Assembly (NCBI GenBank): GCA_002269645.1
Contig: NIVC01000538.1
Coordinates: 372,001 to 436,000, forward strand
Source: Macrostomum lignano
Taxonomy: Eukaryota
Direction: 5' to 3'
Length of the DNA stretch: 64,000 nt
The translations under genes were made by a program, and so were the position numbers. Shown one piece after another: positions 1 to 64,000 of the stretch (position 1 is the first letter of the stretch; each line of letters opens with the position of its first letter). The notes under the pieces were generated by a model. The model was not told the origin of the DNA. It saw only the letters and a list, made by a program, of their open reading frames with translations, and did no database searches.

Positions 1-569
1 CGCAGATATTTTGGCTTGTTAGTTTATAACCTTAATAAAGGCCGTGGCTCTGTCTAGTGTGTCAAATATGAAATGCAGGTCTATTATATGGCTTATACTA
101 ATCCTGAACCCTCTCCAATAGAGCTAACCGACAGCGGAGTGAAAGCCCGCCTGTGGTGGCTGGTGCCAGTTCTAGGCGGCCTCAGGGCGGCCGAGACCTC
201 ATTCTATCTGACCTATAGGCATAGTCGCAGTAATAACGGCAGACGCCGTGAGTTTTGCAATCTTTTTTAGACGGTCACTTTCAGCGCTTCGGATAATTTT
301 ACCAATGTCGGTGCTTGTTAATAGCCATTGTCTGATGGAGTTTATTGTCTGGCACAGTATGCACTAACCGTGTCTTGTTTTCTCTGGGTGCAAAACAGTT
401 TTTCAATTATCAGTCTTGAAATCTCCGTATAACTTTTTTATCTCGCTTCTGTAGTTATTGAGCCGCTACGGGGTGCTTTTGGTGACAGATTTATCAGAAC
501 ATTGCAGTTTTTGCACTCTATAATCTTTAATTGCTCATTCACTAGTGTTCTCTGTGCTCTCATGTGCTC

Positions 570-1138
570 ATTTGCTGGCTAGATTAGCAATCTCTTCTAT
601 TCCTTCATCAGTGATGTTGGCTAGATTAGCAATCCATTCTATTCCTTCATCAGTGATGTTGGCTAGATTAGCAATCCATTCTATTCCTTCATCAGTGATG
701 CAGGCTAGATTAGCAATCCATTCTATTCCTTCATCAGTGATGTTGGCTAGATTAGCAATCCATTCTATTCCTTCATCAGTGATGTTGGCTAGATTAGCAA
801 TCCATTCTATTCCTTCATCAGTGATGCTGGCTAGATTAGCAAACCATTCTATTCCTTCATCAGTGATGCTGGCTAGATTAGCAATCCATTCTATTCCTTC
901 ATCAGTGATGTTGGCTAGATTAGCAATCCATTCTATTCCTTCATCAGTGATGTTGGCTAGATTAGCAATCCATTCTATTCCTTCATCAGTGATGCTGGCT
1001 AGATTAGCAATCCATTCTATTCCTTCATCATTGATGCTGGCTAGATTAGCAATCCATTCTATTCCTTCATCAGTGATGCTGGCTAGATTAGCAATCCATT
1101 CTATTCCTTCATCAGTGATGCTGGCTAGATTAGCAATC
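570..1138 (+). repeat. 42-bp minisatellite array (GATGCTGGCTAGATTAGCAATCCATTCTATTCCTTCATCAGT), copy 1
   Basis: Tandem 42-bp units, directly visible; they explain the MLARLAIHSIPSSV pseudo-ORF. Confidence 0.95.
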
Positions 1139-1185
1139 TGTCATCATTCATCATCATTATTATTGCAAGCCACTCAAACTCCCAG

Positions 1186-4100
1186 GCGGCAACAGCGGGA
1201 GCGGCGGTGCCATCGGCCAGAATACCCGGCTGCCCCACTCGCAGCAGCAGCCGCAGCAGAAGCAGTTTACCCCATTGGGAGCCAAGCGCTCCGTAGTGGA
1301 GAGCTCCGCGCTGATGCGCCAAGCGCAGGAGGTGGTGAAGCAGCGGGAGCAGCAGCTCAGCAGGGCGGCAGCCGGTGGCTTCTCCAAGGCTGCCAATGCG
1401 GCGGCTGCGGCCGCGGCCTCCGCTACTGGCGTGTCTCCCGGCGCCAAGAAGGGCCCGGACACTTCGGCTGCTGATCAGGTAGGGCGATGGGATCATTGTG
1501 GATGGGAACGGAGGATCATAACGAAGGGATAGAGATTATAGCGAAGGGATAGAGAAGATCATAACAAAGGGATCGAGAAATCATAGCGAAGGGATAGAGA
1601 AAATCATAGCGGTGAGACTGGATCATTGTCGAAAAAAGTGTTCATTTCATTGAAAGATTGGTTATTTGACGTAAAATACGAGCGTAGACCGCTCTGCAGG
1701 CATTATGTACCTAACCTATCGTACATACATGCGCAACCTAGGGATTCACCTGGCCGTTTCTATTGGCAACACACACATGTAAGTCGCTATTGGCTGAGAG
1801 CAGTCACGTGACTACTATTCCGTCCAATAGCGACTTACATGTGTGTGTTGCCAATAGAAACGGCCAGGTGAATCCCTAGGTTGCGCCCAAGCATGCTATC
1901 AGACAGCCTGTGAGTGTCTGACAATGAATTTTACTAATCTCTAACCAATCCAGGCCTTCCTAAAGGACATGGCTAGCAGTGTTTTAGACGGCCAGGGTGT
2001 CAGCTTTCTCAAAGCCAATCGGCTGCGCGGCCTAATGGAGAATGAGAACTATAGAAACCTGCTGCTGTCCCGGTTGAACCACAATCTTGGCGACAAGCTC
2101 AGCGATACGAGTCACGATCAGCACCTGGCCGATGTGCCGCTGCGCAAAGCCGTATTTAAAGGCCTGCTCTCCGTGCTGCGCTCCATGGTTGCTGGCCTGG
2201 AGCAGAGCTTTGCCAGCCGCGGCAAAGGCGGCCTGGCCTCGGCCTTGGTGCTGCTGGAGGTGGCCCACACGCACTACTGGCAGAGGGAGGCTGGTGGATT
2301 GGCTAGGAATCAGGAGTCGGCGCAGGTTGGTCTTATTTTAAATTTTCGTGCTCATTTCTAAAAATAACAGTGACGTCATTGAGTATTCTAGGAATGCACT
2401 CCCCATTGGAGTGCATAGACAGCTTTTAACAACAACGGCGGCGTCTAGGAATGCATAGTGTGTCCGTCTTAGAATTTGTAGGCACTTTCTAAAAATAGCA
2501 ATGACATCAGGATTTTCTAGGAATGTACAGCTTGCCCGTCATAAATTTATGGAAGGTCGTTCCCACCCATGGGGACAACACCTGCACTATTTTAGTATTT
2601 TGCACTATTATATTTTTCTGCTCAATTGCGCAAATTTTTTTGAAATATACTCATAAATGTCACTATCTGCTCAAAACAATTTTTGAGAAGTTGGTTCAGC
2701 ATGAAGCTACGCAAATCCACCTGTTATTAGCCGCTCTTGACCAGCTTTGTAGCGACATGCTGCTCAGATTTGTTCGTCCTGACGTGGTGGAGGCGGCAAC
2801 ATCACTCTCCGATCTCTTCACTGCTGCAAAGGATCGCTCTAACCAGCCAGTCAACGCTGACCTTATAATAGGAGCCAACACCAGGACCACTATTGGCCGC
2901 CTGCCCAAAATAGATCGAGTGGGCTTTTTAAGGCAGTGCGAGACTTCTATGTTGAGCTTACCAGTCGCTTCTTTGCCTACCTGCCGTTGGAAAGCAAACT
3001 TCTACGAGGCTTGCGCTTGGTGATCGAGCAAAACAACTGCTCGATCACCAATTGAATTTGGAAGAGACAGTCATCCTAATTGCTAAGGCTATGCCGACTG
3101 TAATTGAACCCGCTCGTCTAGACAACCTGCTGTTGGTCCTCAGCTTCGATGCCCGTGCAAATGCCGAAGCACGTGCTAAGGCAAAGGAGCATGAAGAAGT
3201 AATGAACCGCCTTCAGAAAAAGCTAAACATGCAGCGTCAGAAGGCCAATGAGCGGGAGAAGACAAAAAATCAAGAGGACAAAGCTGCTGAGCAAAAGGTA
3301 ATCGACGAAATAAGAAGCGGCACAGGAGATGCTGCAAAAGGCGGAACAACAACTCAAAATCAACAACTGCGGAAGCGCCAAAGCAGCCAGGCTAAAAAAG
3401 CGCCAGCTGCGAAGAAAAAGAAGTGAATTGCTGGACGATAATACCAGTAAAAACTTAAAGTCTATATTAATTTGAGTTAAGACATGATTTGAGATATGAT
3501 GTGAGACTGAATAATTTGATTTGAATATGATTTGAAACCGGCGCAGTGAAGTGGGGAGTCTGGAATTTGAAAATACAAAAATCGTCAGTGTCAGAGGGCC
3601 GTTGTCTGACTTCAAAAAAAATGTCACTGGATTCAAAAAAAACTTTTAAGGTTTTTATGACTGGAAATGTTAATTTTTTGTTTTCTGTTTGTTAATTATT
3701 TTATATGAAAAAAACAATGCCTAATGTTGCTGCTGCTCAAAAAATTTTGTCCTGCTCAATTATTTTCAAAATTCGCTGTGTGGTCACACTGTTTCCACCA
3801 CCCCCACTGCACAATCCGCCAGCGCCTGTCGCCATTTGGCAGCGAGGACAGTTTATCGAATTCGGCTTCAAATTCGGCTGGCGGTGACCTGGACCCATCC
3901 AAGCTGGTCACTACCGTTGGTAAGCTTGATAAGCTACATATTGCATAATTCCATCGGTCTCGTGCTCAATGTGGCTCTTTAAAATGCCAGCTTTTTTCCG
4001 GGCTTCCCTTTTCTGCTTGTCCCATCTTTTATGACACCCTGATAATTAATAAACAATGAAGATATTGCAACGAAATTCAATATGAAATCTGTCTCAGCCG

Positions 4101-7100
4101 AGTCCACCAAGAATCTGTTGTCAAACGACAAATCGTCGGTCTCTGCCAACAGCAGCTCATGGATGCTGCTCCGACTGTTGAGTCTGCTCAGCGGCCACCG
4201 TGGCGTTGCTAGGGAGTCGGCCATCGTTGGAGCTCCGAAGCGGGCCACCATGAGCCGGCCTAGTTCTATTTTACTCGCGACCGAAGGGTCAGGTATTTTT
4301 AAACGATAAATTTAGATAGCTTCACGGTTGAACCTTCATCCAGCTCGCATTGGCTAACTGGGTACCAGACTAAATCTTGGTGTTGCCAAATGCATTAGCT
4401 GCGATCATATTCATTATTAAACAGTATGCGTTATTGCGTTTTTCCCGAAAAAAATCCTGGTCAAAGTCATGTTTAATACAGTTTTAGTTTTTATCCACTT
4501 GTTTTATTCTATTTGCATTGACTAAATAATTGAGCTCCTCCAGAGAGGGTCGGTCTGCTAGTCCACTATACTAAATCGTTATCTGAACTAGTTGTTAATT
4601 GAGCTCCCCAGAGAGGGTCAGTCTGCTAGTCCACTATACTAAATCGTTATCTGAACTAGTTGTTAATAAGCTCCCCCAGAGAGGGTCAGTGTGCTAGTCC
4701 ACTATACTAAATCGTTATCTGAACTAGTTGTTAATTGAGCTCCCCAGAGAGGGTCAGTGTGCTAGTCCACTATACTAAATCATCTGAACTAGTTGTTAAT
4801 TGAGCTCCCCCAGAGAGGGTCAGTGTGCTAGTCCACTATACTAAATCATCTGAACTAGTTGTTAATTGAGCTCCCCCAGAGAGGGTCAGTGTGCTAGTCC
4901 ACTACAGTCTACTAAATCCAAAGTCTATAAAGATGCAGCATTGTATTTTATCTTTCATATAGTTCATTTAAATTTCAAACAAAGACAAAGATAATAGGCA
5001 GTTTTATGCTTATAACTATCTTAACTATCATATTACCGCCACGCGGTAACGAAAAACTGACCTATAAAACTACCATACCTACCCTATGGTGAAAATTTGT
5101 GTTTTATCCATATTGTTTAACTTCCTATGTTTTTCACGTGCTCTTGAGGTGTGTCTAAAGTATTTGTCCGTTAATGCACGTGTTGTTTTTATCTTGTCTC
5201 TCATTCTTGTCCAGCCGGTTGGTTTAAGGACATCCGAGAGGTCGCCAGTAACGCCGGCAGCCGGGGTGCCAGCCCCCGGAAACAGAGTCGAGGTTTGTGC
5301 TGCCTTTGATGCTGCTTCCCTGCTTGAACCTCTACACTTCCGGGAATTCATAATTTTGGATGTTGGGGCTTAGGCATTTAGGGGTTCAGAGGTTTTGTGT
5401 TTAAGATGTTCATACCCGTGCAGGTGTTTGTGTGCTTTTCTGGTTATCTTAGGGGTGGGGTTGTCTGGGTTTTTGTACACTAGATTTTTGTAGCCTCTTG
5501 AGGATCTCTTGTACACCATCGGGGGTGTTTGTAGGCTCAGAGGGTCTCTTGTACACCATCGGGGGGTGTTTGTAGGCTCAGAGGGTCTCTTGTACACCAT
5601 CAGGGGTGTTTGTAGGCTCAGAGGGTCTCTTGTACACCATCGGGGGTGTTTGTAGGCTCACAGGGTTGTCTGTCCACGTCGTGCTTATTTGTTTGCAATA
5701 AGCTCTTTTTACATGTTGCTTACTTGTATAAATTTATATTTTACTTATCTAGCTAGTAGCCTGTAGCCTATTGGTAGTCATGCTTTAGCGTTGGCATGAT
5801 TGGCATGCTTTAGAAATGTTGTCTATTTATCAATGTTGTCTTCTAGAACCTGTTCCGCTTACAAGATTTCCGATAGAGGAAGCCATTTGCATCATGAATG
5901 GGTCTGATTTTTTTCTATTACTACGTTAAATTTGAAGGCCCAACATAAAATTTTTTATGCATACTTATTTGTGCGATCGAAATTGTAATATTTGTTGTTG
6001 TGCTGAAAGTAAAATGTGTTCTTATCTTAGTAATGATTCATACTAACATCTTTTCACTGCATAACTTTAAAGCTCACAAACATACCCTAAATCACACACT
6101 CATTAGCCTAAATCCCACACTCATTACCCTAAATCTCACACCCATTACCCTCAATCCCACACCCATTACCCTAAATCCCACACCATTACCCTAAATCCCA
6201 CACCATTACCCTAAATCCCACACCATTACCCTAAATCCCACACCAATACCCTAAATCCCACACCCATTACCCTAAATCCCACACCATTACCCTAAATCCC
6301 ACACCCATTACCCTAAATCCCACACCCATTACCCTAAATCCCACACCATTACCCTAATCCCACACCCATTACCCTACTTACTTACTTACTTACTACTGAC
6401 GGGGGGCGCAGGCGCCGCGAATAGGCCGCGAGGCCCCTATCGCAACCCCAAGGTAAAAGAGCACAAGGATTAGCCTTGGGGGTGCGCCCAGTCCCCGCCA
6501 GTAGTCGGCAGGTCCGCAGTGGAGGCATCGGCGACCCTCATCCGGCCGGAGTCCCGGACGAAGGCGCGGAGGTCTCGGATATTGTCCGCGGTGGTCAGCT
6601 CGTCCATCCGCTGGGGGTGGCCGAGGTATTTGTGCCGCGCCTTGTTGAAGTAAGGGCAGAAGGTGACGTGATGCTCCGCGGTCTCCTCTCCTATGCCACA
6701 GAAGGGACAGGTGGGAGGGCAACCGGTTTGCAACGATATATGTCTCTGGAAGAATCCGTGGCCGGTTAGGACCATGCACATCTCCCTGAGGTCGGTTCTG
6801 TTAAGCGAAATCAGATAATCAGAGACTTTCCTGTTCAGGTTAGGCATGGCAGAGCGGCTCTGCCTGTACTCGGTGCAGCTGTTCCAGTGGAGCTGGTGCT
6901 GCTGATGGAGCCACCTGTTGATATGGCGGGTGACTTGCGACCTGGGGGTGGGTAGCCTCATCAGACGGTGGTTGCCGTCTGGGTTGCTGCCCTCCTTGGC
7001 GAGAGAGTCCGCGAGCTCGTTGCCCAGGATGTTGCTGTGACCAGGTGTCCAGATAATTCTAATCCTGTTAAGGACTGAGAGAGATTGCACACTGCGGTGG

Positions 7101-8417
7101 CATTGAGATACTGTAGCAGCGGAGATATTCTCAGTGGTTAAGGCCTTAATAGCAGCTTGGCTATCAGTGTAGAAATTAATGTCAAAATTATTAATGTTCG
7201 CCTGAAACAGTTGCTGGGCACACTGCTCAATGGCGCAAATTTCAGCTTGGAAAACTGAGGTGTTCTCACCGAGGTGCAGACTTTCCTGGAGAAGCATCTT
7301 ACCCTCGTGGAAAATGGCAATACCCGCTCCAGCGCGGCCGTTGAACAGCGAGCCGTCGGTGAAGCAGTGAATGCCCTGGCTGCGCCGGTTCACACCGACA
7401 TCCAGCGGAATGTTGTCTCGGCCAGGGATGGCGGTCTTGAAGCCCCTCCTGATGTTGAGGGCGGGAGGTCGTCTATCCACATTGCCCAGGTCCATGTGGA
7501 TGTTGTTAAGGTCGCGGCGGACAAAGTCCATATGCGGGATTAATGTTTTCATTGGCATAAAGCCAGAGGGCGCGTTATTTAACGTTTTATCTCTGATAAG
7601 CCGGGAGGCAGACTTCATAGCCTCCGCCCTAATAAATAGGTGAAGCGGAGGTAGGTTAAGGATAGTGTTCAGCCCCTCGTAAGGGGTGGACGGGTACGCA
7701 CCTGTGATGGCACGGCAAATGCTGCCCTGAAGCTTATTCTTATCTTAGTAATGATTCATACTAACATCTTTTCACTGCATAACTTTAAAGCTCACAAACA
7801 TACCCTAAATCACACACTCATTAGCCTAAATCCCACACTCATTACCCTAAATCTCACACCCATTACCCTAAATCCCACACCATTACCCTAAATCCCACAC
7901 CATTACCCTAAATCCCACACCATTACCCTAAATCCCACACCATTACCCTAAATCCCACACCATTACCCTAAATCCCACACCCATTACCCTAAATCCCACA
8001 CCATTACCCTAAATCCCACACCCATTACCCTAAATCCCACACCCATTACCCTAAATCCCACACCATTACCCTAATCCCACACCCATTACCCTAAATCCCA
8101 CACCATTACCCTAAATCCCACACCATTACCCTAAATCCCACACCATTACCCTAAATCCCACACCATTACCCTAAATCCCACACCCATTACCCTAAATCCC
8201 ACACCATTACCCTAATCCCACACCCATTACCCTAAATCCCACACCATTACCCTAAATCCCACACCATTACCCTAAATCTCACACCCATTACCCTAAATCC
8301 CACACCATTACCCTAAATCCCACACCCCACCCACAGGCCCGCCCGTGGTGCTGAACGGAGAAGAATATGAAAACATTGAGGTCCGCGGTCGGGCCGGAAG
8401 CGGCGCCAGCGGCAGCA

Positions 8418-8452
<35 letters not shown>

Positions 8453-11071
8453 TCGCAGGACCCGATGCGCGACATGCTCGTGCAGAAGATGATCGGACAG
8501 ACCCGCGCTGGTGTGCACCCCGGCGGAGGCGGCGGAGGCGGCAGCGGCGTATCGAGCATCAATCACCAGCTGATCCGACCCACCTCTGCCGCGACCTCCG
8601 ACCAGCAGCAGCGTCTGGTGTCGCCGGCTGCGTCAACAATCGCGGCGGCATCGGCGGCGGCGTCGGCCGAGGTGGCTACCGTGCCGGGAAAGAGCCGGTG
8701 CTCGTCTGGCTATCGCTACACTGGCGGAGTGAAGGTTCGGCCTCCGTTTTCATGTCGAACAGGGGCGTCGCCATGGGTTTTTATGGTGGGAGACGAAGCC
8801 AAGAATTGTACACATACATGTACATGACTAAATTCCTTTATGTACATTGTTTTCAGAATCGGCGTTGTCAGCGCTCATTTTGGCGCCGCAGGCACTCATT
8901 TTGGCGCCGCAGGTACTCATTTTGGCGCCACAGGCTCTCATTTTGGCGCCGCAGGCACTCATTTTGGCGCCACAGGCACACATTTTGTTTCTGCAGGCAC
9001 TCATTTTGGCGCCGCAGGCACTCATTTTGGCGCCGCAGGCACTTATTTTGTTGCTGCAGGCACTCATTTTGGCGCCGCAGGCACTCATTTTGTTGCTGCA
9101 GGCACTCATTTTGGCGCCGCAGGCACTCATTTTGGCGCCGCAGGCACTCATTTTGTTGCTGCAGGCACTCATTTTGGCGCCGCAGGCACTCATTTTGGCG
9201 CCGCAGGCACTCATTTTGGCGCCGCATGCACTCATTTTGGCGCCGCAGGCACTCATTTTGGCGCTGAAGGTGCTATATTGTGTCTCACTGAAGCAAAATT
9301 ATTGATTTCCATAACGGGTCACGGAGGACAAAACATTGGCATGTCCCCCCATAGATTTTACTGGGTGAGACATGTCACCCTGTCCCCGGTGGCGACGCCC
9401 CTGGTGTCGAATTAAGTAGGCTAAACAGAGGTCAAACTGGCTCTAACCAACCCAATATCTCACGCAGGTTCGAGTCACGCCCGGCAGCTCAGAGGACAGC
9501 GGCCGGACGTATCTGTTCGAGATGCTGGTCTCCAAGGACCGCAGCCAGCTTTGGGACCATCTGCAGTTTTGGGAGGACGCCTTCTTAGACGCTGTGGCCA
9601 CTGAGCGCGACATTGTAGGCATGGACCAGGGACCGAATGAGATGATGTCCAGGTTGGAGTGCTTCGCTAAAACTTCTTAGAGAAAAGAAGCGGAAAGGAA
9701 GGGAGCGGTTTAGAAAGGAAGGGAGCGGATTAGAAAGGAAGGGAGCGGTTTAGAAATAAAGGGAGCGGATTAGAAAGGATGGGAGCGGTTTAGAAAGGAA
9801 GGGAGCAGATTAGAAAGGAAGGGAGCGGATTAGAAAGATAACGGATTAGAAAGGAAGGGAGCGGATTAGAAAGGAAGGGAGCGGATTAGAAAGGAAGGGA
9901 GCGGATTAGAAAGGAAGGGAGCGGTTTAGAAAGGAAGGGAGCGGATTAGAAAGGAAGGGAGCGGTTTAGAAAGGAAGGGAGCGGATTAGAAAGAAGGGAG
10001 CAGATTAGAAAGGAAGGGAGCGGATTAGAAAGGAAGGGAGCGGATTAGAAAGATAACGGATTAGAAAGGAAGGGAGCGGATTAGAAAGGAAGGGAGCGGA
10101 TTAGAAAGGAAGGGGGCGGATTAGAAAGGAAGGGAGCGGATTAGAAAGGAAGGGAGCGGATTAGAAAGGAAGGGGGCGGTTTAGAAAGGAAGGGAGCGGA
10201 TTAGAAAGAAGGGAGCAGATTAGAAAGGAAGGGAGCGGATTAGAAAGGAAGGGAGCGGATTAGAAAGATAACGGATTAGAAAGGAAGGGAGCGGATTAGA
10301 AAGGAAGGGAGCGGATTAGAAAGGAAGGGGGCGGATTAGAAAGGAAGGGGGCGGATTAGAAAGGAAGGGAGCGGATTAGAAAGGAAGGGCAGAAGACTCG
10401 GACTCATTGTCGGACGGGAACGCCCCCTTTCTCTGGCAGATACGAGTCGCTGGGCAGGGCGGAGCGCAAGCGCCTTGAGCTGGACGAGGACCGCCTGCTA
10501 TGCACGATGCTGTACAACCTGACCGCCTTCATGGTGATGATGCGGGTGGACCCGGCCGAGCTGCGCAAGAAGATTCGCCGCCTGCTTGGCAAGAGCCACA
10601 TCGGGCTGCACTACAGCCAGCAGATCAACGCGCTGCTCGACCACGCCGGCGGAATGTCGGGCAACGACGTGGATTTGAAGCCGCCGCTGAGCCGCTTCAT
10701 GCAGAAGCAGTCATTCGCCGTGCACTGCGGCCAGGACAAGACTGGCGACTTGAGATTTCTGGAGGTCTGCGACGACTGCCTCATACTGCGAGCCTGCTCC
10801 GGCGCCATCGTGGACCGCTGGTGGTACGAGAAGCTGGTCAACATGACCTTCTGCCCCAAGACTCGCGTGCTCATTCTCTGGCGCAGGGACGCCGCCGCGG
10901 CCGGCCAGCAGCCGCAGGCGGACTCGACCCGAGCTCCGGCTGTTAAAAATGTCTTCTACAGCAAGCGGTGCCGCGACGTGTACAGCTGCATCCGGGACCA
11001 GATGGCCCGGGCGGCCGCCCGCACCGCCCGCAGCGATGCGACAGGTGGGTTTTGCTTGTGAACAGGCAGGC

Positions 11072-11132
<61 letters not shown>

Positions 11133-11156
11133 CACAGACAGACAGACAGACAGACT

Positions 11157-11208
<52 letters not shown>

Positions 11209-14200
11209 GGCAGACAGACAGGCAGACAGACATGCCAGACAGACCTTCCATCAATTTAGCTGCGGTTAAAAGCTCACTGTTTTACGACATTGAAACTGGC
11301 CAGCTTTGTGGGAAATTCTCCCTGTCCTTCACTTTCACGGTCGGTGTCGCATCGGCCTGGAGCCGATTCATTCTATTCCTCCACGACCTCATTCTCCTCT
11401 TCATCTCTCCCCGGCTCTCCCACACTGCACCCCGCAGGTCAGACAGGCGAGTTCGGCGGTCGCTACGAGGTCGTGGAGAGCGCCTCCGGGGAGCACGGCA
11501 TCCTGCAGGTCTGCATGCAGGGCATCGGCCTGGCCTTCGACAGCACCAAGGTTTGTCCGGGTCATCTGGCAGTTTGCTGAAGTTCCATTTTCTCCATTGT
11601 GTCCCTTCTGCCCCTGAACTCTCGCACAGCCTCCGGTCTCTCAATCTGGGCCTCTCATTCTTCAGTCTGCACCTCAAGTTCTTTAGTCTACACCACAGAT
11701 TCTAAAATACCAGATGGGCCACTCAGGCATATATACTCAGTAAAACAGCTTTCTACTTTCAGTTCAGTAGCAAAAAAGAAAACGTAAGCTATTTTTCAAA
11801 AATTAAGGCAGCTGAAATGACTTTGATAAGTTTAGAAGCCCAAGCTTGCAGGCGGAAACAACTTGCTAATTGGTTCAGCAGTAATGTACATTAGCCAGTC
11901 CACTGAAATGTACATGGCAGCTTTAGGCTGGAATTCTGAGGAAGGCAATAAAAAATGGGGTGGGGCGGGGGTAGTGTGGGAAGGCGCGATTGGAGGGTTT
12001 GAGGGGGGGTAAGAGCCAATAAATGAGCGCTGGCTTGTAAAATGCATTAAAATGCTTCAGTTTAACTTACTACTGAACTGAAAGTAGCTTATACGCAAAT
12101 GTGCTGAGTGGGCCATCTAGTTATTCTACCTCCGAATTACAAATTTATTTTAATGAGTATTTATATTTCAAATATATCATTTCGAATTACTATTAAACTG
12201 CAAGCTGTACTAATAGTAGTGTCCAACATGAACCTTATTTTTTGTTAATCCAGGAACCCGAGGTGCGTAAGCTTCTGTGTCTCTATTAAGATAGACGTTA
12301 GTCAAACTGTTATTGAAAGTTCATTTGGCTCTTTTTAAATATTAACTATTCGTTGTGTTTTTTTTTAGTTTTTGTCGTTTTTCACCCCTGATAAGTGTTG
12401 CTTATTAAATTCATTTTGATATAGTCACACAGTTTGATATTTATTTATGGAACTTTAAATTATAACAATTTTTCTTAATCTATCTGCACAGAAGCAAAGT
12501 ACAGGTGTAGATCAAGTTTAATAACCTGCACCGCACTTAATAATCATATCTTCAGTTTAATCAAAGCATTTTCTATATAATTAGGCAGCACAAAATTTAT
12601 ACAGGGGATTTAACAAGTTTTACGTTAGCTTCTGGTTCTGTTAATATTTTTTGCTCTGTAGATGGCATATTGATGTGTTCTGTAGACATGATCTATAGAT
12701 CTAATTTATTAGTGTTTTCTGTAGACATGATCTATAGATCTAATTTATTAGTGTATTCTGTAGACATGAGCTATAGATCTAATCTATCGGTAATCAGTAG
12801 ACATGATCTATAGATCTAATTTATTAGTGTGTTCTGTAGACATGATCTATAGATCTAATTTATTAGTGTATTCTGTAGACATGAGCTATAGATCTAATCT
12901 ATCGGTAATCAGTAGACATGATCTATAGATCTAATTTATTAGTGTGTTCTGTAGACATGATCTATAGATCTAATTTATTAGTGTGTTCTGTAGACATGAT
13001 CTATAGATATAATCTATTAGTGTGTTCTGTAGACATGATCTATAGATCTAATTTATCGGTATTCTGTAGACATGATCTATAGATTTAATTTATTAGTGTG
13101 TTCTGTAGACATGATCTATAGATATAATCTATTAGTGTGTTCTGTAGACATGATCTATAGATCTAATCTATCGGTATTTTCTGTAGACATGATCTATAGA
13201 TCTAATTTATTAGTGTTTTCTGTAGACATGATCTATAGATCTAATCTATCGGTATGTTCTGTAGACATAATCTATAGATCTAATTTATTAGTGTTTTCTG
13301 TAGACATGATCTATAGATCTAATCTATCGGTATGTTCTGTAGACATGATCTATAGATCTAATTTATTAGTGTGTTCTGTAGACATGCGCTATAGATCTAA
13401 TCTATCGGTATTCTGTAGACATGATCTATAGATCTAATCTATCGGTATTCTGTAGACATGATCTATAGATCTAATCTATCGGTATGTTCTGTAGACATGA
13501 TCTATAGATCTAATCTATCGGTATGTTCTGTAGACTTGATCTATAGATCTAATCTATCGGTACGTTCTGTAGACATGATCTATAGATCTAATCTATCGGT
13601 ATGTTCTGTAGACTTGATCTATAGATCTAATCTATCGGTACGTTCTGTAGACATGATCTATAGATCTAATCTATCGGTATGTTCTATAGACATAAGCTAT
13701 AGATCTAATCTATCGGTATGTTCTGTAGACATGATCTATAGATCTAATTTATCGGTATGTTCTGTAGACGATCTATAGATCTAATTTATTAGTGTGTTCT
13801 GTAGACATGAGCTATAGATCTAATCTATCGGTATTCTGTAGACATGATCTATAGATCTAATCTACCGGTATGTTCTGTAGACGATCTATAGATCCGTCTG
13901 ATCTATACTGATAGATCTATAAACGGACGTATTGGCTTGTCTCGAACTTGTCACTAACTAATGTATAGATTACTATCTGTATAGTGTACTTTAGTATATT
14001 ATGTACTAACATAACTAACCTCTCCTCTCTCGCCCGCCTCAACAACATTAAAGTCGTTCATTGAAATGTCCTGCATTAAGCGCTGCTTTGTACAGCAGGG
14101 CCAGTTTATAATTGAAATGACAGGTAATCTGTTTTATAACTCTCTCAGATTCAATAGTTCAATTGAAGCAGCGCTTTATTAACATAAATTAATCAATATT

Positions 14201-16940
14201 GGTGTCGGTTGAGCACTTGGCGTTTTTCTAAGCATGACTTGCACAGCGACTGTGCTGTTCGTGACTTTTAGCTTTGTGATATAATAATTAGCCATTAATA
14301 ATATTGCGTCATGGACTTCAAGTCCGATATCTGACTTGCAGTAAATTAATTTGCGAGTGCAAGGAATTGGATCTTTAACTGGACTGCTAATTGGATTGCA
14401 CATCAGCTTTTTCATTAATGTTCAAGACACTGTGAACTGTTTGATGTCTTACACCTGGCAAACAGTTGTTCGTCTGCTGATAATTAGAATTAATTTAACC
14501 TGCGTTTAATTTTTAAACATGCTCGTAAATTATAATTAGATAGGATATAGTGAGGCACATTTTAAAATTTACAATATCACTGAGTTACAAAAATAACGCT
14601 CTGAATTATCTCAAAATGTCACTGTGAATCTCAAAATGTCACTGTGAATCTCAAAATGTCACTGTGAATCTCAAAATGGCACTGTGAATCTCAAAATGGC
14701 ACTGTGAATCTCCAAGTGTCACTGTGAATCTCAAAATGGCACTGTGAATCTCAGAATATCACTGTGAATATCAGAATGTCACTATGAATCTTAGAATGTC
14801 ATTGTTAATCTCAAAATGTCACTGTGAATCTTAGAATGTCATTTTTAATCTCAAAATAGCACTGTGAATCTCAAAATGTCACTGTGAATCTCAGAATGTC
14901 ATTGTTAATCTTAAACTGGCACTGTGAATCTAAAACTGGGACTGTAAATCTCAGAATGTCACTGTGAATATCAGAATGTCACTGTGAATCTCGAACTGGC
15001 ACTGTGAATCTTAGAATGTCAGAATGTCACTGTGAATCTTAGAATGTCATTGTTAATCTCAAAATGGCACTGTGAATCTTAGAATGTCATTTTTAATCTC
15101 AAAATGGCACTGTGAATCTTAGAATGTCATTTTTAATCTCAAAATGTCACTGAGAATTGTCAATTGTTAATTTTAAACTGGCACTGTGAATCTAAAACTG
15201 GGACTGTGAATCTCAGAATGTCACTGTGAATCTCAGAATGTCACTGTGAATCTCAGAATGTCACTGTGAATCTCAGAATGTCACTGTGAATCTCAGAATG
15301 TCACTGTGAATCTCAGAATGTTATTGTGAATCTTGAAGTGTCACTGTGAATCTCAAAAGGGCACTGTGAATCTCAGAATGTCATTGTGAATCTCGAACTG
15401 GCACTGTGAATCTAAAACTGGGACTGTGAATCTCAGAATGCCCACTGAATCTCAAAAGGGCGCCCTGAATTGAGAAACTAAGTAAGTAAGTCCTAAGTAT
15501 TTTTGTAAATTCCATTTCCAAATTTTAAATGATTTATAAAATTTAAGATTATTAAAATTGGCACTTTGCACCGAATCTTTGCGTCGTGAACTAAATAGTG
15601 TCAAGATATCATTAGCAGGAAAATAATAGAAAACAATGATGCACTTTAAACACGAATTTCAGATCCTGGATCTCGCCAAATCAAACAAATGAAGTTTCAA
15701 TCGCAAAAAGTGAGTCATTTGCAATCTTAAATGTATATATAGTTGTGTGATTGGCGTCGTCTTCATTTGTTACTCATAGTAGCCAGAATTGAACTTTCCT
15801 ATTGAATTGAATATTCCTGCACTGTCCCAGGTGTCCAGTCTTCTCTTCCTGTTTCATCGGGCCGTATCTGTGGCTGTTCACAGCAGACTCATGATTTGAT
15901 TGCCGTGTTGTGGTTGTAGACATTCTCCACTCTGTTTGGACACCCCCTTCCCCCCGAGTGATTAGAGTCACGCTTCAGAGTAGTAGTTGCAGGTGGCACA
16001 GGTAAAGTAGGTAGGAAGTGACTCTAAACGACTTAAAAAAACGACCAGATGTCGCGGTACAAGTCGCCAAAAAGTGGTCGAAGAGTCGCTCAAGAACCAC
16101 TTGCACTCGAACTAGCCTACTTAGTAAGTAGAAAGTTAGGCGCTAACAAAAATATTCTTGGATGTCTCTTTCGCGACTCTTTTCCGATTCTGCAACTCAG
16201 AGTCACAAGAGTCTCTAGAGTCACTAGTTTGTTGTTTGCAGCATCAATTGGTTGAGTCAGTTTGTCATGCTGCTTGTCAAATTGGGGTGATCGCGTATCG
16301 ATTCTTTCCGTGTATGGCGTGTTGCGCATTAATTAGAACTTCTAGCATAATGGTAGCTCTGCTGGCAGCATTCGTATTTTTCAATCTGCTGCGTTTTTGC
16401 AGTTTTTGTTAACCTGGCTTACATAACCTTTTTGAGACTCCCTTATCATTTTAGTCTTAGTGCATTAAGTATAATTTCTTCTAATTTTATAACTTATGCT
16501 TTGAATTAGCATTTAATTGATAAACAAAATAAAAGTCAACATTCTCGATTAAATGTATCGTGAAAGACTTATAACCGATATGTATCGAAAATATCCTCCT
16601 TAATACCTTCTGGTCAATATGTATCGAAAAATGTCATTCTCCTTGATTTTTTCTAGCCGATGTATCGAAAATTTCATTCTTCTTGATGTCTTCTTGCCGA
16701 TATGTATCGAAAATATCCTCCTTGACATCTTCTAGCCGATATATATCGGAAATTTCATTCTCCTTGATACAATCTGGCCGATATGTATCGAAACAATATT
16801 ATAAGACGTAAATTCTTGTCTTCGCGCCGTAGGCGGATCAGATTTGCTACACAGTGCTGTGCGTGTTCTCCTGTCTGGCAGCGGGGACCGCCTCGCCATC
16901 TGCGTTGGAAGAGCGGCGGACCGCTATTCAAGACGGCTGA
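1186..16940 (+). CDS. MADD: MAP kinase-activating death domain protein / Rab3-Rab27 GEF (DENN/MADD), 3' part; 5' exons lie upstream of the window
   Basis: Phase-consistent GT-AG exons: 1186-1478, 1954-2325, 3823-3919, 4098-4292, 8337-8734, 9468-9652, 10440-11044, 11438-11550, 12254-12262 (microexon), 14054-14123, 15663-15709, 16833-16940 (TGA). Recognised motifs: [98 protein letters not shown]. Exons 3823-3919 and 4098-4292 are low-complexity and rest mainly on phase compatibility. Confidence 0.93.
1731..1886. mobile_element. Foldback / MITE-like perfect inverted repeat (63-bp arms, 30-bp spacer)
   Basis: 1731-1793 is the exact reverse complement of 1824-1886. The spacer holds the palindrome AGTCACGTGACT. 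No clear TSD was found. Confidence 0.7.
2660..3426 (+). pseudogene. Degenerate, internally deleted hAT-like transposase remnant in a MADD intron
   Basis: Frameshifted fragments [41 protein letters not shown], then [19 protein letters not shown], and a Lys/Glu-rich C-terminus. These resemble hAT/ZBED-type transposases (recognised from memory, not searched). Confidence 0.5.
4530..4905. repeat. ~65-69-bp tandem repeat, about 6 copies
   Basis: GAGCTCCCCCAGAGAGGGTCAGTGTGCTAGTCCACTATACTAAATC..GAACTAGTTGTTAATT repeated head-to-tail, with no spacers. Confidence 0.9.
5498..5662. repeat. 40-bp tandem repeat, about 4 copies
   Basis: GAGGGTCTCTTGTACACCATCGGGGGTGTTTGTAGGCTCA units. Confidence 0.85.
6085..6376. 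repeat. 20/21-bp array CCATTACCCTAAATCCCACA (contains a TTTAGGG motif on the - strand), left copy
   Basis: Directly visible tandem units ending at the LINE 3' tail. Confidence 0.9.
6377..7736 (-). mobile_element. 5'-truncated non-LTR retrotransposon (I/Loa/R1-like) with RNase H and C-terminal CCHC knuckle; (TAAG)n 3' tail
   Basis: The minus-strand ORF is open from ~7736 to 6470. It contains [24 protein letters not shown], RNase H motifs FTDGS, AEICAI, YTDSQ and [19 protein letters not shown], and [18 protein letters not shown]. The tail appears as (CTTA)n at 6377-6392 on the + strand. Confidence 0.92.
7803..8330. repeat. 20/21-bp array CCATTACCCTAAATCCCACA, right copy, running up to a MADD acceptor
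   Basis: Same unit as 6085-6376; ends at CCCACAG|G 8336. Confidence 0.9.
8760..9403. mobile_element. Non-autonomous hAT-type element (MITE) carrying an internal 21-bp tandem array
   Basis: 14-bp TIRs CAGGGGCGTCGCCA (8760-8773) and TGGCGACGCCCCTG (9390-9403). 8-bp TSD ATGTCGAA (8752-8759) / GTGTCGAA (9404-9411), 7/8 match. Internal array of TTTTGGCGCCGCAGGCACTCA at ~8872-9265. Confidence 0.8.
9690..10390. repeat. 20-bp minisatellite GCGGATTAGAAAGGAAGGGA filling a MADD intron
   Basis: Directly visible tandem units. Confidence 0.92.
11062..11232. repeat. (GACA)n microsatellite
   Basis: Directly visible. Confidence 0.95.
12254..12262 (+). CDS. MADD: 9-nt microexon (GAACCCGAG, Glu-Pro-Glu) of MADD
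   Basis: TACTAAT branch-like motif at 12208-12214, T-rich tract, CAG acceptor at 12251-12253, GTGCGT donor at 12263. It is phase 0/0 and lies between exons ending ...FDSTK and starting SFIEM. Confidence 0.65.
12675..13895. repeat. ~39-bp minisatellite with palindromic core GATCTATAGATC
   Basis: CTGTAGACATGATCTATAGATCTAATCTATCGGTATGTT and variants in tandem. Confidence 0.92.
14610..15470. repeat. 20-bp minisatellite AAAATGTCACTGTGAATCTC
   Basis: Directly visible tandem units with variants. Confidence 0.9.
16535..16795. repeat. Degenerate ~40-bp repeat (CCGATATGTATCGAAAAT..TCCTTGA) in the last MADD intron
   Basis: The ATGTATCGAAAA motif recurs at about 40-bp spacing. Confidence 0.7.
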
Positions 16941-17044
16941 GCGCCGCCGTTTCACTGCAGACAAAACATATACCACTGTTGTTGTGCGCTATCGTTTAAT
17001 GTTGTTGTAGTTTTGTACTTTCTTCGCTTGTGTGATTTTGCTTT

Positions 17045-17050
17045 AATAAA
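17045..17050 (+). other. Polyadenylation signal of MADD
   Basis: AATAAA about 105 nt after the MADD stop codon, followed by T-rich sequence. Confidence 0.6.
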
Positions 17051-17147
17051 AATTTCTGTTTTCGAATGTTTTTAAATCAAAATTAACCAGCTCGACCGCT
17101 TGCTGCCCCTCATTCGATTTTTTTTGCTTTAACATCCGCCTCACTCC

Positions 17148-17430
17148 GCCACCCACCTCACTCCGCCACCCACCTCATTCCGCCACCCACCTCATTCCAC
17201 CAATCACCTCACTCCGCCACCCACCTCACTCCACCAATCACCTCACTCCGCCACCCACCTCACTCCGCCACCCACCTCATTCCGCCACCCACCTCACTCC
17301 GCCACCCACCTCACTCCACCAATCACCTCACTCCGCCACCCACCTCACTCCACCAATCACCTCACTCCGCTAACCACCTCACTCCGCCACCCACCTCACT
17401 CAGCTAACCACCTACCAGCTAACCACCCAC
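17148..17430. repeat. 17-bp array CCGCCACCCACCTCACT
   Basis: Directly visible. Confidence 0.85.
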
Positions 17431-18177
17431 CTCAAGTGTTCGAATGAGTTTGGCAGCTAGTTTGAGTTGGCCATAAATAATTTCAGCTACTTTACTCCAG
17501 ACTCCCGAGCCGCCCATAATTGTAATGGCCACCTAGTCTTGTTGCACACTCACTAGCAACATTCAAATAGTTGTTATTTTTGGCATTTTGTTTATAATTT
17601 TTGTGCTAATTGTCTTTATTTTTGGCTTGCGTCAGTCGGAGTTGAAGCAGCTGATTCCGTAGTTGAAAGAGTAGTGCTTCGGCTCTGGTCTCAGCCCTTA
17701 CTGCAGTATCCTTGAACAGCTGACTTGGCACTAGAAAATTTGCTTTTTGAATTCCAACAGCCTAATTTTCATTTTTATTGCATAATAATTTGCTCTTGAA
17801 TATTTCTGCAAGTTCCGTACTTTTATTTTGTGATACTTTTTCATATATATTAATTGATTTATTTATTCATTTCTGAGCACAATATTAGACAGAATGTTTC
17901 TATTATTATAGTAGTATATTCGCATATTCAGCATTAGACTTCAGCTTAGAAGCTATATCATATATATTAGTAAGATTCTGACCACCATTAGATGCTCTTC
18001 CCGTGCACGCTGATTAGAATTCTGATTTTTATACAGCCTAGTTTTCCCTTGCTCTACTGACAGTAGTCTGATTTGCGTGTTGTAAAAATATATTGCTTTT
18101 TTCCAATATTCTTGTAACTAATTATTAAAAAACAAGGGTTAAAATATTAATTTTGCCAGTAATTAATTTAATTACCC

Positions 18178-18400
18178 ACCCAACCTCCCCACTCAGCTGC
18201 CCAACCACCCCACTCCGCTAGCCAACCACCCCACTCCGCTGGCCAACCACCCCAATCCGCTGGCCAACCACCTCACTCCGCTTCTCAACCACCCCACTCC
18301 GCTGGCCAACCACCTCACTCCGCTTCTCAACCACCCCACTCCGCTGGCCAACCACCCCACTCCGCTTCTCAACCACCCCACTCCGCTGCCCAACCCACAC
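18178..18400. repeat. 21-bp array CAACCACCCCACTCCGCTGGC
   Basis: Directly visible. Confidence 0.85.
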
Positions 18401-18875
18401 TGCACCGCATTCGTTGGATTCGTTAAAGTTTTGTCAGTTTTTTGTTTGAGTCATATTTTCGAGTATTTCTGTTTTCGCTCCCTCGTCAGTGAGATCATTG
18501 CACGCGCGCCCCGTGGTATTGCCGGATGCAAAATTAAATACACAGGCAGTGTCTGAATTAGCTACCATAGCTTAGACTTGCTGATTCTTCAGGCTTTTCA
18601 TTCAGTTTAGTCTAAAAACATTTTTATCTGTGCTCTCTTAAAACTTGTTGACTTAGTCATTTGGTGTAGACTGGATTAAATGTATATTTCTACGATTAGC
18701 AAAAAGTGTAAAAACACAAATTAATACTTTGGTCTACGAATGTAGAGTGCAAAATAAAAATAGAAAATTTTGAGTTGCATGCAATCTAAAAACTGGTTGA
18801 GAGATTTGCCAGCACATGGCTAAATATTATGCTTTCAGTGTATCATCACTGTGCGGGTCACTCAGTGTATATCTG

Positions 18876-19885
18876 ACAGGTCACTCTGCCATTCACCTTA
18901 CAGGTCACTCTGCCATTCACCTTACAGGTCATTCTGCCATTCACCTTACAGGTCACTCTGCCATTCACCTTACAGGTCACTCTGCCATTCACCTTACAGG
19001 TCACTCTGCCATTCACCTTACAGGTCATTCTGCCATTCACCTTACAGGTCACTCTGCCATTCACCTTACAGGTCACTCTGCCATTCACCTTACAGGTCAC
19101 TCTGCCATTCACCTTACAGGTCACTCTGCCATTCACCTTACAGGTCACTCTGCCATTCACCTTACTAGTCACTCTGCCTTTCACCTTAAAGTTCAGTCTC
19201 CCATTCACCTTACAGGTCACTCTGCCATTCACCTAACAGGTCACTCTGCCATTCACCTAACAGGTCACTCTGCCATTCACCTTACAGTTCAGTCTGCCAT
19301 TCACCTTACAGGTCACTCTGCCATTCACCTAACAGGTCACTCTGCCATTCACCTAACAGGTCACTCTGCCATTCACCTTACAGTTCAGTCTCCCATTCAC
19401 CTTACAGGTCACTCTGCCATTCACCTAACAGGTCACTCTGCCATTCACCTAACAGGTCACTCTGCCATTCACCTTACAGTTCAGTCTCCCATTCACCTTA
19501 CAGGTCACTCTGCCATTCACCTAACAGGTCACTCTGCCATTCACCTAACAGGTCACTCTGCCATTCACCTGGTCACTCTGCCATTCACCTTACAGTTCAC
19601 TCTGCCCTTCACCTTACTGGTCACTCTGCCATTCACCTTACAGGTCACTCTGCCATTCACCTGGTCACTCTGCCATTCACCTTACAGTTCACTCTGCCAT
19701 TCACCTTACTGGTCACTCTGCCATTCACCTTACAGGTCACTCTGCCATTCACCTAACTAGTCACTCTGCCATTCACCTAGCAGGTCGATCTGCCATTCAC
19801 CTTACTGGTCACTCTGCCATTCACCTTACAGTTCACTCTCCCATTCACCTTACAGGTCACTCTGCCATTCACCTTACAGGTCGCT
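18876..19885. repeat. 24-bp minisatellite AGGTCACTCTGCCATTCACCTTAC
   Basis: Directly visible; explains the LTGHSAIH pseudo-ORF. Confidence 0.93.
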
Positions 19886-20164
19886 GTGCCACTCCTGTGA
19901 CTGATTACAACACGTATTGCATCTAACTACTTCAACTCTTAACAAAATGCTAATAATATTGTAAAAAGAGCTTTGAAACTGAGAATTTCTTAGTATTTGC
20001 GTATCTACGCATCAACAGAAAACATTAAAAACAAAAAACTGTGAAAACCTACTGGAGTCTAACTGAGTATTAAGTATAAAAAATCTATTGCTAAAAGTAT
20101 GAGCTATTTCTATAGACTAGTGTGGGCCAGGTGCTGCTTCGAGTTTATTTATAACATCGTTAAG

Positions 20165-22896
20165 CTATTCGGAACCGCTGTTGCTAATCGGTTGCGAGGC
20201 CAGTAGTTCCCGTCTGCCCAGCGGCATCAAGTGTCGAAAATTGTCCACAGCCTTGCCCGGCTGGTTGCCGCGGTTGCTCTCCAGGCTGCGCAGCGCCTGC
20301 AGCTGTAGGGTGTTGCTGCTTTATGCTGATTGGCTGCTGCGATTCCTGCTACATACAAACTGCTCTCTGCTGATTGGCTGCTGGGATTCCAGTTAAATGC
20401 AAACTGCTCTCTGTTGATTGGCTGTTGGGATTCCCACTAGGTAAAAACTGCTCTTTGCTGATTGGCTGCTGCGATTCCCGTTAAATACAAACTGCTCTCT
20501 GTTGATTGGCTGCTGGGATTCCCACTAGGTAAAAACTGCTCTCTGTTGATTGGCTGCTGGGAGTCTCGTTAAATACAAACTGCTCTTTGCTGATTGGCTG
20601 CTGCGATTCCCGTTAAATACAAACTGCTCTCTGTTGATTGGCTGCTGGGATTTCCACTAAATACAAACTGCTCTCTGTTGATTGGCTGCTGGGAGTCTCG
20701 TTAAATACAAACTGCTCTCTGTTGATTGGCTGCTGCAATTCCCGCTAAATACAAACCTGCTCTCTACTGATGCTGATTGGCTCCTTAAAGACAATCCATC
20801 GCACAGACTCAAAGCACGGAGGCGTGGTCAGCGAGCCAGCATAGGTGAAATAATCATTGGCGCTGCTCGGCATGAGGGCGCTCAGGTTCACTGGCGCGGT
20901 CAGGGTCACGTCGGTTGAGCCGGCCTCCCTAATGTCGCCGAAGTTGTCCAGAATCTGGCCCAGCTCTTGGTTGGCTCGGCCAACCTGAAAATCGAGCCAG
21001 GGATTGTCTCGCCATTTATTGCGATCATTTGAAGTTCTCTTTGTGCTTGAATTGACTGTTTCTCACTTAGTTTATGTTTATCAAACACAGCATTTGCTTT
21101 TGCAAGCTTTATGCAATTTTCACCTACATGCAGTTCAAGCGGAGATCCACAATCTAGAGGCACAATCTTAGTTTACTAGCAAAAACAGAAGTTTCTTACG
21201 AATTCTTAGAAAACCACTTTTGAACTGGCGCGAAAATTAAATTTAACGAGCCTGATCATAACACACATTTGTATAATAAAGAAATTCAATTTATACTGGT
21301 ACAATTAGTATGTCAGGAAATATAGGTGTATTTAATTTAAAGCTTTATTTCTAACTTCTGACCATGCAACTACTTACTGCTTTTATAGTTGTCAGTAGTA
21401 TATATCGCTCTTAGTTTCTCACCTCAACGAACACGGCCAGCACCGCCAGTCGATCGCCGGAGCTGGCCGACGCGGCCGCGTCGAAGCTGGCGTGACTGCC
21501 GCGGCACCAGTGGACCAAGTGCAGCTCAGCCGGGTACAGCCGGCCGTTGAGCACGTGCTCGCTGCCTGACGTGTCGCAGGCGCCCCAGTGCATGTGGAAC
21601 TGGGCGAAGTCGTGCACCGCTTCCAGTGGACCGCCTTCGATCTCTGGGAGGGGATGGAGATTGAAGTACAGCGGCAGTGGTGTGCAATGGTGATGGTGAA
21701 TGGATGATGGCATACATCATGTACATACAATGGTGTATGCAGTATGTGTACAGAGTAAAGCGAGAGTAGAGATTAAAGGGAGGGGTTGAAAGTAAAGAGA
21801 GGAGTAGAGAGAAGATGGAGGAGTAGAGAGTAGAAGGAGGAGTATAGAGTAGAGGGAGGAGTAAAGAGTAGAGGGAGGAGTAGAAAGTAGAGGGAGGAGT
21901 GTAAAGACTAAAGGGAGAAGTATAGAGAGTAGAGGGAGGAGTGTAGAGAGTAGAGGCCGAGGAGTATAGAGAGTAGAGGGAGGAGTGTAGAGAGTAGAGG
22001 CCGAGGAGTATAGAGAGTAGAGGGAGGAGTGTAGAGAGTAGAGGCCGAGGAGTATAGAGAGTAGAGGGAGGAGTAGAGAGGGAGGGTGGAGATTCCGGAA
22101 CACATGTACTTTTATCTTAGCGGATTCCGCAATCCCGCAGCTACAACAGGGCAACCCATGATCGATGGGCAAGCGACAGAAACTGGCTGACCGACTCGGC
22201 GGATTGCAGCTCCTGAGTGCGCCAGCTAGCTGCACTTTCACGAGTACTTGGAAACTGCTCACTCGCTCTCTCAGTCACGATGGCCTGAATTGAACTCGAG
22301 GCGGAGGCAGAATCGAATTTTGAACTGGGTGGCGGAGTGGGAATTCCAGTAGGGTCTGCGCGCTCGGCGTGAGGAGTTTCAGCGGGGGACGGAGTGGCGA
22401 ACGGGTGCAGTAGAGGGAGATAAGTGAGGAGAGTAGACGGGAGAGTAGATGAAAGAGTATAGGGGAGAGAAGAGGGGAGAGTATATATGAGAGTAAATGA
22501 TAAAGTAAAGGGGAGATAGACGGGAGACAGCAGGGTGATCATATCCGGAGCAGATGCATGGAAACATGGGATTTAAACAACCAAATTAAAAAAATCCTCA
22601 TTCGCGCCCAGCCCAGGCGGTCAGCGGTATCTCAACTCACGCGCTGCAGCCGTCCCGACATGGTCGGCGGCGGCGCTGACCTGGAAGCCGACGCCGGTGT
22701 TGCTCAGCCGGCAGCCAGCGAGCGGCGGCTGCCGCAGCGTCAGCGGCCGGGCCGCCAGCTCCGGCGAGTAGACAGCCCGCTGGGACTGGATGTGCACCGG
22801 CGACTGCAGGCTGCCCGCCGCCAAGGGAAAATGCCGGCTCCATGTGTGCGGGCCTGCGGGCAGCGACTGCGAGCTGCAGCTTCTGCTCTGGCCTGC
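20165..22896 (-). CDS. Alpha-carbonic anhydrase (5' exon or exons unresolved)
   Basis: Exons on the minus strand: 22896-22641, 21643-21423, 20984-20757, 20302-20165 (TAG), phases consistent. Motifs: [40 protein letters not shown] (three Zn-His), [36 protein letters not shown] on the - strand at 20149-20144. Confidence 0.93.
20310..20756. repeat. ~44-bp intronic repeat resembling the adjacent carbonic anhydrase exon end and donor site
   Basis: Unit on the - strand is CAGCCAATCAACAGAGAGCAGTTTGTATTTAACGGGAATCCCAG, against the exon end GAGCCAATCAGCATCAGTAGAGAGCAG|GTTTGTATTT. Confidence 0.85.
21745..22085. repeat. GA-rich low-complexity repeat (GAGAGTAGAGGGAGGAGTATA-like)
   Basis: Directly visible. 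Confidence 0.85.
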
Positions 22897-22900
22897 CTGC

Positions 22901-23370
22901 CTACTCTCCCTCTACTCTCCTCTCTACTCTCCTCTCTACTCTCCCTCTACTCTCCCTCTACTCTCCTCTCTACTCTCCTCTCTACTCTCCCTCTACTCTC
23001 CCTCTACTCTCCTCTCTACTCTCCCTCTACTCTCCCTCTACTCTCCCTCTACTCTCCCTCTACTCTCCCTATACTCTCCCTATACTCTCCCTCTACTCTC
23101 CCTATACTCTCCCTATACTCTCCCTCTACTCTCCTCTCTACTCTCCCCTCTACTCTCCCCTCTACTCTCCCCTCTATTCTCCCCTCTACTCTCCTCTCTA
23201 CTCTCCCCTCTACTCTCCCTCTACTCTCATCTCTCCTCTCCTCTCTACTCTCCCCTCTACTCTCCCATCTATTCTCTCATCTACTCTCCCCTCTACTCTC
23301 CCCTCTACTCTCCCATCTACTCTCTCCTCTACTCTCCACTCTACTCTCCTCTCTACTCTCGCATCTACTC
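22901..23370. repeat. CTACTCTCCCT-type 11/12-bp repeat
   Basis: Directly visible. Confidence 0.88.
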
Positions 23371-23893
23371 TTCTTCGTTTATTTCGGTAAAAATTTGGTA
23401 ACATAGTTGTTAAGCAGCCATTAGGATTAATTGGAGGTCAACAACAGACAACAAACGCCCCGCTGCTAAAAATTCCACTTTTCGATTAAAAATTGGTTTT
23501 ATTCTAATCAGAAAAGACAAAAAAGCGAATGGCTGAAATATTACTGATTGAGGCTGATTGAATGCGAAAGGCTTGATCTCCTTTGCTTCTGCCTCTGCAG
23601 CACGCGAATCTGCCGCTTCTTGGCTACTTTGCGAATCCTTCCCTCTCCTTTTTCCTCCCTGTTCAGTCCCATCTCTCTGATCACGGCGTGGCGGCCCACT
23701 GCGTACCCCCCCCCCCGCGGACTCTGGTGCAGCCTTAGGCAAAGTCATGCCTCTCCGCGACACTGCATCACGTGACCGCGCGGGCGAGTTGCACATTTTC
23801 GTCTCCTCACCTCGGACCGGTGGGACAGTATTTCTCCCAGAAGGGGATGAGAATTAACGATGAGGAACTCGTTACCAGCTCATGTGGGAGTCA

Positions 23894-24133
<240 letters not shown>

Positions 24134-24592
24134 TTACTGGGGAATCGGGGAAGCTGAGAGGAACTCCTGTGATGAGGCTATACAGAAAGCTCCATGCTAA
24201 CTACAAAACAGCATGAGGTAACGGGGGGGGGGCATGCACTCCCCTTCTCTGCTTCTCTCTCTCTAAAAGAAAGGATTTCTATCCCAGTTCTCCGCCTGAC
24301 TTCCCCTGCTATATACCCTAGTTAATCTCCACCGGAGCCAGCGAGAACTGATCCTGAGTTCCTGAGTTCGAGCAGTCATGGCATGTCTCGCATGCAACTC
24401 AAATATTTTGTGCTATTTTGATGCGCAAAAAAAGTACACTGATTTCTCCCCGAGACTTTGATGGCGCAAAATTTTGCTACATATGATCGCACTATGTTTG
24501 ATAAAGTTATAGCAAACGTCAATGCATTCAGTATATTCGTATACTACTGGTCAATGTATTTTTAAGTCAAAAAGTATGCTCTTTGACTGTTA

Positions 24593-24856
<264 letters not shown>

Positions 24857-26264
24857 TTACAGCAGTTACTTCATAGCCCCCCAAAAAAGTGAATAAATCA
24901 ACATTCAAAATTTATCTTAAGAAGAAGGTACACCTACGGTAATAATTATTGCAGGTACTCGTTCTTTTATTCGAATTTGAACAATATTTTACTAAATAAA
25001 ATGAGTTTAAAATAAATACTTGTATTCGTTGTTTTATTTACCCTAAAATTTGTTAGTTAGCAACATTGGACGAATGTATGTAGAACTTTATACGAATTAA
25101 AGTTTTCTGTGTATCGAAGAAAATAAGCACTTTGAATTCGAAGCGCGATACATGTGTATAAAAACAAGTCAACCTAGAAATAATCGTTTTTACTATTTTG
25201 CTGTAGATTTAATTAAAGATATTTACAAAAAGTTTGTTTTTATCAACATTAATTCTCATTATAAGCTAGAAGAATCTGGTAATATTTCTAAAATTCTTAC
25301 ATTTTAAAAAGGAACTTTCTAAGAAAGGGTCAAAACTTCTCATCTTGTGTAGTTGAATCAGCAATGCAATGTAAGCTTGCTAACTGTAGTCTTGAATGAG
25401 ACATGCTACCTTTCTAAGTAGCCTAGTCAGAAAGCTGCAAGTTGATTTAAAAATTGTGGGAAATTGTGGTGGTGGTGATTGATTGCTTACTCACATATTA
25501 AAATATTTTAATCTTAATTTTAACATTAATAAACTTTATTCGCTATTATTTATAGTCAAAATCTTTCTGATTTAATTAGATAAACTTTAATTCGTTAAAC
25601 AGTGGCCTTAGTAAAGTTTTAGAAATTTTGGTTTTAGATTAGTTAATTATGTGTCTTTATACTGTATAATTTTGACATTTGGAAAGCTACCTTCTTGTTC
25701 TGCTTGGGAGTTTTAATCATGAATAGAGTTTTAGATTTATTTGTTGGCATAATTTCTAGAATCGTAGCCACTACGCTCGTAGCTTTTTAAGTTTCAAGAT
25801 AAAGTAAGTGAGTCATTATTTTAACAAAACTAATCACTTTCTTAATAGTTTATTATTATGCAAAATTTAAATTATACAAATATATTTATAGGATCCTGGA
25901 CAATCTTAGGATCATGGACAAGTGATTTGTTCAAATAAATTGTACTCTTGCATTAATTCTACTTCCTAATATTATTTTCATGTTTTATATTGTGCTCTTT
26001 TGGCTAGCTAAATGGATAAGAAATGATCAAAACTGATAATATATTTTAGCAATATTATTATTATATTAGAATTATTGTTAGAATTGAATAGGGCATTTAA
26101 ACTATATTATAATATATTGATCAGGCTGCATATCTTATTGTTAAAATGTTTAGGCTATGCTAATGCATGTAGCATCATGTCCTAAGGTTAGACTTTTAGC
26201 TATCCTAGATACTATAGTTGGCCACTTACTATCTTTAAGGCATTTAGTTTAGACAGCCAGCTTC

Positions 26265-26916
26265 CCAGTGTTAGTTGCTGGGCCAGCCTCCCAGAGTGTC
26301 AGTTGCTGGGCCAGCCTCCCAGATCCCCAGTTGCTGGGCCAGCCTCCCAGATCCTCAGTTGCTGGGCCAGCCTCCCAAATCCTCAGTTGCTGGGCCAGCC
26401 TCCCAGATCCTCAGTTGCTGGGCCAGCCTCCGAGATCCTCAGTTGCTGGGCCAGCCTCTCAGATCCTCAGTTGCTGGGCCAGCCTCCCAGATCCTCAGTT
26501 GCTGGGCCAGCCTCCCAGATCCTCAGTTGCTGGGCCAGCCTCCGAGATCCTCAGTTGCTGGGCCAGCCTCCCAGATCCTGAGTTGTTGGGCCAGCCTCCC
26601 AGATCCTCAGTTGCTGGGCCACCAGCCTCCCAGATCCTCAGTTGCTGGGCCACCAGCCTCCCAGATCCTCAGTTGCTGGGCCAGCCTCTCAGATCCTCAG
26701 TTGCTGGGCCAGCCTCCCAGATCCTCAGTTGCTGGGCCAGCCTCTCAGATCCTCAGTTGCTGGGCCAGCCTCTCAGATCCTCAGTTGCTGGGCCAGCCTC
26801 CCAGATCCTCAGTTGCTGGGCCAGCCTCTCAGATCCTCAGTTGCTGGGCCAGCCTCCCAGATCCTCAGTTGCTGGGCCAGCCTCTCAGATCCTCAGTTGC
26901 TGGGCCAGCCTCCCAG
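26265..26916. repeat. 28-bp minisatellite GTTGCTGGGCCAGCCTCCCAGATCCTCA
   Basis: Directly visible; immediately precedes the TMEM42 coding exon. Confidence 0.93.
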
Positions 26917-26948
26917 GTGCCACAGCGCCATTCCGTTCTTGCCCGCAG

Positions 26949-27344
26949 CCGCCCCCGCCGCCAGTGTGGGCAATTCTGTCTGGTGCCGCAGCCGCAGGCG
27001 CCTCCCTGTCCGGTAAGCTGGCCGGCTCGGCCATCGGCCACTCTAACTGGCCAGTGGCCGTGGCCGGGGCGGCGGCCTGGCTGGGCTGCAATGCGCTCAT
27101 GTGGCCGTTGTTCGTGAGGGCGATGCACGCCTGCCAGTCAGCTGGCCGGGCCACCCTCGTCAACTCGGCGGTCAACTTCCTGTTGTCCGGACTGGCCGGC
27201 TGGCTGATCTTCGGCGAGCCGGTTGGCCTCCGGTGGCTCGCCGGGTCCGGTTTGGTGCTGGCCGGCTTCTGCCTGGTCTGCTTGGAGACAACGCCATCGG
27301 GGACCGCTGGCAGACCAGCGCCTGACAGGGACAAGGCTGACTGA
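26949..27344 (+). CDS. TMEM42: Transmembrane protein 42-like (small DMT/EamA-fold membrane protein); start codon not in this exon
   Basis: WAILSGAAAAGASLSGKLAG..CNALMWPLFVRAM..ATLVNSAVNFLLSGLAGWLIFGEPVGLRWLAGSGLVLAG matches the TMEM42 pattern. Acceptor TTCTTGCCCGCAG at 26948 is phase 0; an alternative acceptor is at 26916. Confidence 0.8.
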   Translation, partial: PPPPPVWAILSGAAAAGASLSGKLAGSAIGHSNWPVAVAGAAAWLGCNALMWPLFVRAMHACQSAGRATLVNSAVNFLLSGLAGWLIFGEPVGLRWLAGSGLVLAGFCLVCLETTPSGTAGRPAPDRDKAD

Positions 27345-27414
27345 TTGCTTGTTCGAATCCTGTTGCTTTTAAATATCTCACATCTCCAGGCAGCTCTCTT
27401 CAACAAATAACTGC

Positions 27415-27745
27415 CAGTGTCAAAATCCATGTGGACAGTTTCAAAATCCATGTGGACAGTTTCAAAATCCATGTGGCCAGTGTCAAAATCCATGTGGCCA
27501 GTGTCAAAATCCATGTGGACAGTTTCAAAATCCATGTGGCCAGTGTCAAAATCCATGTGGCCAGTGTCAAAATCCATGTGGCCAGTGTCAAAATCCATGT
27601 GGCCAGTGTCAAAATCCATGTGGCCAGTGTCAAAATCCATGTGGCCAGTGTCAAAATCCATGTGGCCAGTGTCAAAATCCATGTGGCCAGTGTCAAAATC
27701 CATGTGGCCAGTGTCAAAATCCATGTGGCCAGTGTCAAAATCCAA
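27415..27745. repeat. 21-bp minisatellite GTGTCAAAATCCATGTGGCCA
   Basis: Directly visible. Confidence 0.93.
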
Positions 27746-28210
27746 CTTCCCTTCATTTTTAGTGTCTCTCAAAGCAATCACTGTTTGGCACTAACAGTCA
27801 AACTCATTGAGCGCACGGCCTCTCAATCTGCATAAATTTGCCCCAATCCTGTCCGCTTGGATTAACAGGATTAGCAGGATTAACGAGCGAATTCGAGCAG
27901 CAGAATTCGAAGTGTCGGATTTGTTTGAATTTCCTCGAACCTCGAGCTTCTTCTGCAATCATGCGCTTGTAAATGCGCTATATTATTGTTAATAATAAAG
28001 TAATTGTGCTTACAGAATTATGCCGTTAGTTAAAGCCGCTTGCTCCCGTTCCTATAATCTTTCTGTTAATTCCTTTGATTTTGTCAACAATTCCAATTGG
28101 TGTTGGCTGTCTTTGAAAATTTCTACAAAAGCGTCAAATTAAAATGGCGATTCTTGTGATGGGCATTAATTTTTTTAAACTGGATTTGCTTTTTGTCAAT
28201 TTTTCAGACT

Positions 28211-30666
28211 ATGGAAGCAAACGGTATTGATAATCCGATAAAATCTAGTGATCAACTAAATCTGATTGAGCAGCATAGTTGTAAATCTCGCGACAAAGAT
28301 CCCGATAACGACAAAGATCTTCTTAAAACTGACAAAGACCAAGATCCTAGAAGTGACAAAGACTCGGATCTAAGAAGCGACAAAGACCAGGAACTAAGAA
28401 GCGACAAAGACCAGGAACTAAGAAGCGACAAAGACCAGGACCTAAGAAGCGACAAAGACCAGGAACTAAGAAGCGACAAAGACCAGGACCTAAGAAGCGA
28501 CAAAGACCAGGACCTAAGAAGCGACAAAGACCAGGACCTAAGAAGCGACAAAGACCAAGACCTTAGAAGCGAAAAAGGCTCCGCTGGTTCAAACCAAGAT
28601 CCAAAACAAAGTTGCGAGCCGAACAAAGACCTGCAGCAGCCGGCCGAGCGCCCGTTTGCGCATCTCCGCGGCCTCAGCTCTGGCGACTTCCTTGACGCCG
28701 TAGCGTCCAGCGGTCGGTCGGCCTGCACCGTGTGCGGCCGCTCTCGCAAGTTCTACTGCCCCGTCTGCTGCGTGCCCGTGCCCAGCTCACAGCCGCTGCC
28801 CTCTGTTCGCCTGCCGTTCTCCGTTTGCGTGCTCAAGCACCCCGCCGAGTTCCACGGCAAGTCGACTTGACCGCACGCGGTGCTGCTCTCTCCCGACTGT
28901 CGGATTGTGCGATACCCGCTGCTGCCGGACCTCAGCTCTGGCTGTGTCGCGGTGGTGTACCCCGCGCCTGGCGCCCTGTCAGTTGCGGAGCTCGCCGTCA
29001 GGATGGCACCGCCGTCTGACAGCACCTGCGAGACTGACGATACTGGCGACAGCCGTCAGAAACTGCCGGAGGAGAGCATGAGGCAAGACTGACTGACTGA
29101 CTGACTGACTGACTGACTGACTGACTGACTGACTGACTGACTGACTGACTGACTGACTGACTGACTGACTGACTGACTGACTGACTGACTGACTGACTGA
29201 CTGACTGACTGACTGACTGACTGACTGACTGACTGACTGACTGACTGACTGACTGACTGACTGACTGACTGACTGACTGACTGACTGACTGACTGACTGA
29301 CTGACTGACTGACTGACTGACTGACTGACTGACTGACTGACTGACTGACTGACTGACTGACTGACTGACTGACTGACTGACTGACTGACTGACTGACTGA
29401 CTGACTGACTGACTGACTGACTGACTGACTGACTGACTGACTGACTGACTGACTGACTGACTGACTGACTGACTGACTGACTGACTGACTGACTGACTGA
29501 CTGACTGACTGACTGACTGACTGACTGACTGACTGACTGACTGACTGACTGACTGACTGACTGACTGACTGACTGACTGACTGACTGACTGACTGACTGA
29601 CTGACTGACTGACTGACTGACTGACTGACTGACTGACTGACTGACTGACTGACTGACTGACTGACTGACTGACTGACTGACTGACTGACTGACTGACTGA
29701 CTGACTGACTGACTGACTGACTGACTGACTGACTGACTGACTGACTGACTGACTGACTGACTGACTGACTGACTGACTGACTGACTGACTGACTGACTGA
29801 CTGACTGACTGACTGACTGACTGACTGACTGACTGACTGACTGACTGACTGACTGACTGACTGACTGACTGACTGACTGACTGACTGACTGACTGACTGA
29901 CTGACTGACTGACTGACTGACTGACTGACTGACTGACTGACTGACTGACTGACTGACTGACTGACTGACTGACTGACTGACTGACTGACTGACTGACTGA
30001 CTGACTGACTGACTGACTGACTGACTGACTGACTGACTGACTGACTGACTGACTGACTGACTGACTGACTGACTGACTGACTGACTGACACTGAGACTGA
30101 GGAATAGTCAGACACTGAGACTGAGGAATAGTCAGACAGTGAGACTGAGGAATAGTCAGACACTGAGACTGAGGAATAGTCAGACAGTGAGACTGAGGAA
30201 TAGTCAGACAGTGAGACTGAGGAATAGTCAGACACTGAGACTGAGGAATAGTCAGACAGTGAGACTGGGGAATAGTCAGACGTTAACCCGAGCCAGCTGG
30301 CCCCGCAGGCGGTGGACGGTGCTGTTCCTGGACGCCACCTGGCACCAGGCCAATGGCATGATTAACGACGATCGTCTCCGAAGCCTGCCCCGCGTTGCCC
30401 TTAGCAACCACTCAAGCCACTACTGGCGCTACGAGGCGGGCCTGAGCCCCAGCCACCTGTCCACCATAGAGGCAATCTACTACCTGGCCGTTGATCTGCA
30501 CCTGGCACTGCGCCAGCTGGGCTACTGGCCCGGCGCGGACGAGTACGACGGTCGGTACGACAACCTGCTGCTGTACTTCAACCACCTGTACCGTCTGCTG
30601 TACGCCAACTATGATGGCGGCCGGGCCTGTGGAGAACGGAAACGGCGTCACTTTCAGTTGAAATGA
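28211..30666 (+). CDS. DTWD1: DTW domain protein 1 (tRNA-uridine aminocarboxypropyltransferase) with one in-frame TGA; recoded gene or pseudogene
   Basis: Exons 28211-29082 and 30309-30666, joined by a GC-AG intron (AG|GCAAGA ... CCGCAG|G, phase 2). Motifs: CTVC..RKFYCPVCC, LKHPAEFHGKST*PHAVLLSP, LFLDATWHQ (DXTW), LSTIEAIYY, YDNLLLYF. The TGA at 28868-28870 is codon 220 of 409. Confidence 0.9.
29088..30088. repeat. Pure (GACT)n microsatellite, about 250 units, followed by a 24-bp repeat to ~30280
   Basis: Uninterrupted GACT run filling the DTWD1 intron, then CACTGAGACTGAGGAATAGTCAGA units. Confidence 0.97.
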
Positions 30667-30879
30667 TGATTGCGTCATCTTGTCTGCAGCTAATTATATG
30701 ATATGATTGCATTTATCTTAAAATTGTATGATAACTAGCTCTGTGAAAATAACTTTTTTTTTACTTTTTTCATTTGCTTTTTGTCTACTGTTAGTAGGAT
30801 AAATAGATTCTGGCGCGTAGAACAGAATTCTAATTCAAGTTTTCGAGGATCTGTAGCTTATCAGTGTTAACGGTTAATG

Positions 30880-32103
30880 CCATCGTTGGGTCTTCATGCC
30901 ATCCTTGGGTCTTCATGCCATCGTTGGGTCTTCATGCCATCGTTGGGTCTTCATGCCATCGTTGGGTCTTCATGCCATCGTTGGGTCTTCATGCCATCGT
31001 TGGGTCTTCATGCCATCCTTGGGTCTTCATGCCATCGTTGGGTCTTCATGCCATCCTTGGGTCTTCATGCCACCCTTGGGTCTTCATGCCACCCTTGGGT
31101 CTTCATGCCACCCTTGGGTCTTCATCCTACCCTTGGGTCTTCATGCCACCCTTGGGTCTTCATCCCACCCTTGGGTCTTCATCCTACCCTTGGGTCTTCA
31201 TGCCACCCTTGGGTCTTCATGCCACCCTTGGGTCTTCATCCTACCCTTGGGTCTTCATGCCATCCTTGGGTCTTCATGCCACCCTTGGGTCTTCATGCCA
31301 CCCTTGGGTCTTCATGCCACCCTTGGGTCTTCATCCTACCCTTGGGTCTTCATGCCACCCTTGGGTCTTCATCCCACCCTTGGGTCTTCATCCTACCCTT
31401 GGGTCTTCATGCCACCCTTGGGTCTTCATGCCACCCTTGGGTCTTCATGCCACCCTTGGGTCTTCATGCTACCCTTGGGTCTTTGTGCCACCCTTGGGTC
31501 TTCATGCCACCCTTGGGTCTTCATGCCATCATTGGGTCTTCATGCCACCATTGGGTCTTCATGCGATCATTGGGTCTTCATCCTACCCTTGGGTCTTCAT
31601 CCCACCCTTGGGTCTTCATCCCACCCTTGGGTCTTCATCCCACCCTTGGGTCTTCATCCTACCCTTGGGTCTTCATGCCACCCTTGGGTCTTCATGCCAC
31701 CCTTGGGTCTTTGTGCCACCCTTGGGTCTTCATGCCACCATTGGGTCTTCATGCGATCGTTGGGTCTTCATCCTACCCTTGGGTCTTCATCCTACCCTTG
31801 GGTCTTCATCCCACCCTTGGGTCTTCATCCCACCCTTGGGTCTTCATCCCACCCTTGGGTCTTCATCCTACCCTTGGGTCTTCATGCCATCATTGGGTGT
31901 TCATGCCACCATTGGGTCTTCATGCCATCATTGGGTCTTCATCCCACCCTTGGGTCTTCATGCCACCCTTGGGTCTTCATCCCACCCTTGGGTCTTCATG
32001 CCACCCTTGGGTCTTCATCCCACCCTTGGGTCTTCATGCCACCCTTGGGTCTTCATCCCACCCTTGGGTCTTCATCCTACCCTTGGGTCTTCATCCCACC
32101 CTT
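30880..32103. repeat. 19-bp minisatellite CTTGGGTCTTCATGCCACC
   Basis: Directly visible, between DTWD1 and the KIAA0930 homolog. Confidence 0.93.
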
Positions 32104-32196
32104 GTGTCTTGCATTCGCAGTTCACTGCCGGCAGTGCAGCTCGCAGTTCCCCAATTTCCAGCCGCAGTCAGCAGCCGCAGCAGCAACCGGCGGACA

Positions 32197-35100
32197 ATGG
32201 ACCCGGCCAATCCAGTTCGATTCAACATCGGCTGCCAAAGCGACTCCGACGATCTCGAAGGCGAACTGCCGGAACAGCGGGCGGGCGCAGACGAGGAGAG
32301 CGATGGTTATTACAATGATGCCGAGTCGGAGGCTGCCAGAGACGCAATGAGCAGGAGCAGCTCGCTGCAGCGCATCCTCGCCTCAATCTCCGTTGAGCGT
32401 CGTTTGTCGTCCTCGTTGTCGACTTCGACTTCGGCGACAACGGCGTCGCAGACCCGGCCGAGTCGAAACAAGTTCTGGAGCCAGCTGCTGGTGCAGCACT
32501 TTCTTGAGGACGGAGGCGGCGGCGGCGAGATCAAGGACGGTGACGAGTTCAAGGACGATCTCGTGTTTTATGTTCGCCGAAGACTGCCGGATCGGGGAGA
32601 GGCGGCCGCTGCCAGCAGCTCTTCTTCGATTGGTACTACGGTTGAGGTGCGCCCTGCTGTACTGCGGCTCTGGGACAGAGAGGGTCAGGGAGAGGGAATG
32701 ATGGCCTGGGAGTTTTGAACTTTGGAGACTGAGAGTCAGAGGCTCAGAATCAGAGTGAGTCGCAAGAGTAGGAGTTGCATAGAGTCGCAGAGTGAGAGTC
32801 AGAGAGAGAGTCGCAGAGTGAGAGTCAGAGAGAGAGTCGCAGAGTGAGAGTCAGAGAGAGAGTCGCAGAGTGAGAGTCAGAGAGAGAGTCGCAGAGTGAG
32901 AGTCAGAGAGAGAGTCGCAGAGTGAGAGTCAGAGAGAGAGTCGCAGAGTGAGAGTCAGAGAGAGAGTCGCAGAGTGAGAGTCAGAGAGAGAGTCGCAGAG
33001 TGAGAGTCAGAGAGAGAGTCGCAGAGTGAGAGTCAGAGAGAGAGTCGCAGAGTGAGAGTCAGAGAGAGAGTCGCAGAGTGAGAGTCAGAGAGAGAGTCGC
33101 AGAGTGAGAGTCAGAGAGAGAGAGAGTCGCAGAGTGAGAGTCAGAGAGCGAACTGGTCAGAGAGAACTGGTCAGACAGAGAACTGGTCAGAGAGAACTGG
33201 GAGAACTGGTCAGAGAGAACTGGTCAGAGAGAACTGGTCAGAGAGAACTGGTCAGAGAGAACTGGGAGAACTGGTCAGAGAGAACTGGTCAGACAGAGAA
33301 CTGGTCAGAGAGAACTGGTCAGAGAGAACTGGGAGAACTGGTCAGAGAGAACTGGTCAGAGAGAACTGGTCAGAGAGAACTGGGAGAACTGGTCAGAGAG
33401 AACTGGTCAGAGAGAACTGGTCAGAGAGAACTGGTCAGACAGAGAACTGGTCAGAGAGAACTGGTCAGAGAGAACTGGTCAGAGAGAACTGGTCAGAGAG
33501 AACTGGGAGAACTGGTCAGAGAGAACTGGTCAGACAGAGAACTGGTCAGAGAGAACTGGTCAGAGAGAACTGGGAGAACTGGTCAGAGAGAACTGGTCAG
33601 AGAGAACTGGTCAGAGAGAACTGGGAGAACTGGTCAGAGAGAACTGGTCAGAGAGAACTGGTCAGAGAGAACTGGTCAGACAGAGAACTGGTCAGAGAGA
33701 ACTGGTCAGAGAGAACTGGTCAGAGAGTGACAGCTGCAGTGTGATAGCCATAATCATATTCAGAGTCAGACAGTGCAACAATGGCTCCGGCCTAGTGCGC
33801 GACAAAAGTCAAGGTCACCCAGGCTGGGCACGTGACAGCAGCTGGCAGCACATGCACTGCTTGATTGACTGCCGCTAAGTGTTCCTTGGCGCGCTTTCAC
33901 GTGATCGACAACTGCCATTTTTTCACTTCAGTTTGAATTGAAATGTAAACGCAGTGCAGTTGAAGGTGCAATTGCATTTGGAGCTGTTGTTTTTAGATGA
34001 TCGATATGAGATTTGATGCACGGGGGGTCTTGACTTGCAGCCCGTATCTGTCTGTTGGTCTGCCTATTCTGACAGCAGTTGCTGGACCAGTCGGGATGAG
34101 AGGTTTAGGCAGCAAAGTGCTGATTGAAATTCTGGAGGAATGTCCTTGGCATCTGTCGAACTTTGTGTATCCATCCTGACTGTTGGGTTCACACCTGCTG
34201 TTCTTATAAAGTACCAACTGATGAAGTTTGTTGCAATAATAGCTCGCTCTTCGCCTGCCACAAGAAAGATTTTTTGGATGCTTTCTGAACTTTGACATTC
34301 TAACTGAATTTGTCAGGTGGAAACTTTTCTAGTCAGATGGGTTTAGAATGGAACAGATCTCAGTGCCGTGAGATTCTCATGAGAAACAGATCTCAGTGCC
34401 GTGAGATTCTCATGAGAAACAGATCTTAGTGCCGTGAGATGCTCATGAGAAACAGATCTCAGTGCCGTGAGATTCTCATGAGAAACAGATCTTAGTGCCG
34501 TGAGATTCTCATGAGAAACAGATCTCAGTGCCGTGAGATTCTCATGAGAAACAGATCTCAGTGCCGTGAGATTCTCATGAGAAACAGATCTTAGTGCCGT
34601 GAGATTCTCATGAGAAACAGATCTCAGTGCCGTGAGATTCTCATGAGAAACAGATCTTAGTGTCACAGGGACAGTGAGATTCTCATGAGAAACAGATCTC
34701 AGTGCAGTGAGATTCTCATGAGAAACAGATCTCAGTGCCGTGAGATTCTCATGAGAAGCAGATCTCAGTGCAGTGAGATTCTCATGAAAAACATCTCAGT
34801 GTCACAGGGACAGTGAGATTCTCATGAGAAACAGATCTCAGTGTCACAGGGACAGTGAGATTCTCATGAGAAACAGATCTCAGTGCCACAATGAGATTCT
34901 CATGACAGCCAATCCCAACGAGAGAAGCGTGAGCTAAGTACCTTACCATTCCCAAATCCCCTCAGGTGCACCGCAAGCACAAGCACAACTACAGACTGAT
35001 CCTGGCCGATCAGCTGATAGACCTGGAGGAGAGCGTGTACCTGAACCTGATCATGCAGCGGTTCGCGTACACCGTGACCTGCGCCGTGTGCACTCGCACC

Positions 35101-36456
35101 GGGGCCCGGGAGCTGCAGATCCTGCGCCGGTTCACCAGCCGGGTGTTCGCCAGTCCCAGCCGGCACTGCATGGACGGCAAGGCCTGCAGGGAGGAGATCA
35201 CCTACCCGAACATCTTCTTCAGCGTGCACAACTATGATGAGCTATTCGCCGACTGTGTTGTTAGGGACTCCGAGCTGCTCTGCGTTGAGCTGGTGGCCTG
35301 CGACCGGCGGGGACGCCTGCAGGTGCGATTGGTGGGGAGAAGTAGGTATGGGGACTAAGAGAAGTAGGTATGGGGACTGGGAGAAGTAGGTATGGGGACT
35401 GGGAGAAGTAGGTATGGGGACTGGGAGAAGTAGGTATGGGGACTGGGAGAAGTAGGTATGGGGACTGGGAGAAGTAGGTAGAGATTGGGAGAAGTAGGTA
35501 GGTACATGCATGTAGATAGAGACAGGAGCGGAGAGGAGCGGAGAGACAGGAGTACTCATAGAGACAGGAGCGGAGAGGAGCGGAGAGACAGGAGTACTCA
35601 TAGAGACAGGAGCGGAGAAGCAGGTGTGCGAGTCTAAACAGAGTGGTACAGCACACTGGGTCATAAATCTAAAAAACTGAAATTGCCTCGCCAATCAGGG
35701 AGTTCTGTTCCTGGGCAGCATCCGGTACGAGTCGGTGCTGGAGGTGTACCAGGCCAGGGCTGGCGGCGGCACCAGAGGCGGCAGCTCTTCGTCCGCCCCG
35801 GCCGGCGGTCAGGCGCCGTCCGGCTGGCTATTCCGGTCAGTCTCGGCCGCTTCCTCTGCCTCGGTTGGCCGGCGCCGGGTGGAGTTCCTGCGGATGCGCG
35901 GGCCGCACGGCAAGGGCCACGCCGAGGTCGCCGTGACGGCGGCGCCGGCGCCAGTCGGTGAAGACGGCGCCTCTCAGCGGGAGTCCAGGCGGGAGCGGCG
36001 ACTGTCGGGGGGAGTCGGCGGCGTCGGCGGCTTCCGCGGCGGCGGGATGAAGAAGTCGCGCTCGGACTCCGCCAATATCGACTCGACGGGAGGCGGCGGC
36101 GGCGGCGAGGTGCCCCCGCAGTCCGGCGCTCCCGACGGGCCCGATTTCGGCCAGCCAGCAGCGAAGTCGAGGCCCGCGACATCGAAGAAGAATTTGGCGA
36201 CGAAGACGGCGACGGCGAGGCCGCCGAGCCAGCGGCTGACGACGGCGGAGCTGCCGGCGGTGGCAGCGGCGGTGTCTGGCAGATCGGCAAGTCGTTCGGG
36301 CAGGCGTGGCACTGGTTCAAGGAGCGGCGGCGTGCCGGCTCCGTGTCGCTGAGCGCATGCCTCACTTACGTGTCGCTGCCATGGCACCGCATTGTGGCCG
36401 ACTTGCTAGACACCCGGCAGCAGCCAGTGCTGGCGTTTGACCTGCCCGCTGGCTGA
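32197..36456 (+). CDS. KIAA0930: KIAA0930 (C22orf9)-like conserved protein; apparent -1 frameshift near 36151
   Basis: Exons 32197-32646, 34966-35322 and 35699-36456. Motifs: KDDLVFYVRR, EESVYLNLIMQ, VFASPSRHCMDGK, YPNIFF, CVELVA, GSIRYE, EFLRMRGPHGKGHAEVAV, MKKSRS. The conserved tail SEVEA..GKSFGQAWHWFKERRRA..LTYVSLPWHRIVADLL is in the -1 frame. Confidence 0.88.
32780..33725. repeat. Adjacent 26-bp (GAGTCGCAGAGTGAGAGTCAGAGAGA) and 14-bp (GAGAACTGGTCAGA) arrays
   Basis: Directly visible; the unit switches near 33145. Confidence 0.92.
34355..34900. repeat. 33-bp minisatellite with palindrome TTCTCATGAGAA
   Basis: CATGAGAAACAGATCTCAGTGCCGTGAGATTCT units. Confidence 0.92.
35335..35625. repeat. 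22-bp repeat GGGAGAAGTAGGTATGGGGACT plus a short GA-rich repeat in a KIAA0930 intron
   Basis: Directly visible. Confidence 0.8.
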
Positions 36457-36459
36457 GTG

Positions 36460-37115
36460 TCTTTGTTCTCATAGTCTTTGTCCGCGTCTTTGTTCCCATA
36501 GTCTTTGTCCGCGTCTTTGTTCCCATAGTCTTTGCCCGCGTCTTTGTTACCATAGTCTTTGTCCGCGTCTTTGTTCCCATAGTCTTTGTCTGCGTCTTTG
36601 TTCCCATAGTCTTTGTCCGCGTCTTTGTTCCCATAGTCTTTGTCCGCGTCTTTGTTCCCATAGTCTTTGTCCGCGTCTTTGTTCCCATAGTCTTTGTCCG
36701 CGTCTTTGTTCCCATAGTCTTTGTCCGCGTCTTTGTTCCCATAGTCTTTGTCCGCGTCTTTGTTCCCATAGTCTTTGTCCGCGTCTTTGTTCCCATAGTC
36801 TTTGTCTGTGTGTCTTTGTTCTCAGAGTCTTTGTTCTCAGAGTCTTTGTCCGTGTCTCTTTGTTCCCAGAGTCTTTGTCCGTGTGTCTTTGTTCCCAGAG
36901 TTTTTTTCCGTGTGTCTCTGTCCCCAGAGTCTGTCCCTGTCTGTTCCCAGAGTCTGTCCAGGTGTTTTTGTTCCCGAAATCTTTGTCCGTATCTTTGTTT
37001 CCAGAGTCTGTCAATGTGTCCCTGTCCGCAGAGTCTGTCCATGTGTCCCTGTCCCCAGAGTCTGTCCATGTGTCCCTGTCCGCAGAGTCTGTCCATGTGT
37101 CCCTGTCCCCAGAGT
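36460..37115. repeat. 27-bp repeat GTCTTTGTCCGCGTCTTTGTTCCCATA and degenerate derivatives directly after the KIAA0930 stop
   Basis: Directly visible. Confidence 0.88.
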
Positions 37116-37464
37116 CTGTCACTTATTCTCTGTCCCCATTTTGCTTGAGTCTATCTATGTTGGCATTCCCGTCTCTGTGGCTCTTTATCCGAGCTCTCAG
37201 ATTGATAGCAAATCCAAGTAGCAGTTAATTTATTAACAGGAATTTAGGCCGCTCATTACGCGCATGCCATCATTTACCTGTAGTTCTTGCCATAGCACAG
37301 TCAGTATAGATCATGTATATGTTCCTATGTATCGTTGTGTCTGTGTGCGTTCGCGTGTGTATGACTGCCAATAATACTATTGATTATTCTAAAGTGGATT
37401 CCGGCAAATGAGATGAAGGAAAGATAGGGAGAAGAAAAGTATGAGAGATAGTAAGGTGACTTTA

Positions 37465-38675
37465 AGGGAGAGTAAGAGGGAGAGAGGAGAAAGAGGGAGA
37501 GAGGAGAAAGAGGGAGAGAGGAGAAAGAGGGAGAGAGGAGAAAGAGGGAGGGAGGGGAAAGAGGGAGAGAGGGGGGAAAGAGAGAGAGAGGGGAAAGAAA
37601 GAGGGGAAAGATAGAGAGGGGAAAGATAGAGAGAGAGGGGAAGGAGAGAGAGAGGGGAAAGAGAGAGGGGAAAGAGAGAGGGGAAAGAGAGAGAGGGGAA
37701 AGAGAGAGAGAGGGGAAGGAGAGAGAGAGGGGAAAGATAGAGAGAGGGGAAAGAGAGAGAGAGGGGAAAGATAGAGAGGGGAAAGAGAGAGAGAGGGGGG
37801 AAAGAGAGAGAGAGGGGAAAGATAGAGAGGGGAAAGAGAGAGAGAGGGGGGAAAGAGAGAGGGGAAAGATAGAGAGGGGAAAGAGAGAGAGAGGGGGGAA
37901 AGAGAGAGAGAGGGGAAAGATAGAGAGGGGAAAGAGAGAGAGAGGGGGGAAAGAGAGAGAGAGGGGAAAGATAGAGAGGGGAAAGAGAGAGAGAGGGGGG
38001 AAAGAGAGAGAGAGGGGAAGGAGAGAGAGGGGAAAGATAGAGAGAGGGGAAAGAGAGAGAGAGGGGGGAAAGAGAGAGAGAGGGGAAAGATAGAGAGGGG
38101 AAAGAGAGAGAGAGGGGGAAAGAGAGAGAGAGGGGAAAGATAGAGAGGGGAAAGAGAGAGAGAGGGGGAAAGAGAGAGAGAGGGGAAAGATAGAGAGGGG
38201 AAAGAGAGAGAGAGGGGGGAAAGAGAGAGAGAGGGGGGAAAGATAGAGAGGGGAAAGAGAGAGAGAGGGGGAAAGAGAGAGAGAGGGGGAAAGATAGAGA
38301 GGGGAAAGAGAGAGAGAGGGGGGAAAGAGAGAGAGAGGGGAAAGATAGAGAGGGGAAAGAGAGAGAGAGGGGGGAAAGAGAGAGAGAGGGGAAAGATAGA
38401 GAGGGGAAAGAGAGAGAGAGGGGGAAAGAGAGAGAGAGGGGAAAGATAGAGAGGGGAAAGAGAGAGAGAGGGGGAAAGAGAGAGAGGGGGGAAAGATAGA
38501 GAGGGGAAAGAGAGAGAGAGGGGGGAAAGAGAGAGAGGGGGAAAGATAGAGAGGGGAAGGAGAGAGAGAGAGGGGAAAGATAGAGAGAGGGGAAAGAGAG
38601 AGAGAGAGGGGAAAGATAGAGAGGGGAAAGAGAGAGAGAGAGGGGAAAGATAGAGAGGGGAAAGAGAGAGAGAGG
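37465..38675. repeat. Polypurine GA-rich low-complexity repeat
   Basis: GAGAGGGGAAAGATA-type units. Confidence 0.92.
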
Positions 38676-39261
38676 GTAACGATGAATAGAATAGTAAGGA
38701 GGGAGAGGGCCAGGAGGGAGTGAGATGAGGCATGAAGCAGCTGCCATGTCCAGCGCAAAGTTTCGCAATCAGACCGAATGCCAAGCAGTGTGCTCATCTT
38801 GTCCCGTGTTTTTTCATTATTTATCGTGCCGCTTTTTTGGTCTTTTGGTGTTCATTTTTTCCTGTTGTTTCTTCTCTGTGATTCCCAGCTGACAAGTTTA
38901 CTAGTCAGCTTCGTACTTACATAGTCCAGCCGTGTCCGTGTGCGCTGCATTTCTGTTAACCTTATTTATCTGTCAGCTGTTCTTGTCGATTGTTTAGTGC
39001 AACTGTTTTTGTGTTGTCTGAGATTTTTATAATAATTTCATTTCATTTATCTTTGTTCATCAGGCTGTTTAGTGAAAAGTTCTTCTGGTTCAAGTTGAAT
39101 CAAAGTAACGTCACTTTAGATTTTATTGAGATGGCCGTGATATCTGAATGCACAAATATACTCTGCATACATACTTCTTACTCGTGAGATCCTATAAACC
39201 TTAACTGCTCTTTGCATTAGGGCTCTTCTGCCGCTTTGTTTACTTGCCGAAATCCCACTAC

Positions 39262-40308
39262 TATCCGATCCCTGACCCCACTATCCGATCCCATCCCTAA
39301 CCCCACTATCCGATCCCATCCCTAACCCCACTATCCGATCCCTGACCCCACTGTCCCATCCCTGATCCCATTGTACCATCTCTGATCCCACTGTCCCATC
39401 CCTGATCCCATTGTCCCATCTCTGATCCTCTGTCCCATCCCTGACCCCACTGTCCCATCCCTGAACCCACTGTCCCATCCCTGAACCCACTGTCCCATCC
39501 CTGAACCCACTGTCCCATCCCTGAACCCACTGTCCCATCCCTGACCCCACTGTCCCATCCCTGACCACACTGTCCCATCCCTGACCCCACTGTCCCATCC
39601 TTGACCCCACTGTCCCATCCTTGATCCCACTGTCCCATCCCTGACCCCGCTGTCCCATCCCTGACCCCACTGTCCCATCCCTGACCCCGCTGTCCCATCC
39701 CTGACCCCACTGTCCCATCCCTGACCCCACTGTCCCATCCCTGACCCCACTGTCCCATCCTTGACCCCACTGTCCCATCCCTGACCCCACTGTCCCATCC
39801 CTGACCCCACTGTCCCATCCCTGATCCCGCTGTCCCATCCCTGACCCCACTGTCCCATCCCTGACCCCACTGTCCCATCCCTGACCCCACTGTCCCATCC
39901 CTGACCCCACTGTCCCATCCTTGATCCCACTGTCCCATCCCTGACCCCACTGTCCCATCCCTGACCCCACTGTCCCATCCCTGACCCCACTGTCCCATCC
40001 CTGACCCCACTGTCCCATCCCTGACCCCACTGTCCCATCCCTGACCCCACTGTCCCATCCTTGATCCCACTGTCCCATCCCTGACCCCACTGTCCCATCC
40101 CTGACCCCACTGTCCCATCCCTGACCCCACTGTCCCATCCCTGACCCCACTGTCCCATCCCTGACCCCACTGTCCCATCCCTGACCCCACTGTCCCATCC
40201 TTGACCCCACTGTCCCATCCCTGACCCCACTGTCCCATCCCTGACCCCACTGTCCCATCCTTGACCCCACTGTCCCATCCCTGAACCCACTGTCCCATCC
40301 CTGACCCC
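39262..40308. repeat. 20-bp minisatellite CTGACCCCACTGTCCCATCC
   Basis: Directly visible. Confidence 0.95.
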
Positions 40309-40835
40309 GAAATATCTGATTCACTGTGCTGACCCCGCGGGTGAGCCCTGGATTCCGTATTGAATGAAGTTGCAGTTTTCGAGCCAATTCAAAAGTTCGA
40401 AAGGTCGGCCAAATTTAGTTCTGAAAAGGGGTCAAGCAAATTAGCAGATAGATTATCTTATTTTACACCCTTTTTGCAGTCTATCTACTGCGTCAGGTGC
40501 TTGTGTTGGCACTATAAAACTTCTTTATCAGTGCTTTCCTGCTCCTAATAAAACACCTCATGACAGGTCTCTGTGCGACCCGTTTTCCGCCACCTTTTTT
40601 ACCTGTGTTTTTTCAGCTACTGAATCTTTTCCGTTGCTTGTCAGCGGAATAAATCACGGTCTGCTGATAATGCCAGGTGTTGAGAGCGGGCTGTCTCTTA
40701 ATGACAGTGAACCAGGTGCCAAAGCTCACGCTTGTAAAAATGCTGCCAGAGATTAACAATAGAGATAAGCAGGGGCGCTGCTCTCACTGCACTGCACGCG
40801 ACTGCATTGTGATCTGCGCTTGCTGAGAATATAAT

Positions 40836-41402
40836 GGATTGCTAATCTAGCCAGCATCACAAATAAAAGAATAGAATGGATTGCTAATCTAGCCAGCATC
40901 ACAAATAAAAGAATAGAATGGATTGCTAATCTAGCCAGCATCACAAATAAAAGAATAGAATGGATTGCTAATCTAGCCAGCATCACAAATAAAAGAATAG
41001 AATGGATTGCTAATCTAGCCAGCATCACAAATAAAAGAATAGAATGGATTGCTAATCTAGCCAACATCACAAATAAAAGAATAGAATGGATTGCTAATCT
41101 AGCCAGCATCACAAATAAAAGAATAGAATGGATTGCTAATCTAGCCAGCATCACAAATAAAAGAATAGAATGGATTGCTAATCTAGCCAGCATCACAAAT
41201 AAAAGAATAGAATGGATTGCTAGTCTAGCCAGCATCACAAATAAAAGAATAGAATGGATTGCTAATCTAGCCAACATCACAAATAAAAGAATAGAATGGA
41301 TTGCTAATCCAGCCAGCATCAATGATGAAGGAATAGAATGGATTGCTGATCTAGCCAGCATCAATGATGAAGGAATAGAATGGATTGCTGATCTAGCCAA
41401 CG
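40836..41402 (-). repeat. 42-bp minisatellite family, copy 2 (inverted, CTTTTATTTGT variant)
   Basis: Reverse complement of the unit at 570-1138. Confidence 0.93.
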
Positions 41403-41958
41403 CCGTGAAAATATAAAGAGAAAGGATTGCAATGCAGTCCAGTTCAAAGGCAGCAGTTAAAAAGTCTCCACTTGTCAGTCACTGTGCTGGATCATGCGCT
41501 TCCTGGAAAACTAGAACATGAGAATAAAGTGCTGAGTGCTCAGGGGCCGTGCCAGTTGCAGTGATCGCGGAAACCGGATTCTAGAAGTGCACCGACTGCA
41601 TGAATTTAACCAGAGAACCAGAAACGCCTTGACGGTCTGGGCGGCATCGCGTGCGGTTGGTTAATCTCCTCAAACCGGCGCCCTGGCCGCTGGCGTTTGC
41701 TAAAAGAATTGGCATCAAAATTGACAAAAGCTCTTCTTATTCTTTTGTCTTTTTTGAGTAGAGCCAAGCGGAAACCACGTGAGAGAATAATATCCTTCCC
41801 CATTCTTAGCGCCACACTCTGCTTTTAGGGAACTTTCTATATTGATCCAGTTTGAGCTGGCCTCTCCCAATGTTGCTGCGGAGAAGGGGCACTGTTCAGA
41901 CCAGAATGAGCAGGACTCAGTCCGCACCCACCCGCTGACTCTCTGTTGATTGGCAGGT

Positions 41959-42550
41959 CCAACTGAGTTATTATTTCAAGTCGCTATTCATGTTGCAGAG
42001 TCGCGCTCGACCGCAGACTGCTGGGACTGGGGGTTTTGATCCGTTTCAGTCTGAGTTCCAGTTGCTGCTGCAGGCAATTTCTTTGCACAACTTTCCTGGA
42101 ATCGCCCCGTTGACTACCCCAAGAGACCAAAAAGGTCACCAGCAGGTGTTGGGATTTTTCCACTCTCAAGTGAGCCGATGACTCGGGGTGAGGGGGGGGG
42201 GCAGTTCGCATAGCACGCAAGACCTAAGATGCTCAATTGTTAAATAGCTGCTAGGGGCCCAGCTCATCGGAGAATAGCAAGAGGGTGCACAATGGAGGTC
42301 GCATTGTCTCGCCATCGCCTTCAAGGCGAGCCGCTAGACTGCCTCACACAGCAGAGCCGTGCTGCTAAAGCCCCTGGCTGGGACTGTCTGTACAACTTTA
42401 CCTGCTTTTTCTTTCTTTTTCCACGCGCCCTGGACCTGGAATTTTTTCGCCACAAACTCATTCTCTTCATTATCTAAACTCATAGGCGGGGGGGGGGGCA
42501 ACTCGGCTGGGACCGCCCCCCCGGCCTCGATTTTTTTAAAACTCAGTTGG
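41959..42550. mobile_element. Possible non-autonomous DNA transposon
   Basis: 11-bp inverted termini CCAACTGAGTT (41959) and AACTCAGTTGG (to 42550), with GGT on both outer sides (possible 3-bp TSD). The short match could be chance. Confidence 0.35.
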
Positions 42551-43001
42551 GGTCAGTTTCAATTTGTTTAAATTTGCCTGCCTTCTCATTGTGTTGTGCG
42601 CTTATTAATGCCAGTAAAGTGTCATTCGAATAGCCAACTGCACTTGGTAGGCAGCTCTTAGCGAACTAGTTTCATATGACTACTTAAGCATTTTCGCCTG
42701 ACAAACCTTAATTGCCGAATAAACATATCAAGGACAGCAGCAACTTTGGTTAACAAACAGGCAAGCAAGAAAATTAAATTTCTCGTAGAAAAGATTATTC
42801 TGAGCAGCTGGAGAGCAGCCAGGACTGTCCTGATTGGGCGACCAGCACAGGCAGCCAGTCAAGTTGTTGCCAGGCGCTTTGCCTGACCTATTTAAATCCA
42901 GCTAGCCGGCTTGAACCAGCAAACTCGCTCGCAACTCCCTTGCCAATTGTCAGGACAAACAACAGCCCCTATCTACGAGACCCTCTTTAGTCAGGTTTGA
43001 A

Positions 43002-46000
43002 ATGGTCAATTTCGACAATGTCCTTCGCCGCATTGGCGAATTCGGCAAGGCCCAGATTCTGCTCTACATCCTCATTGGGATTTGCGGCATCCCGACTGGT
43101 GAGCAGAACTTGTCCTCGGTGTTCACCGGCGCCTCCCAGGAGCACTGGTGCCGCGTGGCCCAGCTGGAGCACCTGCCCGTGGAGACTCGCAAGAACATCA
43201 GCATCCCGCTGGGTAGCGACGGCTCCTTCGAGCGATGCCGCCGGTTCGCGGACATCGACCTGCTGCTCAGCAACGGGTCCACTGTCGGCTACTCAACCGA
43301 CGATGGCGCCGGTGGCAATTCCTCGGCCAAGCGGATGCTGCTGGACTGCCAGGAATGGGAATATGACCGGACTTCAATCTACTCTACGGTGGGATCACAG
43401 GTGAGATTTTCGGAGCCATTGAGCCTGTTCATTGCCAACTGACCAACACTGGTCTCTGTTCCGCCTTCCCCAGTTCAATCTGGTCTGCAAACGCTCGTTC
43501 GCCGTCAAGATGATCACCTCGATCTACATGTCCGGCTTCCTCCTGGGGTGCACCCTAAGCGGCCTGGTGTCCGACAGGTAAGAAAGTACTGGGGTCGATT
43601 GTACTGTACTACTTACTGACTTTCCGTTCCAAAGCCTTAGTCAACGTTGAATTAGTCGAAACCATTTATTAATCACTTCAGTAAAACAAAATTGATCATA
43701 AGTAACTGAACTGTCTGAAATTCTATTAATGTTGTGCGCGATCTGTCGCACCTGTCACACTGTTCTCTGTTCTTTCGTCTTTTGCATAACTTATCGTTTA
43801 CTTTTGTTTGGTAGATTACATCGAACTCGAATTCAGTATTGCTAAATATTCAACAACCTTCAAATGTTATCAAACTGATTTAGACACTCGTTTAATTAAA
43901 GTTAATGTAACGTTAATTTTAATAAACCAGCCTAAATTTGTTGCTGATGCGTTACACAGTAATTTCTCTTGATATTGGATCCATCAGAATCGGGCGCATC
44001 AAAACGGTGGCCATCACAGCGGTTGGCCAAGCGGTATTCGGCCTATTGGCCGCTCTGATTCCTGTCCTGGGCATCCACATCGCCTGCCGATTTTTGGTTG
44101 GAGCCTGCACGGCCGGCACTTTCACCACTGCCTTCGTTATCTGTGAGTTTCGCTTGCGCATGGCTGGGTTTATATACAATTGTACATGGGCCCGTGGGGC
44201 TGGTTGAGTTGGCTTGATAAGATAGATATTAAACAACCCCCCTATTTCCGTCCCCTCACTCTACGTCTACCCCTTGCCATGTGTACATGTACACCAAGCA
44301 ATGTACATTTAGTCCGCCGAAATAGTCTATGATGATAACAACTCTTCTCTCCCCTCTCCCCACTATCTAGTTTTGCTTGTACATGCTTCGGTGGGTTGAT
44401 GTACAATGCAGAGTGTATGCAGACTACAAGAATAGTGGGGAGAGGGGAGAGAAGAGTTGTTATCATCATTAGACTATTTCGGCGGACTAAATGTACATTG
44501 CTTGGTTGATGTACGAGTACACGTTTCAAGGGATAGAGTGAAGTGATGGACATAGAGGGGGGTTGTTTGTTTTTCAGCCAGCTAAACAGACAGCCCCTGC
44601 CCTATGTACATTGTGCCATTACAGTCTAGCTAAGGAGGATCTTGCGAAAATCGTTGCTAAAAAATAATTGAATGAAGATTTTCTGCTAATGCGAGTTAAA
44701 TAGAAAGAGGTTCCTAAATATATCTATATTTTTGGGGGTTTTGCTTCGTTTCCTATTTCTTTTTATCTGATAATAATATTAAATTTTCCCGCATTACCAC
44801 TTCTTGAGAGAAAAGTTTAAGTGATAAGCGCAGTTAGATTTTTTGTGGCAAATTTGTATTCGAAGCATAGGTTCATTTAATAATGAAAAACCTTCCCGCA
44901 GCCATGGAAATTATCGGGCCCAAGTACCGCATGCAGCCCGGTATCTTTGTTCAGGGCTTCTTCGCTGCCGGCTTCATTCTAATTGCCTGTCTGGCCTACT
45001 TCATTAGAAATCACGTGACCCTGCAAATTGTCGTGGCTCTGCAGCCGCTTATTTTCGTGCTATACTACTGGTGAGTAGAAAAATCGCAAAAACCGGCGCC
45101 GAGGAATGCGCTGAGGTTAGAAATGTCAGAAGCAATACAGTTTGCTCTGAGCAGCGTAACGAACTGCCCAGACTCTTATCTAAGTGTTTAGTTTGCCATC
45201 AACTATTAGCTACTTAATTAGCTACTCCCTCAAAATTAGCTACTCCCTCACTCAGTCACTTACTTAGCCAGCTCACTCAGCAACTCAGCCACCTCACTCA
45301 CTCACTTACTTAGCCAGCTCACTCAGCAACTCAGCCACATCACTCAGTCACTTACTTAGCCAGCTCACTCAGCAACTCAGCCACCTCACTCAGTCACTTA
45401 CTTAGCCAGCTCACTCAGCAACTCAGCCACCTCACTCACTCACTTACTTAGCCAGCTCACTCAGCAACTCAGCCACATCACCCAGCAACTCAGCCAGCTC
45501 ACTCAGCAACTCAGCCAGCTAACTCGGTGACTCAGTAACTCAGGCACTCACTCAGCCACCAGGCACTCATTCAACCACCCAGCCACTCAGGCACTCACTC
45601 AGCCACCCAGGCACTCATTCAGCCACCCAGCCACTCAGGCACTCACTCAGCCACCCAGCCACTCAGGCACTCACTCAGCCACCCGCCCGCCTCCAAGGTT
45701 CTACCCCGAGTCGCCCCGCTGGCTGCTGTCGCAGGGTCGCTACGAGGAGGCCAGCGAAATCTGCAAGAGGCTGGCCAAACTCAACGGCAGAGAGCTGCCA
45801 GAAAACTTCTCCATCACAGAGGAGCCGTTTGAGATGGTGCGCTCCTTGGCAGCTAGCTAATCAAGTGTTTGAGTAGTATCATATGGTTTTCGCAAGGATT
45901 TTTTATTTTGAATTGACAATTTAGGACATACCGGACAAAAAAGTGAAGGCCAAGGAGGTCCACAAGCCGCAGGAGAAGAAGCAGAGAGGCACCATCCTTG

Positions 46001-47604
46001 ACCTGCTGAGGACGCCCAACATGCGGAAGCGAACTCTGAACGTCTTTTTTAGCTGGTGAGAGTCTCACCCTCCCTGCATCAGTCTCACCCTCCCTGCATC
46101 AGTCTCACCCTCCCTGCATCAGTCTCACCCTTCCTGCATCAGTCTCACCCTCCCTGCATCAGTCTCACCCTCCCTGCATCAGTCTCACCCTCCCTGCATC
46201 AGTCTCACCCTCCCTGCATCAGTCTCACCCTCCCTGCATCAGTCTCACCCTCCCTGAATCAATCTCAGGTTCGTGGTCAGCCTGTGCTACTACGGCCTGT
46301 CGCTGAACGCGGAGGACCTCGGCGGCAGCGTATACGTCAACACCATCATCTCCGGGCTGGTGGAGTTTCCCGCCTACGCGATGTGCTGCGTCACTCTGAA
46401 CCGGTTCGGCCGGGTGCGCATTCACGTGGCCAGCATGGTGACTGGCGGCGTGGGCTGCATCGCTGCCGCCTTTGTCGGTGAGCTGCTGACGAGTGGATTC
46501 GGCAGGGGTCTGAGGGATTCGGCAGGGGTCTGAGGGATTCGGCAGGGGTCTGAGGGATTCGGCAGGGGTCTGAGGGATTCGGCAAGGGTCTGAGGGATTC
46601 GGCAGGGGTCTGAGGGATTCGGCAGGGGTCTGAGGGATTCGGCAGGGGTCTGAGGGATTCGGCAGGGGTCTGAGGGATTCGGCAGGGGTCTGAGGGATTC
46701 GGCAGGGGTCTGAGGGATTCGGCAGGGGTCTGAGGGATTCGGCAGGGGTCTGAGGGATTCGGCAGGGGTCTGAGGGATTCGGCAGGGGTCTGAGGGATTC
46801 GGCAGGGGTCTGAGGGATTCGGCAGGGGTCTGAGGGATTCGGCAGGGGTCTGAGGGATTCGGCAGGGGTCTGAGGGATTCGGCAAGGGTCTGAAAGATTC
46901 GGGAAGATTTCACCGCACTTCAACTTCACCGCAGACATTTTTTGGCTGAAGATCACTTTGGCCAGCCTTGGCAAGTTCGCCGTCTCGGCAGCCTTCGCCA
47001 TCATCTACGTGTACTCGGCGGAGGTGTTCCCCACTGTTATCCGCAACGCTGGTGTCGGTATGGCCTCCACCTGCGCCAGGATTGGCGGCCTGCTGGCTCC
47101 GCAGATTGTGCTGCTGGTGAGCTGCGAAATTGCCTACTGAAAGTAGAAATATCAGTTAAAATCGCTATTTTGCTTACGGGCAATATAAATATAAGTGAAA
47201 ATCGCTTTTTGTCTACTGGCAGTAGAAATATCAGTTAAAATCGCTATTTTGCCTACTAAAAGTAGAAATATAAGTAAAAATCGCTAGTTTGCCTTCTGGC
47301 AGTAGGAATCAAAGCAAAACCGGCCTCTATCGCTGCAGAATGCTTTCTGGCAGCCGCTGCCGTTTGTGCTGATCGGCGCCCTGGCCGTCAGCGCCGGACT
47401 TCTCGCTCTGCTGCTGCCAGAAACTCTGCGCCAGCCGCTGCCGGAGACCATCGAGGACGGGGAGAACTTCGGACAGTGAGTCTTGATGACACGCTGGTGT
47501 CAGGTGTTCTGAGACTGTCTGAATAGATTAGTCTAATATCTCTTTAACAAACAAAACCTTGCAGGAGCAGAATCACTCAGGTGCAGCTGGAAATTGAGCC
47601 TTAA
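43002..47604 (+). CDS. SLC22-family organic cation/carnitine transporter (MFS)
   Basis: Ten phase-consistent exons: 43002-43400, 43474-43577, 43988-44142, 44902-45070, 45698-45836, 45925-46055, 46269-46477, 46935-47116, 47339-47475, 47565-47604 (TAA). Motifs: [78 protein letters not shown]. Confidence 0.95.
44231..44568. mobile_element. Foldback / MITE-like element in SLC22 intron 3
   Basis: Near-perfect inverted arms 44294-44366 and 44432-44505. Degenerate outer arms end in AAACAACCCC / GGGGTTGTTT. Confidence 0.75.
45250..45685. repeat. Degenerate CACTCAGCAACTCAGCCA-type repeat in SLC22 intron 4
   Basis: Directly visible. Confidence 0.8.
46060..46262. repeat. 20-bp array AGTCTCACCCTCCCTGCATC making up nearly all of SLC22 intron 6
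   Basis: Directly visible between donor 46056 and acceptor 46268. Confidence 0.93.
46495..46900. repeat. 20-bp array GATTCGGCAGGGGTCTGAGG making up nearly all of SLC22 intron 7
   Basis: Directly visible. Confidence 0.95.
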
Positions 47605-47927
47605 TCGGGACGAAAGGCTTTCTGGTTGCCACGGAAACAGCTTTCTGGCCAGACTATTTTTAGTATTTTATGAGATTTTTATGCAGATAGTCTTGGTGGT
47701 TTGTTGGTGGTATAGTGGCTTTCTGACAACCCTGATTAAAAGTTTTGTGCTGCTTTCTCTTGCGTGACGCAAAGCGGGCTATCCATATTTTTGCTTATTA
47801 AGATTCACTTTCTTTTGAAAAGGTTGCTGTCGGCCAGTTGATTACTAAAATATCGTTCCTGCGATTGCTATTCTTTTTCTAAGAAGATATTTCGTGTAGA
47901 GAGTGAAAGCAGGCATATCAAAAATAA

Positions 47928-49005
47928 AGGGAGAGGATGAGAGAAGGAGAGGAGGGAGAGAAGGAGAGAGGAAGGAGAGAAGGAGAGAGGAGGGAGAGAA
48001 GGAGAGAGGAATGAGAGAAGGAGAGAGGAGGGAGAGAAGGAGAGAGGAAGGAGAGAAGGAGAGAGGAGGGAGAGAAGGAGAGAGGAAGGAGAGAAGGAGA
48101 GAGGAGGGAGAGAAGGAGAGACGAGGGAGAGAAGGAGAGAGGAGGGAGAGAAGGAGAGAGGAGGGAGAGAAGGAGAGAGGGGGGAGAGAAGGAGAGAGGA
48201 AGGAGAGAAGGAGAGAGGAAGGAGAGAAGGAGAGAGGAGGGAGAGAAGGAGAGAGGAGGGAGAGAAGGAGAGAGGAAGGAGAGAAGGAGAGAGGAGGGAG
48301 AGAAGGAGAGACGAGGGAGAGAAGGAGAGACGAGGGAGAGAAGGAGAGAGGAGGGAGAGAAGGAGAGAGGGGGGAGAGAAGGAGAGACGAGGGAGAGAAG
48401 GAGAGAGGGGGGAGAGAAGGAGAGAGGAGGGAGAGAAGGAGAGACGAGGGAGAGAAGGAGAGAGGAGGGAGAGAAGGAGAGAGGGGGGAGAGAAGGAGAG
48501 ACGAGGGAGAGAAGGAGAGAGGGGGGAGAGAAGGAGAGACGAGGGAGAGAAGGAGAGAGGGGGGAGAGAAGGAGAGACGAGGGAGAGAAGGAGAGACGAG
48601 GGAGAGAAGGAGAGACGAGGGAGAGAAGGAGAGACGAGGGAGAGAAGGAGAGAGGAGGGAGAGAAGGAGAGAGGAGGGAGAGAAGGAGAGAGGGGGGAGA
48701 GAAGGAGAGACGAGGGAGAGAAGGAGAGAGGAGGGAGAGAAGGAGAGAGGGGGGAGAGAAGGAGAGACGAGGGAGAGAAGGAGAGAGGAGGGAGAGAAGG
48801 AGAGAGGAGGGAGAGAAGGAGAGAGGGGGGAGAGAAGGAGAGACGAGGGAGAGAAGGAGAGAGGGGGGAGAGAAGGAGAGAGGAGGGAGAGAAGGAGAGA
48901 GGGGGAAGAGAGGGAGAGACGAGGGAGAGAAGGAGAGAGGGGGGAGAGAAGGAGAGACGAGGGAGAGAAGGAGAGAGGAGAGAGAGGAGGGGAGAAGGAG
49001 GGTGA
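47928..49005. repeat. Polypurine repeat GAGAAGGAGAGAGGAGGGA-type
   Basis: Directly visible. Confidence 0.92.
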
Positions 49006-49660
49006 AGACCAAGTGCAGTGTTATATTTGTTTCTGCAGAATGATTAGTGCCACATTTTTGAAAAGCTTGACCTAGAAAATAAATAAAATAAAATAAAATA
49101 AAAAGTGGCTGGTTTTGTACTTTCCTTGCCTACCAGGTGCGCAGTTCTCGTCATTGCATGTCTCCAAATCAAGTTTGTAAAATTCGAATATGATTTGCTT
49201 TTTGCCATGTTATTCATTTCCTATTTATCCTTTACTCTGAGGTGTCAGCCATTCTAACCCAACCGAACAGTGAAAACCCTTGCTATACTAGCAGCAGTAG
49301 TATATTTAGCATAAGTCGGCCGTACTGGCATTGCTTTGCTATATTTATTACCTGCCAACCCAATGCAACCCAGAAATCAGTTTTGTTTTACTGCTGTTGT
49401 TTTATTTAAATTTGAACCTCCCCCCCGCCGCCGCCGAAGTCAAAGCTTAAAACTTTTGCCTTTGTTAGTTTTGGATTTCTTGGAAAGCTTGAGGCTAAAA
49501 TTTGCAGTGAATTCAGAATTGTGTTTTGCCTTGACTGGAGTTTTGGCTTTTTTTGTCAGTAGCCAAGTTTTAAAATAAAAGCCCCTAGATAAAAATGCAG
49601 CACCGTCTCCTTTTGTCCTTTATTTGAATTTTTCGGAAATATTCATTTCATTGTGGTACA

Positions 49661-51868
49661 ATGTTGGCTAGATTAGCAAACCATTCTATTCCTTCATCAG
49701 TGATGCTGGCTAGATTAGCAAACCATTCTATTCCTTCATTTATGATGTTGGTTAGATTAGCAATCCATTCTATTCCTTCATCAGTGATGCTGGCTAGATT
49801 AGCAATCCATTCTATTCCTTCATCAGTGATGCTGGCTAGATTAGCAATCCATTCTATTCCTTCATCAGTGATGTTGGCTAGATTAGCAAACCATTCTATT
49901 CCTTCATCAGTGATGTTGGCTAGATTAGCAATCCATTCTATTCCTTCATTTATGATGTTGGCTAGATTAGCAATCCATTCTATTCCTTCATTTATGATGT
50001 TGGCTAGATTAGCAATCCATTCTATTCCTTCATTTATGATGTTGGCTAGATTAGCAATCCATTCTATTCCTTCATTTATGATGTTGGCTAGATTAGCAAT
50101 CCATTCTATTCCTTCATCAGTGATGCTGGCTAGATTAGCAATCCATTCTATTCCATCATCAGTGATGTTGGCTAGATTAGCAATCCATTCTACTCCTTCA
50201 TCAGTGATGTTGGCTAGATTAGCAATCCATTCTATTCCTTCATCAGTGATGTTGGCTAGATTAGCAATCCATTCTATTCCTTCATCAGTGATGCTGGCTA
50301 GATTAGCAATCCATTCTATTCCTTCATCAGTGATGCTGGCTAGATTAGCAATCCATTCTATTCCTTCATCAGTGATGCTAGCTAGATTAGCAATCCATTC
50401 TATTCCTTCATCAGTGATGCTGGCTAGATTAGCAATCCATTCTATTCCTTCATCAGTGACTGGCTAGATTAGCAATCCATTCTATTCCTTCATCATTGAT
50501 GCTGGCTAGATTAGCAATCCATTCTATTCCTTCATCAGTGATGCTAGCTAGATTAGCAATCCATTCTATTCCTTCATCAGTGATGCTGGCTAGATTAGCA
50601 ATCCACTCTATTCCTTCATCAGTGACTGGCTAGATTAGCAATCCATTCTATTCCTTCATCATTGATGCTGGCTAGATTAGCAATCCACTCTATTCCTTCA
50701 TCAGTGACTGGCTAGATTAGCAATCCATTCTATTCCTTCATCATTGATGCTGGCTAGATTAGCAATCCACTCTATTCCTTCATCAGTGATGCTAGCTAGA
50801 TTAGCAATCCATTCTATTCCTTCATCAGTGATGCTGGCTAGATTAGCAATCCATTCTATTCCTTCATCAGTGATATTGGCTAGATTAGCAATCCATTCTA
50901 TTCCATCATCAGTGATGCTGGCTAGATTAGCAATCCATTCTATTCCTTCATCAGTGATTTTGGCTAGATTAGCAATCCATTCTATTCCTTCATCAGTGAT
51001 GTTGGCTAGATTAGCAATCCATTCTATTCCTTCATCAGTGACTGGCTAGATTAGCAATCCATTCTATTCCTTCATCATTGATGCTGGCTAGATTAGCAAT
51101 CCGTTTTATTCCTTCATCAGTGATGCTGGCTAGATTAGCAATCCATTCTATTCCTTCATCAGTGATGCAGGCTAGATTAGCAATCCATTCTATTCTTTTA
51201 TTTGTGATGCTGGCTAGATTAGCAATCCATTCTATTCCATCATCATTGATGCTGGCTAGATTAGCAATCCATTCTATTCCTTCATCAGTGATGCTGGCTA
51301 GATTAGCAATCCATTCTATTCCTTCATCAGTGATGCTGGCTAGATTAGCAATCCATTCTATTCCTTCATCAGTGATGCTGGCTAGGTTAGCAATCCATTC
51401 TATTCCTTCATCAGTGATGCTGGCTAGATTAGCAATCCATTCTATTCCTTCATCAGTGATGCTGGCTAGATTAGCAATCCACTCTATTCCTTCATCAGTG
51501 ACTGGCTAGATTAGCAATCCATTCTATTCCTTCATCATTGATGCTGGCTAGATTAGCAATCCATTCTATTCCTTCATCAGTGATGCTAGCTAGATTAGCA
51601 ATCCATTCTATTCCTTCATCAGTGATGCTGGCTAGATTAGCAATCCATTCTATTCCTTCATCAGTGATGCTGGCTAGATTAGCAATCCATTCTATTCTTT
51701 TATTTGTGATGCTGGCTAGATTAGCAATCCATTCTATTCCTTCATCAGTGATGCTGGCTAGATTAGCAATCCATTCTATTCCTTCATCAGTGATGCTGGC
51801 TAGATTAGCAATCCACTCTATTCCTTCATCAGTGATGCTGGCTAGATTAGCAATCCATTCTATTCCTT
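49661..51868 (+). repeat. 42-bp minisatellite family, copy 3 (about 52 units)
   Basis: Same unit as 570-1138, with occasional 3-bp-deleted units and CTTTTATTTGT variant units. Confidence 0.95.
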
Positions 51869-52429
51869 TATTGATATTGACACAAAAATAAAAATATCAA
51901 AAAACCTTTCATATATTACTAGCAATCCGGTTTTACTGAATAGTAGTATAATTAGTGTTTCGCGCCCTAGAATCTTGCAGTGAAATGAGTTTGGAATGCT
52001 GACAAGTGTGCAGCAAACGGTGCGTCATCAGGTATCAGTTTATTTGTTCATAAGTTGAGTTAATTTGCTACAAAGCTAATGAGTAAGGGTTGTTGATGAC
52101 CGATGATGCAATATTGCACACATGAGCAGGTGACAAGGGAATGAAATTAATTAATGTAATGAACCTTCAGCGCCAATTAGCTGATTACAGAGTTTGTTTG
52201 CGAGTTTCTGTGCAACCTCAAAGCTGGTTTGCGTGTCCCACAGCAGCTTATTATTATAATATCCGCGATATTGTCTCAATCAAGTGCTTTGGAATGTTGC
52301 ACAGAGGTGACAATTGTTGACACAGCGATGGTTAAAAACCGGGCTTTGTTTGATAAGGGCAGCGCAGGGCAATTTGAGGGACAGAGAAGTTTAGGGTAAA
52401 AACAGTTGGAATCATACTTTGGACAGTAT

Positions 52430-52587
52430 GACTAGTTGACAGTAGATAGTACATAGTAGACAGTAGACGGTAGATAGTAGACAGTAGATAGTAGATAGTC
52501 AATATTAGACAGCAGATATTAGACAGCAGATTATAGATAGCAGGTAGTAGAAAGTAGACAAAGGACAGTAGATAGTAGACAGTAGAG

Positions 52588-52618
<31 letters not shown>

Positions 52619-52687
52619 GGACAGTGGACAGTGGACAGTAGATAGTAGACAGTGGACAGTGGACATTAGACAGTAGACATTAGACAT

Positions 52688-52728
<41 letters not shown>

Positions 52729-53016
52729 TTAGACATTAGACAGTAGACAGTAGACAGTAGACAGTGGACATTAGACAGTAGACAGTGGACAGTGGACAGT
52801 AGACATTAGACAGTAGACAGTAGACAGTAGACATTAGACAGTGGACAGTAGACAGTAGACAGTAGACAGTGGACAGTGGACAGTAGACATTAGACAGTAG
52901 ACAGTAGACAGTAGACATTAGACAGTGGACAGTAGACAGTAGACAGTGGACAGTAGACAGTAGACAGTGGACAGTGGACAGTAGACATTAGACAGTAGAC
53001 AGTAGACAGTAGACAT

Positions 53017-53101
<85 letters not shown>

Positions 53102-53298
53102 GGACAGTAGACAGTAGACAGTAGACAGTGGACAGTGGACAGTAGACATTAGACAGTAGACAGTAGACATTAGACAGTGGACAGTAGACAGTAGACAGTG
53201 GACAGTAGACAGTAGACAGTAGGCATTAGACAGTAGACAGTGGACAGTGGACAGTAGACATTAGACAGTAGACAGTGGACAGTAGACAGTAGACAGTG

Positions 53299-53337
<39 letters not shown>

Positions 53338-53347
53338 TTAGACAGTG

Positions 53348-53379
<32 letters not shown>

Positions 53380-53530
53380 TTAGACAGTGGACAGTAGACA
53401 GTAGACAGTGGACAGTAGACAGTAGACAGTAGACAGTAGGCATTAGACAGTAGACAGTGGATAGTGGACAGTAGACAGTGGACAGTAGACAGTAGACATT
53501 AGACAGTAGACAGTGGACAGTGGACAGTAT
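52430..53530. repeat. 7-bp satellite (TAGACAG)n with TGGACAG and TAGACAT variants
   Basis: Directly visible. Confidence 0.95.
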
Positions 53531-53660
53531 TTAATGGACATTAGATGATCAACCATCTTGTAAAGTCAGGCACATGCAGGAAATATCTAAAGACAAAAAG
53601 CGCAATGCTGTTTGGCTTGGGTTCGGCCCCACCAGAAATGCCCGTCACTCGCCTCACCCC

Positions 53661-56051
53661 TCAATGGTTGAGCAGCGGCGCTCGCTGCGAGGTCTGGCTG
53701 GCGTACCGGGACCTCGGCGGCAGCGACTGCGAGGTGCTCGCCGTGGTCGATTCGACTTCATCCTCGTCGTAATCCTCGCCCTCGTCGATCTCGCTGGGCA
53801 GCCGGGACACGCAGTGCTGCTTGACGAGGTTCATTCGCTGCCGCGCCATCGAGTCGAAGTCCAGCCAGTTCTTCTCCTCGATCTTCTGCGCCTCGCTCAG
53901 CGCCGCGCTGACGGCGTCGTGATTGGTGAGGAAGATCTTCTTCATGTCCACCTTGCTGACCCGCGGCTTGCCGAGCATCAGGCGGACGGCGGCTCGCGTG
54001 TTAGACAGGTATACCGTCACCCCGGCCTCGCGGTAGTCGTCCAGCACCTGGTTGAGCATCCGGAGGCCCACGGAGTCGACGAAGCTGCAGCAGGAGAAGT
54101 CGATGATCACGTGATGAAGGCTGGTCGAAGGCCGCAGGTCGCCGACGGTCAGCGCGGCCGACACGGAGCCGTAGTTCGTCTGGCGCGACTCCTGCGCCTC
54201 CACCTCCCAGGTGGTGGCGCCAGGCGCCGGGTTCTGCAGGATCGGGATGGCCTCCTTGACAGTCAGGCGCAGGTTGCGCAGCTTCTGGTCGTAGGCGTGC
54301 TGCTTGATGGCGAGCTGGCGGGGGTTGCAGCCGGTCAGCAGGTACAGCGAGTTCCTGAAGTGATCCGCCGAGGCGAAGTACAGCGAGCCCTCGTAGCGGA
54401 AGATCTTGATGCCCTCGATCTCCTTGGCGTCTGGCGTCACCACTATGTTCTTGTAGATGTCCGTGTGCGGGATGCGGCCCAGGATGCAGGCGTACGGCCA
54501 CTGCGAGCGGAACACAATGGTCAGCAGGGAGAAGGCCACCCCGATGATCAGGCCTGTGTCAACGCTGAAGCAGATGACGGACGCGCAGGTGACCACCCAG
54601 AGCAGGAAGTCGATTTTGCTGACGTCCCAGAGTTGAGGCAGGTCGCCGAACTGCCACAGCATGCTCTTCAGGTTCACCAGGATGATGGCTGACAGCACGC
54701 AGTTCGGGGTGGTTTTGAATGTCGGTCCCAAGAACAGGATGGTCACCAGGACAAGCGCGGACGCGAACAGGTTCGCCACCTGAGTGCGGCCGCCCAGGGA
54801 CTCGTGCAGAGCCGAGCAGGACATCGAGCTGGTGGACACGAAGCAGTTCGTGAAGCTGCCAACCAGGTTGCCGGCGCCGTAGGCCAGGAACTCCTGGTTC
54901 GCATCGATCTCGGTGTCGTACTCCAGGGCGAACTTCTTGGCGACCGACACGGAGACCGCGAAAGCAACGATGGCGATGACGACGGAGTCCTGCACCAGCT
55001 TGCCGTCAGCCAGCTGCAGCTGCGGCACCCGCGGCTCCTTGAAGCCCTGCGGCACGTGGCCGACCTGGTCGACGCCGAAATCGTTGAAGTCGGCCAGGTA
55101 GGAGATCAGCGTCACGACCACCGTGATGATGAGCTCGCCCGGGATCGGCGCCTTGCAGTAGCGGTTCAGCCGGCTGTTGGCCATCTTGCACAGCACCAGG
55201 AACACCATCGAGCACCCAGAGATGATCAGCGTCGGCACGTTGAAGCTGGCAACGTTCGCCAGCGCGAAGTAGAACGTTTTGAAGATCTCGAAGATGCCCT
55301 CTGGCGGGGTGCCCTTCGGCACTGTCACCTTGTAGCCGACAACGGCCGACACCTGGCTGGAGATCACCTCGATGGCGGCCCCGGTGGTGAAGCCGCCGAT
55401 AAGCGGGTCGCTCAGATAGTTGGTGAGCATCCCCAGCCGGAGCAGGCTGAACCCCAGCTGAAAAATCCCCACCAGCAGGGACACCACGAGCACCGTGTCA
55501 AGTATGACCTCGGCTGATGCCGCCGACAGCTCGCCACCGTCTGGCGTCGTGGCGTTGACGCTCAAGTTGCTGTGCGGCACCGTCGGGTAGGTGCGGTCCA
55601 TGAACCGCATGGCCACCTGGCCGACCATGAGCGACACGACGCCCTGGCAGGACATGACCAGATGCGGCGAGGTGCCCAGAATGCAGTAGATGACCCCGGC
55701 CACGAAGGCGGTGTACAGGCCGTACACGGGCGACAGGTATGCCAGCAGGGCGTAGGCCATGCTCTGCGGGATGCGCATGATGCCGGTGGAGAGTCCAGAG
55801 ACCAGGTCCAGCGGCAGGTACTCGCGCACCCGGTACTCTCTGAGCATCCGCATGCAGGGCAGCAGCTGGGCGGCGATGTCTGAGCAGTTGCGCCTCGGGC
55901 CGCTCGGCACGAAGACGCTGTCGATGAACCGCTTGCGCAGCGGCTCCTCCTCGTCCTCCTGGAAGACGTTCTCGAATTTGTGCTGCGAGTAAACTGGCCG
56001 CTTGATCTCCACCATGCCCACCTCCCCGGGCCAGGGCGACACCGACTCCAT
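53661..56051 (-). CDS. SLC26-family anion transporter (prestin/pendrin-like) with STAS domain, intronless; N-terminus may extend to ATG 56350
   Basis: Continuous ORF. Motifs: LREYRVREYLPLDLVSGLSTGIMRIPQSMAYALLA, PVYGLY, YLSDPLIGGFTTG, IPGELI, DANQEFLAYG, GRTQVANL, IFRYEGSLYFAS, VIIDFSCCSFVDSVG. First in-frame ATG at 56051. Confidence 0.95.
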   Translation of the reverse strand: MESVSPWPGEVGMVEIKRPVYSQHKFENVFQEDEEEPLRKRFIDSVFVPSGPRRNCSDIAAQLLPCMRMLREYRVREYLPLDLVSGLSTGIMRIPQSMAYALLAYLSPVYGLYTAFVAGVIYCILGTSPHLVMSCQGVVSLMVGQVAMRFMDRTYPTVPHSNLSVNATTPDGGELSAASAEVILDTVLVVSLLVGIFQLGFSLLRLGMLTNYLSDPLIGGFTTGAAIEVISSQVSAVVGYKVTVPKGTPPEGIFEIFKTFYFALANVASFNVPTLIISGCSMVFLVLCKMANSRLNRYCKAPIPGELIITVVVTLISYLADFNDFGVDQVGHVPQGFKEPRVPQLQLADGKLVQDSVVIAIVAFAVSVSVAKKFALEYDTEIDANQEFLAYGAGNLVGSFTNCFVSTSSMSCSALHESLGGRTQVANLFASALVLVTILFLGPTFKTTPNCVLSAIILVNLKSMLWQFGDLPQLWDVSKIDFLLWVVTCASVICFSVDTGLIIGVAFSLLTIVFRSQWPYACILGRIPHTDIYKNIVVTPDAKEIEGIKIFRYEGSLYFASADHFRNSLYLLTGCNPRQLAIKQHAYDQKLRNLRLTVKEAIPILQNPAPGATTWEVEAQESRQTNYGSVSAALTVGDLRPSTSLHHVIIDFSCCSFVDSVGLRMLNQVLDDYREAGVTVYLSNTRAAVRLMLGKPRVSKVDMKKIFLTNHDAVSAALSEAQKIEEKNWLDFDSMARQRMNLVKQHCVSRLPSEIDEGEDYDEDEVESTTASTSQSLPPRSRYASQTSQRAPLLNH

Positions 56052-56350
56052 CACGTTCTCGCCCTCCACCCCGATGGGTCCGGACTGGCCTGCACCTCCC
56101 CGGCCGCCGCCGCCGCCGCCGCCGCCGCCGCTTCCCGCCGGAGCGCCAGCCGGTGCACCGACGGCAGGACGATATTCTCCAGGGTTCGGCGCAGCCGATT
56201 CTCCGCGTCCTCGGCTGGCAGCTCGGCGCCCTGCGGCGGCGGCAATCTTGGCGTGGTGGTGCCGGACCGGAGCAGCGAGTTCCTGCGGCTGTAGCTGCCC
56301 AGCTTGCCGCCGCCGCTGCTGCTGCCCCGGCGAATGTTCGAGTTGGACAT
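56051..56350 (-). other. 99-aa upstream ORF (MSNSNIRRGSSS...) whose TGA overlaps the SLC26 ATG (TGATG), or the true SLC26 N-terminus split by a 1-nt indel
   Basis: ATG 56350-56348 follows a CACAG/CTCAG acceptor; TGA at 56053-56051. One extra A in GGGAAG (~56131-56136) would fuse it in frame with SLC26. Confidence 0.5.
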
Positions 56351-56929
56351 GTCGAGCCTGAGCTGTGGGCTGAAGCTGTGAGCAGCACAGTGACCCAAGG
56401 CCTCAGAAGTAAAGCAGCAGTCAGGAGGCTCCTGCTCTCGGTCTTGATAATGCAGAGCCGCCTGGGGCTGGGGTGGGTGCGGATTTGAGATAACACCCCA
56501 AGGTGCGGCTCTGCACACTCCGCCTTCTATGCTCAGGCTAAAGCATTTCTGGCTGTGCGAGAATGCAGAGCCAGTTCTGATTAGAACACGCAGTCCAAGG
56601 TCAGGAGGAGGGTCTCGGTCATCGGGGCTGTACAGCAGCGAGTGACAAGAAGCCAGGTGCGATCGTTTCTGGTAGTTTTCCATTCACTTTACAATCTGAC
56701 TCGACTCGACGTGCAAGTTGGAATGAAACGGAAAGATAAGAATTCAGCGCTAAATGCTAAATTGACTAAATCTGGGTGCTAACAGTGCTGCCTAAGTTTA
56801 ACCTGCAACTGCGTGCGTATTCTGGGTAGGCATTTCACTAAATAAGCATTTTGAGGCAGTGCTTGCTTGATGCTGCAATATTTGCAACATGTAATATAGT
56901 TAGCTCAAATAGGGTCTCAGTTTCAACAT

Positions 56930-57962
56930 CTGACTCTCCATGCCACTCTCCTGACTCTCCGTGACACTCTCCTGACTCTCCATGACACTCTCCTGACTCT
57001 CCATGTCTCCCTACCGACTCTCCATGTGCCACTCTCCTGACTCTCCATGTCTCCCTACTGACTCTCAATGTCTTCTTCCTGACTCTCCATGTCTCCCTCC
57101 TGACTCTCCATGTCTCCCCCTGACTCTCTATGTCTCCTCCTGACTCTCCCTGTCTCCATCCTGACTCTCCATGTCTCCCTCCTGACTCTCTATGTCTCCC
57201 TCCTGACTCTCCATGTCTCCCTCCTGACTCTCTATGTCTCCCTCCTGACTCTCCATGTCTCCCTCCTGACTCTCCATGTGCCACTCTCCTGACTCTCCAT
57301 GTCTCCATCCTGACTCTCCATGTCTCCCTACTGACTCTCAATGCCTTCTTCCTGACTCTCCCTGTCTCCCTCCTGACTCTCCATGTCTCCCCCTGACTCT
57401 CTATGTCTCCTCCTGACTCTCCCTGTCTCCCTCCTGACTCTCCATGTCTCCCTCCTGACTCTCCATGTCTCCCTCCTGACTCTCTATGTCTCCATCCTGA
57501 CTCTCCATGTCTCCCTCCTGACTCTCCATGTCCCCTCTTGACTCTCTATGTCTCCTTCTGACTCTCCATGTCTCCCTCCTGACTCTCCATGTCTCCCTCC
57601 TGACTCTCCCTGTCTTCTTCCTGACTCTCCATGTCTCCTTCCTGACTCTCCATGTCTCCTCCTGACTCTCCATGTCTCCTTCCTGACTCTCCATGTCTCC
57701 CTACTGACTCTCCATGTCCCCTCTTGACTCTCTATGTCTCCTTCTGACTCTCCATGTCTCCCTCCTGACTCTCCATGTCTCCCTCCTGACTCTCCGTGTC
57801 TTCTTCCTGACTTTCCATGTCTCCTTCCTGACTCTCCATGTCTCCTCCTGACTCTCCATGTCTCCTTCCTGACTCTCCATGTCTCCTTCCTGACTCTCCA
57901 TGTCTCCTTCCTGACTCTCCATGTCTCCTCCTGACTCTCCATGTCTCCTTCCTGACTCTCAC
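56930..57962. repeat. 21-bp minisatellite CCTGACTCTCCATGTCTCCCT
   Basis: Directly visible. Confidence 0.93.
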
Positions 57963-58273
57963 TGTCGCCCCCACTTTAAAAGGTAGCAATCAGTGCACGC
58001 TGCTACCTTAATGGATTAGGATTTTATCTGCCTGGGTTTTTTGCGTCTCAAGTTTAGGACGGGAAGAGGAATTCTTAGAAATCGATCCAAAACGAGCACG
58101 CACATTCGCCAGCAGGTCCGGCAGCCTGGTTATTAATTTATAACTGCTTTGCTCCTGCGTCCTTTTATGGCCCAGTAAATAATTCCATAAATATTTTGCT
58201 ACCGTCTGATGAGCTCCTCGCGTGTCTTTGCGTGGGAATCGATTTATTTTCCAGACGGCTCACTGCCTGATCT

Positions 58274-59125
58274 TAAATGGCACTCCTAATTGTAGAAATG
58301 GCACTCCTGATAGTGAAAATGGCACTCCTGATTGTAGAAATGGCACTCCTGATAGTGAAAATGGCACTCCTGATTGTAGAAATGGCACTCCTGATAGTGA
58401 AAAAGGCACTCCTGATATTGAAAATGGCACTCCTAATTGTAGAAATGGCACTCCTGATAGTGAAAATGGCACTCTGGATTGTAAAAAATGGCACTCCTGA
58501 TTGTAAAAATGGCACTCCTAATTGTAAAAATGGCACTCCTGATAGTGAAAATGGCACTCCTGATTGTAAAAATGGCACTCCTAATTGTAATAATGGCACT
58601 CCTGATAGTGAAAATGGCACTCCTGATTGTAAAAATGGCACTCCTGATTGTAAAAATGGCACTCCTGATAGTGAAATGGCACTCCTAATAGTAATAATGG
58701 CACTCTAATAGTGAAAATGGCACTCCTAATTGTAAAAATGGCACTCCTGATTGTAAAAATGGCACTCCTAATTGTAAAAATGGCACTCCTGATAGTGAAA
58801 ATGGCACTCCTGATTGTAAAAATGGCACTCCTAATTGTAATAATGGCACTCTAATAGTGAAAATGGCACTCCTAATTGTAAAAATGGCACTCCTGATTGT
58901 AAAAATGGCACTCCTGATAGTGAAATGGTACTCCTAATAGTAATAATGGCACTCTAATAGTGAAAATGGCACTCCTAATTGTAAAAATGGCACTCCTGAT
59001 AGTGAAATGGCACTCCTAATAGTAATAATGGCACTCTAATAGTGAAAAGGGCACTCCTAATTGTAAAAATGGCACTCCTGATAGTAAAATGGCAATCCTG
59101 ATAGTAGAAATGGCACTCCTGACAA
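58274..59125. repeat. 21-bp minisatellite AATGGCACTCCTGATTGTAAA
   Basis: Directly visible. Confidence 0.92.
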
Positions 59126-59789
59126 TAAATGTGGCCCAGTGCATCCCCTACTGCACCCTACTAAATGGGAATAAGCCGTTACTATAAAGTTTATTGATCC
59201 TCACATAAATATGGTGATGCATATATTACTATAAACGAGTACGCATATGCGCACAAATACTAATTGAGAAGACAGTTGGTTACTCCCGCCAACCAGCCAT
59301 CCATGACTCTCTGCCCCCAGCGGCCGGCACTGAGATATCCTGTTTCGGGGGCTGGCGGGGGGTCAGTCAGAAAGTGCACTGCAAGTCGCACAATTAGGCA
59401 TTAATTAGCTGCTCTGCTCAGGCTGCTCAAACTCTCAGCTGAGGAATGCTCTCAGAGCCTCGGATACCAAATAGTGCCTCTCTTGCTTCAGCCCTTCGAG
59501 CACGCGAAGCCCGGTTCCGAATGTCTCTCAATCTCTCCGTTGCTCCTTCTCTCTCCGTATCTGCATTAAAGTCTCAGTAGTGTCCGGGACAGACTGAGCT
59601 CCAGCTACACAGATTGAGCTCCAGCTTTAACCGATGCTCAACTTCTCCCTATGGCTGGATATCCCCTACTGAGATCTGCTAAAATCTTACTTACTGACTG
59701 CCAACTCTTTGTTCTCAAGGTGCGGGAGGCTGTGTGATGAGCCTGCATGGGATTCTATTGGCTTTTTATCGGTGTGTCTCCCTCACTGC

Positions 59790-60785
59790 GACTTCCTCTC
59801 CCTCACCCATCTCCCTCACCCCATCTCCCTCACCCATCTCCCTCACCCCATCTCCCTCACCCCATCTCCCTCACCCATCTCCCTCACCCCATCTCCCTCA
59901 CCCATCTTACTCACCCCATCTCACTCACCCATCTCCCTCACCCATCTCCCTCACCCCATCTCCCTCACCCATCTCCCTCACCCATCTCCCTCACCCCATC
60001 TCCCTCACCCATCTCCCTCACCCCATCTCCCTCACCCATCTTACTCACCCCATCTCACTCACCCATCTCCCTCACCCATCTCCCTCACCCCATCTCCCTC
60101 ACCCATCTCCCTCACCCATCTCCCTCACCCCATCTCCCTCACCCATCTCCCTCACCCCATCTCCCTCACACATCTCCCTCACCCCATCTCCCTCACCCAT
60201 CTCCCTCACCCATCTCCCTCACCCCATCTCCCTCACCCATCTCCCTCACCCATCTCCCTCACCCCATCTCCCTCACCCATCTTACTCACCCCATCTCACT
60301 CACCCATCTCCCTCACCCATCTCCCTCACCCCATCTCCCTCACCCCATCTCCCTCACCCATCTTACTCACCCCATCTCACTCACCCATCTCACTCACCCA
60401 TCTCCCTCATCCATCTCCCTCTCCCTCATCTCCCTCTCCCTCATCCCCCTCTCCCTCATCTCCCTTTCCCTCATCTCTCTCACCCTATCTCCCTCATCTC
60501 CCTCTCCCTCATCCCCCTCTCCCTCATCTCCCTTTCCCTCATCTCTCTCACCCTATCTCCCTCATCTCCCTCACCCTCCCCCCATCTCCCTCACCCCATC
60601 TCTCTCATCTCCCTCTCCCTCATCTCCCTCTCCCTCACCCCATCTCCCTTACCCCATCTCCCTCTCCCTCATCTCCCTCTCCCTCATCTCCCTCTCCCTC
60701 ACCCCATCTCCCTCACCCCATCTCCCTCACCCCATCTCCCTCACCCCCTCTCCCTCACCCCATCTCCCTCACCCCATCTCTCTCC
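59790..60785. repeat. 14/15-bp polypyrimidine repeat CCATCTCCCTCACC(C)
   Basis: Directly visible. Confidence 0.93.
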
Positions 60786-61279
60786 TATCGCGATCTCAGC
60801 AGCAGTTCCTCCTGCCTTCTACCCAGTTAATTTGTATGCAACTCTCGCAGAATTTCTATTTGCCAAGTTGCCCCCAATCTCTCTTCGCCCGCTCCTCGCT
60901 AACAGCATCAATCACGGCAGGGGTTCAGAAGCAACAGCAGTCGCCTCTCTCGGGGAAATACGAATCTCGGGGGGGGGGATGGGATTTTTATCCCCGAGAA
61001 AGGCCGAGAACAGAGGGGAAAGTAAATGACTGAGAACCATTGGTTTGTTGACTGACTGCTCAAAGGTTTTGGGGAGCATTTATGTTAGTCAAACTCGAAT
61101 CGAGGTTGACTGGGACTCGAAATTTTCACACTGGCCAAATTTCCCCTGGGATTGAGGGCTGAAAATCGATTTGAACTTTTCGTGGTCACCGCCTTCCAGT
61201 TGAGTAACTGAATATTATTGCAATTGGGGAAACTTGCTCTTTTTCTAATCTCTTCGAGTCTGGAGCAAGCTTCCACTGT

Positions 61280-61557
61280 CTATGGCCTATGGTCTATGGT
61301 CTATGGTCTATGACCTATGGTCTATGACCTATGGTCTATGACCTATGGTCTATGACCTATGGCCTATGACCTATGGTCTATGACCTATGGTCTATGACCT
61401 ATGGTCTATGACCTATGGTCTATGACCTATGGTCTATGACCTATGGTCTATGACCTATGGTCTATGACCTATGGTCTATGACCTATGGTCTATGACCTAT
61501 GGTCTATGACCTATGGTCTATGACCTATAGTCGATGACCTATGGTCTATGACCTACA
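61280..61557. repeat. 14-bp repeat TATGGTCTATGACC
   Basis: Directly visible. Confidence 0.93.
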
Positions 61558-61804
61558 GTTTCTGTTCAACTATATTTGACCTCAACTTACGATGTGAAAG
61601 TCAGGACCGCTATGCTCACACACTCCCTGTGTGAGCGAGTGTTCAACCTTAAACTTAAATCAAAGTGAAAGTAAAAGTTATCTCATGTAAAGGAATTACT
61701 TTAATCTAATAATCCAAACAATTTTGCAGAATTTGTTTTCAGTGACAGAGGGAGCGCAAATTTTCATTTTTACATCAAAGCAGCCTTTTGAATAAAATTG
61801 CAAA

Positions 61805-62452
61805 TCATATCGAACTGCGATTAAAAACTGAATTGATGCTTGAGTTTAAATACTGCGATTGTCTTTCTGTTAGCATTGGTTCCGTGGACTCGCTTCCAAT
61901 TCCGGTTCCGGCTCCGGTTCCAGTTCGGGTTCCGGTTCCGGTTCCGGTTCCAGTTTCGGTTCCTGTCTCATTTCTCATCCAGATTTGGGTTCCGGTTCCG
62001 GTTCCGGTTCCAGTTCCGTTTCTCGTCCAGATTTGGGCTCCAGTTTCGGTTCCTGTTCCGGTTCCGGTTCTAGTTCCGCTTTCGAATCCATTTCCGTTTC
62101 CGGCCCAGTTTCCGGTGCCAGTTCCGCCGCATGCCTCGGAGTAGGCTGGAGGCGGAGTCGGCGGCCGCCGAATCGCGGCCAGCAGGCTGCTGACGATCGT
62201 TTCGGAGCGGTTGATGCCGCCGACGCCACCGTCGGCTACTACGTCGGCAGAGGACGGAGTGCCGGCCGCGGCGGCGGCTGCCCTCAGGCGGCGAGCCCGG
62301 GTCCACAGGATCAGCAGGCCGAGCCCGAGGGCCAGCAGCAGCGAGGAGGTCGCGGCCACCACGGCGTTCAGGCGGCCGAGATAGTGCGGGTCCCGGCGAC
62401 GCCGACTGTCCCGCGAATTCGAGCCGTCGGTTTCGTCGAAGCCGGAAAAACT

Positions 62453-62490
<38 letters not shown>

Positions 62491-63512
62491 AAGCCTTCTT
62501 TGAAGTTGGCGGCTCCGTTGCGGGCCTCCTCGGGCAGGTCCGGTTCAGCGGCACGCAGCTCCAGCTGCTGTCGCCATCCGGGCAGAGGTTCACTGGCGCC
62601 GGCCCGGTGCACGGCCCGCTGACCGCGGCTGCTGGGTCCAGGCGGTACCGCAGGCGGAGGCAGCGGCCGGCCTGTTGGTTGCAGCGGCCTCGCAGTCGGA
62701 GATAAACAGCTGGCAGCGGGGGCTCAGCAACTCCGAGCGCCACCGAGGCAACGACGCCGGTAGTTTGGTGTCGCAGCTGCACCGGCAGCCGCGGCGACGC
62801 CGATGTCGGGCCGGCCCGCGCCTCCAGCTCAAACTGGCTGTCGAAGCCGGCATCCGCCAGCAGCTCCGCGGCTGCCGGCAGCGGGCGAAGCAGCCAGACG
62901 CAATCGAATCTTGTCGCCGATGGAGGCGTCGCCAAGAACAGCCAGGCGCCGCCGCTGGAGGAGTTCCCCGTAGCAACCACCGCTGGCCAGCCGCACTGAG
63001 TCACCATCGACGTCGTTGAGCCATTTTCGGCCTCCAGCACCGCTGTCGAGACATTCAACTGGAAGCCCAACGACGGCGCCGAGTCTCGGATGTCCGCCAG
63101 CGCACCGTCGGGGTCGAGTGCGTGGAAGAGGACAGTCAGGATGCCGGTGCCGTCGGCCAGCAGCCGCTGCCGCTGCGAGTTGTCGGCCCCGGCCTCGTAT
63201 CGCCGCAGCAGCCGGGCCGACCTCGCCAGCCGGAAGTTCACCGGGTCGCCATCGAAGATCTCCAGCCTGGAGGCCGGGTGCAGCTGCAGGTCGGTAAAGT
63301 CGGCTACTACTGGGCTGGTAAGGTCGCGGTTTCGAATCTGCCATACTTGAGGCGGCAGGCCGGGCGTGGTGGGGTAGGGTCGGCCTGACAAGAAGCCGGG
63401 AGACTGCAGGAGTGCCCAGCAGGCACCCCCGTGCTGGCAGCGTCAGAAGCTTCGCCGAAGCCGCCGCGGCGCCCAGGATGAGCAGCGGCAGCGCAACCAG
63501 CTGTGTTGCCAT
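61805..63512 (-). CDS. Single-pass type I membrane protein with signal peptide, CUB-like ectodomain, Cys-rich (LDLa-like) segment, TM helix and PPxY motif; +1 frame break after the signal peptide
   Basis: ATG 63512 gives the signal peptide MATQLVALPLLILGAAAASA. The next frame (open 63442-61805) gives QSPGF..PYP..VWQI..VADFTDLQL..LEIFDG (CUB-like), CPDGDSSWSCVPLNRTC, a Pro run, TM VVAATSSLLLALGLGLLILW and PPTPPPAYSEA. The family was not identified. Confidence 0.65.
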
Positions 63513-63714
63513 GGAAACCACTGTTCTCTCCGGAAGACTCCCCAGTCTTCTCACGCTGAGTTGGCAAATTTCTAAAAGCAGGTCTCTCGAATAGCTTGGC
63601 CTCCGCCTATTGGCTGGCATTGGGTGGCGCCTCAGCTGCACTTCGGACTGCAGAGCGGCCTGGATTGTGAGCTGGCTGGGGGGCGCCACAGACCCCACAG
63701 ATCTCCGACTCCGT

Positions 63715-64000
63715 CTATCTCTCCCATGTCTATCTCTCCCATGTCTATCTCTCCCATGTCTATCTCTCCCATGTCTATCTCCCCCATGTCTATCTCTCCC
63801 ATGCCTATCTCTCCCATGTCTATCTCTCCCATGCCTATCTCTCCCATGTCTATCTCTCCCATGTCTATCTCTCCCATGCCTATCTCTCCCATGTCTATCT
63901 CTCCCATGTCTATCTCCCCCATGCCTATCTCTCCCATGTCTATCTCTCCCATGCCTATCTCTCCCATGTCTATCTCTCCCATGTCTATCTCTCCCATGTC
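63715..64000. repeat. 15-bp repeat ATCTCTCCCATGTCT, running off the window end
   Basis: Directly visible. Confidence 0.93.

What the first reader, a model, noticed from the sequence alone, without database searches (positions are those of the whole stretch)
28840..28900. In-frame UGA in the conserved core of an otherwise intact DTWD1: candidate selenocysteine or stop-codon readthrough
Seen: GGC AAG TCG ACT TGA CCG CAC GCG GTG CTG CTC reads GKST*PHAVLLSP, with no frame change and no intron signals around it. Everything downstream is intact: the GC-AG intron, DATW, LSTIEAIYY, YDNLL and the final stop at 30664-30666. The context is UGA-C, followed by GC-rich local hairpins (ACCG-CACG-CGGT; CCGA-CTG-TCGG). 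Established: human DTWD1 reads roughly GKSTAIHAKLLAP here, the DXTW motif downstream is essential for acp3U formation, and UGA-C is the leakiest stop context. To my knowledge DTWD1 is not a known selenoprotein. Inference: it could be Sec insertion, regulated readthrough of a tRNA-modifying enzyme, a recent nonsense allele on a duplicated chromosome copy, or a base-call error. I found only non-canonical AUGA/UGA stem candidates in the 3' UTR (30661-30714, 30703-30732) and no convincing SECIS.
Basis: partly seen in the sequence, partly recalled or inferred. Interest (0 to 1): 0.8.

Follow-up and report, generated by a model that had tools for sequence, protein, structure and literature searches.

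The report
Premature stop in one DTWD1 gene copy
One of the three assembled copies of the tRNA-modifying gene DTWD1 in the recently duplicated genome of the flatworm Macrostomum lignano carries an ordinary premature stop codon where the other copies encode serine, and nothing indicates selenocysteine or programmed readthrough.

Summary
TGA sits at 28868-28870, codon 220 of an otherwise open DTWD1 reading frame, inside the conserved GKST[A/S]xHA motif.

The window is Macrostomum lignano assembly Mlig_3_7, contig NIVC01000538.1. GenBank already annotates a 220-residue product that ends at this TGA.

I recovered the two other assembled copies of the locus (L001, L003). Both read TCG (Ser) at this codon. 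The window differs by two adjacent bases.

Among 156 DTW-domain homologues the aligned residue is Ala 108, Ser 27, Gly 6 and Cys only 4. It is a small-residue position at the start of helix alpha1, not a redox Cys/Sec site.

- No SECIS was found: Rfam at E<=10 gave none, and my own pattern scan gave 0.
- RNA after the TGA folds no better than shuffled sequence (z +0.24).
- The gene's own terminator is TGA TGA.

The copies differ at about 1% of coding sites (5 synonymous, 3 non-synonymous). This matches the published 1.1% divergence between duplicated coding sequences in this neopolyploid, so the intact downstream sequence simply reflects a young mutation.

Verdict: a derived nonsense allele in a redundant duplicated copy, most likely loss of function. 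Recoding is not supported. Interest is low.

The parts
28208..28870 (+). Publicly annotated truncated coding sequence of this copy (220 aa, T+MEANG...GKST). Its 5' end lies directly after the acceptor-like tttttcag, and it ends at the TGA in question.
   Evidence: P0009 is encoded at L002 10001-10663, which equals window 28208-28870. The annotation pipeline sets 5' ends from mapped trans-splice reads.
28211..29082 (+). DTWD1 exon 1 (ATG at 28211), under the GC-AG intron model.
   Evidence: Translation. Pfam DTW hit.
28331..28577 (+). In-frame 24-nt tandem repeat that encodes (SDKDQ[D/E]LR)n in the disordered N-terminus. The window has 10 units and the two other copies have 23.
   Evidence: TRF. 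Repeat counts. pLDDT is below 50 for the equivalent N-terminus of the model.
28724..28771 (+). Cys-x2-Cys...Cys-x2-Cys(Cys) zinc-finger motif (CTVCGRSRKFYCPVCC), upstream of the stop.
   Evidence: Sequence. The four Cys are invariant in the alignment of eight DTWD1 proteins. The equivalent zinc finger is described in the TapT structure (PMC12630136).
28868..28870 (+). The in-frame TGA, codon 220. The two other assembled copies have TCG (Ser).
29083..30308 (+). Intron with GC donor and AG acceptor. It holds a perfect (GACT)250 microsatellite (29087-30089) and a 24-nt array (30087-30281). An alternative GT-AG model is 28997-30279.
30309..30666 (+). DTWD1 exon 2 with the D-x-T-W motif (DATW, 30331-30342), LSTIEAIYY and YDNLL. 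The terminator is TGA at 30664-30666, followed by a second TGA.
30667..30876 (+). 3' UTR candidate region, up to the 19-nt minisatellite. It holds no SECIS.
   Evidence: Rfam E<=10 scan, own SECIS pattern scan, fold z -0.58.

Best explanation
The TGA is a genuine, derived nonsense mutation in one of the three assembled duplicated copies of DTWD1 (tRNA-uridine aminocarboxypropyltransferase 1) in the neopolyploid genome of Macrostomum lignano line DV1.

How it arose (inferred): the ancestral codon was a serine codon, TCG as in the other copies. It changed at two adjacent bases, either in one tandem event or through TCA or TGG.

What it does (inferred): translation of this copy stops at codon 220. 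The product keeps the disordered repeat region, the zinc finger and strand beta1. It lacks helix alpha1, the other strands, the D-x-T-W motif and the knotted SAM-binding fold, so it should be catalytically dead. The stop lies 212 nt upstream of the last exon junction, so the mRNA is also a plausible target of nonsense-mediated decay.

Why it is tolerated (inferred): the intact copies supply the function.

Why the rest of the gene looks perfect: the mutation is young. The copies differ by only about 1% in coding sequence.
For: Origin of the window:
- It is identical to NIVC01000538.1 of GCA_002269645.1.

The other copies:
- L001 (NIVC01001688.1, protein PAA65064.1) and L003 (NIVC01003087.1) share the same neighbours: the upstream arrays, DTWD1, the 19-mer array and the DUF2045 gene.
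- Both have TCG at this codon.
- A linked synonymous difference 8 nt upstream (AAG against AAA) shows the window is a distinct haplotype at this point.

Divergence:
- 10 nt differ over 983 non-repeat coding sites: 5 synonymous, 3 non-synonymous, plus the 2 in this codon.
- Flanks differ by 2.2-2.8%.
- The published divergence between duplicated copies in this assembly is 1.1% in coding sequence and 2.2% genome-wide. About 70% of the assembly is present in three copies (PMC10733133).

The residue:
- Homologues have Ala 108, Ser 27, Gly 6, Cys 4, Val 4, Ile 3, Thr 2 at this column. Ser is therefore ancestral-like and the stop is derived.

The truncation:
- In the AlphaFold model (pTM 0.75) the residue is the first of helix alpha1, directly after beta1 and the GKST loop. 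Everything downstream of it would be lost.
- The model matches E. coli TapT and SPOUT methyltransferases.

The base call:
- The assembly was polished with Illumina genomic and RNA-seq reads (PMC5730564). Mis-polishing from the other copies would give CG, not GA.

Tolerance:
- Human DTWD1 single knockout has little growth effect (PMC6895100).
Against: - No raw reads or transcripts could be examined, so the base call itself is not independently verified.
- L001 and L003 are identical across the gene except in microsatellite length. They may be one haplotype assembled twice, so '2 of 3 copies' could in effect be '1 of 2'.
- The copy has no second lesion. Pseudogenisation therefore rests on this single codon.
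- The neighbouring gene shows 1-nt homopolymer discrepancies between copies, so the assembly is not error-free.
Confidence: 0.8

Rival explanations
1. Assembly or polishing artefact: the real sequence of this copy has a sense codon, and the GA dinucleotide is a consensus error.
For: - Mlig_3_7 is a PacBio/Canu assembly of a triplicated, repeat-rich genome.
- In the neighbouring DUF2045 gene the three copies differ by single-base homopolymer lengths: C5 against C6 at window 36113-36117, and G5 against G6 in L003. These differences shift the C-terminal frame and look like residual indel errors.
Against: - The difference is two adjacent substitutions outside any homopolymer, which is not the typical PacBio error type.
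- Pilon polishing used Illumina genomic and RNA-seq reads.
- Reads mis-mapped from the other copies would carry CG, so they cannot create GA.
- A linked private synonymous variant 8 nt away supports a true distinct haplotype.
Confidence: 0.1
2. Functional stop-codon readthrough: the UGA-C is decoded by a near-cognate tRNA often enough to yield a useful amount of full-length enzyme from this copy.
For: - The stop is UGA followed by C, the leakiest tetranucleotide according to established knowledge.
- The downstream frame is fully intact, and its few differences from the other copies are 2 synonymous and 2 non-synonymous.
Against: - Only the +4 C is present. The following bases are CCG CAC, not the CUAG-type extension.
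- There is no stable downstream structure (z +0.24).
- The stop is not shared by the other copies.
- It lies in the middle of the catalytic domain, not at the end of a reading frame as in known programmed cases.
- The downstream sequence is equally explained by the roughly 1% age of the duplicates, with too few substitutions to test for selection.
- The stop is 212 nt upstream of an exon junction, which favours mRNA decay.
Confidence: 0.06
3. Selenocysteine insertion: DTWD1 of this copy is a selenoprotein.
For: An in-frame UGA in a conserved region of an otherwise intact gene.
Against: - No SECIS in 28000-32500 with Rfam at E<=10, and no Rfam family at gathering score anywhere in the window.
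- My own quartet and helix scan of 28871-32200 found 0 candidates.
- The homologous position is Ala/Ser, with Cys in 4 of 156 homologues.
- Both other copies have Ser TCG.
- No paper in the library links DTWD1 to being a selenoprotein: four papers hold both words, none of them on that topic by title or abstract.
- acp transfer from SAM is not redox chemistry (established knowledge; PMC12630136).
Confidence: 0.01

Closest known systems
Nonsense-bearing redundant duplicate (incipient pseudogene) after whole-genome duplication
   Same: - One of several near-identical duplicated copies carries a single disabling mutation, while sister copies stay intact.
- Divergence equals the genome-wide divergence between duplicated copies.
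- The host genome is a documented neopolyploid with three subgenomes (PMC10733133).
   Different: There is only one lesion so far. It is not shown whether the allele is fixed, expressed or degraded.
DTWD1 / TapT (TuaA, YfiP) family of SAM-dependent tRNA acp3U transferases (DTW domain, TDD superfamily)
   Same: - Pfam DTW domain.
- Zinc-finger cysteines.
- GKST[A/S]xHA and D-x-T-W motifs.
- Predicted SPOUT-like fold that matches the TapT crystal structures.
- Best named hits are DTWD1 orthologues.
   Different: - The reading frame of this copy is interrupted at codon 220.
- It has an extra N-terminal octapeptide repeat region that the homologues retrieved here lack.
Eukaryotic selenoprotein genes (UGA plus a 3' UTR SECIS)
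   Same: An in-frame UGA inside a conserved domain.
   Different: - No SECIS.
- No Cys or Sec at the homologous position in relatives.
- The UGA is not conserved even among copies within the same genome.
Programmed translational readthrough genes (for example UGA-CUAG genes of animals, from my own knowledge)
   Same: UGA followed by C.
   Different: - No CUAG-type extension or downstream structure.
- The stop is internal to the catalytic domain rather than at the natural C-terminus.
- The stop codon is not conserved.

Membership tests
DTWD1 / DTW-domain acp transferase | DTW domain detected above the curated threshold | tested here: met
   PF03942, 85.7 bits against a cut-off of 33.7, residues 181-386 of the conceptual protein.
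DTWD1 / DTW-domain acp transferase | D/E-x-T/S-W motif | tested here: met
   DATW at 30331-30342. D, T and W are invariant in the 8-sequence alignment. The motif's role is described in PMC12630136.
DTWD1 / DTW-domain acp transferase | N-terminal four-cysteine zinc finger | tested here: met
   CTVC...CPVC at 28724-28771. The four Cys are invariant.
DTWD1 / DTW-domain acp transferase | SPOUT-like knotted fold similar to TapT | tested here: met
   Tested on the intact paralogue P0001. pTM is 0.75. Foldseek hits to TapT 9kz5, 9kza and 9kyt have probability 0.97-1.00 and TM 0.48-0.57 normalised to the target. The knot itself was not checked.
DTWD1 / DTW-domain acp transferase | Uninterrupted reading frame that encodes the whole domain | tested here: not met
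   TGA at codon 220. The other two copies are uninterrupted.
DTWD1 / DTW-domain acp transferase | acp3U20-forming activity | not testable with these tools
   Needs tRNA mass spectrometry after knock-down, or a recombinant enzyme assay.
Eukaryotic selenoprotein gene | SECIS element in the 3' UTR | tested here: not met
   No SECIS family hit at E<=10 in 28000-32500. My own pattern scan found 0 candidates.
Eukaryotic selenoprotein gene | Cys or Sec at the aligned position in homologues | tested here: not met
   Ala 108, Ser 27, Gly 6, Cys 4, Val 4, Ile 3, Thr 2.
Eukaryotic selenoprotein gene | UGA conserved in paralogues or orthologues | tested here: not met
   TCG in L001 and L003. Other Macrostomum species were not available.
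Programmed stop-codon readthrough | Leaky stop context | tested here: inconclusive
   The sequence is UGA C CGC. Only the +4 C is favourable, and C at +4 is common in this GC-rich exon.
Programmed stop-codon readthrough | Stimulatory downstream RNA structure | tested here: not met
   z +0.24 against shuffles for the 100 nt from the stop. The same sequence is present in the Ser-encoding copies.
Programmed stop-codon readthrough | Evolutionary conservation of the stop together with the downstream frame | tested here: not met
   The stop is private to this copy.
Programmed stop-codon readthrough | Ribosome density or peptide beyond the stop | not testable with these tools
   Needs Ribo-seq or mass spectrometry.
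Nonsense allele in a redundant duplicated copy | Intact paralogous copies in the same genome at the divergence expected for duplicated copies | tested here: met
   L001 and L003: 1.0% divergence in coding sequence and 2.2-2.8% in flanks. Published values are 1.1% and 2.2%.
Nonsense allele in a redundant duplicated copy | The stop is the derived state | tested here: met
   Sister copies have Ser, and outgroup homologues have Ala or Ser.
Nonsense allele in a redundant duplicated copy | The variant is present in raw reads | not testable with these tools
   No read-level data can be reached here.

The most novel reading that the evidence does not exclude
The TGA-bearing copy is retained and expressed for one of two reasons:
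- Basal near-cognate decoding of UGA-C yields a low dose of full-length acp3U transferase, making this a tuned, weakened duplicate.
- The 219-residue fragment (repeat region plus zinc finger) has a function of its own, for example as a tRNA-binding competitor.

The sequence data do not exclude either reading, because the copy carries no second lesion.
Probability: 0.04. Interest if true: 0.4.

Novelty: already known. Interest (0 to 1): 0.1.

Why it matters
It matters little in itself. It is one more disabled duplicate in a genome that is shedding redundancy after a recent whole-genome duplication, and the public annotation already ends the protein at this codon.

- Practical value: anyone who knocks down or edits DTWD1 in M. 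lignano should target the intact copies. This codon, together with the linked AAG/AAA variant, is a convenient copy-specific marker.
- Value for the scan: an in-frame stop in an otherwise perfect gene of a neopolyploid should first be compared with the sister copies before recoding is invoked.

Tried and rejected
Dead ends and work-arounds:
- The look-up of the UniRef protein P0001 in the contig index found nothing. The NCBI cluster members P0009 and P0010 worked instead.
- Two word-indexed protein searches with DUF2045 exons returned no M. lignano proteins, which exhausted that tool. I then rebuilt the exact 497-aa annotated neighbour protein from three exons. Its cluster led to the third locus.
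- A sequence search of the PDB with P0001 found nothing. The fold search did find matches.
- The supplement of PMC10733133 does not list these scaffolds, so the copies could not be assigned to the S, L1 or L2 subgenomes.
- No paper mentions Mlig011284.
- The bacterial promoter and terminator scan is irrelevant for this eukaryote.
- Rfam over the whole window at gathering thresholds gave nothing.

Ideas considered and rejected:
- A cryptic short intron that removes the TGA. The residues on both sides align colinearly, without a gap, to the conserved GKST[A/S]xHAxLL[A/S]P motif.
- A reassigned UGA. This gene's own terminator is TGA TGA.
- Re-initiation at the next in-frame ATG (codon 267). The product would lack the zinc finger and beta1.

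Not attempted:
- A formal dN/dS test of the segment after the stop, because only four substitutions are available.

Full report
**1. Observation**

The sequence at 28840-28900 reads GGC AAG TCG ACT TGA CCG CAC GCG GTG CTG CTC, as reported. Counting from ATG 28211, the TGA (28868-28870) is codon 220.

I joined exon 1 (28211-29082) to exon 2 (30309-30666) across a GC...AG intron. This gives a 1230-nt reading frame whose only internal stop is this TGA. It ends at TGA 30664-30666, followed directly by a second TGA.

With X at the stop, a single Pfam DTW domain (PF03942, E 4.6e-24) spans residues 181-386, so the stop lies inside the domain. DATW (30331-30342), LSTIEAIYY and YDNLL are all present.

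**2. Where the window comes from**

A protein search found a Macrostomum lignano protein, UniRef A0A1I8JLU2, named tRNA-uridine aminocarboxypropyltransferase 1. Its 90% cluster holds two NCBI proteins.

- P0009 (220 aa) is exactly T+MEANG...GKST. It is encoded on NIVC01000538.1 of GCA_002269645.1 (assembly Mlig_3_7).
- The fetched locus L002 is 100% identical to window 18208-38870. The window is therefore NIVC01000538.1:372001-436000.
- GenBank already annotates a product that stops at this TGA (gene model 28208-28870).

According to the assembly paper, the annotation is a genome-guided RNA-seq assembly. Its 5' ends come from mapped trans-splice reads, and its reading frames come from TransDecoder (PMC5730564). 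This fits a model that starts right after tttttcag at 28208.

**3. The other copies**

- P0010 (PAA65064.1, Mlig011284g2) lies on NIVC01001688.1 (locus L001).
- The UniRef model of the same allele uses a GT-AG intron instead, equivalent to window 28997-30279. Both models are in frame. The RNA-seq-guided one favours GC-AG.

To find a third copy I used the neighbouring gene.

- I rebuilt the exact 497-aa product of the downstream DUF2045 gene from exons 32164-32646, 34966-35322 and 35699-36352.
- Its cluster contains three M. lignano proteins.
- The third one led to locus L003 on NIVC01003087.1. L003 carries an unannotated DTWD1 copy.

In both L001 and L003 the codon is TCG (Ser). The window differs at two adjacent bases, 28869 G/C and 28870 A/G, and at a synonymous AAG/AAA site 8 nt upstream.

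L001 and L003 are identical over every non-microsatellite part of the gene. They differ in (GACT)n length (223 against 153 copies; the window has 250) and in upstream arrays. They also share an LTR-retrotransposon insertion that the window lacks. They may be the two closely related large-chromosome subgenomes, or one haplotype assembled twice.

**4. Is the divergence ordinary?**

Over 983 non-repeat coding sites the window differs from the other version at 10 nt (1.0%):

- 5 synonymous changes;
- 3 non-synonymous changes (T173S, P286L, E369D);
- the 2 changes in codon 220.

Flanks differ by 13/586 upstream and 6/215 in the 3' UTR, which is 2.2-2.8%, plus small indels.

The published self-comparison of Mlig_3_7 reports the following (PMC10733133):

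- about 70% of the assembly is present in three copies;
- a SNP rate of 2.2% genome-wide and 1.1% in coding sequence;
- 2.41% between the S and L subgenomes, and 1.91% between L1 and L2.

The locus is therefore a typical set of duplicated copies. With roughly one quarter of sites synonymous, my rough estimate is dS about 0.02 and dN about 0.004. Both copies were thus under purifying selection for most of their separate history, and the stop must be recent. This alone explains why everything downstream is intact. Only four substitutions lie after the stop (2 synonymous, 2 non-synonymous), which is too few to test for selection there.

**5. Selenocysteine**

- An Rfam scan of 28000-32500 at E<=10 returned only four chance-level snoRNA and miRNA hits and no SECIS.
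- The whole window has no Rfam hit at gathering score.
- My own scan of 28871-32200 found nothing. It required the A/G-UGA...GA quartet with at least 4 bp in helix 1, at least 8 bp in helix 2 and an AA or CC bulge.
- The 3' UTR folds like shuffled sequence (z -0.58).
- A full HMMER search of 1.84 billion representative proteins gave 930 relatives. In an alignment of P0001 with 155 retrieved homologues, the column aligned to the TGA holds Ala 108, Ser 27, Gly 6, Cys 4, Val 4, Ile 3 and Thr 2. This is a small-residue position, not a Cys/Sec position.
- No paper in the library links DTWD1 to being a selenoprotein.

Selenocysteine is effectively excluded at the sequence level.

**6. Readthrough**

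- Only the +4 C is favourable. The following bases are CCG CAC.
- The 100 nt from the stop fold at -35.4 kcal/mol against -36.3 +/- 3.7 for shuffles (z +0.24).
- The same downstream sequence is present in the Ser-encoding copies, so it did not evolve for this stop.
- The stop is internal to the catalytic domain and private to one copy.
- It lies 212 nt upstream of the exon junction. Under the exon-junction model this predicts nonsense-mediated decay. That is an inference and is untested in this species.

Trace basal readthrough cannot be excluded, but nothing suggests it is programmed.

**7. Consequence for the protein**

- An AlphaFold model of the intact paralogue (pTM 0.75) places the residue as the first of helix alpha1, directly after strand beta1 (VCVLKH) and the HPxExxGKST loop.
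- The model matches the E. coli TapT crystal structures (probability 0.97-1.00, TM 0.48-0.57 normalised to the target) and the SPOUT methyltransferase TrmJ.
- In TapT, SAM sits in a crevice formed by the beta1-alpha1, beta3, beta4 and knot regions. The Asp of D-x-T-W lies near the sulfonium (PMC12630136).

A product that ends at residue 219 keeps only the disordered repeat region, the zinc finger and beta1, so it should be inactive. In human cells the DTWD1 single knockout has little growth effect, and only the DTWD1/DTWD2 double knockout is severe (PMC6895100). Loss of one of several copies should therefore be tolerated.

**8. Artefact?**

The assembly is Canu on PacBio reads, polished by Pilon with Illumina genomic and RNA-seq reads.

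- The neighbouring DUF2045 gene shows 1-nt homopolymer differences between copies that shift its C-terminal frame. Residual indel errors are therefore likely in this assembly.
- The TGA differs by two adjacent substitutions outside any homopolymer.
- Reads borrowed from the other copies would carry CG, not GA.
- A private linked synonymous variant lies 8 nt away.

I rate an artefact at about 10%.

**9. Verdict**

This is a derived nonsense allele in one duplicated copy of DTWD1 in a neopolyploid flatworm. It is already annotated as a truncated protein. Recoding is not supported. It is of low interest and of a known kind.

Noticed in passing
window 29087-30089 (intron of DTWD1); L001 and L003 equivalents: A perfect (GACT)n microsatellite of 250 units with 100% matches fills most of the intron. 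The other two copies have 223 and 153 units. This is the only difference between L001 and L003 within the gene.
   Followed up: partly
window 28331-28577: An in-frame 24-nt repeat encodes SDKDQ(D/E)LR. The window has 10 units and the other copies have 23. This is a rapidly changing, disordered N-terminal extension that the DTWD1 homologues retrieved here lack.
   Followed up: partly
window 36113-36117 (DUF2045 gene, last exon); L003 about 13763: The three copies of the neighbouring DUF2045 gene differ by single-base homopolymer lengths (C5 against C6; G5 against G6 in L003). This gives three different annotated C-termini of 497, 526 and 396 aa. The cause is either residual PacBio indel errors or real frameshifts.
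   Followed up: partly
window 28997-30279 versus 29083-30308: Two public gene models of the paralogue disagree on the intron: GT-AG in the UniProt/WormBase-type model and GC-AG in the RNA-seq-guided GenBank model. Both are in frame.
   Followed up: partly
between window 26753 and 26805; L001 1866-6487; L003 1-3700: The other two copies carry an LTR-retrotransposon insertion (RVT, RNase H and integrase reading frame of about 1340 aa) upstream of DTWD1. It is absent from the window.
   Followed up: no
window 27429-27794: A 121-aa 'gene' is annotated on the 21-nt tandem array (27413-27744). It is probably a spurious reading frame inside a minisatellite. In L001 the equivalent is a 439-aa reading frame.
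   Followed up: no
whole window, e.g. 573-1138, 40826-41399 and 49661-51868 (same 42-nt unit); 6083-6376 and 7801-8326; 30877-32110: About 30 separate minisatellite arrays with units of 12-68 nt occupy a large share of the 64 kb. The same 42-nt unit recurs at three places, once in reverse orientation.
   Followed up: no
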